Shown here piece by piece: positions 1 through 64,000 of a DNA stretch of 64,000 nucleotides. This stretch comes from Eledone cirrhosa. Lineage: Eukaryota. The notes under the pieces are model-generated. The model worked only from the letters and a program-made list of their open reading frames with translations. It did not search any database and was not told where the DNA came from. A program made the position numbers and the translations under genes. Positions within the stretch are counted from its first letter, which is position 1. The number at the start of each line of letters is the position of its first letter. The stretch covers positions 123,256,001-123,320,000 of the forward strand of contig OZ024743.1 in assembly GCA_964016885.1 (NCBI GenBank), given 5' to 3'.

Positions 1-470
1 TGGAAGCTTATGGGGAAATGTCACGGAGCATAGCCATGTGCTGTAGCTGCTAGTATCCGCAATGAAGCAGATACGTTCAAGTATTAGTGAGAGGGCTGGT
101 GCATCAAATTATGCCTGAAGAAACTAATTCAAAACTCTTTGCCAGACGAAGCAATGATTCTGCTTCCGAGAGTATAGTTCATTACAACGAACTACTCAAC
201 ATGGTGAGCCAATTCAAGGACCTAATAATGTAAGTGATATTTTATTAACTGAACATTTACGTGTAACATATAACGGCGGAACGATTTTACCTTACGTTTC
301 TGCTAATGGTAGCAATAGAATGCTTTTTTTGTTTGTGTTGTTTTTGCAATTTAAATATAGTGAATTCCTGGAATACTATAAATACTGATTTTCGGACAGT
401 ACGTTTAAAGCAGTTCCACCTCTTTTTTATCAGTTTTATGTGAGTAATACGGCTATTGGTGGGTATTTTC
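1..470 (+). pseudogene. Decayed Mutator/MULE transposase fragment
   Basis: About 389-442 translates FSDSTFKAVPPLFYQFYV, matching the MULE first catalytic-Asp motif DGTFxxxPxxFxQLY. Upstream frames give LPREYSSLQRT and NRMLF. Multiple stops and frameshifts. Confidence 0.6.
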
Positions 471-529
471 AGTCATAACATATGAACGCACACACACATA
501 GACACACACAAATACATGCACACCTACAT

Positions 530-567
<38 letters not shown>

Positions 568-693
568 GTACAGACACAGACACACAAACATATGTATATA
601 TACATAAATATGAAGTAAACATTACAATACAACGGGAGGAAACAATATTATCACTGACGATGTCACAGGTGTGTGACGAAAGAACTCTGAGAG

Positions 694-728
<35 letters not shown>

Positions 729-904
729 ATATATATCTTTAACTGTTGGTGAATCAGTGATAAACATTGATTGCCAGCTAAGATAAGTATAGGTATATAA
801 AATATACGGAAGTGAAAACCAACCCAAACCAAACATTGAGTGTGTTATTATATATTTCTGGCAATATTATAACAACATGACGCTCCCCAAATATACAACA
901 CACT

Positions 905-1048
<144 letters not shown>

Positions 1049-1338
1049 TATAGATGGAGAGAGAGAGATTAAAAGTGAAAACAAAAAAGCTATGGGTTAA
1101 TGCTTAATTAATCCATTGATTTACGATCGCTTCAATGGGTGAAATGAACATGATAATATTGATATATTGACTAATCGATTGCAGTTATTTAAAACCATAT
1201 TAATAGAAACGTCAGAACACATCCATATCACCGTTTATCATAAGCAATAATATCCAACAACATATAATAAATAACATTCTTCCACATTATATTGAGTTCT
1301 AACAGCATTATAAATCCTAACTTAATTAGATAATATTA

Positions 1339-1413
<75 letters not shown>

Positions 1414-1476
1414 AAAGTAACATTAAGAAAGATCGTGATGCTACATAAATATATATATATATAAACATATATGTAT

Positions 1477-1507
<31 letters not shown>

Positions 1508-1510
1508 CAC

Positions 1511-1558
<48 letters not shown>

Positions 1559-1874
1559 ATGTGTGTGTGTGTGTGTGTTGCAAAATAGAAAAATAAATCG
1601 TGTTGAAAACGCGCTAAATAATTTTTTATTTAAATTCGCAACTATACGAATGTTGCTTTCATCTTATTCAATGATTATGGAGTAAAATTCATAATCTAAC
1701 CATACTTACGAAATAAATATAGTCGGCGACATTTGCAATATGGTAATAGCCTTAGCATCCGTACTTGTCTATGAACAAAACGTGTATCAGGTGCTCATAA
1801 AAAATCATTTGATCCCCGTCCACCCTACAGAGAAAGCATATTTGTTAATCATGATCCGTTGATTTCGAATGTAT

Positions 1875-1937
<63 letters not shown>

Positions 1938-2483
1938 TAATAAAAGGAATTCCAACGTTGTCTGATTTACTCGTTTTATTTACAATCCTTTAAAATTATA
2001 ATGATATCATAATGAAAGAGTATGGTAGAATATTAAGTGTTAAATGTTAATTTAACAAGTACTTTCATGCTTTCGCATGAGTCAAGTTTGCAATTTTCGA
2101 CTGTAATGTGATGGCTAAAATCTGTGCCTTATATACAGTAAAAAGGGGCTACAGAATCCTAAGTTTTGCAAACTGTATTTCGACCAATCGTTGTGTAGTT
2201 TTACTAGATTACTAAAGCTGATTGGTTTTAGGCGTCATGGTTGGTTTAGCATGTCTAACGACTTCTATTTGACCCTATCCAAAGCGCCAATTGTTTTGCT
2301 ATTTTTAGAAATGATGAAAATACCATTTTCTAGGGTTTTTATTAAAAAATCTTCAGTAATCATCAACATCAACAACACTTTTATTATTATTATTATTATT
2401 ATTATTGTTGTTGTTGTTGCTAGTGATGGTAGTCGACATGGTCGTAGGCGTAGTCATAGTAGAAGTAATACCCCTAAGCATTA

Positions 2484-3113
2484 TTATTGTTCATTTAGCT
2501 TGGGTTGGAATTTATCAATAAAATTCTTTTCTTTAATTTTTCTTTTGATTTCACTTGGGCTGTGTAGTTTGTAGAATGGTAATTTGGTACTAGCCATCTC
2601 TTTTGTAAATTGGAGAGATGGGTGTAGGTTATTCAGGAGGATATTGAACTCATCCAGAATATCTAGAGATTCTGCCCAGATGATGAAACAGTCGTCAAGG
2701 TATCTCTTCCAAGACTGTTCAATGTACTTTCTAAATTCAGTGCTATATTTTTCCTCTATTTCTTGGTAGAGTTGTTGTTCTAAGTATCCCATTACAGAGT
2801 TCGCGTAAACGGGAGAAAACTTCGTTCCCATCGCAGTGCCTCTAATTTGGATGTAATTCTTTCCATTGAAGGAGAAAGTGTTGTTTTCCAGAATAAGTCT
2901 GACTGCGTCTAATATAAATGGCGCTGTGAATCTGGTGGGAATCACTTCTCTATGTTTTTCCACCAAGTATTTAACCGCCTTTATTCCTAAACCATGTGTA
3001 ATGTTGGTATAAAGGCTTACCACATCAAAACTAAGTAGAAGTGAATTCGTTTCCGTGGTTTTGGGAAGATGGACAGGAAGTCGATATCATCCCGGATGAA
3101 ACTGGGTATGTGC
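2484..3113 (-). pseudogene. PLE reverse transcriptase core (inverted arm), fused by deletion to the endonuclease C-terminus
   Basis: Motifs SFDVVSLYTNI, QIRGTAMGT and WKRYLDDCFI. After TKLPF it jumps to YKLHSPSEIKR via a CCATTC microhomology. Confidence 0.9.
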
Positions 3114-4216
3114 GCCATTTATATTAGACGCAGTCAGACTTATTCTAGAAAACAACACTTTCTCCTTCAATGGAAAGAATTACATCAAAATTAGAGGCAC
3201 TGCGATGGGAACAAAGTTTGCTCCCGTTTACGCGAACTCTGTAATGGGATACTTAGAACAACAACTCTACCAAGAAATAGAGTAGTAACAAATTACCATT
3301 CCTAGATATAATAGTAATCAAAAACGACACCTCCATTACCACGGATATATACTATAAACACACAGACACCCATCAATATCTGAATTTTAAGTCGTGCCAT
3401 CCACCTCATACAAAACGCAACATCCCATACTGCCTAGCCAGAAGAATTTGTATCATTATAGAAGATACGAATACCAAGAACAAACGCCTAATAGAACTGA
3501 GAGAACTTTAATAACAAAAATACCCATCTCTACTTATAGAAAATGGCATACAGCGGGCTATAAAAATACCTATACAACAGCTTAGGACAACCCAAGGAAG
3601 AAGAAACCAAGAACTGGTCATACCATTTATAATGACACACAACCCATGTCACCAGAATATCTTCAACACTGCCAAAGCAAACCTACCGATCATTGCTCAC
3701 AGTAATGAATTAAAAGGTTTAATCGCGGACCGATCTTTGACTCTTACTAAAAGACAGCCGAAAAATTTGAAGCAATTCCTAACAAAGGCAAAGTTTTACC
3801 TTAACAATACAGACCAATCATTCACTGTATCTAAATGCAATGACAGTCGATGTGGCACATGTCAGTTCATACGTACTGGTCAATATATGAACACAAAAAC
3901 TGGAAAAATATTCCCAAATGCAAATATGAACTGCAAAAGCAGAAATCTAATTTACTGGATTAAATGCCCGAATTGTGAAGAACTAAATGTCGGTCAAACT
4001 GGAAATGCACTATCGGAATGTGCACGGGTGCACCGACAGCATATCAGAGACCCAAATGTCCGTCAGATACCCCTGAATAACCATCTAGCAACATGTGGTC
4101 AAAAAATATTTATAATATTTCCATTCTACAAACTACAGAGCCCAAGTGAAATCAAAAGAAACATTAAAGAAAAGAATTTTATTGATAAATTCCAACCCAA
4201 GCTAAATGAACAATAA
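3114..4216 (+). pseudogene. PLE RT remnant, linker and GIY-YIG endonuclease (forward arm)
   Basis: The GTAMGT region is repeated and YLDD is deleted at about 3281. The thumb is frameshifted. ORF 3632-4216 has CNDSRCGTC, LIYWIKCPNC, NVGQTG, RVHRQH, HLATC and PKLN. Confidence 0.9.
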
Positions 4217-4616
4217 TAATGCTTAGGGGTATTACTTCTACTATGACTACGCCTACGACCATGTCGACTACCATCACTAGCAACAACAACAACAACAATA
4301 ATAATAATAAAAGTGTTGTTGAATAAAAGTGTTGTTGATTTTTTAATAAAATCCCTAGAAAATGGTATTTTCATCATTTCTAAAAATAGCAAAACAATTG
4401 GCGGATAGGGTCAAATATAAGTCGTTAGACATGCTAAACCAACCGTGACGCCTAAACCAATCAGCTTTAGTAATCTAGTGAAACTACACACCGATTGGTC
4501 GAAATACAGTTTGCAAAACTTAGGATTCTGTAGCCCCTTTTTACTGTATATAAGGCACAGATTTTACCCATCTCATTACAGTCGAAAATTGCAAACTTGA
4601 CTGTCACCACTGAATA

Positions 4617-4655
4617 TGAACCTGAAGATTGCGAAAGCATGAAAGTACTTGTTCA
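4617..4655 (+). ncRNA. Minimal type I hammerhead ribozyme in PLE 3' end
   Basis: TGAAC-CTGAAGA-t TGC gaaa GCA t-GAAA-GTAC (palindrome)-TT-GTTCA. Confidence 0.8.
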
Positions 4656-4833
4656 ATTAACATTTAACACTTAATATTCTACCATACTCTTTCATTATAA
4701 TATAATTTTAATTTTAAAGGTTTGTAAATAAAACGAGTAAATCAGACAACGTTGGAATTCCTTTTATTAATATAATCTTTTATACACAATCATACACACC
4801 CGTGGATATATATATATATATATATATATACAT

Positions 4834-4910
<77 letters not shown>

Positions 4911-4933
4911 TATATATATATATATATATATAC

Positions 4934-5019
<86 letters not shown>

Positions 5020-5267
5020 GAAATACTGTTGGCCAAGACTGCTGCTATGGTAGCAGGCAGGCCGCTGTCTTATTAGCAAACCACTTTCCACTGATTGACC
5101 TCGATGTCACGTGATTGATTCTTTTTGAATTTGCCACCGACGCAGAGACAGGGATTTTCTCAATGGCTAGGAATTCAGTCCACGCTTTGCTATTTTCTAT
5201 CCACTGAATTATTTTTGAATAAGTTTCCAGAGTCCACGCTTTGCCTGGATACTTAGCTGAGAATAGT

Positions 5268-5347
5268 CTTCCCTGACGACGAAATGATTCTCTATGCTTT
5301 CTTCGGAAAGTATATTTATTCCATTTCAGAAACTAGTTAGTTGGAAG
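5268..5347 (+). ncRNA. Type I hammerhead ribozyme with long stem II capped by a cUUCGg tetraloop, within a TA-flanked repeat (about 5018-5460)
   Basis: CTTCC-CTGACGA-c GAAATG...TGCTTTC TTCG GAAAGTA...CATTTC a-GAAA-CTAgtTAG-TT-GGAAG. Confidence 0.75.
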
Positions 5348-5514
5348 TGATATTTTAGTAAGTAAGTTAATTTTATAATTTTCTTGTTTTACGTCTCTCA
5401 TATTTTTGTTCTGCAGCCCCATGCATTGAACCACAAAGTTACTAAGATAAAACCTATATATTTGCTAGCATTGATATGCATCTGTATGTATATATATGTT
5501 ACTAGATATTAATT

Positions 5515-5545
<31 letters not shown>

Positions 5546-5725
5546 GGAACGAGTAGCACTCCGACGGCTGAGCTCAAGCCGTTTCGAGTCCACAATTAGT
5601 CGTCGAAACGGCTTGAGCTCAGCCGTCGGGGTCCTACTCGTTCCTATTACCCACTCTACTACCATAAGTATTGAGTACTTTGGTGCGTTATTGTCCACCT
5701 GGTTCCTTACCACATTTCCTTCGTT
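5546..5725 (+). mobile_element. Short fold-back PLE end, family A
   Basis: Matches the 3' end of the 60836-63434 element. The inverted arm starts TAGGAAC and the forward arm ends TTCGTT, with (TA)n on both sides. Confidence 0.88.
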
Positions 5726-5746
5726 ATATATATATATATATATATA

Positions 5747-6010
5747 CAATATTAATAAATGGAAACTATATTTATAAAACCATATTTATTTCATTATATA
5801 TATTTCAAGGATACCAAGTTAAATCATGGTATGCCTTCATCAGACAAAATACAATCCTTGAAATATATATAATGAAATAAATATGGTTTTATAAATATAG
5901 TTTCCATTTGTTAATATTGTATGTTTACTCCAAATATTTGTCGAGTGCTTTATATCAGTTATAATAATATTTGCTTGTTGTATCCCAACAATTTAAATAG
6001 AACGTTTGCA
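5747..6010. mobile_element. Short fold-back PLE end, family C, with a hammerhead on the minus strand (5787-5851)
   Basis: Inverted repeat 5747-5812 / 5855-5919 plus a ~90-nt tail. Minus strand reads TATTTTGT-CTGATGA-AGGcATACCA..TGGTATCCTt-GAAA-TATATA-TA-ATGAAATA. Confidence 0.8.
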
Positions 6011-6038
6011 TATATATATATATATATATATATATTTT

Positions 6039-6119
<81 letters not shown>

Positions 6120-8175
6120 TGGAAGAATGATACACAGAAAGAGAGACGGTGACAGGTATATATTGACAGAGGGAGTGAGTGGAGGGAGAGAGGGGGATGA
6201 AGTGGGAGATTTAAAATAAATCGCATTTTATTAATATAATTACTTTTAATATGAAGTGCTGCTCCTCGGACTTTCACGTTTCATTGACGTTAATCCGAAT
6301 GCTAAATTTCTTGTTATGTTTTTAATTAAAAACATATATACATAATAAATGTGAGCTAATTTAGTGAGTTTCCTTTCCAAATAGTATATTGAGAACATGT
6401 GATTTGTATTTACTGTAAGCTTTAATATCCTAGACATACATTTTTTATACAAGACGATAACTGTTAATTTGTCAAAGTATTAGACATTCTTTCGACGTGT
6501 GAAATACTATTAGTTGTGGCTAATAAGGGAAACCAGTACCTATTAGTCTTCCAGTTAGAAATAATAACCAAATATCCCTAAAATTACATCCTACCGTTTA
6601 AGAATTTAAAACATACTATGGATAATATTAAATTAAATATGAATAAAAGCCAGCGGGGCATAGTTGGATAACTTTTGATCATATGTCTGCCTTGGTTTGG
6701 GCTGATTTGAGGCTAAATAAGTTACTGAAATGTTTTATTTTTAGGTGGACGAAGTAATGTCTCTCCAGGTTGAACACCAATGTTGGCCACCATGTGTCGT
6801 TGCAGGTATTCGGGCTACGTTTTTGCTCTAAGGTAAAAGAAAAACACCATCCCTTCTTTCTCTGACTATTACAATTGTAGGGACTGATATGACATGCCAA
6901 ACCATCTAGCTTTGCCTCATACTGTTTCTTCTCTCTGAATTCTTTGTTGAAAATTGTTATATTGACTTTGTTTACCGTCTTTCCCAGAGATGCTTTTCAC
7001 GAAACGCAGCCTAAGGTGAAAGAGCAGTAGTGCCTGTAAAAGCTCTATTAATTGCTGGTCTTTTCTATATTTCAACACCATTGGGGTGGTGGATTGGCAG
7101 AATTGTTAGGGTGTCCGATAAAAATACCAATGCAGTTTTTATTCTTGCTTTTTTACATTCCTAGTTCAAATCCGGCAAAAGCCAATTAACTTTGCTTTTT
7201 ATCCTTCCGGGGCATACAACATAAAAAACCTGTCAAGTACTACAGTTGATTTAATCAAATTTGCCTGACCTCCAAAATGTGCTTACAATTTGCCTATGTT
7301 AGGAATCAATATATAAACGCTATGTGCCATTCACCTCCTCAGACTCTACATTCTCGGTGTCCTCTCTATGTTTTCAGCAAAGTATCTCGAAAAGATCACC
7401 AGAATTCTTCAGCTACATCAAACATTTATTTTCTCATTAAAATACCATTATCATTCTGCATGCCACATGACTACCACACTAAAGACCACCACCCTAACAC
7501 CAAAATATTCACACCGTAGTATCATTTCCGTAATGTCACTACTACTACTACTACTACTACTGCAGAAGCAGATACCGCTGCTGCTACTGCTGCTGAAGCA
7601 CTACTACACCTTCACACGACCACGAAATTATTATTTCTATACATTCTAATACTACTAACAAGTCTAGTATGTATCAACAATAGTTCCTTAATGAAACATC
7701 ATACTCATTATCTCAGTCAAGTATACATTCTGTAATTACTGCAGCACACCATTACACAATATTATGATGGATTACCCCCATGTCAGTTTCGACAATGGGC
7801 ATTCAGTTATCGATCAACTGAACGTCTCACTCGTGGATTATTAACATATAAGAGGTCGTTTGTTCCTCAGGTGCCTGTACCGTTAATGTAAGTTCCAAGC
7901 TGAATTAGTGTGAACACTTCACAAGGCAGAACCACTGAATTACAGGTATAGTCCATCAGACGCGCTTCCATGTTCTCTGTCTACACAGAAAGGCGTGGGT
8001 CAAACCAAGTCCATGGTAAAGACACTTGTCGAAGATGCCACGCATTGATATCCATGCAACTTCTTACTATTCTGCCATACCAGCGTTCACTATATTATAA
8101 ACTTAAAATTATTATATCCAACTAATCTATAACTACTAAACCTCACAAACGTATCACATATCTAATGAACCATTA

Positions 8176-8549
8176 TTGGCAGTATCGGTAGAGAGTAGGA
8201 CGCCATGCTTTGCCGCATAGAGTTACGGCCCTTGCCATTCTGAGTTCAAATCCCGCCGAGGTTAACTTTGCCTTTCATCCTTACGGGGTCGATAACATAA
8301 AGTACCAGTAATACACTGGTTAATTGCTGGCCTTGTGCCTAAAGTAGAAACAATTATATTATGGATTGGCAGTATCGGTAGAGGGTCGGACGCCATGCTT
8401 TCTAGCATAGAGTTACGTCCCTTTGTGATCTGAGTTCAAATCCCGCCGAGGTTAACTTTGCTTTTCGTCCTTACGGGGTCGATAAAATAAAGTACCAGTA
8501 ATGCACTGGTGTAATTGCTAGCCTTGTGCCTAAAGTAGAAACAATTATT
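8176..8549 (+). mobile_element. Two tandem copies of tRNA-derived SINE family 1
   Basis: A-box TGGCAGTATCGG, B-box GAGTTCAAATCC, core GCCTTTCATCCTTACGGGGTCGATAAAATAAAGTACCAG and an (ATT)n tail. An older copy lies at about 7088-7310. Confidence 0.88.
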
Positions 8550-9026
8550 TAGTCGGGCATGAGGCCAAAAGGAAGAAGATGAACAAGATAGTTAGATAAC
8601 ATCCATAAGCTCAGCTGGTATCAGGAACAATTCCTCAAAATATGTTGGGTTGGTCATGACTAGATAGTCTTAGAATGGGATAGCTCAATATTTTAGAAAT
8701 AATTGCGAAATCGGGCTCATATCATACGCTATAGTCTTTAAAAAAATGAAAGACACTAGATAAAGTAGTTTTGGTTATACAATTGCTGAAAATAAGTCGG
8801 GATGGTCATGGCTAGGAGGTCTTAGAATAGGATTGCTGAATTAGTTGACCTGGAGCTAATGAACAACAGCAACAACTGCGATTGAAATGCTACTACCATA
8901 GTGTCACATTACGTTTCCACCACAAAAAGTAGTACATCAAACATAGAACGGAATATACCATTAGGAAAGCAAAAAAATGCTTCCTGCGTTAGTTTTACTT
9001 TGGCTTCACCATTGCCAACTAAGCTT

Positions 9027-9065
<39 letters not shown>

Positions 9066-9206
9066 GGCGGATGATGAGGAGGAGGAGAATGATGATGATC
9101 ATCAACATCATCATCATAACCATCATCATCATCATCATCATCATCATCACAATCGTCATCATAATCATTTTCCTCATAATCATCTTTAACGTCTTCATAA
9201 TAATAA

Positions 9207-9421
9207 TAACTGGTTTCTTATATAGGCAGGCACAAGGCCAGCGATTTTGTGAGATGGAAGTCGATTAAATCGACCCCAGTGCGTGACTGGTACTTTATTT
9301 TATTGACCCCGTAAGGATGAAAAGCAAAGATAACCTCTGTGGGATTTGAACTCAGACCGTAAATGGCCGTAACTCTATGCTGCAAAGCATGGCATCCGAC
9401 CCTCTACCGATACTGCCAATC
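9207..9421 (-). mobile_element. SINE family 1 copy between (CAT/GAT)n tracts
   Basis: Reverse complement of the SINE consensus. Further copies or fragments at about 11400-11590, 16817-16903, 23500-23580, 27778-27840 and 49620-49720. Confidence 0.85.
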
Positions 9422-9581
9422 CCCCCCCTCCTCCTCCTCCTCCTCCTCGCCATCATCATCATAATCAACCACAGCAGCAGCAACAACAACAAAATCAACA
9501 GCAGTGGCAGCAGCAACTTCGTCATCTCCCAAAATCATCATAAACAAGTTCATTATCATCATAATCAATTTCATTACCATC

Positions 9582-9613
<32 letters not shown>

Positions 9614-11774
9614 CATTATCATCATCATCATCATCATCAATGACAACAGCAACGATCAGTAATTGAAGTAGCATTATCTCTAGCTTAATACATCATCCCC
9701 CACCACCTCACACACACACGTGACCTCTTCCTGATATACTTTTCAAGTTTGTGTCTGTTTAAGCCTGTATGCCTCTTTAAAGGTCTGTATATCCGCTTTG
9801 GCCAGTATGTGTAAGTACGAGTCTGTTTAAACGCGACTCAATCCTGTTTTATATGAGTGCAAGTATACGCCTGTTCACCAAGTTGCGTGCGAGTATAAAA
9901 TGCATGTGTCTGTGTATTTTTGCTTGTATTTATAGTGAGTGTATATGTGTGTGTATGTGTATGTATGTGTGTGTATGTATGTGTGTGTGTGTGTGTGTGT
10001 TTGTGTCTGTGTGTGTGTGTTGCGTGTGTTTCTCTGTCTATCAGTCTCTCTCTGTTCATTTATGTGTGTACGATGAACACATGGGCTTGTTTGTATGTGT
10101 ATGCATATGTACTTGACTTGTGTTCGTGTGTGTCCAATTATTTGCATATTGAATACAGCGCATTCGTGCCTGTGCATTTATTTGTGTGTGTGTTTGTGTG
10201 TATGTGTGCGCGCGCGTGTGTGTGTGTTTGTATGTGTGTATGTGGTGTGCGCGTGTGTGTGTGCCTTTGTGTGTGTACGTGTGCGTGCGAGTGTCCATAT
10301 TTAGGCTCAGCTATGTATAATATAAATATGTACACATATATGTTTGTACTTATGTAAGTGCTGGCCCATGTGTTTGTATATATGTTTGATGAAATATGTG
10401 TGTGTATGTGTGTGTGTGTGTGCACGCACACGTGTAAATGTATGTACTTATAACAGTGTACGTATATACCTTCTACTGCATACATGTGACAAATTCCTAC
10501 GTCTCTAGTGTATGTGTAAGGTTTGGGTGTGGTAGTTGCCTCCTTCCCATTTCCCTTCATGCACACACCTACTTCAACTCTTTTCCTTCTTCTAAACAAC
10601 CTCCTTTTCCGTCATTTCAAATTCATCCGATCGAAGCCCTTCTTTCTTCTATCACTTCCTCGAGTTTCATTCGTCTTCAATTCTTTCTTCCTCTCCAGCA
10701 GATCAGTCCCTGATTATGAATGTCCCTTCTGTTTCACAGTAGTCCACCAATGTCCTTTCTTTCTCCTGTATTCTCTCTCTCTCTCTCTCTCTCGACACAC
10801 ACAATCACTTTCCCGTTTACTCGAATCTTTCTACTCTTTCACAGAATAATCGCTTTGTATCTGTATGTATGTGTGTACATATACTTACACATATCATATA
10901 TGCATACACACACATATGCATATATATATATATATACATACATACATTTGCACACACACACACACACTCATATATATATATATATGAATTACAGTAGGGG
11001 AAAATACAACCAAATTCTTTAAAAAGTGTACACACACACACACATTCACACACACATATATATATACATAAAGAATCCAATGCCATATTCATTTGGTTTT
11101 GGTTTATTAAAATCCTTTATATTAATATATATTTCACTGAGGACTATAAGTTATGGCAGCCGGGTCTCCTTAGACAGTAAACCTATAAAACAATGAAATT
11201 TCATAAAAACCTTTAAATTTGGAAAATGTTTACTTTTCTTGATACAGAGGCCCGGCCGGACGTGTGATGTTATTTCCTTAACGGTCGGCCGACGAGTATT
11301 AGTGGTGGGCGGGGAATGTGTTATGGGTTCCAGGTATTTAAGTACACTAAACATACACTGAATGAAGGGCATAATACAGTTTGTGAATTCAACATTTTCT
11401 AATAATAATAGTCTCTAGTTTAGCCACAAGGACGGCAATTTGAGACTAAGCATAACTCGATCAAATCGACCACAGGACTTGTCGACCACTTAAGGATGAA
11501 AGGCAAATTTGAACACAGCAGGATTTGAACTAAAAGGGTCGGAACAAATACCATAAACCATTTAAACTGACACCCTAATGATTCTGCCAATGGCATTGAC
11601 TGTTTGCTTTGAAATTTCCCTTGGTGCTGAATATGTTTATTTTGTGTCGAACTAAAATTACTTAATTTAAAGTTTTATATAGTTCTTTACATACTCACTC
11701 ACTAAAAATATATACACTCTGGTTTTCCATTACCAGTACAACCCCCCCCCCCTCTCCAAAAAACATACATACAT

Positions 11775-11847
<73 letters not shown>

Positions 11848-11963
11848 ATTGTTATTATTTTTGCGCAAAGAGTCAAGTTTAAACCTTTTCGATTCGATAG
11901 CAAAAAACGGAAAATAATCAGATTGTGATATATTCAATCAACAAGTCCATACGATGATTCTCA

Positions 11964-12440
11964 TCATCATCATCATCATCTTCTTCTTCTTCTTCTTCTT
12001 CTTCTTCTTCTTCTTCTTCTTCTTCTTCTTCTTCTTCTTCTTCTTCTTCTTCTTCTGTCGGTGGGACGGTGTCCTCAAACATTAGTTCCAGCGAGTCTTG
12101 TCAGAAGCAACATTTTCCCAACTAATCCAACTGGATCCCCAGGCGAGACAAGCCGAGCTCATGAATGTTATCCAACCGTCTTCTGTTGCCCGTAAAATCT
12201 GTCTAGCCATTATTTCCTGAGACATTCTAACCACATGCCCATAGTATCGGAGTTATGATCTCTCAATTCGGAGAAGTAGCGACTCTACCTGGAGTGACTC
12301 TCTGATCTTCGAGCTTCGCACTCTATTGAGTAACATTACTCCAAAGATCCTTCGGAGAAACCCATTTCGGTGGTTTGTATTCGCGAACGTTTCTTTCGGT
12401 CAATATCCAAGAGTCATGACCATAGATAAATGTTTGGCAC
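11964..12440 (-). mobile_element. RTE-type LINE 3' fragment with (GAA)n tail
   Basis: Minus strand gives YGHDSW, LQVESLLLRIERS, LRYYGHVVRM and a Trp-rich end, followed by (TTC)n at about 11981-12056 on the plus strand. Confidence 0.65.
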
Positions 12441-13935
12441 GAACACCGAATTAAAGGTAGCGGTATACGATAATTAACAGGGTAAACGACAGTATCTAAA
12501 AAAAGAGTAAAAATCAGTACAAGTAGCAAAAGAAACTGGAATAATGAAGTGGTCAATGAACAGTAGGATCTGACAATCATATATTTAGTGCGGTTAAAAG
12601 TTATTTGTCTGGAGGGTAAACCAGTGTTTTTTTGTTGGTCACTTATCTGAATTACATTTTATGGTCTGATATGTGTGGCGATAATGTGTTAATGTAGTTG
12701 TGCCACCACCTGTGTCTACCTGTGAGTTCTAGTTGATGTGTGTAGTTCAGCTGTCATTGCCTTTTGATTAATGTTGGAGAAAAGTAAAAAAAATGTATTA
12801 TATGTAGATGCATGTTTTTTGTAGGTGCTGTGTTGACGTTACGCAATGAGTGGGTTCTATGTTTGGTAGATAATTTGTATAGGATATTAGATTGGTATTA
12901 TGGGCGTACTGTAGAAGAATTTGGTTATGTAATTGTGTTGGCTATTGCTGAAGGGTGTAGATATTATAATAATATTTTATTTCAAAATATTCAAATATAT
13001 TTCTCGGATAAAATTACACAAAAATAATATTTAGTCAAACATATAGAAAAAGAAATTAGCATTCGAAAATATAAATGGTATAAATGAGAGGAAAAGGAGG
13101 GAAAGGGCAAGGATTATTAGGCAACGAAAGAATGGGTGAAAGGGAGAGTGTGACAGACTCTACACCAAAGTCAGAGCGGTGTTTCGGTTGCGTCCCGCAG
13201 TCAAAATGGCATAGATATTTCCGGGGCCAATGGCTGACTTGCGGGGCTCCTTCCTTAGATAGGTTGTTATCTTCCGAATTTACAGAGAAGGACAGCTTAT
13301 ACGGGGTCCGAGGATGCCTGAGGTCTCGATGTTGGCCGGTACAATATATATATATAGCGAGAGAGAGAGAAAGAGAGAGAGAGTGGGAGAGAGAGGGAGA
13401 GAGGGGGTGGGGGTAAACAAGAGAAACACAACGTCGTATGACGTTCACGCTTCCGAATGAAGATAAAGAAAAAGAAATAGGATGTAAAATAATGTTCCGA
13501 CGTATCGGACATAAGTTCTTCTTCGGGAAATATCAAAGATTGGGGAGTAAGAGAAAGCTAGAACAAGGGAGGCTGGAAGGTTGCGAAAAAACGTGAAGAT
13601 GGTGAGGAGGGTAGGTCAGTAATCTGGCCTGGGGGGTATGGGGGCTGAGCTGGAGAGTCAAGGTGTACCTCAAATAGATATATATATATGTATTATGTAG
13701 GATCGATCCCGATGTAAATCGGGAGGCGACCACTGTTAGAAGGGGTACTTAATACGTTAGTAGAGTATAGGTGTATTCATTTCATTATAGAAAGAAATGA
13801 CTTCTACAGGACTAGAACAGTTTTATTCGTAAGAAATCATCGGGAAAAGTCCTGATGATTTCTTACAAATAAAGCAATTATAGTGCTGTAGAAGTAAATG
13901 CATATATATATATATATATAAATATATATATGTAT

Positions 13936-14009
<74 letters not shown>

Positions 14010-14151
14010 ATATATATATACATTTATATATTTACATATACCGAAAATTAGGGGCGTATATATGATCTAATATGCACATTCACAAAAACAAGCATAAATA
14101 CTTTATGCGTGTATATAAATTCATACATACACCTCTTTCTCTTTCTATCTC

Positions 14152-14219
<68 letters not shown>

Positions 14220-14303
14220 CTTACATGTAAAATACATATAAAAATATATAGAGATGTGTTTGTGTGTATATGCATGATAGATAGAGATAGATAAGGTAGA
14301 TAG

Positions 14304-14412
<109 letters not shown>

Positions 14413-14730
14413 AGATTTTAAAAGGGTGTGAGAGATTGAAAAACAAAAGAGAGATTGAAGAAGAAAGATGACTGTTCGAGTTTACAACAGAAAATCCCAA
14501 TTCTATTTTGTCATTGTATTCTATTTTAAGACAATCCTCTTCAGCTGTCCCATGCCACTCCTATTGTTTCTCCTTTCATGTATTCATCCTTTATATCTTA
14601 GGGTGGCTCGGAATCAGGATATCTTTGTTCGTGGATTACTCTAAGATGGATTTGGATCTCTGTGTGAATGTTTTTCAAGATTTGTAGAGAAATGACGACG
14701 TCAAGAATAACAATGTTTTCCGTTTAATAC

Positions 14731-14779
<49 letters not shown>

Positions 14780-14846
14780 TGTGCGGGGCGGGGGGGGGTC
14801 TGTGTGTGCGAGCTTATGTGTTTGTGTATGTGTGTATCTATCTGCC

Positions 14847-14884
<38 letters not shown>

Positions 14885-14903
14885 TATATATATATATATA
14901 TAT

Positions 14904-15096
14904 AACGAAGGAAATGTGGTAAGGAACCAGGTGGACCATAACGCACCAAAGTACTCAATACTTAGGGTAGTAGAGTGGGTAATAGGAACAAGTAAGACCC
15001 CGACGGCTGAGCTCAAGCCGTTTCGACGGCTAATTCTGGACTCTGAATTAGCCGTCGAAAGGGCTTGAGCTCAGCCGTCGGGGTCTTACTTGTTTC
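14904..15096 (-). mobile_element. Short fold-back PLE end, family A
   Basis: Same two termini as the other family A copies, with (TA)n flanks. Confidence 0.88.
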
Positions 15097-15355
15097 TATA
15101 TATATATATATATATATATATGATAGACTCTCCCGTCAATATCCGACGTATGAGTGTCAAACAAAAGTTAAATGTGAGAAAGTGAATTGATGTTGAACTA
15201 CCCACACAAAGTTTTGGTTTAATTGGTGAAGGTTTGTGTAAGACCAACCACACTCTTTGGAACTGACGACACATATCTTCGGTGCAAATCTTTGCCACGG
15301 AAAATACAGCGACAGCCCTCAGCTTTTTATACCTCGGATTTTAACCTCTCCCTAT

Positions 15356-15398
<43 letters not shown>

Positions 15399-16224
15399 GG
15401 AAAAAATGAAATTTCATTTCTCACTCTTAGTACGGCTGATACTTAAATATCAGTATGTATACGTACATACATATATGTATACAGACGTACAGTAGGATGA
15501 CAGCTAAGAAGCTAGAAACTAGTTCATCGTTCTTTTGTCAGTGTTGAACAAAAGGGCAACGATTGTTGCCGAACACTGTACGGCTTAATTCGGGCTGTTT
15601 GTTTACAAACAAACCAAACATTATAATAAATGTTCGGTAAACCCATACGTACATATATATATATGTATACATGTATGTACACATATATATATGTACGTCT
15701 ACACATATATATATGTGTACATGTCTGTACACATATATATATGTACATACTACTGTACGTCTGTATATATGTATGTACGTATACATACTTATATTTATAT
15801 ATATATATGTATATATATAGAGAGAGAGAGAGAGTCAGAGAGAGCGAGAGAGAGAGGGAGAGAGAGAGAGAAAGGGGGGAGAGAGAGAGAATGAGAGAAT
15901 CTGCAATGCTAAGACCACAGAAACCACTAATTATGGGTGTAATCAATGCAAGAGGAGATGCAGAGCGGGTATAGAGATATTTCTATGTATATAACTATAC
16001 ATACGTATGTACTCTGCATGCATGTCTGTCTCCGTCGCTGTCAGTATGTATCTATGTTTTTTAATGTATGTTAGTGTGTGTATATATATATATATATATT
16101 ACACCCATAATTAGTGGTTTCTGTGGTCTTAGCACTGCAGATTCTCTCTCTCTCTCTCTCTCCCTCTCTCTCTCGCTCTCTCTTTCTCTCTCTCTCCCCC
16201 TCTCTCTCTCACTCTCTCGCTCTC

Positions 16225-16366
<142 letters not shown>

Positions 16367-17337
16367 GAGGGGGGGGGGGTGCAAAAGGTTACCGAATAAG
16401 CAACAAAGCAAAGCGATATTGTACAATGAAAATATATATTATTTTAACGCTTGATATAATATGAAAAGTCTCTTAACATTTCGGACGTAAATTAGTCCTT
16501 CGTCGGGAGATTCAGCAGGAAAATCGTCAGGAGATAGAATGATAAATAAAAGAAGAAATAGAGAAGATAGACAAGAGCGAGAAGATGGAGAAACGTTTTT
16601 TTTTTTTTTTTTTTTTTTTTTTGGTGGTGGGGAAAAGAAATCACGTGTGTTCAGTCAACCATTTTGAGGAAAATCTACACACGGTAATACATCCATCGTA
16701 GGCTACGGTTGGTTTCTCACTCCAACAGGAAACTTACATAATGTGTATGTGAATGTCTCTGGTGTCTCTCGGGCTTCGATTCATTACTTATTAATCATTC
16801 ATTTATATATACACACTTTGCCTTTTATCCTTACGGGGTCGATAAAATAAAGTACCAGTAATGTACTGGGTAATTACTGGCCTTGTGCCTAAAGTAGAAA
16901 CAATTTATTTATATATACACACACATGCAAGGACATAGAAATATGTATACACACGCAGATATGTATGTTTACCTCTCTGTGTGTATGTATGTGTACGTAT
17001 GTTTGTGTGTGTGTGCATTATGACTATGTCTGAGTTTGTATACACCGTAATTATCTCTCAACTGTTTATTTATTTGTTCAAGCATCTCGTTCTGTCAACA
17101 AATCTATATTCTTTCTCTAATCAAGGTGTAACGAGACAAGAAACTTGTCTGCCCATAAAACCTAAAGTTTACTCCAGGAAAACATTAGTTTACAGTGATG
17201 CTAAAATTTTATATTTACTAAAAATGTTATATTCTAAAATTCAAATATATCGCCTCACTACGAAAAAAGGCGTGTAGCACAATACACATATGTATACATG
17301 CGTGTGTGTTTGTCCACGTATGTATGTATGTATTCTC

Positions 17338-19550
17338 AGATGAAGGATAAGTGGTGGAGTGAGAAGGCTGATGAGATACAAGCTGCATCAGATTCCAATA
17401 ACACAAAGCTGTTGTACAGTCTCTTGCGTGAAGTGTATGAACCGTCTTCTACTCTGGTGACACCGCTTCGCAGCAAGGATGGCAAGGAACTTCTTCGTGA
17501 CTCACAAGGAATTCTACGAAGGTGGCGAGAGCACTTTGATGAACTTTTGAATCAGTCGTCTGTCGTCAATGAAGATTTCCTAAATATCATTCCTGAAAAA
17601 CCTCTGAAAGTAGCTCTCGCAGAACCACCGACGCTTGTAGAGGTTGCAGTAGCTATCTCGAAGCTGAACAGTGGAAGGTCTCCAGGTATGGATGGCATAC
17701 ATGCAGAGCTCCTACAATATCGCGGTGAGAGACTTCTACAACATCTTCACTCTTTGTTTGGTAGGATATGGGCTAGTGAATCCGTACCTGAGGACTGGAG
17801 AGATGCAGTAATGGTGGTCTTGTACAAAGGAAAGGGTAACAAGTATGATTATGGAAACTACAAAGGTATATAATTGCTTTCTGTCGTAGGAACATTTTTT
17901 ATGTAGGGTGCTTCTGTACCGTCTGCTGACACACATTGCAGATTCTGTTCTTCCTGAAAGTCAATCTGGTTTTCGTGCTGACGCGGCACTACTGATATGA
18001 TCTTCTCAGCTAGACAGCTCCAGGAGAAGTGCATGGAACAAGGTTTGGATCTGTATCAGGTTTTTGTCGGTGTGACAAAAGCTTTCGATACTGTAAACAG
18101 AAATGCATTGTGGAAGGTTCTTCAGAAACTTGGTTGCGCTGATAAGTTCCTTGCTTTAGTTAGGTCTTTCCATGACGACATGAAGGCTTGGGTTAATGTC
18201 AGAGGTAACATGTCGGAGCCTATCTCAGTAAAAAATGGAGTGAAACAGGGGGATATTCCAGCACCGACCCTGTTTGCTATATACTTTGCAATGGTTTTCT
18301 ATATTGCATTCAGGAATTGCGAGCATGGTGTTTACATCCAATATCGAACCGCTGGCAACATATTTAACATCAGGTGCTTTGCTGCAAAAACAAAAGTATT
18401 TACATCAATCATAAGAGACCTCTTGTATGCAGATGATTGCGATCTTGTAGCTCAAACAGAGAGTGATATGCAGCACATTTTGAATGCATTTTCTGATGCT
18501 TGCACTGCTCTAGGATTGACTGTCAGTCTCAAGAAAACCGTTGTCATGTACCAACCTGCCCCTGGTAAGCAATACGGTGAGCCAAATATCTGTGTATGGT
18601 AAACGACTTTGAGTGGTTGATCAGTTTGTCTACCTGGGCAGCACTGTCAATCGATACAGCAACCTTGATAATGAAATTCCACTCAGGATTAGGAAAGCAA
18701 GTGATGCTTTCGGAAAGCTAGGAAGGCGACTTTGGGGTCGGCGAGACATATGCAAGAAGACAATGGTAAAGGTGTACAAGGCATGTATGTTCTCTTCTCT
18801 TCTTTATGCCTACGAGACATGGACCACATTAAAACATTGGAGCGTTTCCATCAGATGTGTCTCAGACGAATCCATGGCGTTCACTGGAGGGACCACATCA
18901 GTGATGTCGAGATTTTGGAAAGCTCTCCGTGTGACAGTATAGAAGCTCTTGTGCTTAAGCAACGACTCCGTTGGAGTGGTCACCTTGCCAGGATGAAGGA
19001 TTCTAGAATACTAAAACAACTCTTTTATGGAGAGTTAGTTAAAGGAAAATGACCTCCACATAAACCCAAAAAGAGGTATACGAATTCGTTGAAAGCCTCT
19101 TTGAAAGTCGCTAACATCTCTGCTGATACATGGGAAAATGTTGCTGCTGATCGTAATAAATGGAGACTGTATATGAGGGAAAAGTTGCCTTTGAGGCATT
19201 ACTGTTGCATTTCCAGACAGCGAAGGTCCTCCTATGGCACTGACATGCAGCGTCTGTGCGAGACTCTGCTTAAGCAAAGCTGGACTCGAAAGCCATCTTC
19301 GCAGTCATAAAGTAAGACTAGTGGTTGACTACCAGGCTGGTGAGGCGGCTGTTGAAGATGCTACTCATCATGCCTGCCAAGCATGTGGTAGAGAATGTAA
19401 ATCAGCAGGAGGGCTCAAACGACATGCAAAAGTACACGAACTCCAACCACAGCCGCCTATTCCCAGTGAATGTTTTGGTTGCTAACTCTGTGCAAGACAT
19501 TTTAGATCATTGGCTGGGCTAAAAAGCCACATTCGATCGCAGCACTGTTA
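17338..19550 (+). mobile_element. 5'-truncated, frameshifted RTE (BovB-like) LINE with three C-terminal C2H2 zinc fingers
   Basis: SPGMDGIHAE, YKGKG, KAFDTV, GVKQGD, LLYADD, YLGS and RLRWSGHLARM. Fingers CSVC..HLRSH, CQAC..HAKVH and C*LC..HIRSQH. Confidence 0.93.
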
Positions 19551-19600
19551 ATTGTTATCTTGTGTGTGTGTGTGTCTGTGTGTGTAGATATGTATGTATG

Positions 19601-19637
<37 letters not shown>

Positions 19638-19642
19638 ATGTG

Positions 19643-19711
<69 letters not shown>

Positions 19712-19718
19712 TATTATT

Positions 19719-19910
19719 GGTGGATTGGCAGTATGGTTAGAGGGTCAGACGTAATGCTTTCTAGCATAGTAAACGTCCCTTTACAGTCTGAGTTCAAATC
19801 CCACCGAGGTTAACTTTGCCTTTCATCCTTACGGGGTCGATAAAATAAAGTACCAGTAATGTACTGGATAATTGCTGGCCTTGTGCCAAATATAGAAACA
19901 ATTATTATTA
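19719..19910 (+). mobile_element. SINE family 1 copy
   Basis: Full match to the SINE consensus. Confidence 0.88.
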
Positions 19911-20012
19911 TTGTTGTTATTATTATTGACGTTATGTTTTTTTGTTTTTTTTTTCGTTCAATGGCCGTACTCGATAACGAGAGGGCAGCCATCATGTATG
20001 TATGTATTTATA

Positions 20013-20430
20013 TAGTCAGGTCGCTCTCGAGTGCTACTAGTAACATGTAACCCAGTACAACCTTTCTCATGGTCGGGTCGTTGGCGACTAGACTGGCAAC
20101 CCCACCAAGATAGCTTGGTGAGGAGGGTGATATTTGGACACCCTACGGGTGAAGGGTCCCCAGTTGTTGTCACAACACCTTTCTAGGAGAGGGAAACTCT
20201 GAAAAAAGACCTGCGGCATCGGAAGCATCCGATGATGTTGACCAGTTCTCCTTTTTGGGTAGCGTTTTCGATGCTCAGAGAGTGGGATTGGTCGATTGCA
20301 AGGTCTTTCCCCACTTAAAAAAACCTTCAAAGTCAGGCATTGCTTGTTCAGGATATGTTAAAGGTTCGTGTGGTTGGCCGTAGCCTAAGAGTACACCAAA
20401 ATCTATAATCTGTCAACCCATTGCAATACT
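20013..20430 (+). mobile_element. Probable RTE 5'-UTR-derived fragment
   Basis: GC-richer island containing CTAGGAGAGGGAAACTCTGA, which resembles a motif I recall from RTE 5' UTRs. No ORF support. Confidence 0.35.
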
Positions 20431-20451
20431 CTTAGCAGAGTTTTCATCCAT

Positions 20452-20596
<145 letters not shown>

Positions 20597-20650
20597 CATC
20601 ATTATCATTTCATTTTACGTCCGCTTTTTCCCTGCTTATATATATATATA

Positions 20651-21566
<916 letters not shown>

Positions 21567-21568
<2 letters not shown>

Positions 21569-21825
21569 ATGGTATTAATAAATGGAAACTATATTTATAA
21601 AACCATATTTATTTTATTATATATATATCAAATGAACACAAAATTTTGGTACGCTCTCATCAGATAAAATACAAAATTTGTTTTATAAATGGTGATATAC
21701 CCAAGAGACCAGACCTTATCGGTTCAGGTTCAGTTTGGATATTATACTCCAGAAAACTTGTAGGGTGCTTCGAATCTGTTATAAATAAATTTGTTGAATA
21801 ACCAACAAATTAAATATCCCTTTGC

Positions 21826-21826
<1 letters not shown>
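21567..21826. mobile_element. PLE-type end, family C, with a decayed hammerhead on the minus strand
   Basis: Similar to 5747-6010 and 59393-59712. GAAA is mutated to GATA. Confidence 0.7.
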
Positions 21827-21896
<70 letters not shown>

Positions 21897-21942
21897 AATC
21901 ATATAAATATTAATATATGATGCACACACACATATATGTATG

Positions 21943-22044
<102 letters not shown>

Positions 22045-24282
22045 CTTATATGTGTGTGTGTGTATAATATATTAGTATTATTATTATTTTATATTGTTTA
22101 CCTCTTACAGAGAAAACAGAAAACTTTGTTTTTTCTCTTCCGGGGGTGGTCACAGAGTTAGTTTTGATGGCTATCAAAACTAAACCCGTGACCAGGCTCT
22201 GCATGAAATCTATACGTACAAATAGAGTCTCGCAGTTAGAATATGGCGAATTGAAAAAAGAATTCAGTCAACTGAGACTAAACTGGCGCAAGATATCTTC
22301 TCAACCAAACATATTCATTCAGTAAGTTGTTTTGACTAGAAAGGCCAAATTCATATATGAAGGGAGAAAGAGATTATCCGCTGATTATGTACGTCGATAT
22401 AGGGTAGATATGAAACTGACTGAGCATAGCACTCTGTATAAAATACATCATTTATAAATAGAGTGCCGTTAATATGGTGAGTGCGGAAAAAACGCAGTCA
22501 ACTCATACTGCCCGTTTGAAACTTGTCCTATGATTTCACAAGACAGCTTATAGAAAGATTCCATTTCCCCTTCGTTGTCGTATATTGCTTAATCTTGAAA
22601 TTAGGGTGTTAACGCATGTGTGTGTGTATGAGAGAGAGGGAGATTTGAAATGCGTGCGTCCCAACAGTTATGAGTATAATAATACTGGGGAAAATCGTAT
22701 AGAGTACATCTGTGAACATTCTTCCCTCTATTTGGAGCGAATTTGTTGTCAATTATTATTTATGGTCAATTTATGGTGAATTATTATTTATGGATATTAT
22801 TAATATAGGTGAGAATACAAATCGACCTGCGGTGTTGGTTCTCTACTAACTTGTCAATTCCAAACTGTGTTCATAAAAAGTATTGTAAATATTGATTATA
22901 TTCTTGAAAAGGCACATACGTCGTTTGCACTGAGAGGCACACATCCAATTGCAAATTGTTCCAATGCATCTTATGCGAACCTCATATTCTAGCGGCCACC
23001 TGTTCTTCACCCCGGTCTGTGCTGTGCTCAAATCTAATAAAATCTAATCACTTATTGGCATCTATCGTAACGCCGATTTTCTTTGAAATATTAAAAGATA
23101 TTAATGTTAAAAGGTATTTATATTAAAAGGTATTTAAATATTGCATTATATAATTTTAAAAAAATTGTTAGAATATCTAAATACAGAAAGTAATAAATAA
23201 AATAATTGTTAAATGTATTCTACGAAAATTACAAAGCATTTACAGAACTTCGTATATATATACAATGTTTTTTATTTTATTTTATTTTCATCATATATGA
23301 AGAGTTTGTGGAGGCTTCCTACTCTGGAATTACCTATATACTATTGACCATGTAGATGGAGACAGACAACCTGCAGGGTTCAACCTTAGGACCTGTTAAC
23401 GATCATTGTGTAACTGATTCTCAGTGAAACAAAAGGGGACATCTGTTGGTTAGCGGTATTCTAGGTGTAAATACGATGTCTCCTTACTACATCCAGTGAG
23501 GATTTGGGCTCGATAAAGTGAGGCTTTTGCCTTCATCCTTTAGCTATCGATAAAATATTTCCATACCAGTACTGCGGTTGATTCTTCCTTTCTATACCTT
23601 ATTCGCTTCCTCTAGAAGAATTGTCTGATGATGACGGCAACGCACTATCCCAGTTTTCGGCAAGCTGCAATTTACGCTTATCGTTACTTTCTGAGTGTAC
23701 AGAAACCTGGGTCCATACAAGTGCAAACGCCACATTACGAATATACATTTTGTTAGCACTCTGAGGTTTGGCTCGATACAAGTACATACCATATATCATT
23801 GCGTGAGTAACCGGAGTTATATCTAGCACTATAACCTCGTCATTATATTTATATATATATATAATATAAAACGAAAAATCAGTGATGCATCTAGACTCAG
23901 TTAATGGTGTGTTACAATTGTTTCGCCGGCAGATAGCTCGAGACACGATCATTGTATGGATCTGTCTGATTCTAGAACTGCGGGTTCTTCGGACAAATGC
24001 AATGCTTTCGGAGCAAATTTTCTCACTGGGGTGTTAGCTTCAAAAAACACCTTAAAAAAACATCTTCCACTCTTGTCTTGCTATTGGCTGTTGTTTTTCT
24101 ACGTCATCATAAATTCTGGTCAATATTTGCTGCCACACTGGCCATCAGCTACTCTCCGTCCGACACAATATATATATGCAGGATATTTGTAGGCCAGTTT
24201 TAAAACCACTACTCCACCATACAGTACGAGGTATAACTGGACCCCGAAACGTAAGGTCGCGTATACATGTTATGTGTATGAA

Positions 24283-24377
<95 letters not shown>

Positions 24378-24379
<2 letters not shown>

Positions 24380-24577
24380 CGAAGGAAATGTGGTAAGGAA
24401 TCAGGTGGACCATAACGCACCAAAGTACTCAATACTTGGGGTAGTAGAGTGGGTAATAGGAACCAGTAAGACCCCGACGGCTGAGCTCAAGCCGTTTCGA
24501 CGGCTAATTCTGGACTATTTTAGTCCAGAATTAGCCGTCGAAACGGCTTGAGCTCAGCCGTCGGGGCCTTACTGGTT

Positions 24578-24579
<2 letters not shown>
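24378..24579 (-). mobile_element. Short fold-back PLE end, family A
   Basis: About 60-bp near-perfect arms around 24517, an ~80-nt tail and (TA)n flanks. Confidence 0.9.
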
Positions 24580-24613
<34 letters not shown>

Positions 24614-26718
24614 CTATATGACCCTCTCTCTCACTTACGTTACCTCTATGTCTCCCAGAAATGTGTTCTCCTTCGCCATCCTACAAACATTGGATGTTCA
24701 AGATCTTCAAATCTTACTTGAACTCCTATGATATTGAAAGAATGTGGATTGCAATTAATTCCACAGACAATTTTTGGCATGACTATTTTGCTTGCTTTAG
24801 TGAATTTCGCGGAATGGTGAACTCCAAACTTATATGCATATTTTCTTTTTGAATTAATTTAAGTGCCAGACGTATGCACCGTTGTAGTTGATGAAATGAT
24901 AATGTCAACTCTTTTGATCTTTAACATTCTTTATGTATAACCTAAATATGTATCTCTCGTAAATAGTATATATACATTTAACGAATTTTCTCTCCCCACT
25001 TTCATTCACATAGCACTTAATTCTTTAAAAGGTATTTTAAAAATCCCTAATATATACAGATCATCGTCGAAAACATATTTAGAATTCTTGTGGTGAGTAG
25101 CATGTTGTAGTTTCAATTCCGATTGAAAAAAAGTCACTTGGCTTGCTCTGCTAAGGCCATTTAGAAAGGTATACGTGTCATAACTTCATATTTTCCCCTA
25201 ACCTAATATATATGGAGTATGTGCCTTTTGAAAAATATAATCAATATTTACAATGCTTGTTATGAGCACCATTTGGTATAGGCAAGTCAGTAGAGAATCA
25301 ACACCGCAAGTCGAATTGTATTCTTCTTAGCAAGCTTTACATTCTGTTTGCCCTACTTATGTGTTTTGGGGGAAAATATATGAACATTATAGAAATACAT
25401 TTTCCAGCTCTTAAAAATATTAGGCCTTGTGCCTAGTCAAAAGAAACTAATTTTAACGATCGTCGATTCAATCTACTACATACTTCCCTCCAAGAACTGG
25501 CTTGATGCCTAAATAAGAAATCAATGCCTCTATGATCCATCGAAAAGCCCGATCGATATTTAGCCCTTAATTCCAATAACATATGACCCTTTAAAAAATG
25601 TTTCTCTCAATCTTCCCAATCGATAAACCTTAATAGGTGCCTCATACACAATAACGCTTTACAAATCTTTTGTTGTTGTTCTTTTTTTCTGTTTATCAGC
25701 ACATAATACGCATACAACATTTCCCAAGTTCCTGCATATTCACACTAAAATCCAATACACAAACATATTTATACAACAGCAAATTCTATAACATATGCAC
25801 AGAAACACATACACACATACGCATAAACATACTTAAATATAGTCGCATATATTCATAGACTATTTTGCTACTCATACATATTTATATACACACTGCTAAG
25901 CGTATATACTTACAACAATTCACGTAGACATATTGCGTATGAATATACACATATTAATATACACATATTAATATACACATGAATATACACATATTAATCA
26001 CAACGTACTTACATAAACATGAACACCGCAAACACACAGAGACCATAACATGCTCAGAAAAACGCAAACTTATTCTCAATTCACGTTTTATTTTTGCACA
26101 TATACTCACACACTCACGCATACCTACACATACATAAACATATACAATCTCTTACTCACACACATACACACACATACACGTACATTTTCTCTAACTCACA
26201 CATGAACATTCATACTCTCGTTTTTTCTGCTTTATATTCTCCCCGTGGTTTTATCTGTCTCTCTCGTTTTCTCTCTCTTCTCCCCTGCTGTCCCGGGGGT
26301 ATGGACACAGGGACTAGTGTATCAGACAATAAACATTATCCTAGGTTCAATCGAGTCTAAACAAGCCCTACGCGAAACATTAAATGTTTCTTCACTTTAC
26401 AGTGCACCAGTAAACCTTTTTTAGGGAAGAGGGTGATGTTTACTAAAGAATATTTAGCTGTATTATACCGATTTGGCCCTCATACGTCTCCCATGAAAAC
26501 ATAAATAGTAGCAAGTCAGCCTAACAATGCAGCAGCGACCAGCACTTTTCAGGCTATTATCTACGCCAGGGTTCACGAATACAAGTTGTAATTAAAGTGG
26601 AAAAAGCCACCTGTGTAATAATGCGGTTCACTAGGAACCTTCCACACGCCTACTCAATACAATACTCCATCTTTAGTTTTCTCCCCGATATATTTCACTC
26701 TCAGTATTCGTCTATGTA

Positions 26719-26878
<160 letters not shown>

Positions 26879-27048
26879 ATGTATATATATATATACATAT
26901 ATATATATATGTATACATATATACATATATATATATGTATATATATATATGTATATATATGTATATACATATATATATATATATATATACACATGTATAT
27001 AAATATATATACATGTATATAAATATATATACATACACACATACAAAC

Positions 27049-27125
<77 letters not shown>

Positions 27126-27253
27126 ATGTATATATAGCCTTGAAGGCGTTGACTCAGCATGGCCGCAGCATGACATAAGTTAGTGAAGTTAGTGAAAGAA
27201 TAAAAGAATACACGTGCATGGTGCATTTGTGTGTGTGAGTGTGCGTGTGTGTG

Positions 27254-27293
<40 letters not shown>

Positions 27294-27847
27294 GTAAACA
27301 AGAGTAACGGGCCCAAAGCTAGACATCTTGTACAAGAGACAGTGATGGCTGATGGAACTATGAAGCATTGGTTTTTAATCTCAGTTATTCACACACACAT
27401 CATATGAACTCTACACCAACCTATACTAGGTCGCTCGATTTGCTATAAATAGCAGCCAAATTTCTCAAAATCACTCTCTAGCAGTTTAATAATGGAAAAA
27501 TACATTGGTCAATTTAGATCTATATACCTATTAAGGCGAGATATTCGTGGATGGAACGCCTTTGATGAGTGCCGACATGAAAGTAAACCACAACGCCGAC
27601 ACCTACAACATATTTCTATAACAGTTGTGTATCGGGTACAGATCCCGATTTATTGCGGGGGCTGGGGGGGTCATGTGGACGGCTAATGCCCCCCCCCCCC
27701 CCTCATCTCTGAACAGAACCTTTTCCCTCTCTCTCTCTTTTCCTGCCTATATATGTGTATATATATATATATATATATAATTGTTTCTACTTTAGGCACA
27801 AGGCCAGCAAATACCCAGGGTATTACTGGTACTTTATTTTGTATATA

Positions 27848-28217
27848 TAATATAAGATCAAAAGATGGTTAAAAGAGTTCCATGCATTTTATTATGCGCA
27901 TTTCGAATACAAAATCATCCTGGGACAAAAATAGTGTTCTCATCAGATAAAATAAGGTAACATGATATGAGGCATAATAGCACTTGTTTACAGGAAAGTG
28001 CTAAGTCTACATATCATGTTACCTTATTTTATCCGATGAGAACACAATTTTTGTCCCAGGGGATGATTTTGTATTCGAAATGCGCATAATAAAATTCATG
28101 GAACTCTTTTAACCATCTTTTGATCTTATATTATTTATACTCCAGTCCTATAAACTGTTGAGTGCTACTTATCCGATATTTGCATTGCTTTATTGATCTA
28201 CAATAAAACTCACCTCC

Positions 28218-28220
<3 letters not shown>
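27848..28220 (+). mobile_element. Fold-back PLE-type end, family B, with hammerheads on both strands
   Basis: Arms 27848-27969 / 28010-28134. The minus HHR (27886-27953) has an intact CTGATGA; the plus HHR (28026-28095) has CCGATGA. Tail about 85 nt. Confidence 0.85.
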
Positions 28221-28266
<46 letters not shown>

Positions 28267-28319
28267 ATATGGGTGAGAAGAATACTGCTGGTTGCACATG
28301 GATAACATGTTATAAAATG

Positions 28320-28421
28320 AGTCCCTCATCAGTGATTTACCAAACGATCATGGGTATTTCATCGCATTAAAAATCATATACCTCACGTTGGAGCGATAAT
28401 AACTAAAATAAGTTATCGGGA
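28320..28421 (-). ncRNA. Candidate rearranged (non-circularly permuted) hammerhead, copy 1, intact core
   Basis: GTCCC-hairpin-ATCGC-t-CCAACG..GGTA-TA-TGATTT-ttaat-GCGAT-GAAA-TACC..CGTTTGG-t-AAATCA-CTGATGA-GGGAC. It lies in the TA-flanked repeat 28263-28710. Confidence 0.65.
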
Positions 28422-28718
28422 CAATAGAAACGCGTAAAGCGAGTGAGACAAGTAAACAACACAGGGGGAAGGTAACCGAAGTTGGAAATAAACACAAGCA
28501 ACATAGTTATTCTTTCAGCATAAGCTGTGTGAATATATGAGCGAGTCAGCAACAGACCTTTCGCTAGTGAATCCGGTGTTAGAAAGAATGAAAACCGTTT
28601 TCCCAGCGAACGGGAGGAAGAAAGAAGGGGAGAAACAGGGACTGAGTGAGTGGGAGTGCGAGGAAGAGGTCAGTAGAGAGAAAGAGTTAACTGACATGGC
28701 AGAGGGGACGAATATATA

Positions 28719-28760
<42 letters not shown>

Positions 28761-28898
28761 TCCGTGTATTTTTATATGGGTGTCCAACTAAACCTGTCTG
28801 ACCCCACCCCCCGTTTAAATTTGGTCCTGATCGGGCAATCATATATTTTCTACTATGAAATACAAATAAAAACAATATACACGCATACACACACAGAT

Positions 28899-28945
<47 letters not shown>

Positions 28946-29406
28946 CTGATGAGACCCCCCCCCCCCGTTCTTGGTCTCTTCTTACTCCCATTCCAATTTT
29001 AAGCTTAACTTACTAGCAACAACACAGCCACCGTATTCTCCATAGATTTTATCATGTTTCGCTGTGACCGGTCATCTCTCTCCCTCTAACTACCTACTTC
29101 GTTACTATCTACTCTTCCCCCTCTTTCTTCTTCTCCCTTTCTCCCTCTCACTTTTACTCACTCTCTCTCTATTTGCCACCTCATTGTTTTCCTTCGCCTG
29201 ACCTTCTAGCAGTCTTTTTCTCATTCACACTCGCTTGGGTCAGTCGCCTTTTTCGTTCGATCACACGCTCTCGAACTTATGTTCTGTTACCGCTGTGATC
29301 TTGGGTTCTCTCTCTCTAGTTGCTGCACATTCTTCGGTATGTTGTTGTTTTTTCGCTGTTATCTCTTTTCCCCTTTTCCCTTCTGTTTTCCTTCTCTCCC
29401 TCCTCC

Positions 29407-29510
29407 GTTTTCTCAATAACTTACCCCGTTATTGAACGCCCTGGAGGTAAATATATTGTCTTTAAAGCGTTGAAATATCCGAGAACCCCCAGGAGACTAC
29501 TGACGAGGAC
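29407..29510 (+). ncRNA. Candidate rearranged hammerhead, copy 2
   Basis: CAATAAC/GTTATTG hairpin-AACGC-CCTGGAGGT-aa-ATA-TA-TTGTCT-ttaaa-GCGTT-GAAA-TAT..ACCCCCAGG-AGACTA-CTGACGA-GGAC. It lies in the TA-flanked repeat 28946-29557. Confidence 0.6.
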
Positions 29511-29820
29511 CCCCGTTCTTGCTTTCTTCTTACTCTCATTCCATTTTTAAGCCTACACATATATATAGGAGAGCCTATATATATATATAGGAGAGCCTAT
29601 ATATATATAGGAGAGCTACGTTCAAGAGGAATATGTACTTAAGTTCAGTTTATCATACTTAATGTGAGGAACTGAAAATAATTCATTGACGTTAATTATA
29701 ATATAAGAAAGTAGATAAATCCTGTTGTTTCAATCAAATAAAAAGTATTTAGAGATAGAGAGAAAAGAGTAGGCCTAATCTTTGGTAGCTATGATGGCAA
29801 CTCTAGACATATTTCAGCCT

Positions 29821-31215
29821 TGGATTGGCAGTATCGGTAGAGAGTCGGACACCATGCTTTGAAGCATTGAGTTACGTCCCTTTATGATCTGAGTTCAAAT
29901 CCCGCCGAGGTTAACTTTGCCTTTCATCCTTACGGGGTCGATAAAATAAAGTACCAGTAATGTACTAGGTAATTGCTGTCCTTGTGCTTAATATAGAAAC
30001 AATTATTATCGGTGAATTGGCAGTATCGGTAGAGGGTTGGAGAGCATGCTTTCTAGCATAGTTACGTCCCTTTACAGTCTGAGTTCAAATCCCACCGAGG
30101 TTAACTTTGCCTTTCATCCTTACGGGGTCGATAAAATAAAGTACCAGTAATGTACTGGTTAATTGCTGGCCTTGTGCCTAAAGTAGAAACAATTATTATT
30201 ATATGTCCAGAAGAAGGGCGGTGGATTGGCAGTATCGGTAGAGGGTCGGACGCCATGCTTTGCCGCATAGAGTTACGGCCCTTCATGATCTGAGTTCAAA
30301 TCTCGCCGAGGTTAACTTTGCCTTTCACCCTTATGGGGTCGATAAAATAAAGTACCAGTCACGCACTGGGGTCGATTTCATCGACTTTTCCCTCCCCACA
30401 AAATTGCTGGCCTTGTGCCTACATAAGAAACCATTATATGTCCAGAAGAAACCATTATATGTCCAGAAGAAACCATTATATGTCCAGAAGAAACCATTAT
30501 ATGTCCAGATTAGGGAGATGCCTTGGCAGTATCAGTGAAGCATCGAACAATATGCTTTGTGGCATATTGTTATGGTCTTATACGTTCTGAGTTCAAATCC
30601 CACCAAGGTTTAGCTTTGCTTTTTATCTTTATAGGATTGATAAAATTAGAGTACCGGTAATGCACTCGGATCCATTTAATCGACTTTCCCCTTCCTTTAA
30701 ACTGCTGGCCTTGTGCCTAAAGTAGAAACAATTATATGTCCGGATCAGGCTGGTGGGTTGGCAGCATCGGTAAAGCATTGAACAATATGCTTTGTGATAT
30801 ATAGTTACAGCCCTATACGTTCTGAGTTCAAATCCCGCCGAAGTTAGTTTTGCTTTTTATCTTTATAGGGTTGATAAAATAAAGTACCGGTTATGCACTC
30901 GGGTCCATTTAATCTCCGTTCACATTTCCATCATATTGCTGACCTTATACCAAAAGGTAGAAAGAATTATATCTCCAGATCAGTGCGATGGATTGGCATG
31001 ATCATTAGAGCGTCGGTTAGCATGTTTTGTGGCATAGAGTTACAGCCCTTTAAATTCTGAGTTCAATTCCCACCGAGGTCAACTTTGCCTTTTATCCTTC
31101 CAGGGTCGATAAAATAAAGTACCAAGTCAAGCACAGGGTTCGATGTAATCTACATTCCTCTCCCAACAAATTATTGATCATGTACCTAAATTAGAAATCA
31201 TTATATCACCAGATT
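29821..31215 (+). mobile_element. Head-to-tail stack of six SINE family 1 copies
   Basis: Units start at about 29821, 30011, 30219, 30523, 30750 and 30989. A 21-bp unit is repeated four times at about 30426-30509. Confidence 0.9.
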
Positions 31216-32370
31216 CACTATCCCCATCCCGCATCTCTCTATTACATGTTAGCCCTATTGAATTTTCAAAGCTCTTTCCTTTGAATACTTTTGTTTTAAA
31301 TTTCATTAAATCTTATTACTTTTCTTCTCATTACGGCTATAATTCCAATGGATTATAAATTATTTTTGAATCATCATCTTATACATAGTAGTGTGCAAGT
31401 GTATGTGAGTATGTTGCTTTAGAAATATATAATCCTTCATAGAATTCAAATTGCATATGTGTACATATGGCCCCATAAATGTGAGCCATGCTTGCTCTTG
31501 TGGTTCAGTTCTCTTCTTGCTAGACATTAAAACTTCCCTTTATAAGTTGTTTTTGTTGTTGTTTAATTGTTGTTTAGCCCCAAGTAAAACCTGACCTATG
31601 ATGCAAAGAAGTTTTGACCATTCTGCTTTTGTGGGAGCTTTCCAAATTTTAAAAGATTGGATGTGATTTGAATAGAATTTGCTGCTGTTCGTAGTCTGAG
31701 TGACAAGATTCAGTCTTCTGTGTGAAATTGGGCTTTCATAAGTTAAGCCTGTACATCGTATTTATAAGCATAGGTTAAGTATCTCAGAGAACATTCTGAG
31801 TACTAAACAAATATACGATACGGTATTACAAATGTAATACAGCGAATCGACAAACTAAGATTAAGATTATTCATGCAATTAATAGAAAACATGTCTAGGG
31901 GTGTTTAAGATCTAAAGCCAACAACAAACAAGGGAGATAACTCAAAAAATATCAGCCACCAAAAGACTTTGGAAAATAAAGACGATGCAGATTGGAATGG
32001 ATTTATTCATCCTTTCAACCTAGATTTCATTACTTTGTACTCTTCAACACTCACACACCCCCGCACGCACACATACATACACACACAACTACATATATAC
32101 ATACATACATATAGACACACATACATACATTCATACATACATACATACGTACATACATGCACATTATAAAGGAAAACAAACCCAGAAAAAGTCTACTACC
32201 ACTTCATTCCTTTTTCTCATAGCCCCCCCCCCCTCTCTCTCTTTCTTTCTTTCTAGAAATAGATAGAAATATATAGTTAGCAAAAAGTAAAGAAAAGAGA
32301 GAAAGAGAAGGAAATGAGAATGAGAGAAAGATATGAGAGAGAGACAAAGAGAGAGGATTAAAGAGATAGA

Positions 32371-32416
<46 letters not shown>

Positions 32417-32751
32417 TATCTGTGTTTTTGTTTCGTTCTTTTCAGATATTTCATGTCCTTTCTATAATATTTCGTTTTGTCTTTCAACCCATCACTTCAT
32501 ATTCATACATCGCTGACCTCGTCCCTCACTTTCCCATCTCTACCCTCCCTTTTCTTTTCGTCTCTACTCTACCTCCATCACGACCACCAACCCCTTTCCC
32601 TACCCTACCATTCCATCTCAAACCTGCGACTAATTCGGTTAAGATGTCGTTCTTATGGCATATGTAATACTTTTCACATCCGCGTCCTATCGTGACTAGC
32701 TTCCATATTTTCCCTCTCTCATGCCTTTATACACTCACACAAACACATACA

Positions 32752-32837
<86 letters not shown>

Positions 32838-32863
32838 TATATATATATAAGTATATATATATA

Positions 32864-32954
<91 letters not shown>

Positions 32955-32992
32955 AATAAATATGCGTGTGTCTGTATGTGTTTGTGTGAGTG

Positions 32993-33056
<64 letters not shown>

Positions 33057-33131
33057 CATACTTACATACATGCATGCATACATATATGCATATTTATATA
33101 TACACGAATATATATACACACACACACACCC

Positions 33132-33188
<57 letters not shown>

Positions 33189-33329
33189 TATATATATATA
33201 GTGTCTATCTCTCTGTCTGTCTCATTCCCACACCTTTTATATCTTCGTTTTTGTGTTTTTTCTACATTTATATCTTACTCTCCCCACCACTCTTTCAGTT
33301 TTAATACTATCCCTCTCTCTCCCTCTCTA

Positions 33330-33363
<34 letters not shown>

Positions 33364-33652
33364 ACACCATTCTGTCTTCCACCCTCCCTTTTCCCTAAAT
33401 TTCTCTAATTGCTCCCAGAAATCATTTAAACAGACGCCACAACCAAATGACATATGCTTACATACTTGTATGTATGCGTACACTGAAGCTGAAACACACA
33501 TAACCACACACACACAAGCACACTCCCACACAAACAGTGGATGAGATTGTACGTAAGCAAAGAGGGAGTGGGAGACAGTGACATACGTATTCCCATATTA
33601 TCACACATGCTTGCGTAGTAAAGAACATTTTGCTTTGCACACGTATATGTAT

Positions 33653-33698
<46 letters not shown>

Positions 33699-33856
33699 CC
33701 AGTCGCTTCTGGGGTTCCTATGCATCTCGTAAACATTGTCTCTCATTATTCCACAATTAGCGGACAAAATCGACTTATTTTGTCATTTCGTGTAAGTTTT
33801 CACTCTTTCTACCCAACTACACTATTTGTGAGTTTATACGTACACACACACTAATA

Positions 33857-33923
<67 letters not shown>

Positions 33924-33983
33924 GCATATATATATATATAGTATATATATATATATATATAGTATATATATATATATATATAC

Positions 33984-34440
33984 TTCCAGCATGGAGTTAC
34001 GTCCCTTTGGACGTAACTCCATGCTGGAAAGCATGTTGTCCGACTCTCCACTAATACTGCCAATCCGCCGCCCTTGTAATAATAATAATAATAATAATAA
34101 TAATTGTTTCTACGTTAGGCACAAGGCCAGCAATTAGCCAGTGTATTACTGGTACTTTATTTTATCGAGCCCGTAAGGATGAAAGGCAAAGTCAACTTCG
34201 GCGGGATTTGAACTCAGATCGTAAAGGGACGTAACAATGCTGGAAAGCATGGCGTCCGACCCTCTACCGATACTGCCAATCCACTCGACGGGATTTGAAC
34301 TCAGAATAGCAAGGGCCGTAACTCTATGCGTCAAAGCATGGCGTCCGACTCTCTACCAATACTGCCAATCCACAATAATAATAATGGTTTCTGATTTAGG
34401 TACAAGGCCAACGATTTTGGAGAAGGCAAAGTCGATTACA
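33984..34440 (-). mobile_element. Cluster of SINE family 1 copies and fragments
   Basis: Fold-back 5' fragment 33984-34070, full copy 34101-34284, 5' half 34287-34372 and 3' fragment 34382-34440. Confidence 0.85.
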
Positions 34441-36043
34441 TGTTTGCGTATCATCAGCCACGACTTGCCCATCACTCCGCGTTGAGGGTGTTGGCAGTAG
34501 ACGGACTGCTTCACCAATGGAACGTGTTGAAGTTGAAGATCAGGCGTTCCAAAATGGTGTGACGAGAACGGGGGAAAGGCACAACGGTTAGGCGGTAATA
34601 TATTTTTATTCTACAATATTTTGTGGATTGAAATTTGCTGACGCAAGCCCTAACCTGTTTCCTTGAATTCCAGGTCCTATTTTATAACTGCGGATGTTCC
34701 AAACCTGTCCATCACATCGAGTGACACCGTAGAAGCTCTCTTATTGCCTCATGTGGTTTTGTGTTACTTCTCGTTGCTCTATACGAAAGTATGATAGAGA
34801 AACTATAAAACCGTTATGAGTTTCAAGAAGACAAAATGGAAAAAAAATTGAATTAAGAAAAACAGTTTTTCTCTATTTTAACGTTGGCGTTTTAAGAATG
34901 TGCTTGTATGTCTGTGTATGTGTATGTGTATGTGCCTGTCTGTAGCTGATTGGGTGTGATAATTAGTAGACTGGTTTCAAATCCCAGGTTCTTTATTTAA
35001 AACTCCGACGTAATATCTGCTGGATTAATTATCATTCCACACACAAACAATCACACAGAGAAGCTAGAGATAGAGAGCCTGTGTGTAAATGTATTTGCGC
35101 ATGTGTATTTATGTGGTGTGTATGTCTCTCTCTCTCCCCTTCTCCTGCGCGCGCTCTCTCTCTCTGTTTGCGTGCACTTACGTATACATGTGTGTAAATG
35201 TGTGTGTGTGGGCGGGGGGATAAAATTACTTCCTCCATGATTACTCCATAAACGGGAATCGTACTTTCCTACCAGTATGACTACATTTTTATTTTCACCA
35301 ACACAGGCTCTAACTGATTAAATGGCATTGTCGATATTTCAAGTTTGCCTTGTCGGAAATACAATATGCATTCTTTCGTAATGCAATACTTTTTGAGTCA
35401 AATTTACGAAATGGAGTGAAATTTATATCTTTAACTAGAACGTGATATATTTTCGGAAAATATAAGAAAGCAAAAGTTAATTGAGAGAAGGTCTTCGTCG
35501 CTTAACCCATCAAATACTGATTTATTTTTTTAATTTGTTATAAATTAAAAATGGTTAATTTTCATAAAATCTTATTGATATGTATTTTTATGCGAAATAT
35601 TTTATTCTGTTACACATGTGGCACATTTTTATTGGGACAACTTAATCATAGTAGGATATACAAAGCTCAATATGATTAGAAACTGAACACAGTTAAGAAC
35701 TAGCATCAATATAATGAACTAACCTCTCCATCAAAATGCGTGACCCTGTATCTATGCTAGAAATTATTTGCTATGTATTGTGTTAGAACGAAGTTCCCGT
35801 TGCTTTCTAGACGTGATTATAAAGACGAAACAAAATGTAAATGTTATTCTATGATAATTGACATATTTTATCCTAAGGTCATAATTATTCACTGACTTTG
35901 ATGAAAAATATATATTTTGATACCGGCAATGATCCTTTCCAGCAATGCTACAATGTCATGTATTTCCTTAATAACAATCTGATTGTGACTCCTGGATTAT
36001 GTTGTGATTCAGTCAGATCATGTTCATATTTTACCAAGCCCAT

Positions 36044-36270
36044 AGTGAAGGCATGTGGCTGAGTGGGTAGAGAATTGGATTCGCAATCGTGAGGTTGTGA
36101 GGTCGATTCCCAGACTTGGCGATGCGTTATAACCTTGAGCAAGACACTTTATTCCACGTTGCTCCTTCTACCTGGAGCTGCGACCGATATATAGGATTAG
36201 CAATTGGAAAGACCAATGGAAACATTGTTTCCTCGGTCCGATTTGACGAAAGTCGATTGACTGTTGATAG
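36044..36270 (+). mobile_element. tRNA-derived SINE family 2 with a CORE-like segment
   Basis: A-box GTGGCTGAGTGG, B-box GGTCGATTCC and CCTTGAGCAAGACACTTT. Reverse copies at about 58540-58760 and, more decayed, 53430-53610. Confidence 0.75.
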
Positions 36271-36794
36271 CAAAGGTTTATGATTGTTGTATGGGTTGCA
36301 TTGAGCTATTGGATCATTTGCCGTTCTGTGGGATTAGCGGTTTTCTTCAATTAGAGTTAGGAAAGCTCAATTGTCGAGTTACGTTGGTTGTCTACAATGA
36401 GGAAGACATTTTACGGGAAGAACTTGCCAAACGAAATTGATAACAGAATTGGTGAAATATCAGGGTACTTGAGGTTTTATTTCAATTATTAGTACAGATA
36501 TTGCCAAGTATGAATCTACTGAATACTTTGAAACGAGTAGCGGATAAAATGTCTGAAATGTGTCTCATTTTGTTAGGTCAAATGAATTCAAAATTTACTC
36601 AACACGACATGAAATATTTTTGAAAGAGGAAATATAACAACTCAAACTTACACCATGAAAAAACCATTTACCGCAATACAATGCAATTATTGATATAAAC
36701 TAATTACTTTTTAATACACTTCGTATAAACACTCACCATACCATTTTAAATCACAACCACAGTATGTAGGGATTAGAAATTGATTATTTCATTA

Positions 36795-36958
36795 ATTGTT
36801 TCTACTTTTTGGCACAAGGCCAGCAATTACCCAGTACATTACAGGTACTTTATTTTATCGACCCCGTAAGGATGAAAGGCAAAGTTAACCTCGGCGGGAT
36901 TTGAACTCAGATCATAAAGGGACATAACTATGCTAGAAAGCATGCCAATTCACCGCCC
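36795..36958 (-). mobile_element. Internally deleted SINE family 1 copy with target-site duplication
   Basis: Flanked by TTGATTATTTCATTAAT direct repeats at 36781 and 36959. Confidence 0.85.
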
Positions 36959-37296
36959 TTGATTATTTCATTAATATGTGCTAATTAACTATATTAATAA
37001 CTAATTTTCAATTATTTAACATCAAATCATTCTAATATTACTAACATTCCACGACAAAATATACATAGGCTACACACATACACACACACATATATCTTCT
37101 TCTTCTTCTTCTTCTTCTTCTTCTTCTTCTTCTTCTGCCACTTGTATTCGCAATCGTATTCTTTCAGTCATTCATGACCACGGGTAAGGATTAGCTTGAT
37201 ATTCCATTGCACCATCTCCCATAGTACCTTACTGCTTTTCGTCTGGAGTTGCATATTTCTCCGACTGGTGCCCGCTTAAATCATAACCAGCTATCA

Positions 37297-38014
37297 TATC
37301 AACTAGAAATAGATTGACATATATGTAAAATAAACACATAGAAAAATCACAGCGAATAATTTGTAAAGAATGTAAGCACACATAGTTAGGTAGGTAACCA
37401 ATAAAAGTTTAACTAAAACTTCAAATATAGATACCTTTTAAAATGATTAATCTCCTTTGTATATATTTCTAGTTGATATGAAATGCTCGGATCTATTCAT
37501 TGGAATCTTTGAGCTTATTCTACAGTGGATATGGCGCATGTCTCTCAGACATGACAACCCTTAATTTAATTTTGGATATATATATACGGCCCCTTAATTG
37601 TAGAGCTAACTCAGTTGAATGGACTCGGCTGCTATTTCTAGCTGGCGATAATCCTATTCACGCCACTGGGATGACGCTGTACGATGTGTGTATTTTTTAA
37701 AAATGCAACACTGGTTCGAGTCATTCACAGATTTGCATTTGCTTTGTAAACGCAGATAATTATTTTCTTTTCTTTTGGTGACCATCCAGGATTTGACTAC
37801 TGTGATTTACTGATTAATTGGTGAAATATATTTTTTACTTAAAGAAATATATACAAAGAGATTAATCATTTTAAAAGGTATCTATATTTGAAGTTCCAGT
37901 TAAAATTTAATTGGTTACCTACCTAGCTATGTGTGCTTACATACTTTACAAATTATTCCCTGTGATTGTTCCATGTGTTTATTTTATATATGTCAATCAA
38001 TTTCTAGTTGATAT
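37297..38014. repeat. About 175-bp inverted repeat with a ~370-bp spacer
   Basis: 37297-37470 matches the reverse complement of 37842-38014 with scattered mismatches. Confidence 0.8.
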
Positions 38015-38070
38015 ATATATATATAAATATATATATATATATTAATTAAAATAACAGATTAAAGTTTGGA

Positions 38071-38427
38071 TTCTTATATATTTCATATATATTTATCCTT
38101 ATTGAGCCCTCTTTGGATTTTAGTCTTCAAATTTATTATTATTACTATATATATATATACATATATATAGTAATAATTGTTTCTACTTTTGGCACAATGC
38201 CAATAAATACCCAGTGTATTACTGATACTTTATTGTATCGACCCTGTAAGGATGAAAGGCAAAGTTAACCTCGGTGGGATTTGAATTCAGATCATAAGAG
38301 GGACATAACTCTATGCGTCAAACCATGGCGCCCGACCCTCTACCGATACTGCCAATCAGTAATAATAATAAATGTGAAGACTAAAATCCGAAGAGGGCTC
38401 GAAAAGGTTAATATATATATAAGAATA
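38071..38427. repeat. Inverted repeat with a (TA)n centre interrupted by a minus-strand SINE (38174-38358)
   Basis: GAGCCCTCTTTGGATTTTAGTCTTCA / TGAAGACTAAAATCCGAAGAGGGCTC. The SINE is flanked by AGTAATAAT repeats. Confidence 0.75.
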
Positions 38428-38531
38428 TATAAAACGGTAGAGCAAATATTTATTAAAATAACAGATTAAATGTTAAACAAAGAATCGCTGAAGGGTGAAA
38501 GCAGCGATTCTTTGCTTAATCTTTAATCTGT

Positions 38532-38572
<41 letters not shown>

Positions 38573-38607
38573 TATATATATGTATATTGTATATATGCTT
38601 GTATATG

Positions 38608-38673
<66 letters not shown>

Positions 38674-38677
<4 letters not shown>

Positions 38678-38970
38678 AAAGAATAGAGGTGTAACACACA
38701 AGTTATTATATATTGGTAAACGGAATAGAAAATGCTGATAAATTGTTCACAGTTGAAAAATGGTTTAATTAGGAATAAAAGAGTATTAGTGATTGTATGG
38801 GTTAGTATTCAGTTGTGGTTTTAAGTTTTTAAGTTTTTACCGGTTGCGCAAAAACTTAAAACCACAACTGAATACTAACCCATACAATCACTAATACTCT
38901 TTTATTCCTAATTAAACCATTTTTCAACTGTGAACAATTTGTCAGCATTTTCTATTCCGTTTACCAATAT
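38674..38970. mobile_element. Fold-back insertion in (TA)n with ~120-bp arms and a ~35-nt tail
   Basis: 38708-38830 pairs with 38851-38972. The centre ACCGGTTGCGC may be a GAAA-CCGG-TT hammerhead remnant. Confidence 0.8.
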
Positions 38971-38984
38971 ATATATATATATAT

Positions 38985-39425
38985 ATATATAAATGTATAT
39001 ATAGTGTATTTTGCAATACACTGTATGCTTAATAAAAAGCATTTTGAAGACCTTATGCTATTGTTTTAGAGTAGTGACAGACTCACTTACTTTAATTTTA
39101 GCAAACAGGGGGAGATAAAGCTGACAAGGCCTTGTTTCTGCATTTATTGATGCTTATCAAAGCCAACTACTCCTCCCGTTTAAACTACTCCCCTAGTATA
39201 AACGGGAGGAGTAGTTGGCTTTGATAAGCATCAATAAATGCAGAAACAAGGCCTTGTCAGCTTTATCTCCCCCTGTTTGCTGAAATTAAAGTAAGTGAGC
39301 CTGTCACTACTCTAAAACAATAGCATAAGGTCTTCAAAATGCTTTTTATTAAGCATACAGTGTATTGCAAAATACACTATATATACATTTATATATATAT
39401 AGCTATTTCAGAGCAACAATTCTAA
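38985..39425. mobile_element. Fold-back insertion with ~195-bp arms and a U3-A8 hammerhead in each arm
   Basis: Plus strand 39217-39262 reads GGCT-TTGATAA-GCAT caataa ATGC a-GAAA-CAAGGCCTTG-TC-AGCT. The mirror copy is at 39119-39164. Confidence 0.8.
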
Positions 39426-39445
39426 ATATATATATATATATATAT

Positions 39446-39708
39446 AAAATTCAATATGTTGAAAAGGTAACGCACCAGAGAGAGATATACAGTGCGCTAT
39501 CAATAAAACAGAGAATAGGTTATAGGGAATAGGTTATAGATTCCATACACTGGTTGTTTTCCCTGTTTTATTGATAGCGCACTGTATATCTCTCTCTGGT
39601 GTGTTACCTTTTCAACATATTGTATTTTAAAGAGCTCAGGATTTCTTCTCCTTTGAGCCCATTATTTACAGGGAATGGCGAGGGCCTATGGCTCCGTTAC
39701 TTTATCGT

Positions 39709-39710
<2 letters not shown>
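39446..39710. mobile_element. Fold-back insertion with ~65-bp arms and an ~80-nt tail
   Basis: 39446-39511 pairs with 39563-39628, with (TA)n flanks. Confidence 0.75.
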
Positions 39711-39758
<48 letters not shown>

Positions 39759-39769
39759 CATATATATAT

Positions 39770-39852
<83 letters not shown>

Positions 39853-39855
39853 CAT

Positions 39856-39983
<128 letters not shown>

Positions 39984-40819
39984 GGGAGATTAGGGTCTCA
40001 CCAGTTTTAAAACAGTAAGACCAATATTCAGCTAGTACTGGATACTTGGGATAGTAGAGAGGTCTTTGAGGAAAATCTAGTGTAAAATATGCTTTTCAGT
40101 ATAGTGGATTATATGACAATCCTCCAGCTCTCGTAGGCGACGGCTTATTTGCATTGAAACACGTGTAAAAAAACCTATGATGTAATACATCTTTCTTCGA
40201 ATTTCAACAGATGTTCCTAGTGCCTTTATTCACTTTAAATTGTTCCGGGAAATTCTCCTTGGAACATATGCACCATACTTGCTGACGCATCTCGTACCTT
40301 CTAGATACTCATGTTACACAACTACACCAATCACGTTGAGCACAATGGACGGTAAGCTGCCTCTCACATTTTTGTTTCGCATATTCATTTTACACCAACA
40401 TGAATTACTATACATAAAACGGATACTATTATTTTTTCTCATATATATATATATATATATATAAATATAAAGGTTTACATATACATAAACATAAAGTCAT
40501 AGATATATATGTTGCAACCGGTCACATTGTAGCTCTATGAAGAATTAATAAATTAAATAATCAGAGCAATATATCATAAATCATGTCCTTAGAATTATTA
40601 GATAAAATATATACCATTTCCTCTCCCAATTAGCATAATTAACCATATAAAAAATCAATTAGACCAAACTATAAAAATAAAGGCTCTTATGAAGAAATTT
40701 CCGACAAATAACCGAAAGCGGCCTCTTCGCGGTGGCCCCAATAGAATATTTATCCAACATTTCAACACCGTGTAATAACTGACTAAATATACCATCAACC
40801 ATACACAATTAGGTGTGTG

Positions 40820-40876
<57 letters not shown>

Positions 40877-41232
40877 GGTAAATCCGAAGGAAAACCAAAG
40901 GAAAAAAGAGTGCTCTATGTATAGAACAGAGCTATTTAATTAGAAACTGAACAACACAAAATATAGCTACTCCATTACCAAAAGTTTCTGGATCTCAGAC
41001 AATATTAATATACGTCTGGATCGTTCATCAGACAGTGATGTAATGGATAGAAAATATGGAATGAGATTTAAAATCTGTTAAAAATTGGAAGTGAGGCTGG
41101 ATAAATAACGGAAAATATACATAAGAAAAGAAGGGTTAGAAAAATAATATATAAAAGTATATAGCAATATAGAAAAAGACATATGTGTGCATACATATAC
41201 ACAGACATACACACATTCAGATAAAAGATATT

Positions 41233-41284
<52 letters not shown>

Positions 41285-41294
41285 ACTATACATG

Positions 41295-41408
<114 letters not shown>

Positions 41409-41419
41409 CACACATATAC

Positions 41420-42705
41420 AAACTTCCTAATGATATTTCTAATATTAAGTCTTCTAATAATAAGTTTGTATTTTCCGATAAGACTAAAAACTTATATGAA
41501 ATAAATAACGATTTATATAACCAACCTTTAACAGATAGTATCACTACCAAATATCAAAAAGCCAAAAATAACACCCTTAATAATATAAATAATGAAGCTA
41601 AAGACATTGCAAGTAAATTAAAAATAGACAATAGAACTGACAGCCTAGCTAAGCGTAAAGCCTATATTACACTGAAAGACCACAAAATAGATTTCAATAA
41701 CAGACCTAGTTGTAGACTCATTAACCCTGCTAAATCAGAAATTGGTCTTGCCAGTAAAAAAATATAAACTAATATAATATTAAAAATAAGAAGTAAAGCA
41801 GAACTTTATCAATGGCTTAATACATCTTCAGTAGTTTCATGGTTTAATATCATACCTGAAAAGAATAGATCTAGATTCACTCAATTCGATATAATAGACT
41901 TCTACCCCTCTATCACTCAATTCTTATTAGCCAAAGCATTAGAATTCGCTAAAAATTACACTAACATATCCGATTTACAAGAGGAAGTAACTTTACATGC
42001 CCTTAAAACTCTACTTTTTACCAAAAATGAATCTTGGGTTAAAAAAATCTAACCCAGAAAACCCATTTGATGTCTCTATGGGTTTCTTTGACAGAGCCGA
42101 TGTGTGTGATTTGGTCGGTTTGTTCCTTTTACACACAATAAGGGAAAAAACTCCCAGGTCACACCATCGGGTTATATCGAGACGACGGACTAGCAGTCTC
42201 TCATACCACGAATGGCCATGACCTCGACACTTTTCGTAAAGATTTAATTAAAATTTTCTTTCACCTAAACCTTAACATTACTATAGATACTAATCTTACC
42301 AACATAAATTTCCTTGACATAATCTTGACTTACTCACTGCTTCCTTTAAACCTTACTATAAACCTAAAGAGAATCTCAAATATATAAATAAACAGTCATG
42401 CCACCCTCCGATAGTATTTAAAAACCTCATCCCTAATATTAGCCGTAGGATATCTACCCTCTTCTCTTCTGAAGAAATATTTAATAAAGCAGCCCCTAAC
42501 TATAATAAGGCCCTCAAAAATAGCGGATTCACTGAACAAATAAAATATATATCTAACCCCACTAACACTTCTACACATAATAATAGGAAAAGAAAAATAA
42601 TCTGGTTCACACCACCCTTCTCTTTAACACTCAAAACGAATGTAGATAGAAAGTTCCTTGAATTGGTAGATAAACATTTCCCCTATCGCCATAAATTTAG
42701 CAACA
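41420..42705 (+). pseudogene. Decayed PLE reverse transcriptase (YRDD type)
   Basis: FSDKTKNLY, AYITLKDHK, CRLINPAKSEIG, FDIIDFYPSI, FDVSMG, GLYRDDGLA, NFLDI and IIWFTPPFS, with stops and frameshifts. Confidence 0.9.
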
Positions 42706-42736
42706 TAAATATATCACCATAAATATAGCGATGAAA

Positions 42737-43436
42737 TTAATTGGGAATTATTTGCATAGATCGTTAAAATATTCGTCGAAATTCATGCGATCGGAGTTAT
42801 TTCTATCAGCTCATTATTTTTTTAGATCATTACTTAGGAGGCAGTGAAGGGTTCAATTATGTCAAGAGTGAAGGAAACTTCGTCAAACTGACTTACCGAG
42901 GGTGTACTAGATACATATAATCTTCAGTGATTTTTCCAGGATACTAAAGTTATGTTTTATTATAACCTATAATCAACTGTTCAATTCTTCGTTTCACTTA
43001 GCCATTCACTCAGTGGTATTTAAACTAAAACCATCTGATATAGAGAAGATAATAAATCGAAATAAAAACGTTTTGATTTCGTTGTTTTGTAAAAACACAA
43101 TGGAAGTAAGATTCGAAAAAATCCGTCCCAGAGCTCTTGATACAAGAATATTACAGAAATCAATATAATCATATAATACAATAACTTTGACAGATACAAA
43201 AACAATCAGAATATAAAAATATTAATTATATTACTTATAACTAGAAACAGTATATAAAAAATAAATCGAAATAAAGACATCTTGAATTCGCTGTTCTGAA
43301 AAAGCTCAATGGACGTAAGTTTCGGAGCAACCGGTTCTAGCGCTTATTTTCATCCATATGGGATCGATAAAATAAAGTACCAGTAATGCTCTGGGATATT
43401 TGCTAGCCTTGTGTCAAAAGCGTCAAAAGTGTGAAC

Positions 43437-43498
<62 letters not shown>

Positions 43499-43784
43499 TT
43501 TCATTTCTGAATTTGTTTAGCAAGATTCTTTATCTGAAAACGTGTGTTGAAACCGATATTGTTATACTTTGTGAGGGTCATGTTGCCAATAAGAAACACA
43601 CGCACCAGTTACTTTCATTTCAATTTATTATAATAAATTTATAAATTTATTATAATAAATTGAAGTGAAAGCAACTGGTGCGTGTGTTTCTTATTGGCAA
43701 CATGACCCTCCCAAAGTATAACAATATCGGTTTCAACACACGTTTTCAGATAAAGAATCTTGCTAAACAAATTCAGAAATGAAA

Positions 43785-43850
<66 letters not shown>

Positions 43851-44551
43851 GTTCACACTTTTGACGCTTTTGACACAAGGCTAGCAAATATCCAGAGCAT
43901 TACTGGTACTTTATTTTATCGACCCCATATGGATGAAAATAAGCGCTAGAACCGGTTGCTCCGAAACTTATGTCCATTGAGCTTTTTCAGAACAGCGAAT
44001 TCAAGATGTTTTTATTTCGATTTATTTTTTATATACTGTTTCTAGTTATAAGTAATATAATTAATATTTTTATATTCTGATTGTTTTTGTATCTGTCAAA
44101 GTTATTGTATTATATGATTATATTGATTTCTGTAATATTCTTGTATAAGGGAGCTCTGGGACAGATTTTTTTAGAATCTAACTTCCATTGTGTTTTTACA
44201 GAACAACGAAATCAAAACGTTTTTATTTCGATTTATTATCTATCTATATCAGATGGTTTTAGTTTAAATACCACTGAGTGAATGGCTAAGTGAAACGAAG
44301 AATTGAACAGTTGATTATAGGTTAAAATAAAACATAACTTTAGTATCCTGGAAAAATCACTGAAGATTATATGTATCTAGTACACCCTCGGTAAGTCAGT
44401 TTGACGAAGTTTCCTTCACTCTTGACATAATTGAACCCTTCACTGCCTCCTAAGTAATGATATAAAAAAATAATGAGCTGATAGAAATAACTCCGATCGC
44501 ATGAATTTCGACGAATATTTTAACGATCTATGCAAATATTTCCCAATTAAA
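42737..44551. repeat. 1.8-kb spacerless palindrome with ~905-bp arms centred at 43641/43642
   Basis: Each arm has ~700 bp of sequence including a SINE fragment, then (TA)n, then ~145 nt matching the PLE terminus at 51384-51550. The arms differ by scattered substitutions. Confidence 0.92.
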
Positions 44552-45981
44552 TTGGTCTTACTTGAAGGAAGGAATCAAACTCTTAGCGGTAATTGGTAGC
44601 AACTCTAAAATTTATTAGAAACTAATTTTACAAAATTAATTTACATGCTCATTTTTAAACCTAATCTCTCTTAGCAATTTAACAACTCTCTTTCTATGAA
44701 TATAAATTACTATCAACTTATCTAAGTAAATTTCATTAGGTTCTGTTATATATAAGCATGTCCATAGCTGTTCACTTTTCTGCAAACAACAATAAAATTG
44801 TTCTTGCTAGTGTGTACATTAATTTTGCGAGATTAATTTTAATTAATTTCGAAAAATAAATAATTATTAATTTCCCGAAGTTATCTCCCCTTATCGTTTG
44901 CATTTCAAGGACTATCAATTACTATGTTAGTGTTTTTGCTGTTGTTACTTTTATTTTTCAACGAAATAGGAATTTTCAATTATCTGAGAATTTTTTGATT
45001 ACGTCTTTCTTCGGTTAAATTATGTATTAAAACACTTACTAATTCTACCAGACTACAACTGTATGCAGTTATTTATAATATATGAATTAGTTGTTGGATA
45101 CATATCTGACGATGATACGAACTACTGATATTTCTGATGGATACCTTTTACCCTGTCTAGAGATTTTTTCAATTGTACTTTTGTCTTTTACTTTTACTTA
45201 GTTTTAGTTATTGGTCAGCGGCCATACTGGGACGCCATCTTTAATGTTGTTTTAATAATTATATAAACTACAGCACTTTGTCTTGCATAATCGCCCACGT
45301 AAGATAAACATATGTCAAGTGGGCATTGGCATGAGAGGAGCTAACCAATTACACATGAGTACATATAGTTAACCGTTTAATTCCTCATATTAATGTTAAC
45401 TTACAGACATACAGTTATATACCATATATACTCATGTAAAACTCGACCTCTTGTAACCGTTGACTCCTTTTTTGCCAAATTTTGGATTTATCCTTGTATC
45501 TAATGTAAAAGTCGAGCCTATATTTTCACGGATAAGCTTTATGACACAATGTATTATCCTCGCATAAATGTTACGATGAGCAAATTCATTTTTCTACATT
45601 ACGTTCAGATGTACGCATCAAAACACTAAATACTTTACTGAGAAGCCTATTACGATTTCAAAATCTGTGCGATTTTATTGACTACCTACAGGTGAAAGGC
45701 AAAATCAACCATGTCATGATTTGAATCCATAATGTAGAAAAAGGGTCATGATTTAAATCCTTTAGTCTGGCGCTCTACTGTTTCTACGGCATACCAAAAT
45801 ATTTCTTAGAACCCGCTAAATATTTGACAAGAATATCTAACAAGTATCTACAAAGTAATTGCGAACATATCTAACAACATACTAGGGTAAAAGCAACAAC
45901 TCCGAAACAACAAATGAATAACTCGCCGTATGAAATTATCATAATATTCAACATTGGGAAGTAAAAAAACATACCCTAGAC

Positions 45982-46236
45982 CAGTTATGGGCAACCTGCG
46001 GACCGCAAATCTTTCTGAATAGCTCGCCTAAGTCATCTAAATCCTTCTGATTTTTTTACCTCAACTTTTCAGTCGTAATTTATCTTTCTATCATTTTTAC
46101 GATCGAGGAAAACAACGTGTACGAATTCTGAAGAAACAAATCAAAGCATCCTGAGTTAACGCTCGTTTTTTAAATGCGGGCACGAATGTAAATTAGCGCT
46201 TGCGGCCCGCTTCTCGAAAAAGGTTGCCCATGCCTG
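45982..46236. mobile_element. hAT (Charlie-like) MITE
   Basis: TIRs CAGTTATGGGCAACCT / AGGTTGCCCATGCCTG, TGCGG(A/C)CCGC subterminal motifs, and a degenerate 8-bp TSD CCCTAGAC / CTCTAAAC. Confidence 0.8.
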
Positions 46237-48429
46237 CTCTAAACACTATAGTCCAACATGTATAAAAATCTTGATCCATTTTATTGTAAACGACAATATA
46301 TGACTAAAAAACAACAAAATCCTAGAAGATCATATAGGATATTGGAATGATACAAATGAACGAATATATCAACAACCGAGCAACTAATGTTTCCCACTCT
46401 TTGACTTTAAAAACATTAACCATGAATAAATTAAAATTCTGATGCGTCAAGCATGCCATGAGTAAACAGAGGTTCATTGTACAAATTCAAACACAAGACA
46501 GAATCGTATAAACGAAATTAACACCCATCAAAAAAGAAATATTTCAAAAGGAGTCTTTCTCTCCATTCTTCTGCCAGGCGCTAAAACGTTTGACCAACGT
46601 AATAAAATAGACCGGATACAAATGCAGTTTGTATGAGAACCAATTTTGTTATATACGGATAGCCTGATGTATACTATACATGGCAAACAGCTGGGAATCC
46701 TGCTGCATATGGTGCATGGATTCAGTAGAGGAATCGACATGTAATTCGATTTGAAGTATACAGCAATACCAAAATAAAGAGAGAGAGAAACTAATAAATT
46801 AAAACTTTAATACCATGTTAGATAAAGTAATAGAGATACGAGAATTAGATCAAGACAGATATATAACTAGCTAGACATTGAAGAAACTGATACTGTACAA
46901 CACATACAAATGATATAAAAGTTAGGAATTAGTATCATAAACGCATTAGATTTATACTTAGAATCCTAAATATTAGATATGAGGTAACAATATTCTAGCA
47001 ATTTTATTAATATAGTTACAGTAATAAATTTATATTCCGAATTTGAAATTAAGTGAGTTAGCAAGAGGAGATAGGAGAACTCGGAAAATAATCACAGAAT
47101 TTCGAGTGCCAACACAGAAGAATTATAGTTATACTGATCACAACAAAGTAGGCGTCAAGAAAAAAAAATATATATATAAATAGCTACATAGCATGGATAA
47201 TAAGAAAACCTGTTCCCCGTCTTCACCTGAAGGGCTAGTAAAACAATATTATAAAATATAAAAATCCCAAAATGGACTAAATAGAGAATTGGATAAAATA
47301 ATCATAATAACATGTACCACAGAAGCCTCCAAATTGCTATTAATCGGCTAGACGGAGTAAAGGAAAATTGGAAAAATGTTATTCGAACCGTTCAAATATG
47401 GACCAATGTGTAGCAGAGCACGAAAGAGGGATAAAATAATTACATATTTATTATTACTAGTGTGTACTGTAGAATGAAATAAGAGAGACAAGCTGGTATG
47501 AAGATATGGTTCCCACCATTTTGAGTTCAAATCATGCCACGAAACCTAAAAATCAATTCTTTCAGGGAGAGTGTGGTTTACATATTGGATCCAAGATGTT
47601 TACCTAATATACCATTTATTACATTGCTGCTGCTGAATGATATTCTGACGAAGGCTTCTAATGCCATATGGTGGGCTCTTACATTACCAAAAGATGGAAA
47701 TATGGGTAATAATAATGATAAGAATGTCATATTGCTGACTCTTATATTACTAACGTCAACTCACACCGGAAAAGATTTTATTATACTTCAACAAACCAAC
47801 AACGCTCATAATAAATGTGTACGGAGTTGCCTCATGACATACCATTGTCGAAATAGACATATGGAATGTAGATTACCAATGACCGAAAAGAAATGGTGAG
47901 AAATTACATAAAAATGTGAAATAATTAAATATAAGGTTTAATGTAGCGAACAAAATTTCAAATTCGTAGCCTCTAGACTGAGAATAATTTAAACATATGA
48001 TGGAAATCAACAGAAAGGATGTCATATGTCTTCCTATTTGGAGACCAGCATCTAAATTATAATGAGTTTTTCTCACAGCATGACACAAATAAATCTTTAC
48101 CTACTTCGTCTAATTCTTCTATTAAACATGTATCTTGAGGAAATCTGTTTAAAAATCGTATGCATTCGGCGGATATCAAGATATATTCTAACAAGAATGT
48201 ATATCGTTCACTTTCGCAATGAAGAGAATAAAAGTAAACTTGATATATTTCATAGACATGATAGAGCTTATAAAGAGAGGACTATCATAACATAACCTAA
48301 ATAATTACGTGCGCACACATGCAAACATACACTCTGACTTCTTTCCATAATCCCATACATGACTACAAGCACAAACACATACACACACACACATACATAC
48401 ACACATACACACATATATATATATATACA

Positions 48430-48494
<65 letters not shown>

Positions 48495-48776
48495 CCAACT
48501 AGTCCCATGAGAAAAAATGTGTCGACCACACCCGAGGATGAAACAAAAGGTCTCTTTCAAAAGTTCATTTCAGAATTTGTTATGAATCTCAACCTTTGAG
48601 AGCTTTATGTGTATGTGTATTTATGTATAATCCTCCGTTGTTGTATTTGTGACTTGGATTATGTGGCTTTTGTTAAATGTATGACTATATTTTTGTTAAC
48701 ATTCTTTGATGTAATTCTATTATATATATCATCATCATTTAATGTCCGCTTTCCCTGCTAATAAGTTGGACGGATC

Positions 48777-48876
48777 TAGCCCCACTTCAGTACTGACTTG
48801 GTCTATACCAAGTCAGTACTGAAGTGGGGCTATGCAGACTCCATCGGCGTGTCTGAACACGCCGATGGAGTCTGCA
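48777..48876. repeat. Two abutting perfect hairpins (26 bp and 20 bp stems, 4-nt loops)
   Basis: TAGCCCCACTTCAGTACTGACTTGGT-ctat-reverse complement, then TGCAGACTCCATCGGCGTGT-ctga-reverse complement. Confidence 0.9.
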
Positions 48877-51113
48877 TCCTGCTTACGTACGAGTGAAGGG
48901 AAGTAGCGTCTTTTTAAAGTGGTAAGGACATGTTGAAAATACTTCTGTTTTGAAATATACAGGAAGCTCTATTGTTGACGGTGATATCAGTGGATTAATA
49001 AAGGCTGTTTTACACGGTCAATAATACAGTAGCCACTCACGCATTTTAAAGTATTCTAAAAAAGCAATTAAACAAAATTATACTGTGCATGCACTCAGGA
49101 ACCGTACCCAAACTCGACGCATCAAATAACATTTGGCAAACCAACCATATCACAATTTAGACAATATTCAAATATTTAACCTGTACGTGATGTGGTTTCT
49201 ACATTTGTCAATCAGCGATCGAAGTTGTATTTGTGTTATCTCTAAAAGCATAAAAAGCAAAATTGACGCCGCTGGAATTTTGATTTTGCGTTGTATTGAA
49301 GTAAATTATCTGAAACATTTAATCTGATATTCTTCAGGTTTTTACCTTCCTGTTCATGTACATGAGTGCACGAGAGTGACTGCCCGTCTGTCTGTCTGTC
49401 TTATGAGTTATTTCTTTTTGCTTGATATGTCAAACATTTATATAGCTAAACAAATAACAAAACAAACAAAAAATTAAAATGTTCATGCTTTCTCTACTCA
49501 TTGCTGTGAATCAACTTCCTTTGAGATTTAAAATAATAAAAGTACGTTCTTAAGTGTTGAATGTTCCTTTATATTCACGAAAATACATTCAAATTTATAT
49601 GAGTTAAATTATTCTTATTGGTGCTGCTATAAAATAAAGCACCAATAATGCACTAAGGTCGATTTAATTGATTTCCACCCACCAAAATCGTTGGCCTTGC
49701 GCCTAAATTAGAAACCATTATAGGTGCTGGTATTACTTTTATATTCTATCTTTGAAGATTGTTGAATATTTCATTTTTCATTTGCATGGCTACACTTCTG
49801 GCAATAAATTACATTGATTCTTTGCAAGTCTTGTATGAAATGCAATTAAGGGTAAGGACATACTTTTTCTACCAGAACATAACGAGTCACATGTGTCAAC
49901 TGTTTTTGTAGGGAGTCAGTAACAGGTATTTTCTGTTGCTTTCTTTTTAAACATGTGAAAATGTACACAAATCAAATAAAATGTTTCAAGTTGTTACAAC
50001 TGACCGCTGTAAACTAATTTGTTGGTTTGGTTGTATGTGTACTTTGAAAGAAACCATCAATATTCATGAGAAATGAGGATGCTGAAAGGATTCTAATAAG
50101 CTAATTGTATTTATTATCAAATACAATTGTATTTATTTATTTCCTTCAAATGATGCAAAGAAGAATTGTTAAGATATGTTCTTCATATAAGAAAGAAGGT
50201 GGAATACAAAGGTGTGCCAGATTTGCTTGTGAGGAAATCTGAAAAGAGAGCTATTCATATCAAAACTGAGTAAATTCCATCTCCTTGGTGATCATGAGCT
50301 TGTCAATTAGCGTAAAAACAAATTATCTTACATACACTTAAGCTGACAACCTCACATTCCACGAGGTTTTCTGTTAAGATGTTATTGGAATTTGAAATAA
50401 CAAACTCAATGGCTATGGGAATATTAGCAGGAGATATTATAATAGTGTGAGTCGCATGTTATGTAACTGAGGATTTGTTTTCGGTCAGGAAAGTTAGTCC
50501 AGTAATCTGTGGAACCAATCAAGAGCTAAAGAAATAAATTTGCTTATCTTTTAAAACAAAAATGATAAGTCTTGTATCTCTCAATTGATGAAAGAGAGAA
50601 AATGAGGGTTACATAATATGTGTGTGAGTGTGTGTGTGTGTAACCATTAACATATATAAATAGATATATATATATATATAAACAAGCAGCCTACAGCATT
50701 TTATTAAATATATATATATCTAGGGAGTGTAACTTAGAGTTACTGTAGGTTCACCCGGGTGAGCACTCGATGTTTAGGTTCACTTCTGTGTCGAGGTGTA
50801 GAGCTATACAGAGTGTATTATATTGAAAGGATAGCAAGGACGATTGGTTACTCCTTCATTACATTTATTGGTAGGTGACGCGCGTTTCGCTACTGATCAG
50901 CTCAAGGTTCGATCTGTATCTATCTTACACGACTCGATAATCCGCTGCTCGATGGACCCCTTAAAATTCTAGTAAAAAATGAATACATGCTATATGATAA
51001 AGTCAGAAGGTCATATGTTGGCCAATAAGGCTTGTTTTGATGGGTGGAATAGATCATAGGGATCTTTTCGCCTGTAGTGTATGTGGGGGTGGATGTGATG
51101 ATATATATATATA

Positions 51114-51277
<164 letters not shown>

Positions 51278-51352
51278 TATATATATATATATATACATAC
51301 ATATATGTGTGTGTGTATATATATATGTATATATATATATATACATACACAC

Positions 51353-51383
<31 letters not shown>

Positions 51384-51384
<1 letters not shown>

Positions 51385-52356
51385 TTCGTTTCTGAATTTG
51401 TTTAGCAAGATTCTTTATCTGAAATCGTGTGTTGAAACCGATATTGTTATACTTTGGGAGGGTCATGTTGCCAATAAGAAACACACGCACCAGTTGCTTT
51501 CACTTCAATTTAATTTATTATATATTTATAAATTTACAAATTTATAAATTTCTGGTTGGTTGGTTGGTTCCACAACCAGATAGTTGTTTATATATATATA
51601 GTCATAGTTCTTTCGTCACACACTCTGTGACCTCTTCAGTGACTGGGGATTTCTTTCTTCGTTTCTGTGCCTTTCCTTTCTTCTATCCTACGCCATTTTG
51701 TTTGTGTGTGGGTTGCGTGCTCAGTTTGCGCATGCGCCACATCCGGGTGTCTGTGTGTGTTTGTGTTCATTTTTCTATTTTTCTATTTATATTTTTCTAT
51801 TTGTTTGTTTATTTATTTATTTATTTATTTATTGTTGGTTGGTTGTTTGTTCTATGTGTGTGTGTGTTTTCATTTTGTCTTGTGTGTGTTTTCATTTTGT
51901 GTGTGTTTTCAATTGTAAGTTGTTTGTTCTATGTGTGTGTGTGTTTTCATTTTGTCCTTAATTGTAAGTTGTGATGTTGCTGTTCCACTCATATTTTCTA
52001 TTTAATTTTGGTTTTAATTCTTTTATGCTTACTGCCTCTGTAATTTGCCTAAACATTGCGTCTTTCTTGTGTGTGGATTCTATTTTTATTTCTATGCTCT
52101 CTAATTTACCCCTGTGTTCTATCTTAGCATGTTGGTAGAGCACAGATGATTCTTTATTATCTTGGAGGTCTCGCCAGTGTTCATTTATTCGTTCCCCTAT
52201 ACTACGAGCTGTCTCACCTATGTACACTATATTTTTGTTTCTAGATTGTCCTTCAGTACATCTTATGCTATATACTACATTTCTAGTTTTACAGTTAATA
52301 TGGGGGCTTATTTTACAGGTTATACATTTCTTATCTGCTACACCGTCTTTTTCGTT
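51384..52356 (-). mobile_element. 5'-truncated PLE: GIY-YIG endonuclease (frame open 52356-51958) and 3' region
   Basis: CITC..NCKTRNVVYSIRC..VYIGETARSIGERINEH..HAKIEH..RQITEAV..KPKLN. It ends at (TA)n. Confidence 0.9.
51600..51644 (-). ncRNA. Minimal type I hammerhead ribozyme
   Basis: AGTCA-CTGAAGA-g GTCACA gagtg TGTGAC-GAAA-gaac-TA-TGACT. Confidence 0.75.
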
Positions 52357-52769
52357 CTATGTATCTTTACCCTTTCTAGCAGTCTCTCTCTCTGTTAGCC
52401 TCTTCCTCACTCTTCACTCACTCATTCTCTGTCACTACCTCTCCTCCTCCTCTTTCTTCCCGTTTGACCTGTGAGTAATTCTTTTCTCTCACATTCTCGG
52501 CCAAGCTGGTCGGAATTTTTTCTCTCTCGTCTACGATTTCACAGAACTTATGTTTACCGAATTCGCAAACCAGACCCCTTCTTCCTCCCGTTAGACCTGT
52601 GCGAAATTCCTTCCTTGCTCACATTTCAACCAGGTTTGATGGTCTTTATTCTCTCGTTCACGATTTCACCGAACTTAAATTCATAGAAATCTGGGACTTG
52701 TCTCTTTCTTCCTCACTTTCTGTTGCTTCACCATTTTGTTTGTTTACCCTCGGGTCCCCTTTATTTACG

Positions 52770-52873
52770 TGTCCCAACGACTTTTTTTAGCCGTTGCTCG
52801 CACCAACCGGAGGTATATGGTCTTTAAAGCGATGAAATGCCTATGATGGTTGGAAGATCACAGATGAAGGACA
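52770..52873 (+). ncRNA. Candidate rearranged hammerhead, copy 3 (U4A core mutation)
   Basis: TGTCC-CAACGACT/AGCCGTTG-c-TCGC-a-CCAACC-gg-AGGTA-TA-TGGTCT-ttaaa-GCGAt-GAAA-TGCCT-atgat-GGTTGG-a-AGATCA-CAGATGA-a-GGACA. Confidence 0.6.
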
Positions 52874-52879
52874 AACTTT

Positions 52880-52941
<62 letters not shown>

Positions 52942-53876
52942 TCACATCATATGAATGTATATCGTCTCATATATCATCACATTATATGAATGTATGTATA
53001 GTATGTTTGGGAATATACTGTATGTTTAATTAAAAACAGTTTGAATACCATTCGCTATGAGTTTTAAAGAAGTGACTATGTCACTTACTTATTCTCGGCA
53101 AAAACAACGGAGATTGAGCCTCAGGCTATCTGTTTCTCGCTTGTTAGCGTTTAGCAAAACCACACACTCCCTTGCATTTACCGAAACATACAGTACATTG
53201 AAACCATTTCTATATTAAACATTTATACTCTGCTATGTATTGAGTACCTTATTTACTCTGGCAACCCCTGATTGAGCCCGGGATACACAAACACACATAA
53301 ATACACACACACACACATACACACACACATATATATATATATGTATATATGCATGCATTGGTGTATATCTGTGTGTGTTCCAGTTGTTCGAATAATGGGA
53401 CAGCTTGTTCATGCCGTTAGGGTGCAAGTGACTGACCTATTCAGAGACATGTGCATTAGTGCACCAGTAAGGTATTTTTCTGGGATATTCCATGTGAGAT
53501 AGTGTGTGACAAGGCTGACATTTTGTTTTGCATATAGAACGCAATTTCGTCGGCTGAGTGGACTGAAACCATATGCAATAAAGTGTCTTGTTCAAGGAAG
53601 CAACTCATCCTTTCCACCCCCCCTCCCTAAATAAAATATTTTTTCCTCGCACATATCCTCCCTTCGTTAATTTTCAAAATTTTTAATTTATACAGTATCT
53701 TCCAACGGTTTTCAACCTCTCTATGTAAAAAAATATATCTCCTCTCAGTTATAAAAACTATCTCTTTCTCTCTATCACCCATCTCTCCCTCTCATCTCCT
53801 TCCCTTTTCATCCTCCCCCCCCTCTCTAAATAAAATATTTTTCCCAATATCACACATCAATCTAAAACCACTTTTC

Positions 53877-54132
53877 ATATGTTGATTTAAAACTGCACTA
53901 TCCACAAGTGTTTTTTAGCCTTCATATCATGTTCTCCTGTTTTATCTGATGAAAACACAAATATTATTGCTTGATGATGTTTGTTTTTGAAATGCGCATA
54001 ATAAAATATATGGAACTCCTTTAACCATCTTTTGATCTTATATTATGCATACTCCAGTCCCACAAACTGTAGAGTGCTTCTTATCCGATATCTGCATTGC
54101 TTTATTGTACTACAATAAAACTCACCTCCTAC
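53877..54132 (+). mobile_element. PLE-type end, family B, with an intact minimal hammerhead (53938-54008)
   Basis: TGTTTTAT-CTGATGA-stem II-GAAA-TGCGCA-TA-ATAAAATA. It ends CTCACCTCCTAC-(AT)n. Confidence 0.85.
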
Positions 54133-54978
54133 ATATATATATATATATATATATATACGTATATATATATGTATGAGTGTGTATGTGTGTGAGTGAAAGT
54201 ACATGGATACATAAATGTGCAGAGTACAGATATGTTTTCATCTATCTATTTGTGTTTTTATTCAGGTATGAATATGTGAAGATATTACACATAACTGCTC
54301 CACAGAAATCAATTAAAATGCAGTCACATTTGAAATGATAGTTTTAATAACAATATTAGAAGGAATGGTTTAATAACAATATTAGAAATTCGTTCAATTC
54401 TGTAGTCACTTCTCTCTAGGGACAGCTGGGTTGTTTTATCATCCATCGTTTTTCTTCTCTTCTCTCCTCTCCCTAGCCTCTCCCTCTCCCTCACAAGCCT
54501 CCACACCCAGACACACTCTCTCTCTCTCTCCCTCTCTCTCTCCCTCTCTCTGTTTCTCTCACACACTCTCTCTCTCTCTCTGTTTCTCTCTCTTTTTCAC
54601 GATCATCATTGTCTGTGTTAGTTGTCGAAATTATTTGATTTCAATCTTTAATAGATTCAGTCGTAAAAGAGAAGTAGTTTTGCAGAATAGTTTTAATTAT
54701 CCTTTATCCTATACCAATAACATTTCGGCAATACCATTTGGTAATAGAATTTTATTGCAAACCAATGATGGAGATGAATGTGTTTCAATGGTTTACTACG
54801 CAGTATGTTTTTAATGATACATACTAGTCTTGTTTCATTCGTCTTTCTCTGTCTCTCCTTCCCTCCATCACTTCAGCTCTTTCCTCCCCTCTCTCTCTCT
54901 CCCTCTCTCTCTCTCTCTCTACATATACCTGTGCACACAACCACACATACACACAAATGCATGCGTGTATGTATATAT

Positions 54979-55037
<59 letters not shown>

Positions 55038-55214
55038 GGTTTTTCGTTTGACAAATAACAGAAAGAATACTAAATATATATTGTAAAGAATAATTATTTG
55101 CACCAAGCTAGTGCAATCCTTTAAGCGAATAGTAAAAATGAATACGTCGGCTGTGCTAGAAACTTTGAGTATTGGTAGATTGAATTAGTAAATCAACTGC
55201 ATCATATGCACATC

Positions 55215-55272
<58 letters not shown>

Positions 55273-55608
55273 GATAAATCTACCAAGAGTTTACGGTAGT
55301 GTCCAATCCGTATGAAGAACTCAATGTAATCCGGATATCATGGAAAGAAGAGATGCATTCAAAAATCACTTTCGGTGAAAGATAAACGGAATACAGAGTC
55401 AAGTTATTTCTGAAGACGGCATATGTATGTGTTGGTATGTATATTAAATTTGATAGTTTGTATAATTTTGTATAATTTTGTACATAGATCTGTTGAATAT
55501 GCATGCTAATTCTAACACATATATGTCCTAGAAACGATCGTTAAATAATGAACTTTTTTTGTTTAATATAAGGAACTGTTTCATTGTTTTATTTATTATT
55601 TTTTTAAT

Positions 55609-55667
<59 letters not shown>

Positions 55668-56399
55668 CATCACCAGAGGGGGTTAGCCCCGGTCTTTGCA
55701 TAGCTACGGCTTTCTAAAACATTCTGTGACCTCCTCAGTGGCTGGTTTCTTATTCTGTGTGTCTGCTTCGTTCTGTCCTACACCATCTTTTTTGTACAAG
55801 AGAGGGCTGTATGTATTGAAGTCGTTAAAATAGTAAAAAAAAAGGTATGTATATTCTGGTTTTAATTTTAAAAACATTATCTCCATTACAGGCAGTTATA
55901 ACATGCAAACCCAAGAATTTGTCTTACTTATTTTTACATTAATGGAGTGTACATGTACTTTCCTAATTAACGGTGCTCTTTCTACTTTCGTGAGTATGCA
56001 TGTATGTATATATGTATGCATTATGTATGTATGTATGTATGTTTGTATGTATGTATGTATGCATTTATGTATGTATGTGTGCATGTATGTAAGTATGCAT
56101 GTAGGTGCCTTTGAAGTATACATATTTTCATATATAAATATCAGTCTAATTGTCTGTTTTTCATGACTATTTTAATTAATTTAGGTGGTAGCTACACCAC
56201 GCTGCCCAGTGTAGCAACACCTCCTTGCCCACGGTTTAAAAGTTTACTCTTCTAGAATCAATCATCTCAACTGACTAGCTCTAACTTGACCAGTTCTATG
56301 CTAACTGTTCTGGCAGATCGTGTTTCACTCACCCCCTATTAGAAAAAAACTAGACGGGTAACTGAATATAAGCTCTTAAGCGTGTCCCTCCACGCTTAA

Positions 56400-57050
56400 G
56401 ACGTTATTAAACAACCAAAACGGTCCTAAGTTCCGATATGCTTTACTCATATAGTTCAGTTAAAGAAGATGGTATACGCGTAGATTAAATCACCACCACT
56501 TTCGAGTTAGACGGATTTTGCCCATCACCATAATTCCTAGTGAAACATGTCTCCATGCAGCACGCAGCCTACAAACACTCTCGCTCCACAAACTGAAACC
56601 GATTCATTTGATAGCTTGCCAAACATGTGATCTTTTATTTTCTCAATCGTGATCGTTCTATATACAATATTCCCGCGGAGAAATCACCGACATTTGCTGT
56701 CCGCCATGCATCTAACTCCACACCCCACACACTAGGTAAATCGTATCACAAACTATCCCTTTCCACACTCGCCCAGGCTAAAAATAGACACTTAAACACC
56801 TCTAATCCACCAGTAAAATACACTAATCCTAATAATATCCTTTCCATTACTCTCAAAGAATACACAGAAGAGCTAGCTTTTATCCTCATAAATCTTCCCC
56901 TCCCTCCCTCTCTTTTTCAGGGACATATCTTGACCTTTTGAAGCATACGATAAAATGTTCCATTCCCCTCACTAACCTATATGCCTACTTCTTTCAGTCG
57001 AAAACGAGAAATTGTGCTATATTAACATACATTCCAAACGTTCCTAAGAA
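56400..57050 (+). pseudogene. Highly decayed CR1/L2/Jockey-type LINE RT N-terminal fragment
   Basis: NPNNILSITLKEYTEELAFIL resembles GPDxIxxxxLKECAxELAPxL. Boundaries are approximate. Confidence 0.4.
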
Positions 57051-57859
57051 TCCTTAAATTGTTTGTTAATAAGATTAGTGCATAACTAACTTATCCACTG
57101 ACGAAGAATCCGTTCATCATGATACCCGATCTTGTTGTAATGGTACATTAAAAAGACATTGACTTCAAGGATAACATATGTTATAGAGCGTGCAACACAA
57201 ACATTCATGAAAGTAAAAATCGGAAATAACATACCACATGGAATAGTCCTCAATATAGTTCAAATACTCGTTCCAGGATTTTGTAAAGCCTTATAATAAA
57301 ACCCTTAATATAAAAAGCGTTACCGAACGAGCTACATTTACCCAAAGATCTTCGCTGCCAATTTCAAATGAAAATTAATTTCCACCACGGATACGCAATA
57401 ATCCAAATTAAAGCTCTGTCAAATGTTTGTCTCCTTCTAGAGAGGTCATCTAACGAGAAAAATTCTCCCTTACAAACAATAGCGAAACTAACCCTATATA
57501 TAGAATAAAGAGAATATCTTTTAAATGATTCTTTCAACATATGAAAACATTAAGGCACATAGAAAGATACATCGCCAGTTCATAATCCATATGAATATAT
57601 TTGGAGCTTAAAATATGATGATAATAAAGATTATAACATCGATTGATGTATTATATAACAAGTGTCCTTCACATTAATGAATATAGAAGGGTGGTCATTG
57701 TCATTTGGAAAAGAATAAAATCCTATTACAGTCTATGGCAACTTTGAACAAATGATCAGAACGGATGGCTTGTGCAAACATGTCCATTGATATTTATTGA
57801 AGAATTTTCAACTATTAACTGATTAAAAAGATTGCAGCTCCATGAAACGATGACTATAT

Positions 57860-58082
57860 AATGGTTTCTTATATAGGCACAAGGCCAGCAATTTTGGGGG
57901 AGCGGAAAGTCGATTAAATCGACCCCAGTGCGTGACTGGTACTTTATTTTATCGACCCCGTAAGGATGAAAGACAAAGAAGTTAACCTCGGTGGCATTTG
58001 AACTCAGATCATAAAGGGCCGCAACTCTATGCTGCAAAGCATGGTGTCCGACTCTTTACCGATACTGCCAATCCACCGCCCC
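57860..58082 (-). mobile_element. SINE family 1 copy (long-3' subfamily) with TSD
   Basis: Full reverse match, flanked by AACGATGACTATA / AACGATGGCTATA. Confidence 0.88.
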
Positions 58083-58445
58083 AACGATGGCTATATAGAA
58101 AACAAAAACATTATAAAAACAAAACTACATCTTCATTATCAATAATCTTCCTTGCACTGTATTCCTACTTCAATCGTTTGAACACTTGGTCGCTTGAAAC
58201 GCAAAGTTGTTATTTAAAATATATTAAAACTACTTTTATATATTTATCTATGTATCATCTCTTACTCTTGCCCCTCTCTCCCCCTTTTTCTCTATCACAT
58301 TCTCTCTTTCTATGTCCTCTAGATATGTTCAGTAAAAGTTGCTTTGGCAAAACAACTAAACGAGTAAGCAGGAGATAGCTCTCTACATTCGTAGTGTGTA
58401 ATTACGATGGAGATTGAGTATAAGAATAAAATTAAGAAAGATGCT

Positions 58446-58503
<58 letters not shown>

Positions 58504-58509
58504 TATGCA

Positions 58510-58540
<31 letters not shown>

Positions 58541-59155
58541 ATCGACAGTCGATCGACTTTGGTCAAATCAGACCGAGGATACTATGTTTCCATTGGCCTT
58601 TCCAATGGCTAATACTATCTATCGGTCGCAACTCTAGGTAGGAGGAGCAACGTGAAATAAAGTGTCTTGCTCAAGGACCACAATACATCACCCAGACCGG
58701 AAATCGAACTCACAACCTCACGATTGCGAATGCAATTCTCTAACCACACAGCCACGCTGATAAGTAATACATTGAGAAATGGACAGAAATGCAGAAAAAG
58801 ACGAAAAGGGCAGGATTATTTTGGTACGATACGAACAAGTTAATATGAACGCGACAATCAATTCTGTGGTCATCAGCTATCGAAACCGAAGGATTTGAAA
58901 CTGTATAAGACCATTTCGACATCTTGTAACGAAAGTAACGTTTGTCTCCTTCATTCAAACTCTTTCCCTTCGCTCTGTGTATCAATCTTCTCTCTTCGCC
59001 TGTTTATCTACTTCTGGCCATTTGTCAACGTATCTGTTACATGTTTTGCTACGAAACATCTATGACAATACAGTTCTTCCATTGCCTTATTGCGTTATAT
59101 ATGCACACACATACACAAACGCCTCCACTCACATGTATATATATATATATATATA

Positions 59156-59330
59156 GGAACAAGTAAGACCCCGACGGCTGAGCTCAAGCCGTTTCGACGG
59201 CTAATTCTCGTCGAAACAGCTTGAGCTCAGCCGTTGGAGTCTTACTTGTTCCTATTACCCACTCTACTACCCTAAGTATTGAGTACTTTGGTGCGTTATG
59301 GTCCACCTGGTTCCTTACCACTTTTCCTTC

Positions 59331-59333
<3 letters not shown>
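59156..59333 (+). mobile_element. Short fold-back PLE end, family A
   Basis: Same termini as the other family A copies. Confidence 0.88.
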
Positions 59334-59392
<59 letters not shown>

Positions 59393-59395
<3 letters not shown>

Positions 59396-59711
59396 GCAGA
59401 AGGGATATTCAATTGTTGGTAGTTCAACAAATATAAATGTTTATAACTGATTCAGAGCCCTTGACAGGTTTTCTGGAGTATAATATACAATGATATTAAA
59501 TAAATGGAAACTATATTTATAAAACCATATTTATTCTATTATATATATTTCAAGGGTACCAAAATTTTGGTACCCTATCATCAGATAAAATACGAAGTGT
59601 GTTTTATATCCAGGGAAAAATGAATCGTTAAGGTATATTCTCCTTTGTTATGTCAAAATGTATAAGTACCTTACTTACTGTGGTTACCGCCGATTAAACC
59701 CGGGATAAACT

Positions 59712-59712
<1 letters not shown>
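59393..59712 (-). mobile_element. PLE-type end, family C, with an intact hammerhead (59532-59592)
   Basis: TATTTTAT-CTGATGA-t AGGGTACCA aaattt TGGTACCCT t-GAAA-TATATA-TA-ATAGAATA. Confidence 0.82.
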
Positions 59713-59746
<34 letters not shown>

Positions 59747-59769
59747 ACATATATATATGTATATATATA

Positions 59770-60350
59770 TTTATTAAAATAACAGATTAAAGTTTAAGCA
59801 AAGAATCGCTGCTTTCACCCTTAACGGGATCTTCTGAAACTAACAAAGTCAATCTGTAAACGCAGAACTGGATATTTCAAAAAACGTTGCAACTGGAGGA
59901 AGACAGGAAGACGATACTTTGGTTCGTGGTAACATTCGCTGGCAAAGAACGGGAAAAAACGAATAATACGTCATTAATAGGAGCGGTGAAAAACAATTAC
60001 GCGCAAAGACAGAACCACGTTTATATTATAAAAGAGGTCGTAGACTAATGTTCTCTTAGGTGGTGCATGGAGACGTTCTCTGGCAATGAACGAAAAAACG
60101 AAGATAATAAGTCATATGTGGAGCGTGGAGAACAATAGCACGCAAAGACAAAAAACGTAAATGGTAAGCAGAAGTCGTAGACTAAAATTCTAACTAGGAG
60201 ACCAAATGAATCTCCGCTACAGAGTTAAGAACAAAGTAAATAAATACAATACAGAAGTAATAGGAACAAATAAATACATACACGCAAACAGATACGTACA
60301 TACACAAGCATACGCAAAACCTTACCATAGGTATACAAAACCACGCACAT
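59770..60350 (-). mobile_element. TA-flanked repeat end with a mutated hammerhead (59791-59841)
   Basis: AGTTT-CAGAAGA-tCCC gttaa GGGt-GAAA-GCA..TGC-TT-AAACT. The same terminus recurs at about 38045, 38450-38540 (as a hairpin) and 60738-60775. The far boundary is approximate. Confidence 0.6.
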
Positions 60351-60522
60351 ATAAATATGTGTGTGTGTGTATGTTTGTGTACAAATAAATAAATAATTAT
60401 ATAAACGTATATAAATAAATAAATACGTATATAACAAGCGCACACGCATACCTACATATAAATACACGAATGTTCGGGGACGTAAGTCAACTAAAACAAG
60501 AAGTACACATATATATATATGT

Positions 60523-60653
<131 letters not shown>

Positions 60654-60660
60654 TATATGT

Positions 60661-60704
<44 letters not shown>

Positions 60705-60707
60705 ACA

Positions 60708-60738
<31 letters not shown>

Positions 60739-60770
60739 TTATTAAAATAACAGATTAAAGTTTAAGCAAA

Positions 60771-60837
<67 letters not shown>

Positions 60838-61028
60838 AACCAGTAAGACCCCGACAGCTGAGCTCAAGCCGTTTCGACGGCTAATTCTGGACTAAATGAA
60901 AATTTATCCTGGTATTTAAATAGCCGATCTTCTCAAGGGGTAATTCCATATATGGTCAAAGTGATTGTCAAAAATCAGTAGTAATTCTGTGGTTGCAAAT
61001 TAGTAGGGGAGATGGTGGCTAAACCTGC

Positions 61029-62144
61029 CGTGATGATGGGCTCCTTACCCTTAAAGGGTACAACCCCAGTAGTACAGATCGGGTCCGGAAACAATTAATC
61101 AGATTCTTCCGCGACTGGGGATTTAAAATAACCCTACAAACGTCCCTGACTCGAGTAAACTTCCTGGACGTGACCCTCGACCTCGAAAACGACCTGTACT
61201 ACCCATACAGGAAACCTAATGACAATCTGCACTACATCCACCGCCGATCAAACCATCCTAGGAACATCACAAACAACCTGGTCAAAAACATCTCCCTCCG
61301 CATATCCCGTTTGTCAGCTAATGAGCGGATATTCGATGAACATGCGCCTTATTACAACCAGGCCCTCAAGCGGAGTAGTTTCCGGGAGGAAATATCCTAC
61401 TGTCCAGCTCCCATTAGCGGAACCAGCAGGAGACACCGCCGCTCACGCAATGTAACATGGTTCAATCCTCCCCACAACGCAGAGGTGACTACTCCCATCG
61501 GGAAACTATTCTTTAGGCTCATTGAAAAACACTTCCCATTACAACACCGCTACCACAACATAATTAACAAAAATACCATCAAACTCTCTTACAGCACTAC
61601 ACCAAACTTCGCACAAAACATCGTCTCCTCTAACAATAAAAAACTCAACCCCGATGGCAGAAATAACCTAAATAGCAGTGGAGAACCGACCAGGAGGTGT
61701 AACTGCCCGGATAGATCTATTTGCCCACTCGACAATAGATGCAGAGACCGTAATGTGATCTACCAGTGCAACGTGAGGACGGATACCTCCAACAAAGCCT
61801 ATATAGGACTTACCGCATGTGACTTCAAGACCCGGCTATACCAACATAGACATACCTTCCGAAACCCGGCCCGGCGTCACGCCACTACACTTTCGGGCCA
61901 CATATGGGACCTCAAGGACAACAACATCACCTATGATCTCACTTGGAGATTACTGTCCAGAGCCAATTCTTACACGGGAGGACGCCGTCCGTGCAATTTA
62001 TGCTCGGAGGAAACTTTACAAATGCTGTTTTCGACGGACCAACTCCTAAACAAGAAAGATGAACTAGTTATTGCATGTAAACATAGATTGCGTAGGACTT
62101 ACCTCGCCCTCAAACCCCATAATGACCCGGGGGGGGTAGACTAG
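61029..62144 (+). CDS. PLE RT C-terminal half plus GIY-YIG endonuclease, uninterrupted but 5'-truncated
   Basis: The frame is open from RDDGLL through NFLDVTL, YRKPND, SNHP, WFNPP, CNC..CPL..C, VIY..YIGLT, CNLC and CKH. Confidence 0.9.
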   Translation, partial: RDDGLLTLKGYNPSSTDRVRKQLIRFFRDWGFKITLQTSLTRVNFLDVTLDLENDLYYPYRKPNDNLHYIHRRSNHPRNITNNLVKNISLRISRLSANERIFDEHAPYYNQALKRSSFREEISYCPAPISGTSRRHRRSRNVTWFNPPHNAEVTTPIGKLFFRLIEKHFPLQHRYHNIINKNTIKLSYSTTPNFAQNIVSSNNKKLNPDGRNNLNSSGEPTRRCNCPDRSICPLDNRCRDRNVIYQCNVRTDTSNKAYIGLTACDFKTRLYQHRHTFRNPARRHATTLSGHIWDLKDNNITYDLTWRLLSRANSYTGGRRPCNLCSEETLQMLFSTDQLLNKKDELVIACKHRLRRTYLALKPHNDPGGVD

Positions 62145-63247
62145 GGCTATAACACCCCACTTGCCGATTTTGCAATGGGTAACCCCTGCTTGCCAAAGAA
62201 GACGTAAGATCTTCTTTGTATTCTTTTATCGCTTCCTTTATTTCCTTCCCCCCTCTCTCCTTTGTCCTTCTACCCCAGCTCTTCTCCTTTGTCGGCGTCT
62301 TTTCTCGCCCACCCGAGGCTGCCCTTTGGCCCCATGTAGCCTTAGTACCCCCCTCCCTCCCCTAGTCTATGATAGATTTGGCGGACTCCGCCCTTTATAG
62401 CAGTTGGCTTAGACCCCGGATACTTGCCCCCTTTTTCCGACCGCTCCCACTATTCTCTGTGCCCTCTATATTTCTTAGTGGCACTTATGCCTTATTTTTT
62501 CGTTTCAGTATTTCTTGCTTCGCTTTTCTTCTGGGCGGGGTGGATTCTGAATTTATTTCTCCGTATTCTACCTTTATTTCGTACGAACTTTCATGTAGCT
62601 TGTTTTAGATCTTTTAGAGTTAGCATTAGTATATATTTTTCTCGGGACTCAGAATTATTATCTCGTACAAGTTCACTTTGCTGCACTGGGTCGTTGCTGG
62701 CCCGGGATGGAAACCTTTATTGTTTATTTCGTGGTAGTCTCTTTAGTATTTTGGCCCCTTTTGTTGACCCGTCACCGTATCATTTACGTACTTATACCTC
62801 TTAAAAGGGTCCTTGCCTTATCCGTCCCACCTAGTTCTTTTACTTATTTCGTTATTTCTTTATTTATTTCTTTCTTTACTTCTTTCTTTCTTTCTTTATT
62901 TTATTCTAGCCTAACAATAGCCTGAGACCTAGGTCGTAGAATTTAATTTACTTTACTTTTTTCTTTACACTTATTTGCTTTTCTTCACTCTCAGTATTTT
63001 TTCTTTCCTATATATTTCTACCCCCCATTGTTCTACCTACCGTTCCGACTTCCTCCCCCTCCCCCTCCCCTGTATCTTCTTTGACCTCATGCCCAGCTGT
63101 AGCTGGCACTACCAACGCTTGATTGGGTCTACTCCACCCCCTCCCCTCTTTCTCCTACTGGCAGGTTTAGCCACCATCTCCCCTACTAATTTGCAACCAC
63201 AGAATTACTACTGATTTTTGACAATCACTTTGACCATATATGGAATT

Positions 63248-63341
63248 ACCCCTTGAGAAGATCGGCTATTTAAATACCAGGATAAATTTTCATTTAGTCC
63301 AGAATTAGCCGTCGAAACGGCTTGAGCTCAGCTGTCGGGGT
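63248..63341 (+). ncRNA. Type I hammerhead with a U3-A8 core (mirror copy 60848-60941, minus strand)
   Basis: ACCCC-TTGAGAA-GAtCGGCTA...TAGCCGTC-GAAA-CGGCT tgagctc AGCTG-TC-GGGGT. Confidence 0.75.
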
Positions 63342-63433
63342 CTTACTGGTTCCTATTACCCACTCTACTACCTCAAGTATTGAGTACTTTGGTGCGTTAT
63401 GGTCCACCTGGTTCCTTACCACATTTCCTTCGT

Positions 63434-63466
<33 letters not shown>

Positions 63467-64000
63467 ATATATATGTATATATATATGGCTGTTTGCCTAA
63501 GTGTGTGCGCGAGTGCATATCTGTGAGTGTGTAATCATAAGAATACAAAAATATATGTACATCAGAATATATGTATCGAATTGTGGAATTGTCCAGACTA
63601 AAAGAGATAAAGAGAATTAGCTACATATTGTACACTTCCATTTTCTAGTAACTAACAACTCAACATAATGTTGTTTTATATAAATGTAGCACGCTGTGCG
63701 CGTGTGCATGCGTATATATGTATATGTGTGTGGTGCGCTTAGATGAATGTTTATTGAAATTGTTCATCAGTCTATTGATTCTTGACAGTCCACATTAGTC
63801 ATAGTTCCCATTTTATCTATGTCAAATTTATCATGTAAGGCTGGATTGCATCAATGATGCTATGCCATTTAATAACAGTTGTGAACGAAATGAGATAGCT
63901 ACTGTTGGCATTGTCATATTCGAAGTCGTATATCATAGGTTTGATTGAATCGTAAATGAGCAAACGCGTGTTTTCTCTTAACCCTTAAGAATAGTGAATG

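Follow-up and report, generated by a model that had tools for sequence, protein, structure and literature searches.

Non-coding retrozymes of Eledone cirrhosa probably carry a type-SGC hammerhead ribozyme descended from the 3′ end of a Naiad Penelope-like element

Natural hammerhead ribozymes of type SGC, in which the cleavage block (S), the GAAA block (G), and the CUGANGA block (C) follow one another in that order, cleave in vitro (PMC10085705). According to the accessible text of that paper, the known examples come from metatranscriptomes and not from genomes of known organisms, and non-circular permutations are reported as absent from the latter, save one weak bacterial case. The published descriptor wants a direct stem II (a C-G pair plus 2-6 bp), and the linker is typically 3 nt (PMC10085705, same portions). 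Among animal elements, the metazoan non-LTR retrozymes are thought to be mobilised by Penelope-like elements (PLEs) via circular RNA (available parts of PMC7229834 and bioRxiv 10.64898/2026.07.22.740005). PLEs leave a signature of tandem plus inverted insertions, and in the accessible text of PMC8557442 the Naiads, which target (TA)n, are described as elements that "lack canonical HHR"; some of them are nevertheless marked "HHR_core" or "HHR_half_core," with the second half "on either side" at 35-50 nt.

We analyzed 64,000 nucleotides of the Eledone cirrhosa genome (the window; contig OZ024743.1, positions 123,256,001 to 123,320,000). An initial annotation had placed three motifs there, all of which we found again at the same positions, and had proposed for them the non-circular order UH, GAAA, CUGANGA. 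This order is borne out in the window motifs and is the S, G, C order of type SGC in the accessible text of PMC10085705. The annotation also mentioned a precedent from Xenopus, a name that occurs 0 times in the main text, as available, of this paper on rearranged hammerheads. Judged from sequence, the motif probably represents a hammerhead ribozyme of type SGC on non-coding non-LTR retrozymes that descend from the 3′ end of a Naiad PLE.

Copy 1, which belongs to subfamily B, is a complete splinted type-SGC motif with an intact core on the minus strand (28321..28422). Its splint strand (28393..28422) consists of helix a (28422-28419, partner 28324-28321), hairpin h (28418-28397), and helix b (28396-28393, partner 28365-28362). 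Block S (28371..28391) contributes strands to distal stem III (28391-28386) and proximal stem III (28382-28379) and the 5′ strand of stem I (28376-28371); U16.1 is at 28378 and A17 at 28377, and the predicted cut falls after A17, the last base of an AUA triplet. The linker TTAAT (28370-28366) and block G together occupy 28340..28370, with b′ at 28365-28362, U11.1 at 28361, GAAA at 28360-28357, and the bulged 3′ strands of stem III. Block C (28321..28338) holds the 3′ strand of stem I (28338-28333), CUGAUGA (28332-28326), G10.1 (28325), and a′ (28324-28321). The motif sits in a retrozyme-like insertion on the same strand (28262..28712), a partial monomer with both ends in TA repeats.

The other two copies are on the plus strand. 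Copy 2 (subfamily G; 29407..29513, predicted cut after 29455) has an intact core, CUGACGA, and decayed pairs in stem I, proximal stem III, and helix a. Its insertion (28946..29556) comprises ∼1.1 monomers with a 554-nt period, and the ends are redundant because it begins with a second C block at 28946. Copy 3 (subfamily A; 52771..52872, predicted cut after 52817) departs from the hammerhead core, which copies 1 and 2 keep, by the previously noted U4A change (CAGATGA, 52861-52867), and is probably inactive; its insertion (52335..52884) extends to the usual ATAT junction, which lies ∼70 nt to the 3′ side of the cut. Decay has affected copies 2 and 3, which come from different subfamilies, so copy 1 is the only intact candidate of the three. 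On re-reading the three copies, the pairings quoted initially for stem I and for proximal and distal stem III are correct, as are the three cut positions. A loose S-G-C descriptor (UH, GAAA, and CUGANGA with stems I and III) matches the window seven times, against 1.3 in 40 shuffles; a strict one matches twice, against 0.025, and copy 2 fails it through a stem I mismatch.

The three motifs, annotated as a three-copy ribozyme, are far from being the whole family. A pattern of all three blocks has 14,354 exact matches genome-wide (control 2), which is a whole-family count since the pattern includes the common linker, and a 25-nt S+G pattern has 8,794 exact matches in the 3.0-Gb genome (control 0). 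Successive motifs are separated by units of 493-679 nt (28 units, two truncated copies being set aside), each with one hammerhead motif. Seventeen unit intervals, some duplicated by overlapping loci, are 65-67% pyrimidine. The longest ATG frames in the units are 32-169 aa and are not conserved: The carrier is non-coding. TA repeats are found at the 3′ end of 63 out of 91 mapped segments; 28 of the 91 are longer than one unit, and there are nine head-to-head inverted pairs in 68 loci. A J-type, satellite-like array of at least ∼38 units among those listed, all of them bearing the motif and with a 515-nt period, occupies C1:81,546,793-81,566,386.

Insertion and junction mapping upholds the earlier view that the motif is family-encoded, and the insertion structure of the repeats is of Penelope type. 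The (TA)n target with tandem and inverted 5′-truncated copies is what is expected of a Naiad derivative; Neptune- and Hydra-like PLEs also lie in TA repeats here, so the target does not single out Naiad. By its sequence organization (non-coding, (TA)n-targeting, with tandem and inverted copies), the carrier is a non-LTR retrozyme, with the exception that its hammerhead has the SGC order and not that of type I. In each of two public runs, contigs cover the whole of an A-type unit (30 out of 30 bins, head-to-tail joint included); the runs are labelled as different organisms and the kind of run is unrecorded, so that the coverage cannot show expression. A pattern search of viral contigs gave no matches, and a search of metagenomes gave four, all of a single bacterial coding sequence without the stems, which we rejected as chance. 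We also note tandem shorter units at C2:213.93 Mb (L300:5460-6000), each with an S-G-C-like motif of another family, and a low-copy family of the same fold (L298:5330-5390 and L299; approximately nine matches over the motif), whose body is related to family I and whose bulge resembles that of the Octopus vulgaris Naiad entry.

The initial fold model consisted of stems I and III, which stand and flank the core normally; stem II and the upstream splint helices a, h, and b were absent from it. The complete order is 5′-splint (a-hairpin-b)-S-G-C-3′. Stem II is a single pair, 10.1-11.1, which is purine-pyrimidine in all 12 families (A-U in five, G-U in five, and G-C in two). A direct duplex between b′, the arm before GAAA, and a′, the arm after CUGANGA, has a calculated energy of only -1.0 to +1.2 kcal/mol in 12 out of 12 families, against -3.2 to -9.7 kcal/mol for the arms paired with the strand upstream of the cleavage block. 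None of the 12 families has a continuous stem II between the C-block and G-block arms, and the published SGC descriptor does not fit stem II here, which has only 1 bp, mostly A-U or G-U. A direct stem II with an internal loop was considered and rejected, since it is unstable and its register is not kept. The multi-way junction predicted from the splinted stem II is absent from descriptions of known SGC ribozymes.

CUGANGA, GAAA, and the UH site are present in all 12 family consensuses. The genome searches were anchored on parts of the hammerhead core, which limits core-conservation counts; among 46 copies selected by an anchor without CUGANGA, this block is intact in 40. Pair U16.1-A15.1 is U-A in all 51 aligned copies, and the two stems that adjoin the core, stem I and proximal stem III, are 91.7% and 94.9% paired, with both strands changing. 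The linker between stem I and the stem II arm is 5 nt long, UUAAW in 10 out of 10 consensuses. Of 301 weak Rfam matches, the 150 that were listed include no hammerhead family, and none of these reaches its gathering score, which is expected from the non-circular block order. In families A, B, G, and I, as read by eye, 4-5 bp could form between the stem III bulge and the sequence 3′ of a′; registers of this candidate "I" helix, which in type SGC connects stems I and II at their far sides, differ among families, and it is absent in E and F. A hairpin-ribozyme reading of the GTATAT/GAAA segments was rejected, given that stem III takes up these segments as paired strands and that no part of the hammerhead core is missing.

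We sorted 152 distinct matches into ten subfamilies, A-J (the consensuses omit two false matches and three unassigned copies); families K and L come from a separate search with 165 matches (control 3). Alignment A1 holds 52 copies, 51 of them distinct, three of the 55 picked having been dropped (one with an internal deletion and two further J copies). Standard pairs make up 86.5% of its 1,522 cells in 30 pairs, compared with 70.3 ± 0.7 in shuffled controls (0/500) and 31-46% in slid ones. Pairing reaches 98% at 10.1-11.1, 95% in proximal stem III, 93% in b, 92% in stem I, and 84% in distal stem III; helix h is only 74% paired because family I has no hairpin. At the consensus level, 199 out of 200 cells pair (20 pairs in 10 families); exchanging the 3′ strands among families leaves 168.6 ± 6.5 (0/10,000). 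These pair counts are inflated by kinship, and the structure was drawn from the same related sequences in which pairs were counted.

Covariation, as claimed initially, holds in every helix named, both in alignment A1 and among the subfamily consensuses. Between subfamilies J and B, both sides of one b/b′ pair are changed, and helix a goes from GTCC/GGAC to TTCC/GGAA in G and H and is longer in K and L. The bodies of families G and I have only spots of 20-39 nt in common with other families, with the fold retained, and the pairing comparisons are therefore deep.

In the same genome, a degenerate reverse transcriptase (RT) motif led to one Naiad remnant, and searches with this remnant gave 80 and 148 matches, all of them decayed (longest open frame, 298 aa); another RT motif had given two chance matches. 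The remnant has CxC and TGDL features like the Octopus Naiad protein, which point to an octopod host. Its 3′ UTR contains an S-G-C motif with stem III GTAG/CTAC, a GUC triplet, stem I GCTGCAG/CTGCAGC, the core TTGATAA (U3-A8), and GAAA, and this motif lies 514-1,313 nt behind a same-strand RT match in 10 out of 16 aligned copies. With its U3-A8 core this variant differs from that of families A-L. Positions 10.1 and 11.1 of the remnant cannot pair. Among the loci and ORFs listed in this genome, no Naiad ORF is joined to families A-L, and BLAST of family representatives against the genome's own Naiad loci gave no match assignable to a Naiad 3′ UTR. Octopus-type Naiad motifs number zero here, and a second pattern gave five matches against six in the control.

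In the published Naiad consensus file (PMC8557442 supplement) we read 19 CTGATGA places by eye, a selection from the 54 Naiads that only partly covers motifs with other core letters or split between lines. Seven of the 19 read as the complete splinted SGC fold, in which a, h, b, I, and III are all perfect or near-perfect helices: the 3′ ends of three near-identical Acropora entries, one from the box jellyfish Morbakka, one arthropod, and two Octopus. Entries from Beroe and Euprymna (assigned by their order in the file) have the S-G-C order in a less clean form. In two nematode 3′ ends the blocks follow the canonical order, CUGANGA...GAAA, and stem II contains a long insert; the remaining eight places are within ORFs or unclear. 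From these sequences, Naiads may carry two different hammerhead topologies.

Coral entries have the linker TTAAT, as in the window families. By eye, the Octopus bimaculoides Naiad and B-type copies have the same letters in the hairpin loop (CTTATTTTAG), the spacer (TGA), and the bulge (AATGAT; CATGAT in window copy 1), and compensatory changes set their stems apart. The coral, Morbakka, and arthropod entries pair 10.1 and 11.1 with the splint instead of with each other. We lean, by a modest degree, toward the wider proposal that many Naiads across animal phyla have the splinted SGC hammerhead as their overlooked ribozyme, the first non-circularly permuted one in animal genomes; it would be active with a strand-exchange junction in place of stem II (in some members without a 10.1-11.1 pair) and would clamp both products so that the RNA circularises.

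Other PLEs of this genome, Neptune- and Hydra-like, are present with their own canonical hammerhead motifs. A link of the retrozymes to nearby Neptune/Hydra PLE ORFs was rejected, the seven loci inspected being independent insertions, mostly separated by TA repeats; among the ORFs listed near the retrozymes, none of a PLE is joined to them. In the window, a canonical-order minimal type I candidate (by eye) lies at ∼51575-51645 (minus strand) at the 3′ end of a Neptune-like PLE, whose GIY-YIG ORF is at 51958-52356 (PF01541); further canonical-order type I candidates (by eye) are at ∼648-705 (plus strand) and ∼55738 (minus strand, decayed). Another PLE, at 60833-63356, has a 373-aa RT-end/endonuclease frame without a Pfam match and an inverted terminal arm of 197 nt; a canonical hammerhead candidate whose core is U3-A8 lies near 63255-63330. 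From its motifs we take this PLE to be Hydra- or Nematis-like. Near-perfect palindromes at 42734-44553 (∼1.8 kb) and 38975-39406 (∼430 nt) lie beside PLE fragments and TA repeats. A decayed RTE-like LINE reverse transcriptase is at 17238-19052 (plus strand, PF00078), and elsewhere fragments L137:544-1242, L205, and L206 presumably resemble R4/Dong-type restriction-like-endonuclease retrotransposons.

The ends of the insertions bear on what the RNA does. Genome-wide, nine 3′ ends are at the predicted cut, 7,597 copies read through it, and 1,959 end at ATAT ∼70 nt downstream; we use these counts because the 3′-end count of the 91-segment mapping is biased by the choice of loci. With 7,597 copies reading through and nine ending there, the template was intact at the cut site, which implies either a circle or an uncut precursor: The scarcity of ends at the predicted cut fits circles and, equally, an uncut RNA. 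At the 5′ side, the cut site has 151 junctions and a control site 68, two counts with different denominators; in the mapped segments, 18 out of 90 5′ ends are at the cut site, a number inflated by a BLAST edge artefact.

For an active ribozyme we propose the following course. Helix b would stack coaxially on 10.1-11.1, giving a pseudo-stem II of ∼5 bp, and the 5-nt UUAAW-type linker would hold this pseudo-stem against stem I, thereby replacing the customary loop 1-loop 2 contact. A monomer could then fold a normal hammerhead core and cut after AUA (or GUA), and tandem transcripts would be cut to unit length. Helices a, b, and III would hold the 5′ product and align the ends, with circularisation by host ligase or by reversal of cleavage; in the accessible text of PMC7229834, other retrozymes become circular in vitro by the action of RtcB and not by self-ligation. 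Acting in trans, a Penelope-type RT/endonuclease would nick (TA)n DNA, prime at the internal AUAU just 3′ of the ribozyme, and copy across the intact junction; the resulting insertions would be tandem, over-unit-length, and inverted.

The same end counts suit a different reading, in which the fold derives from a hammerhead but is catalytically silent or switched off, the splint pulling stem II apart, and serves as a 3′ recognition and priming signal for the RT. For 7,597 of 7,606 informative copies the template was intact where the cut is predicted, priming is concentrated immediately 3′ of the fold, stem II amounts to a single weak pair at most, and the minimal hammerheads of PLEs are weakly active in vitro (PMC4209133, available portions). 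We nevertheless hold this reading to be unlikely, since 12 out of 12 consensuses, in which stems and bodies all change, preserve the catalytic residues together with the UH site, and since the Naiad remnant shows a paired change from C3-G8 to U3-A8. Such a paired change is expected if the active-site pair is under selection.

That the same helices act only as a domain-swapped dimer, a single unit being inactive, seems to us improbable. S and C of one unit would then combine with the splint and G of the next in a nested, type III-like order, and in sequence this S1-C1-splint2-G2 arrangement can be drawn without a pseudoknot; tandem units and long arrays exist to supply it, and metazoan PLE hammerheads (PMC4209133) and those of amphibian retrozymes (PMC7229834) act as dimers, according to the accessible text of both papers. 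Stem III here, however, is long and has no palindromic minimal loop, stem I and b′ are joined by a short, conserved linker that agrees with the published SGC geometry, and single-motif SGC constructs cleaved during transcription (both from available parts of PMC10085705). A chance look-alike or neutral relic, as might arise in a genome full of inverted and simple repeats where related subfamilies inflate pair counts, is very improbable and largely refuted by controls of 0-3 against hundreds to thousands of matches and by compensatory changes in five helices across unalignable families.

On the preferred reading, an active splinted SGC ribozyme, three features appear to be new, namely the splint at stem II, the retrozyme carrier in a genome, and the assignment to Naiad; the hammerhead class and the SGC order have been described before. 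We found no account of a splinted SGC hammerhead in animal retroelements in the literature within our scope, which lay outside subscription journals and bioRxiv supplements; "type-SGC" was found only in PMC10085705, and the accessible portions of the literature on Naiad and Penelope hammerheads report no permuted motif. More than 14,000 genomic copies of a non-circular permutation stand against its reported absence from known genomes. If the Naiad assignment is true, it would resolve the puzzle of Naiads that proliferate without a hammerhead yet show "half cores," and the argument that hammerheads are dispensable in PLEs would fall. The fold would also challenge the rule that hammerheads require stem II to be continuous, and its dozen natural sequence variants lend themselves to inexpensive in vitro tests and structural work. 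Given the SGC order, type I descriptors would miss these retrozymes, and standard descriptors overlook a whole class.

Set beside the described systems, the family resembles type-SGC/HRIMA-1 in its S-G-C order, pseudoknotted stems I and III, conserved core, and short linker (PMC10085705, accessible text). It differs from that type, whose direct stem II has several pairs and starts with C-G at the base (same source), in its splint junction, one-pair stem II, and extra distal stem III helix, and in being genomic, with its copies on a retroelement. Like the metazoan non-LTR retrozymes (available parts of PMC7229834 and bioRxiv 10.64898/2026.07.22.740005), it forms non-coding tandem and dispersed monomers with one hammerhead per unit; theirs are type I hammerheads on units of mostly 170-400 nt, in contrast to the longer SGC units described here. 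Penelope, Neptune, and Hydra pLTRs likewise have a hammerhead at the 3′ end of a PLE-type element, although their minimal type I motifs have the circular-permutation order, a strong stem II, and a minimal stem III, opposite to the arrangement in the window family, and are suspected of acting as dimers (PMC4209133, available portions). With Naiad it has in common the (TA)n target and the tandem and inverted insertions (PMC8557442, accessible text) and, by eye, the splinted SGC fold, which several published consensuses have at their 3′ ends; Naiads are coding elements of 3-4 kb (same source), whereas the window elements are non-coding.

What the first reader, a model, noticed from the sequence alone, without database searches (positions are those of the whole stretch)
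52770..52873. Stem II of the rearranged hammerhead appears to be replaced by a multi-way junction supplied by an upstream splint
Seen: the strand after CUGAUGA (GGAC) does not pair with the strand before GAAA (GCGAT), apart from one A-U or G-U pair. An upstream segment is complementary to both: GTCC(C) pairs with (G)GGAC in copies 1 and 3 (weak in copy 2), a conserved hairpin follows (GATAACT/AGTTATT, CAATAAC/GTTATTG, CAACGACT/AGCCGTTG), and then ATCGC/GCGAT, AACGC/GCGTT or TCGC/GCGA, which includes a compensatory change. Inference: a four-way junction stands in for stem II, and the distal ends of helices I, II and III meet in a second junction. I do not recognise this cage-like fold from standard HHR types.
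Basis: partly seen in the sequence, partly recalled or inferred. Interest (0 to 1): 0.8.

Follow-up and report, generated by a model that had tools for sequence, protein, structure and literature searches.

The report
Splinted hammerhead ribozyme, likely paired
About 21,000 copies of a jumping repeat in this animal genome carry a scrambled hammerhead RNA motif in which one core helix is rebuilt by an extra upstream strand as a four-way junction; it is predicted to cut itself, likely only when two copies lock together, and this particular copy is likely dead.

Summary
In 184 genomic copies the two strands that should form hammerhead stem II share at most one base pair in 152 and three pairs in 1. 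An upstream splint pairs with both, and those helices change in step across subfamilies: well supported for the GAAA-side helix, weaker for the other. The block order is type SGC, published from metatranscriptomes, but there stem II is direct. The same splint junction can be read by eye at the 3' ends of published Naiad retrotransposons from four animal lineages. I also find a kink-turn sequence between stem III and the distal helix in most copies. The window copy has a core mutation (U4A) and stands alone. Cleavage and expression are untested. The scan has reported this family before, from other pieces of the same genome, including the splint, the kink-turn and the Naiad link.

The parts
52334..52890 (+). 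5'-truncated single unit of a non-coding tandem repeat (full unit about 615 nt), ending at a (TA)n tract
   Evidence: extent of similarity to other copies; sister loci hold 2-3 head-to-tail units 605-618 nt apart
52771..52774 (+). splint 5' arm (a); pairs with the strand after the catalytic CUGAnGA
   Evidence: formed in the minimum-energy fold
52775..52796 (+). splint hairpin (b), fourth arm of the junction
   Evidence: about 6 compensatory events on internal branches against 0.7 expected
52797..52801 (+). splint 3' arm (c0 + c); pairs with the strand before GAAA and acts as the surrogate stem II
   Evidence: U-A, A-U, G-C and C-G/U-A swaps between subfamilies
52803..52808 (+). 5' strand (d) of the distal helix, analogue of the I-II interaction helix of SGC ribozymes
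   Evidence: 11 co-changes against 2 expected
52809..52811 (+). non-bulged strand of the predicted kink-turn (3n, 2n, 1n)
   Evidence: consensus from PMC5061560
52812..52817 (+). stem III strand with U16.1 and H17; predicted cut between 52817 and 52818
   Evidence: by analogy to the hammerhead core; triplets AUA 126, AUC 40, GUU 12 of 184
52818..52824 (+). stem I strand 3' of the cut (f)
   Evidence: 5.5 co-changes against 0.35 expected
52825..52833 (+). 4-nt linker, strand g (pairs with the splint) and position 11.1
52834..52841 (+). GAAA core and stem III partner strand
52842..52847 (+). 3-nt bulge plus G1b, A2b, 3b of the predicted kink-turn
   Evidence: G1b in 177 and A2b in 183 of 185 copies; also kept in lists from patterns that did not ask for it
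52848..52860 (+). 3' strand of the distal helix (i) followed by the stem I partner strand (j)
52861..52867 (+). CUGAnGA core, mutated at U4 in this copy
52868..52872 (+). position 10.1 and strand k, which pairs with the splint 5' arm instead of with g
28321..28422 (-). second copy, another subfamily, core intact
29410..29510 (+). third copy, older subfamily (2n = U type hinge), several decay changes; the core of an upstream unit lies at 28946

Best explanation
This is one copy of a high-copy non-coding repeat whose hammerhead motif has its blocks in the scrambled S-G-C order and whose stem II is rebuilt by an upstream splint as a four-way junction; it is predicted to self-cleave, likely as a strand-swapped pair of copies rather than as a one-molecule cage. 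Shown by sequence comparison: the six helices, the missing direct stem II, the tandem arrangement. Inferred: each copy first folds into a nested skeleton (splint 5' arm helix, splint hairpin, distal helix, hinge, stem III). That leaves a 20-nt loop at one end (cut site, stem I strand, linker, strand g, GAA) and an open junction at the other (splint 3' arm and the stem I partner with CUGAnGA). The loop of one copy would dock into the junction of a neighbouring copy, forming stem I and the surrogate stem II between molecules; the surrogate helix would stack on the G12-A9 pair and stem III, the other two arms on each other. Cutting would then happen in multi-unit transcripts and spare the single-unit circle, which a Naiad-type Penelope-like reverse transcriptase would copy back into (TA)n tracts. 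The window copy, single and U4A, is likely inactive as a catalyst.
For: Splint helices covary on a tree: GAAA-side helix 2.5 co-changes on internal branches against 0.14 for rate-matched columns (0 of 10,000 draws), CUGAnGA-side helix 2.5 against 0.65 (P about 0.05), direct stem II 1.0 against 0.5; searches agree. The nested skeleton is the minimum-energy fold of copy 3, of an intact sister copy and of a distant subfamily, and in part of copy 1. The same four-arm junction, with a canonical G-C pair next to G12 supplied by the splint, is readable in Naiad_Obim and Naiad_Ovul, Naiad_Plae, Naiad_EuTe and three coral-type entries. Stems II and III stack (PMC10085705; PMC11300833), so the distal helix would have to span the whole stack: axis gap 26 A against at most 31 A of link for this family even with a 50-degree kink, but 43-44 A against 31-38 A for EuTe and the coral entries, which have no kink-turn (EuTe has a 1-nt bulge). 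One subfamily here keeps the helix lengths but replaces the G-A pairs by Watson-Crick pairs (12 of 184). Copies come in head-to-tail units: 25 of the first 100 pattern matches lie in 11 same-strand arrays (counted by eye); most same-strand spacings are 445-753 nt. Dimer-dependent cutting is established for other Penelope-linked hammerheads (PMC4209133; PMC7229834), and loop docking between protomers for the VS ribozyme (PMC5573960).
Against: No cleavage or expression data. Pairing patterns cannot tell pairing within a molecule from pairing between identical molecules. In a strict all-pairs test only one hairpin pair and one stem I pair reached E of 0.05 or less; the junction pairs did not (E 30 and 103 for the best two). 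The CUGAnGA-side helix is only 3 pairs in part of one subfamily (17 of 184 U-C at its outer pair) and in the octopus Naiads, and its register was set by hand for some subfamilies. Stem III covariation is not significant by itself (P 0.11). Published SGC ribozymes cleave during transcription as single constructs. The Naiad folds were read by eye and I did not survey all Naiad entries. No Naiad reading frame was found next to any copy examined.
Confidence: 0.55

Rival explanations
1. One-molecule cage: the same helices all form in cis, and the kink-turn folds the distal helix back so that it meets the far ends of stem I and the surrogate stem II.
For: Kink-turn consensus at exactly the place where a sharp bend is needed (154 of 184 copies; also in the octopus Naiads); fixed helix lengths across subfamilies; 57 of 125 standard-type copies, this one included, obey the rule for folding in metal ions alone (PMC4382518 abstract); budget marginally allows it; some published SGC ribozymes also join these ends with no linker.
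Against: Not possible on the same budget for Naiad_EuTe and the coral entries; lost kink-turn in one subfamily and in Naiad_Plae without loss of the other helices; stem I must also reach the distal helix over 0-1 nt.
Confidence: 0.25
2. Switch: the nested skeleton is an off state; the distal helix must open (or a host or element protein such as the 15.5-kDa kink-turn binder must remodel it) before the core can form in cis.
For: The skeleton is the predicted ground state and leaves stem I unformed; an opened distal helix would give enough slack; 55 of 125 standard-type copies have a U-U pair at 3b-3n, which does not meet the ion-only folding rule.
Against: The analogous helix is required for cleavage in SGC-3 (PMC10085705); the distal helix is 9-10 Watson-Crick pairs in some lineages.
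Confidence: 0.1
3. Not catalytic: the fold is a conserved handle for the retroelement protein at the RNA 3' end, derived from a hammerhead.
For: No RNA evidence; no specific pile-up of 5' truncations at the predicted cut; it sits at the 3' end of Naiads, where the protein would bind.
Against: U16.1 in 180 of 185, H17 never G in 185, C3-G8 kept, although U16.1 and H17 were not in the patterns that collected these copies; the same core in distant Naiads.
Confidence: 0.1

Closest known systems
Type-SGC hammerhead ribozymes (HRIMA-1 and SGC variants; Eckert et al. 2023, PMC10085705; parts 2-5 of 8 and first part of the Discussion read, supplement searched)
   Same: Block order cut site - GAAA - CUGAnGA; short linker from stem I to stem II; an extra helix joining the far sides of stems I and II.
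   Different: There stem II forms directly and the extra helix's partner lies downstream; here both are supplied by an upstream splint, stem II starts at a four-way junction, and both strands of the extra helix run on into stem III through a bulge or kink-turn. The paper found SGC ribozymes in metatranscriptomes and none in genomes of known organisms.
Pseudoknot-containing hammerhead, PDB 8YDC (Zhan et al. 2024, PMC11300833; passages and section 7 read)
   Same: Stem II cut down to one G10.1-C11.1 pair, with a surrogate helix made with another strand and stacked on helix III.
   Different: The surrogate is a loop-loop pseudoknot with a triple helix, in a differently connected RNA; here it is a splint strand in a four-way junction, and the closing pair can come from either strand.
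Dimeric type I hammerheads of Penelope-like elements and animal non-LTR retrozymes (PMC4209133, PMC7229834; passages read)
   Same: Tandem non-coding units, Penelope-like setting, proposed cutting in multimers and not in single circles.
   Different: Those are type I motifs that dimerise through a short palindromic stem III, in units of about 170-400 nt; here stem III is stable, the order is permuted, units are about 445-750 nt, and the swap would be of stems I and II.
Naiad Penelope-like elements (Craig et al. 2021, PMC8557442; passages, supplement searches and parts 12, 19, 24 read)
   Same: (TA)n targets, tandem and inverted insertions; the same ribozyme layout can be read at the 3' end of several consensus sequences.
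   Different: The paper reports no canonical hammerhead in Naiads (only 'core' or 'half core' marks); the repeats here have no reading frame.
Neurospora VS ribozyme (review PMC5573960; passages read)
   Same: Works-like analogue of my best model: a stem-loop substrate of one protomer docks into the catalytic domain of another, suited to concatemeric transcripts.
   Different: Unrelated catalytic core and fold.

Membership tests
Hammerhead ribozyme | CUGAnGA and GAAA core, C3-G8, UH cut site | tested here: met
   Family: 168 of 184 copies have all seven checked positions intact (cores were partly selected by the search patterns, U16.1 and H17 were not). The window copy itself fails at U4.
Hammerhead ribozyme | Stems I and III flank the core | tested here: met
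   96-97% paired on 26 representatives; stem I covariation strong, stem III weak by itself
Hammerhead ribozyme | Stem II formed by the strand after CUGAnGA and the strand before GAAA | tested here: not met
   0-1 pair in 152 of 184, 3 pairs in 1 of 184; 29% paired. A surrogate helix is present.
Hammerhead ribozyme | Site-specific self-cleavage | not testable with these tools
   No assay; no RNA reads were laid
Type-SGC hammerhead | Block order S-G-C | tested here: met
Type-SGC hammerhead | Block C uninterrupted (CUGAnGA followed directly by its stem II strand) | tested here: not met
   The strand after A9 is taken by the splint 5' arm; the stem II partner comes from upstream
Type-SGC hammerhead | Extra helix joining the far sides of stems I and II; short I-II linker | tested here: met
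   Distal helix covaries, partner strand upstream; linker 3-5 nt
Kink-turn | 3-nt bulge followed by G-A and A-G pairs next to a canonical helix | tested here: met
   Standard in 115 of 184, 2n = U variant in 39, Watson-Crick (no kink-turn) in 12, other 18; definition from PMC5061560
Kink-turn | Kinked 3D fold, L7Ae/15.5k binding | not testable with these tools
   needs FRET, gel shift or structure
Animal non-LTR retrozyme | Short non-coding tandem units with one ribozyme each | tested here: met
Animal non-LTR retrozyme | Type I hammerhead, units of about 170-400 nt | tested here: not met
   permuted order; most spacings 445-753 nt against PMC7229834
Animal non-LTR retrozyme | Expressed as linear and circular RNA | not testable with these tools
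   no RNA reads could be laid
Naiad Penelope-like element | (TA)n targets, tandem and inverted insertions | tested here: met
Naiad Penelope-like element | Reading frame with N-terminal GIY-YIG and C-terminal RT | tested here: not met
   58 of 269 long frames scanned: RT, endonuclease and finger domains in flanks, no GIY-YIG; none by motif or by eye upstream of divergent copies. The units are non-autonomous.
Pseudoknot-containing hammerhead (8YDC type) | Loop-loop pseudoknot and triple helix replacing stem II | tested here: not met
   The splint hairpin loop is a variable U-rich run and the surrogate helix comes from the strand after the hairpin

The most novel reading that the evidence does not exclude
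Naiad retrotransposons and their non-coding parasites use an obligate strand-swapped hammerhead: a hairpin loop carrying the cut site and GAAA from one copy docks into a splint-built four-way junction carrying CUGAnGA from another copy. The ribozyme thereby counts copies, cutting multi-unit transcripts and sparing single circles, and the layout is conserved from corals to octopods.
Probability: 0.45. Interest if true: 0.9.

Novelty: new variant of a known kind. Interest (0 to 1): 0.75.

Why it matters
It would supply the ribozyme that Naiad retrotransposons were reported to lack, extend non-circularly permuted hammerheads from anonymous metatranscriptomes to tens of thousands of animal genomic loci, and show that stem II can be assembled by strand exchange at a four-way junction. 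If the pair model holds, it is a second, independent way for hammerheads to make cutting depend on copy number, and it offers an answer to the geometric puzzle that the SGC paper left open for its zero-linker examples. Standard scans miss it: no hammerhead family was among the 150 best of 216 Rfam matches listed for the window. A 105-nt RNA makes every step directly testable.

Tried and rejected
Direct stem II in any register: best run over offsets 0-2 was 3 pairs in 20 of 184 copies and fewer in the rest. Classical type I, II or III folding across tandem units: rotating S-G-C gives only the non-classical orders (definitions). Strict all-pairs covariation with a tree null was underpowered, few deep splits. 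Genomic footprint of cleavage: copies whose similarity stops in the five positions at the predicted cut number 302, against 127 in a six-position window upstream and 223 in a five-position window downstream that detects only about half of (TA)n flanks; the cut site itself reads like the (TA)n target, so this is inconclusive, as was a local breakpoint list. Sequencing runs: no RNA holder listed; contigs of three runs were laid and cannot show ends or circles. Autonomous partner: none found. Outside animals: 0 of 109 viral-contig loci and 0 of 3 metagenome loci fit an SGC core descriptor that recovered 20 of 30 genomic loci (a first run had too narrow a range and no positive control). Literature: searches for 'type-SGC' (1 paper), Naiad + hammerhead + ribozyme (3 listed), hammerhead + four-way junction + stem II + k-turn + permuted (2 listings, not read, neither about this by title and abstract start), and searches showed no description of this layout; the SGC supplement has no 'kink' or 'junction'; figures, subscription journals and bioRxiv supplements were not visible to me. 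Rows dropped before the counts: of 276 parsed copies, 44 lacked a homologous 5' half, 15 were duplicates, 32 failed the filter (18 no hairpin found, many of them from the long-hairpin subfamily whose 5' end was clipped; 13 gaps; 1 AT run) and 1 more was removed, leaving 184. The sample comes from top hits and pattern lists and is not random.

Full report
Observation. The region 52771-52872 holds a hammerhead-like motif whose blocks run cut site, GAAA, CUGAnGA. Two more copies lie at 28321-28422 (-) and 29410-29510 (+). Two corrections: this copy has A instead of U at core position 4 (52862), while the 29 other top hits fetched have the normal core; and the base pair next to G12 is made with the base after A9 in 94 of 184 copies, with the first base of the splint in 49, with either in 13 and with neither in 28, so the junction can shift by one pair. 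No hammerhead family was among the Rfam matches listed for the window.

The element. The motif sits at the 3' end of a non-coding unit that ends in (TA)n; the window copy spans about 52334-52890 and is a single 5'-truncated unit. A degenerate pattern finds 21,035 matches in the 3.0-Gb genome against 3 for the reversed control. Units occur head to tail (25 of the first 100 matches in 11 arrays, counted by eye; most spacings 445-753 nt) and as inverted pairs. Contigs of a run labelled as a second organism also cover the motif with 4 differing letters in 119. The host is an animal; the repeat landscape and the likeness of some rare copies (loci L280, L307) to the octopus Naiad motif suggest an octopod, which is my inference.

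Covariation. I collected copies from top hits and pattern lists, and kept 184 full-length distinct copies of 276 parsed (drops listed under Tried and rejected). A direct stem II is absent: at most one pair in 152 copies, three pairs in one. The splint helices hold: the pair nearest the core on the GAAA side is canonical in 179 of 184 (U-A 128, A-U 38, G-C 12), the next in 173 (C-G 152, U-A 11, U-G 10); the outer pair on the CUGAnGA side in 159 (G-C 103, A-U 23, U-A 19, C-G 11; U-C mismatch 17). Counting co-changes on internal branches against rate-matched columns: GAAA-side helix 2.5 against 0.14, hairpin 6.3 against 0.67, distal helix 11 against 2.0, stem I 5.5 against 0.35 (none of 10,000 draws reached these); CUGAnGA-side helix 2.5 against 0.65 (P 0.046); stem III 1.6 against 0.25 (P 0.11); direct stem II 1.0 against 0.5 (P 0.43). 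A stricter all-pairs test made only two pairs significant, neither in the splint-core helices. On a structure-blind alignment of 26 representatives that I picked, the model is 96.5% paired with 22 of 30 pairs changed on both sides, a direct stem II 29%. The long-hairpin subfamily shows the cleanest form: five pairs right after A9, an 11-pair hairpin, and five pairs ending in a canonical G-C next to G12, with no spare bases.

Between stem III and the distal helix lies a 3-nt bulge followed by G-A and A-G oppositions, the kink-turn consensus (PMC5061560, passages): standard in 115 of 184 copies, with U at 2n (as in Kt-23) in 39, replaced by Watson-Crick pairs in 12. The window copy has U-G at 3b-3n, which meets the published rule for folding in metal ions alone (PMC4382518, abstract).

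Independent lineages. Earlier notes of this scan report the same family from other pieces of this genome and point to Naiad elements. I checked this in the supplement of Craig et al. 2021 (PMC8557442), whose text says Naiads lack canonical hammerheads and target (TA)n. Read by eye, the 3' ends of Naiad_Obim and Naiad_Ovul, Naiad_Plae, Naiad_EuTe and three near-identical entries around the Naiad_Aacu and Naiad_Anas headers (coral is my reading of the codes) carry the same layout with unrelated letters: 3-6 pairs after A9, a 5-9-pair hairpin, a 6-pair surrogate stem II closed by G-C, a distal helix, stem III and stem I. The hinge differs: kink-turn in the octopus entries, a plain 3-nt bulge in Plae, about 6 nt in the coral entries, 1 nt in EuTe; stem III is 5, 6, 12-13 and 10 pairs. 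Other entries seen have the ordinary order or did not fold this way, and I did not survey all entries.

How it most likely works. Four helices are nested and form the predicted ground state. Stem I and the surrogate stem II join a loop at one end of the stem III-distal helix rod to a junction at the other end. Since stem II or its surrogate stacks on stem III (PMC10085705; PMC11300833), a single molecule must bend the rod back over the whole stack. A head-to-tail pair removes the strain: the loop of one copy supplies the cut site and GAAA, the junction of the other supplies CUGAnGA and the splint. That is inference; covariation cannot separate it from the cage. It fits the tandem arrangement, the known dimer dependence of other Penelope-linked hammerheads and the VS precedent. 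I give the pair 0.55, the kink-turn-closed cage 0.25, a switch 0.1 and a non-catalytic handle 0.1. The junction itself I put at about 0.9.

Comparison and novelty. The S-G-C order is published and shown to cleave (PMC10085705), from metatranscriptomes only, with a direct stem II. A one-pair stem II with a surrogate helix is published for the pseudoknot hammerhead. My searches found no description of a splint-built four-way junction, a kink-turn or a Naiad ribozyme of this kind; the 2026 retrozyme preprint has no hit for octopus, cephalopod or kink (passages). It works like a hammerhead but fails the direct-stem-II feature of both classical and SGC types, so I file it as a new variant. Cleavage, expression and the mobilising enzyme remain untested; the copy at the given coordinates is probably a dead member of a live design.

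Noticed in passing
window 51600-51644 (-) and 59532-59592 (-): Ordinary-order (type I, minimal) hammerhead motifs of other repeat families, found by a simple descriptor; similar cores by eye at 654, 5843, 21402, 21663, 27946, 53946, 55738.
   Followed up: partly
window 28946-29000 (+): Core and 3' part of a second unit about 555 nt upstream of copy 2, cut off by a (TA)n tract; copy 2 is the downstream member of a partial tandem.
   Followed up: no
L196, L198, L212, L216 near position 1500: A subfamily with a 6-nt insertion opposite the 3-nt bulge, giving a 6x3 internal loop at the hinge.
   Followed up: no
L280/L321 and L307: Rare, decayed copies with a 6-pair surrogate stem II and short linker that resemble the octopus Naiad motif more than the common subfamilies; no reading frame seen upstream.
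   Followed up: partly
L154 near 850, L108 near 1510-1570, L211 near 1510-1560: Fold-back (inverted) junctions centred within a few bases of the predicted cut site; too few to test.
   Followed up: partly
window 17238-18599 (+) and 2487-3086 (-): Broken reverse transcriptase frames of other retroelements (Pfam RVT_1 at 17982-18599 and 2487-3086).
   Followed up: no
window 41800-44400: A long inverted repeat pair (cores at 42927 - and 44360 +) around an AT-rich frame that looks like a Penelope-like remnant; no Pfam hit for the frame scanned.
   Followed up: no
window 38784-38896 and 43574-43709: Near-perfect long hairpins that score against microRNA models below their thresholds; likely fold-back repeat junctions.
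   Followed up: no
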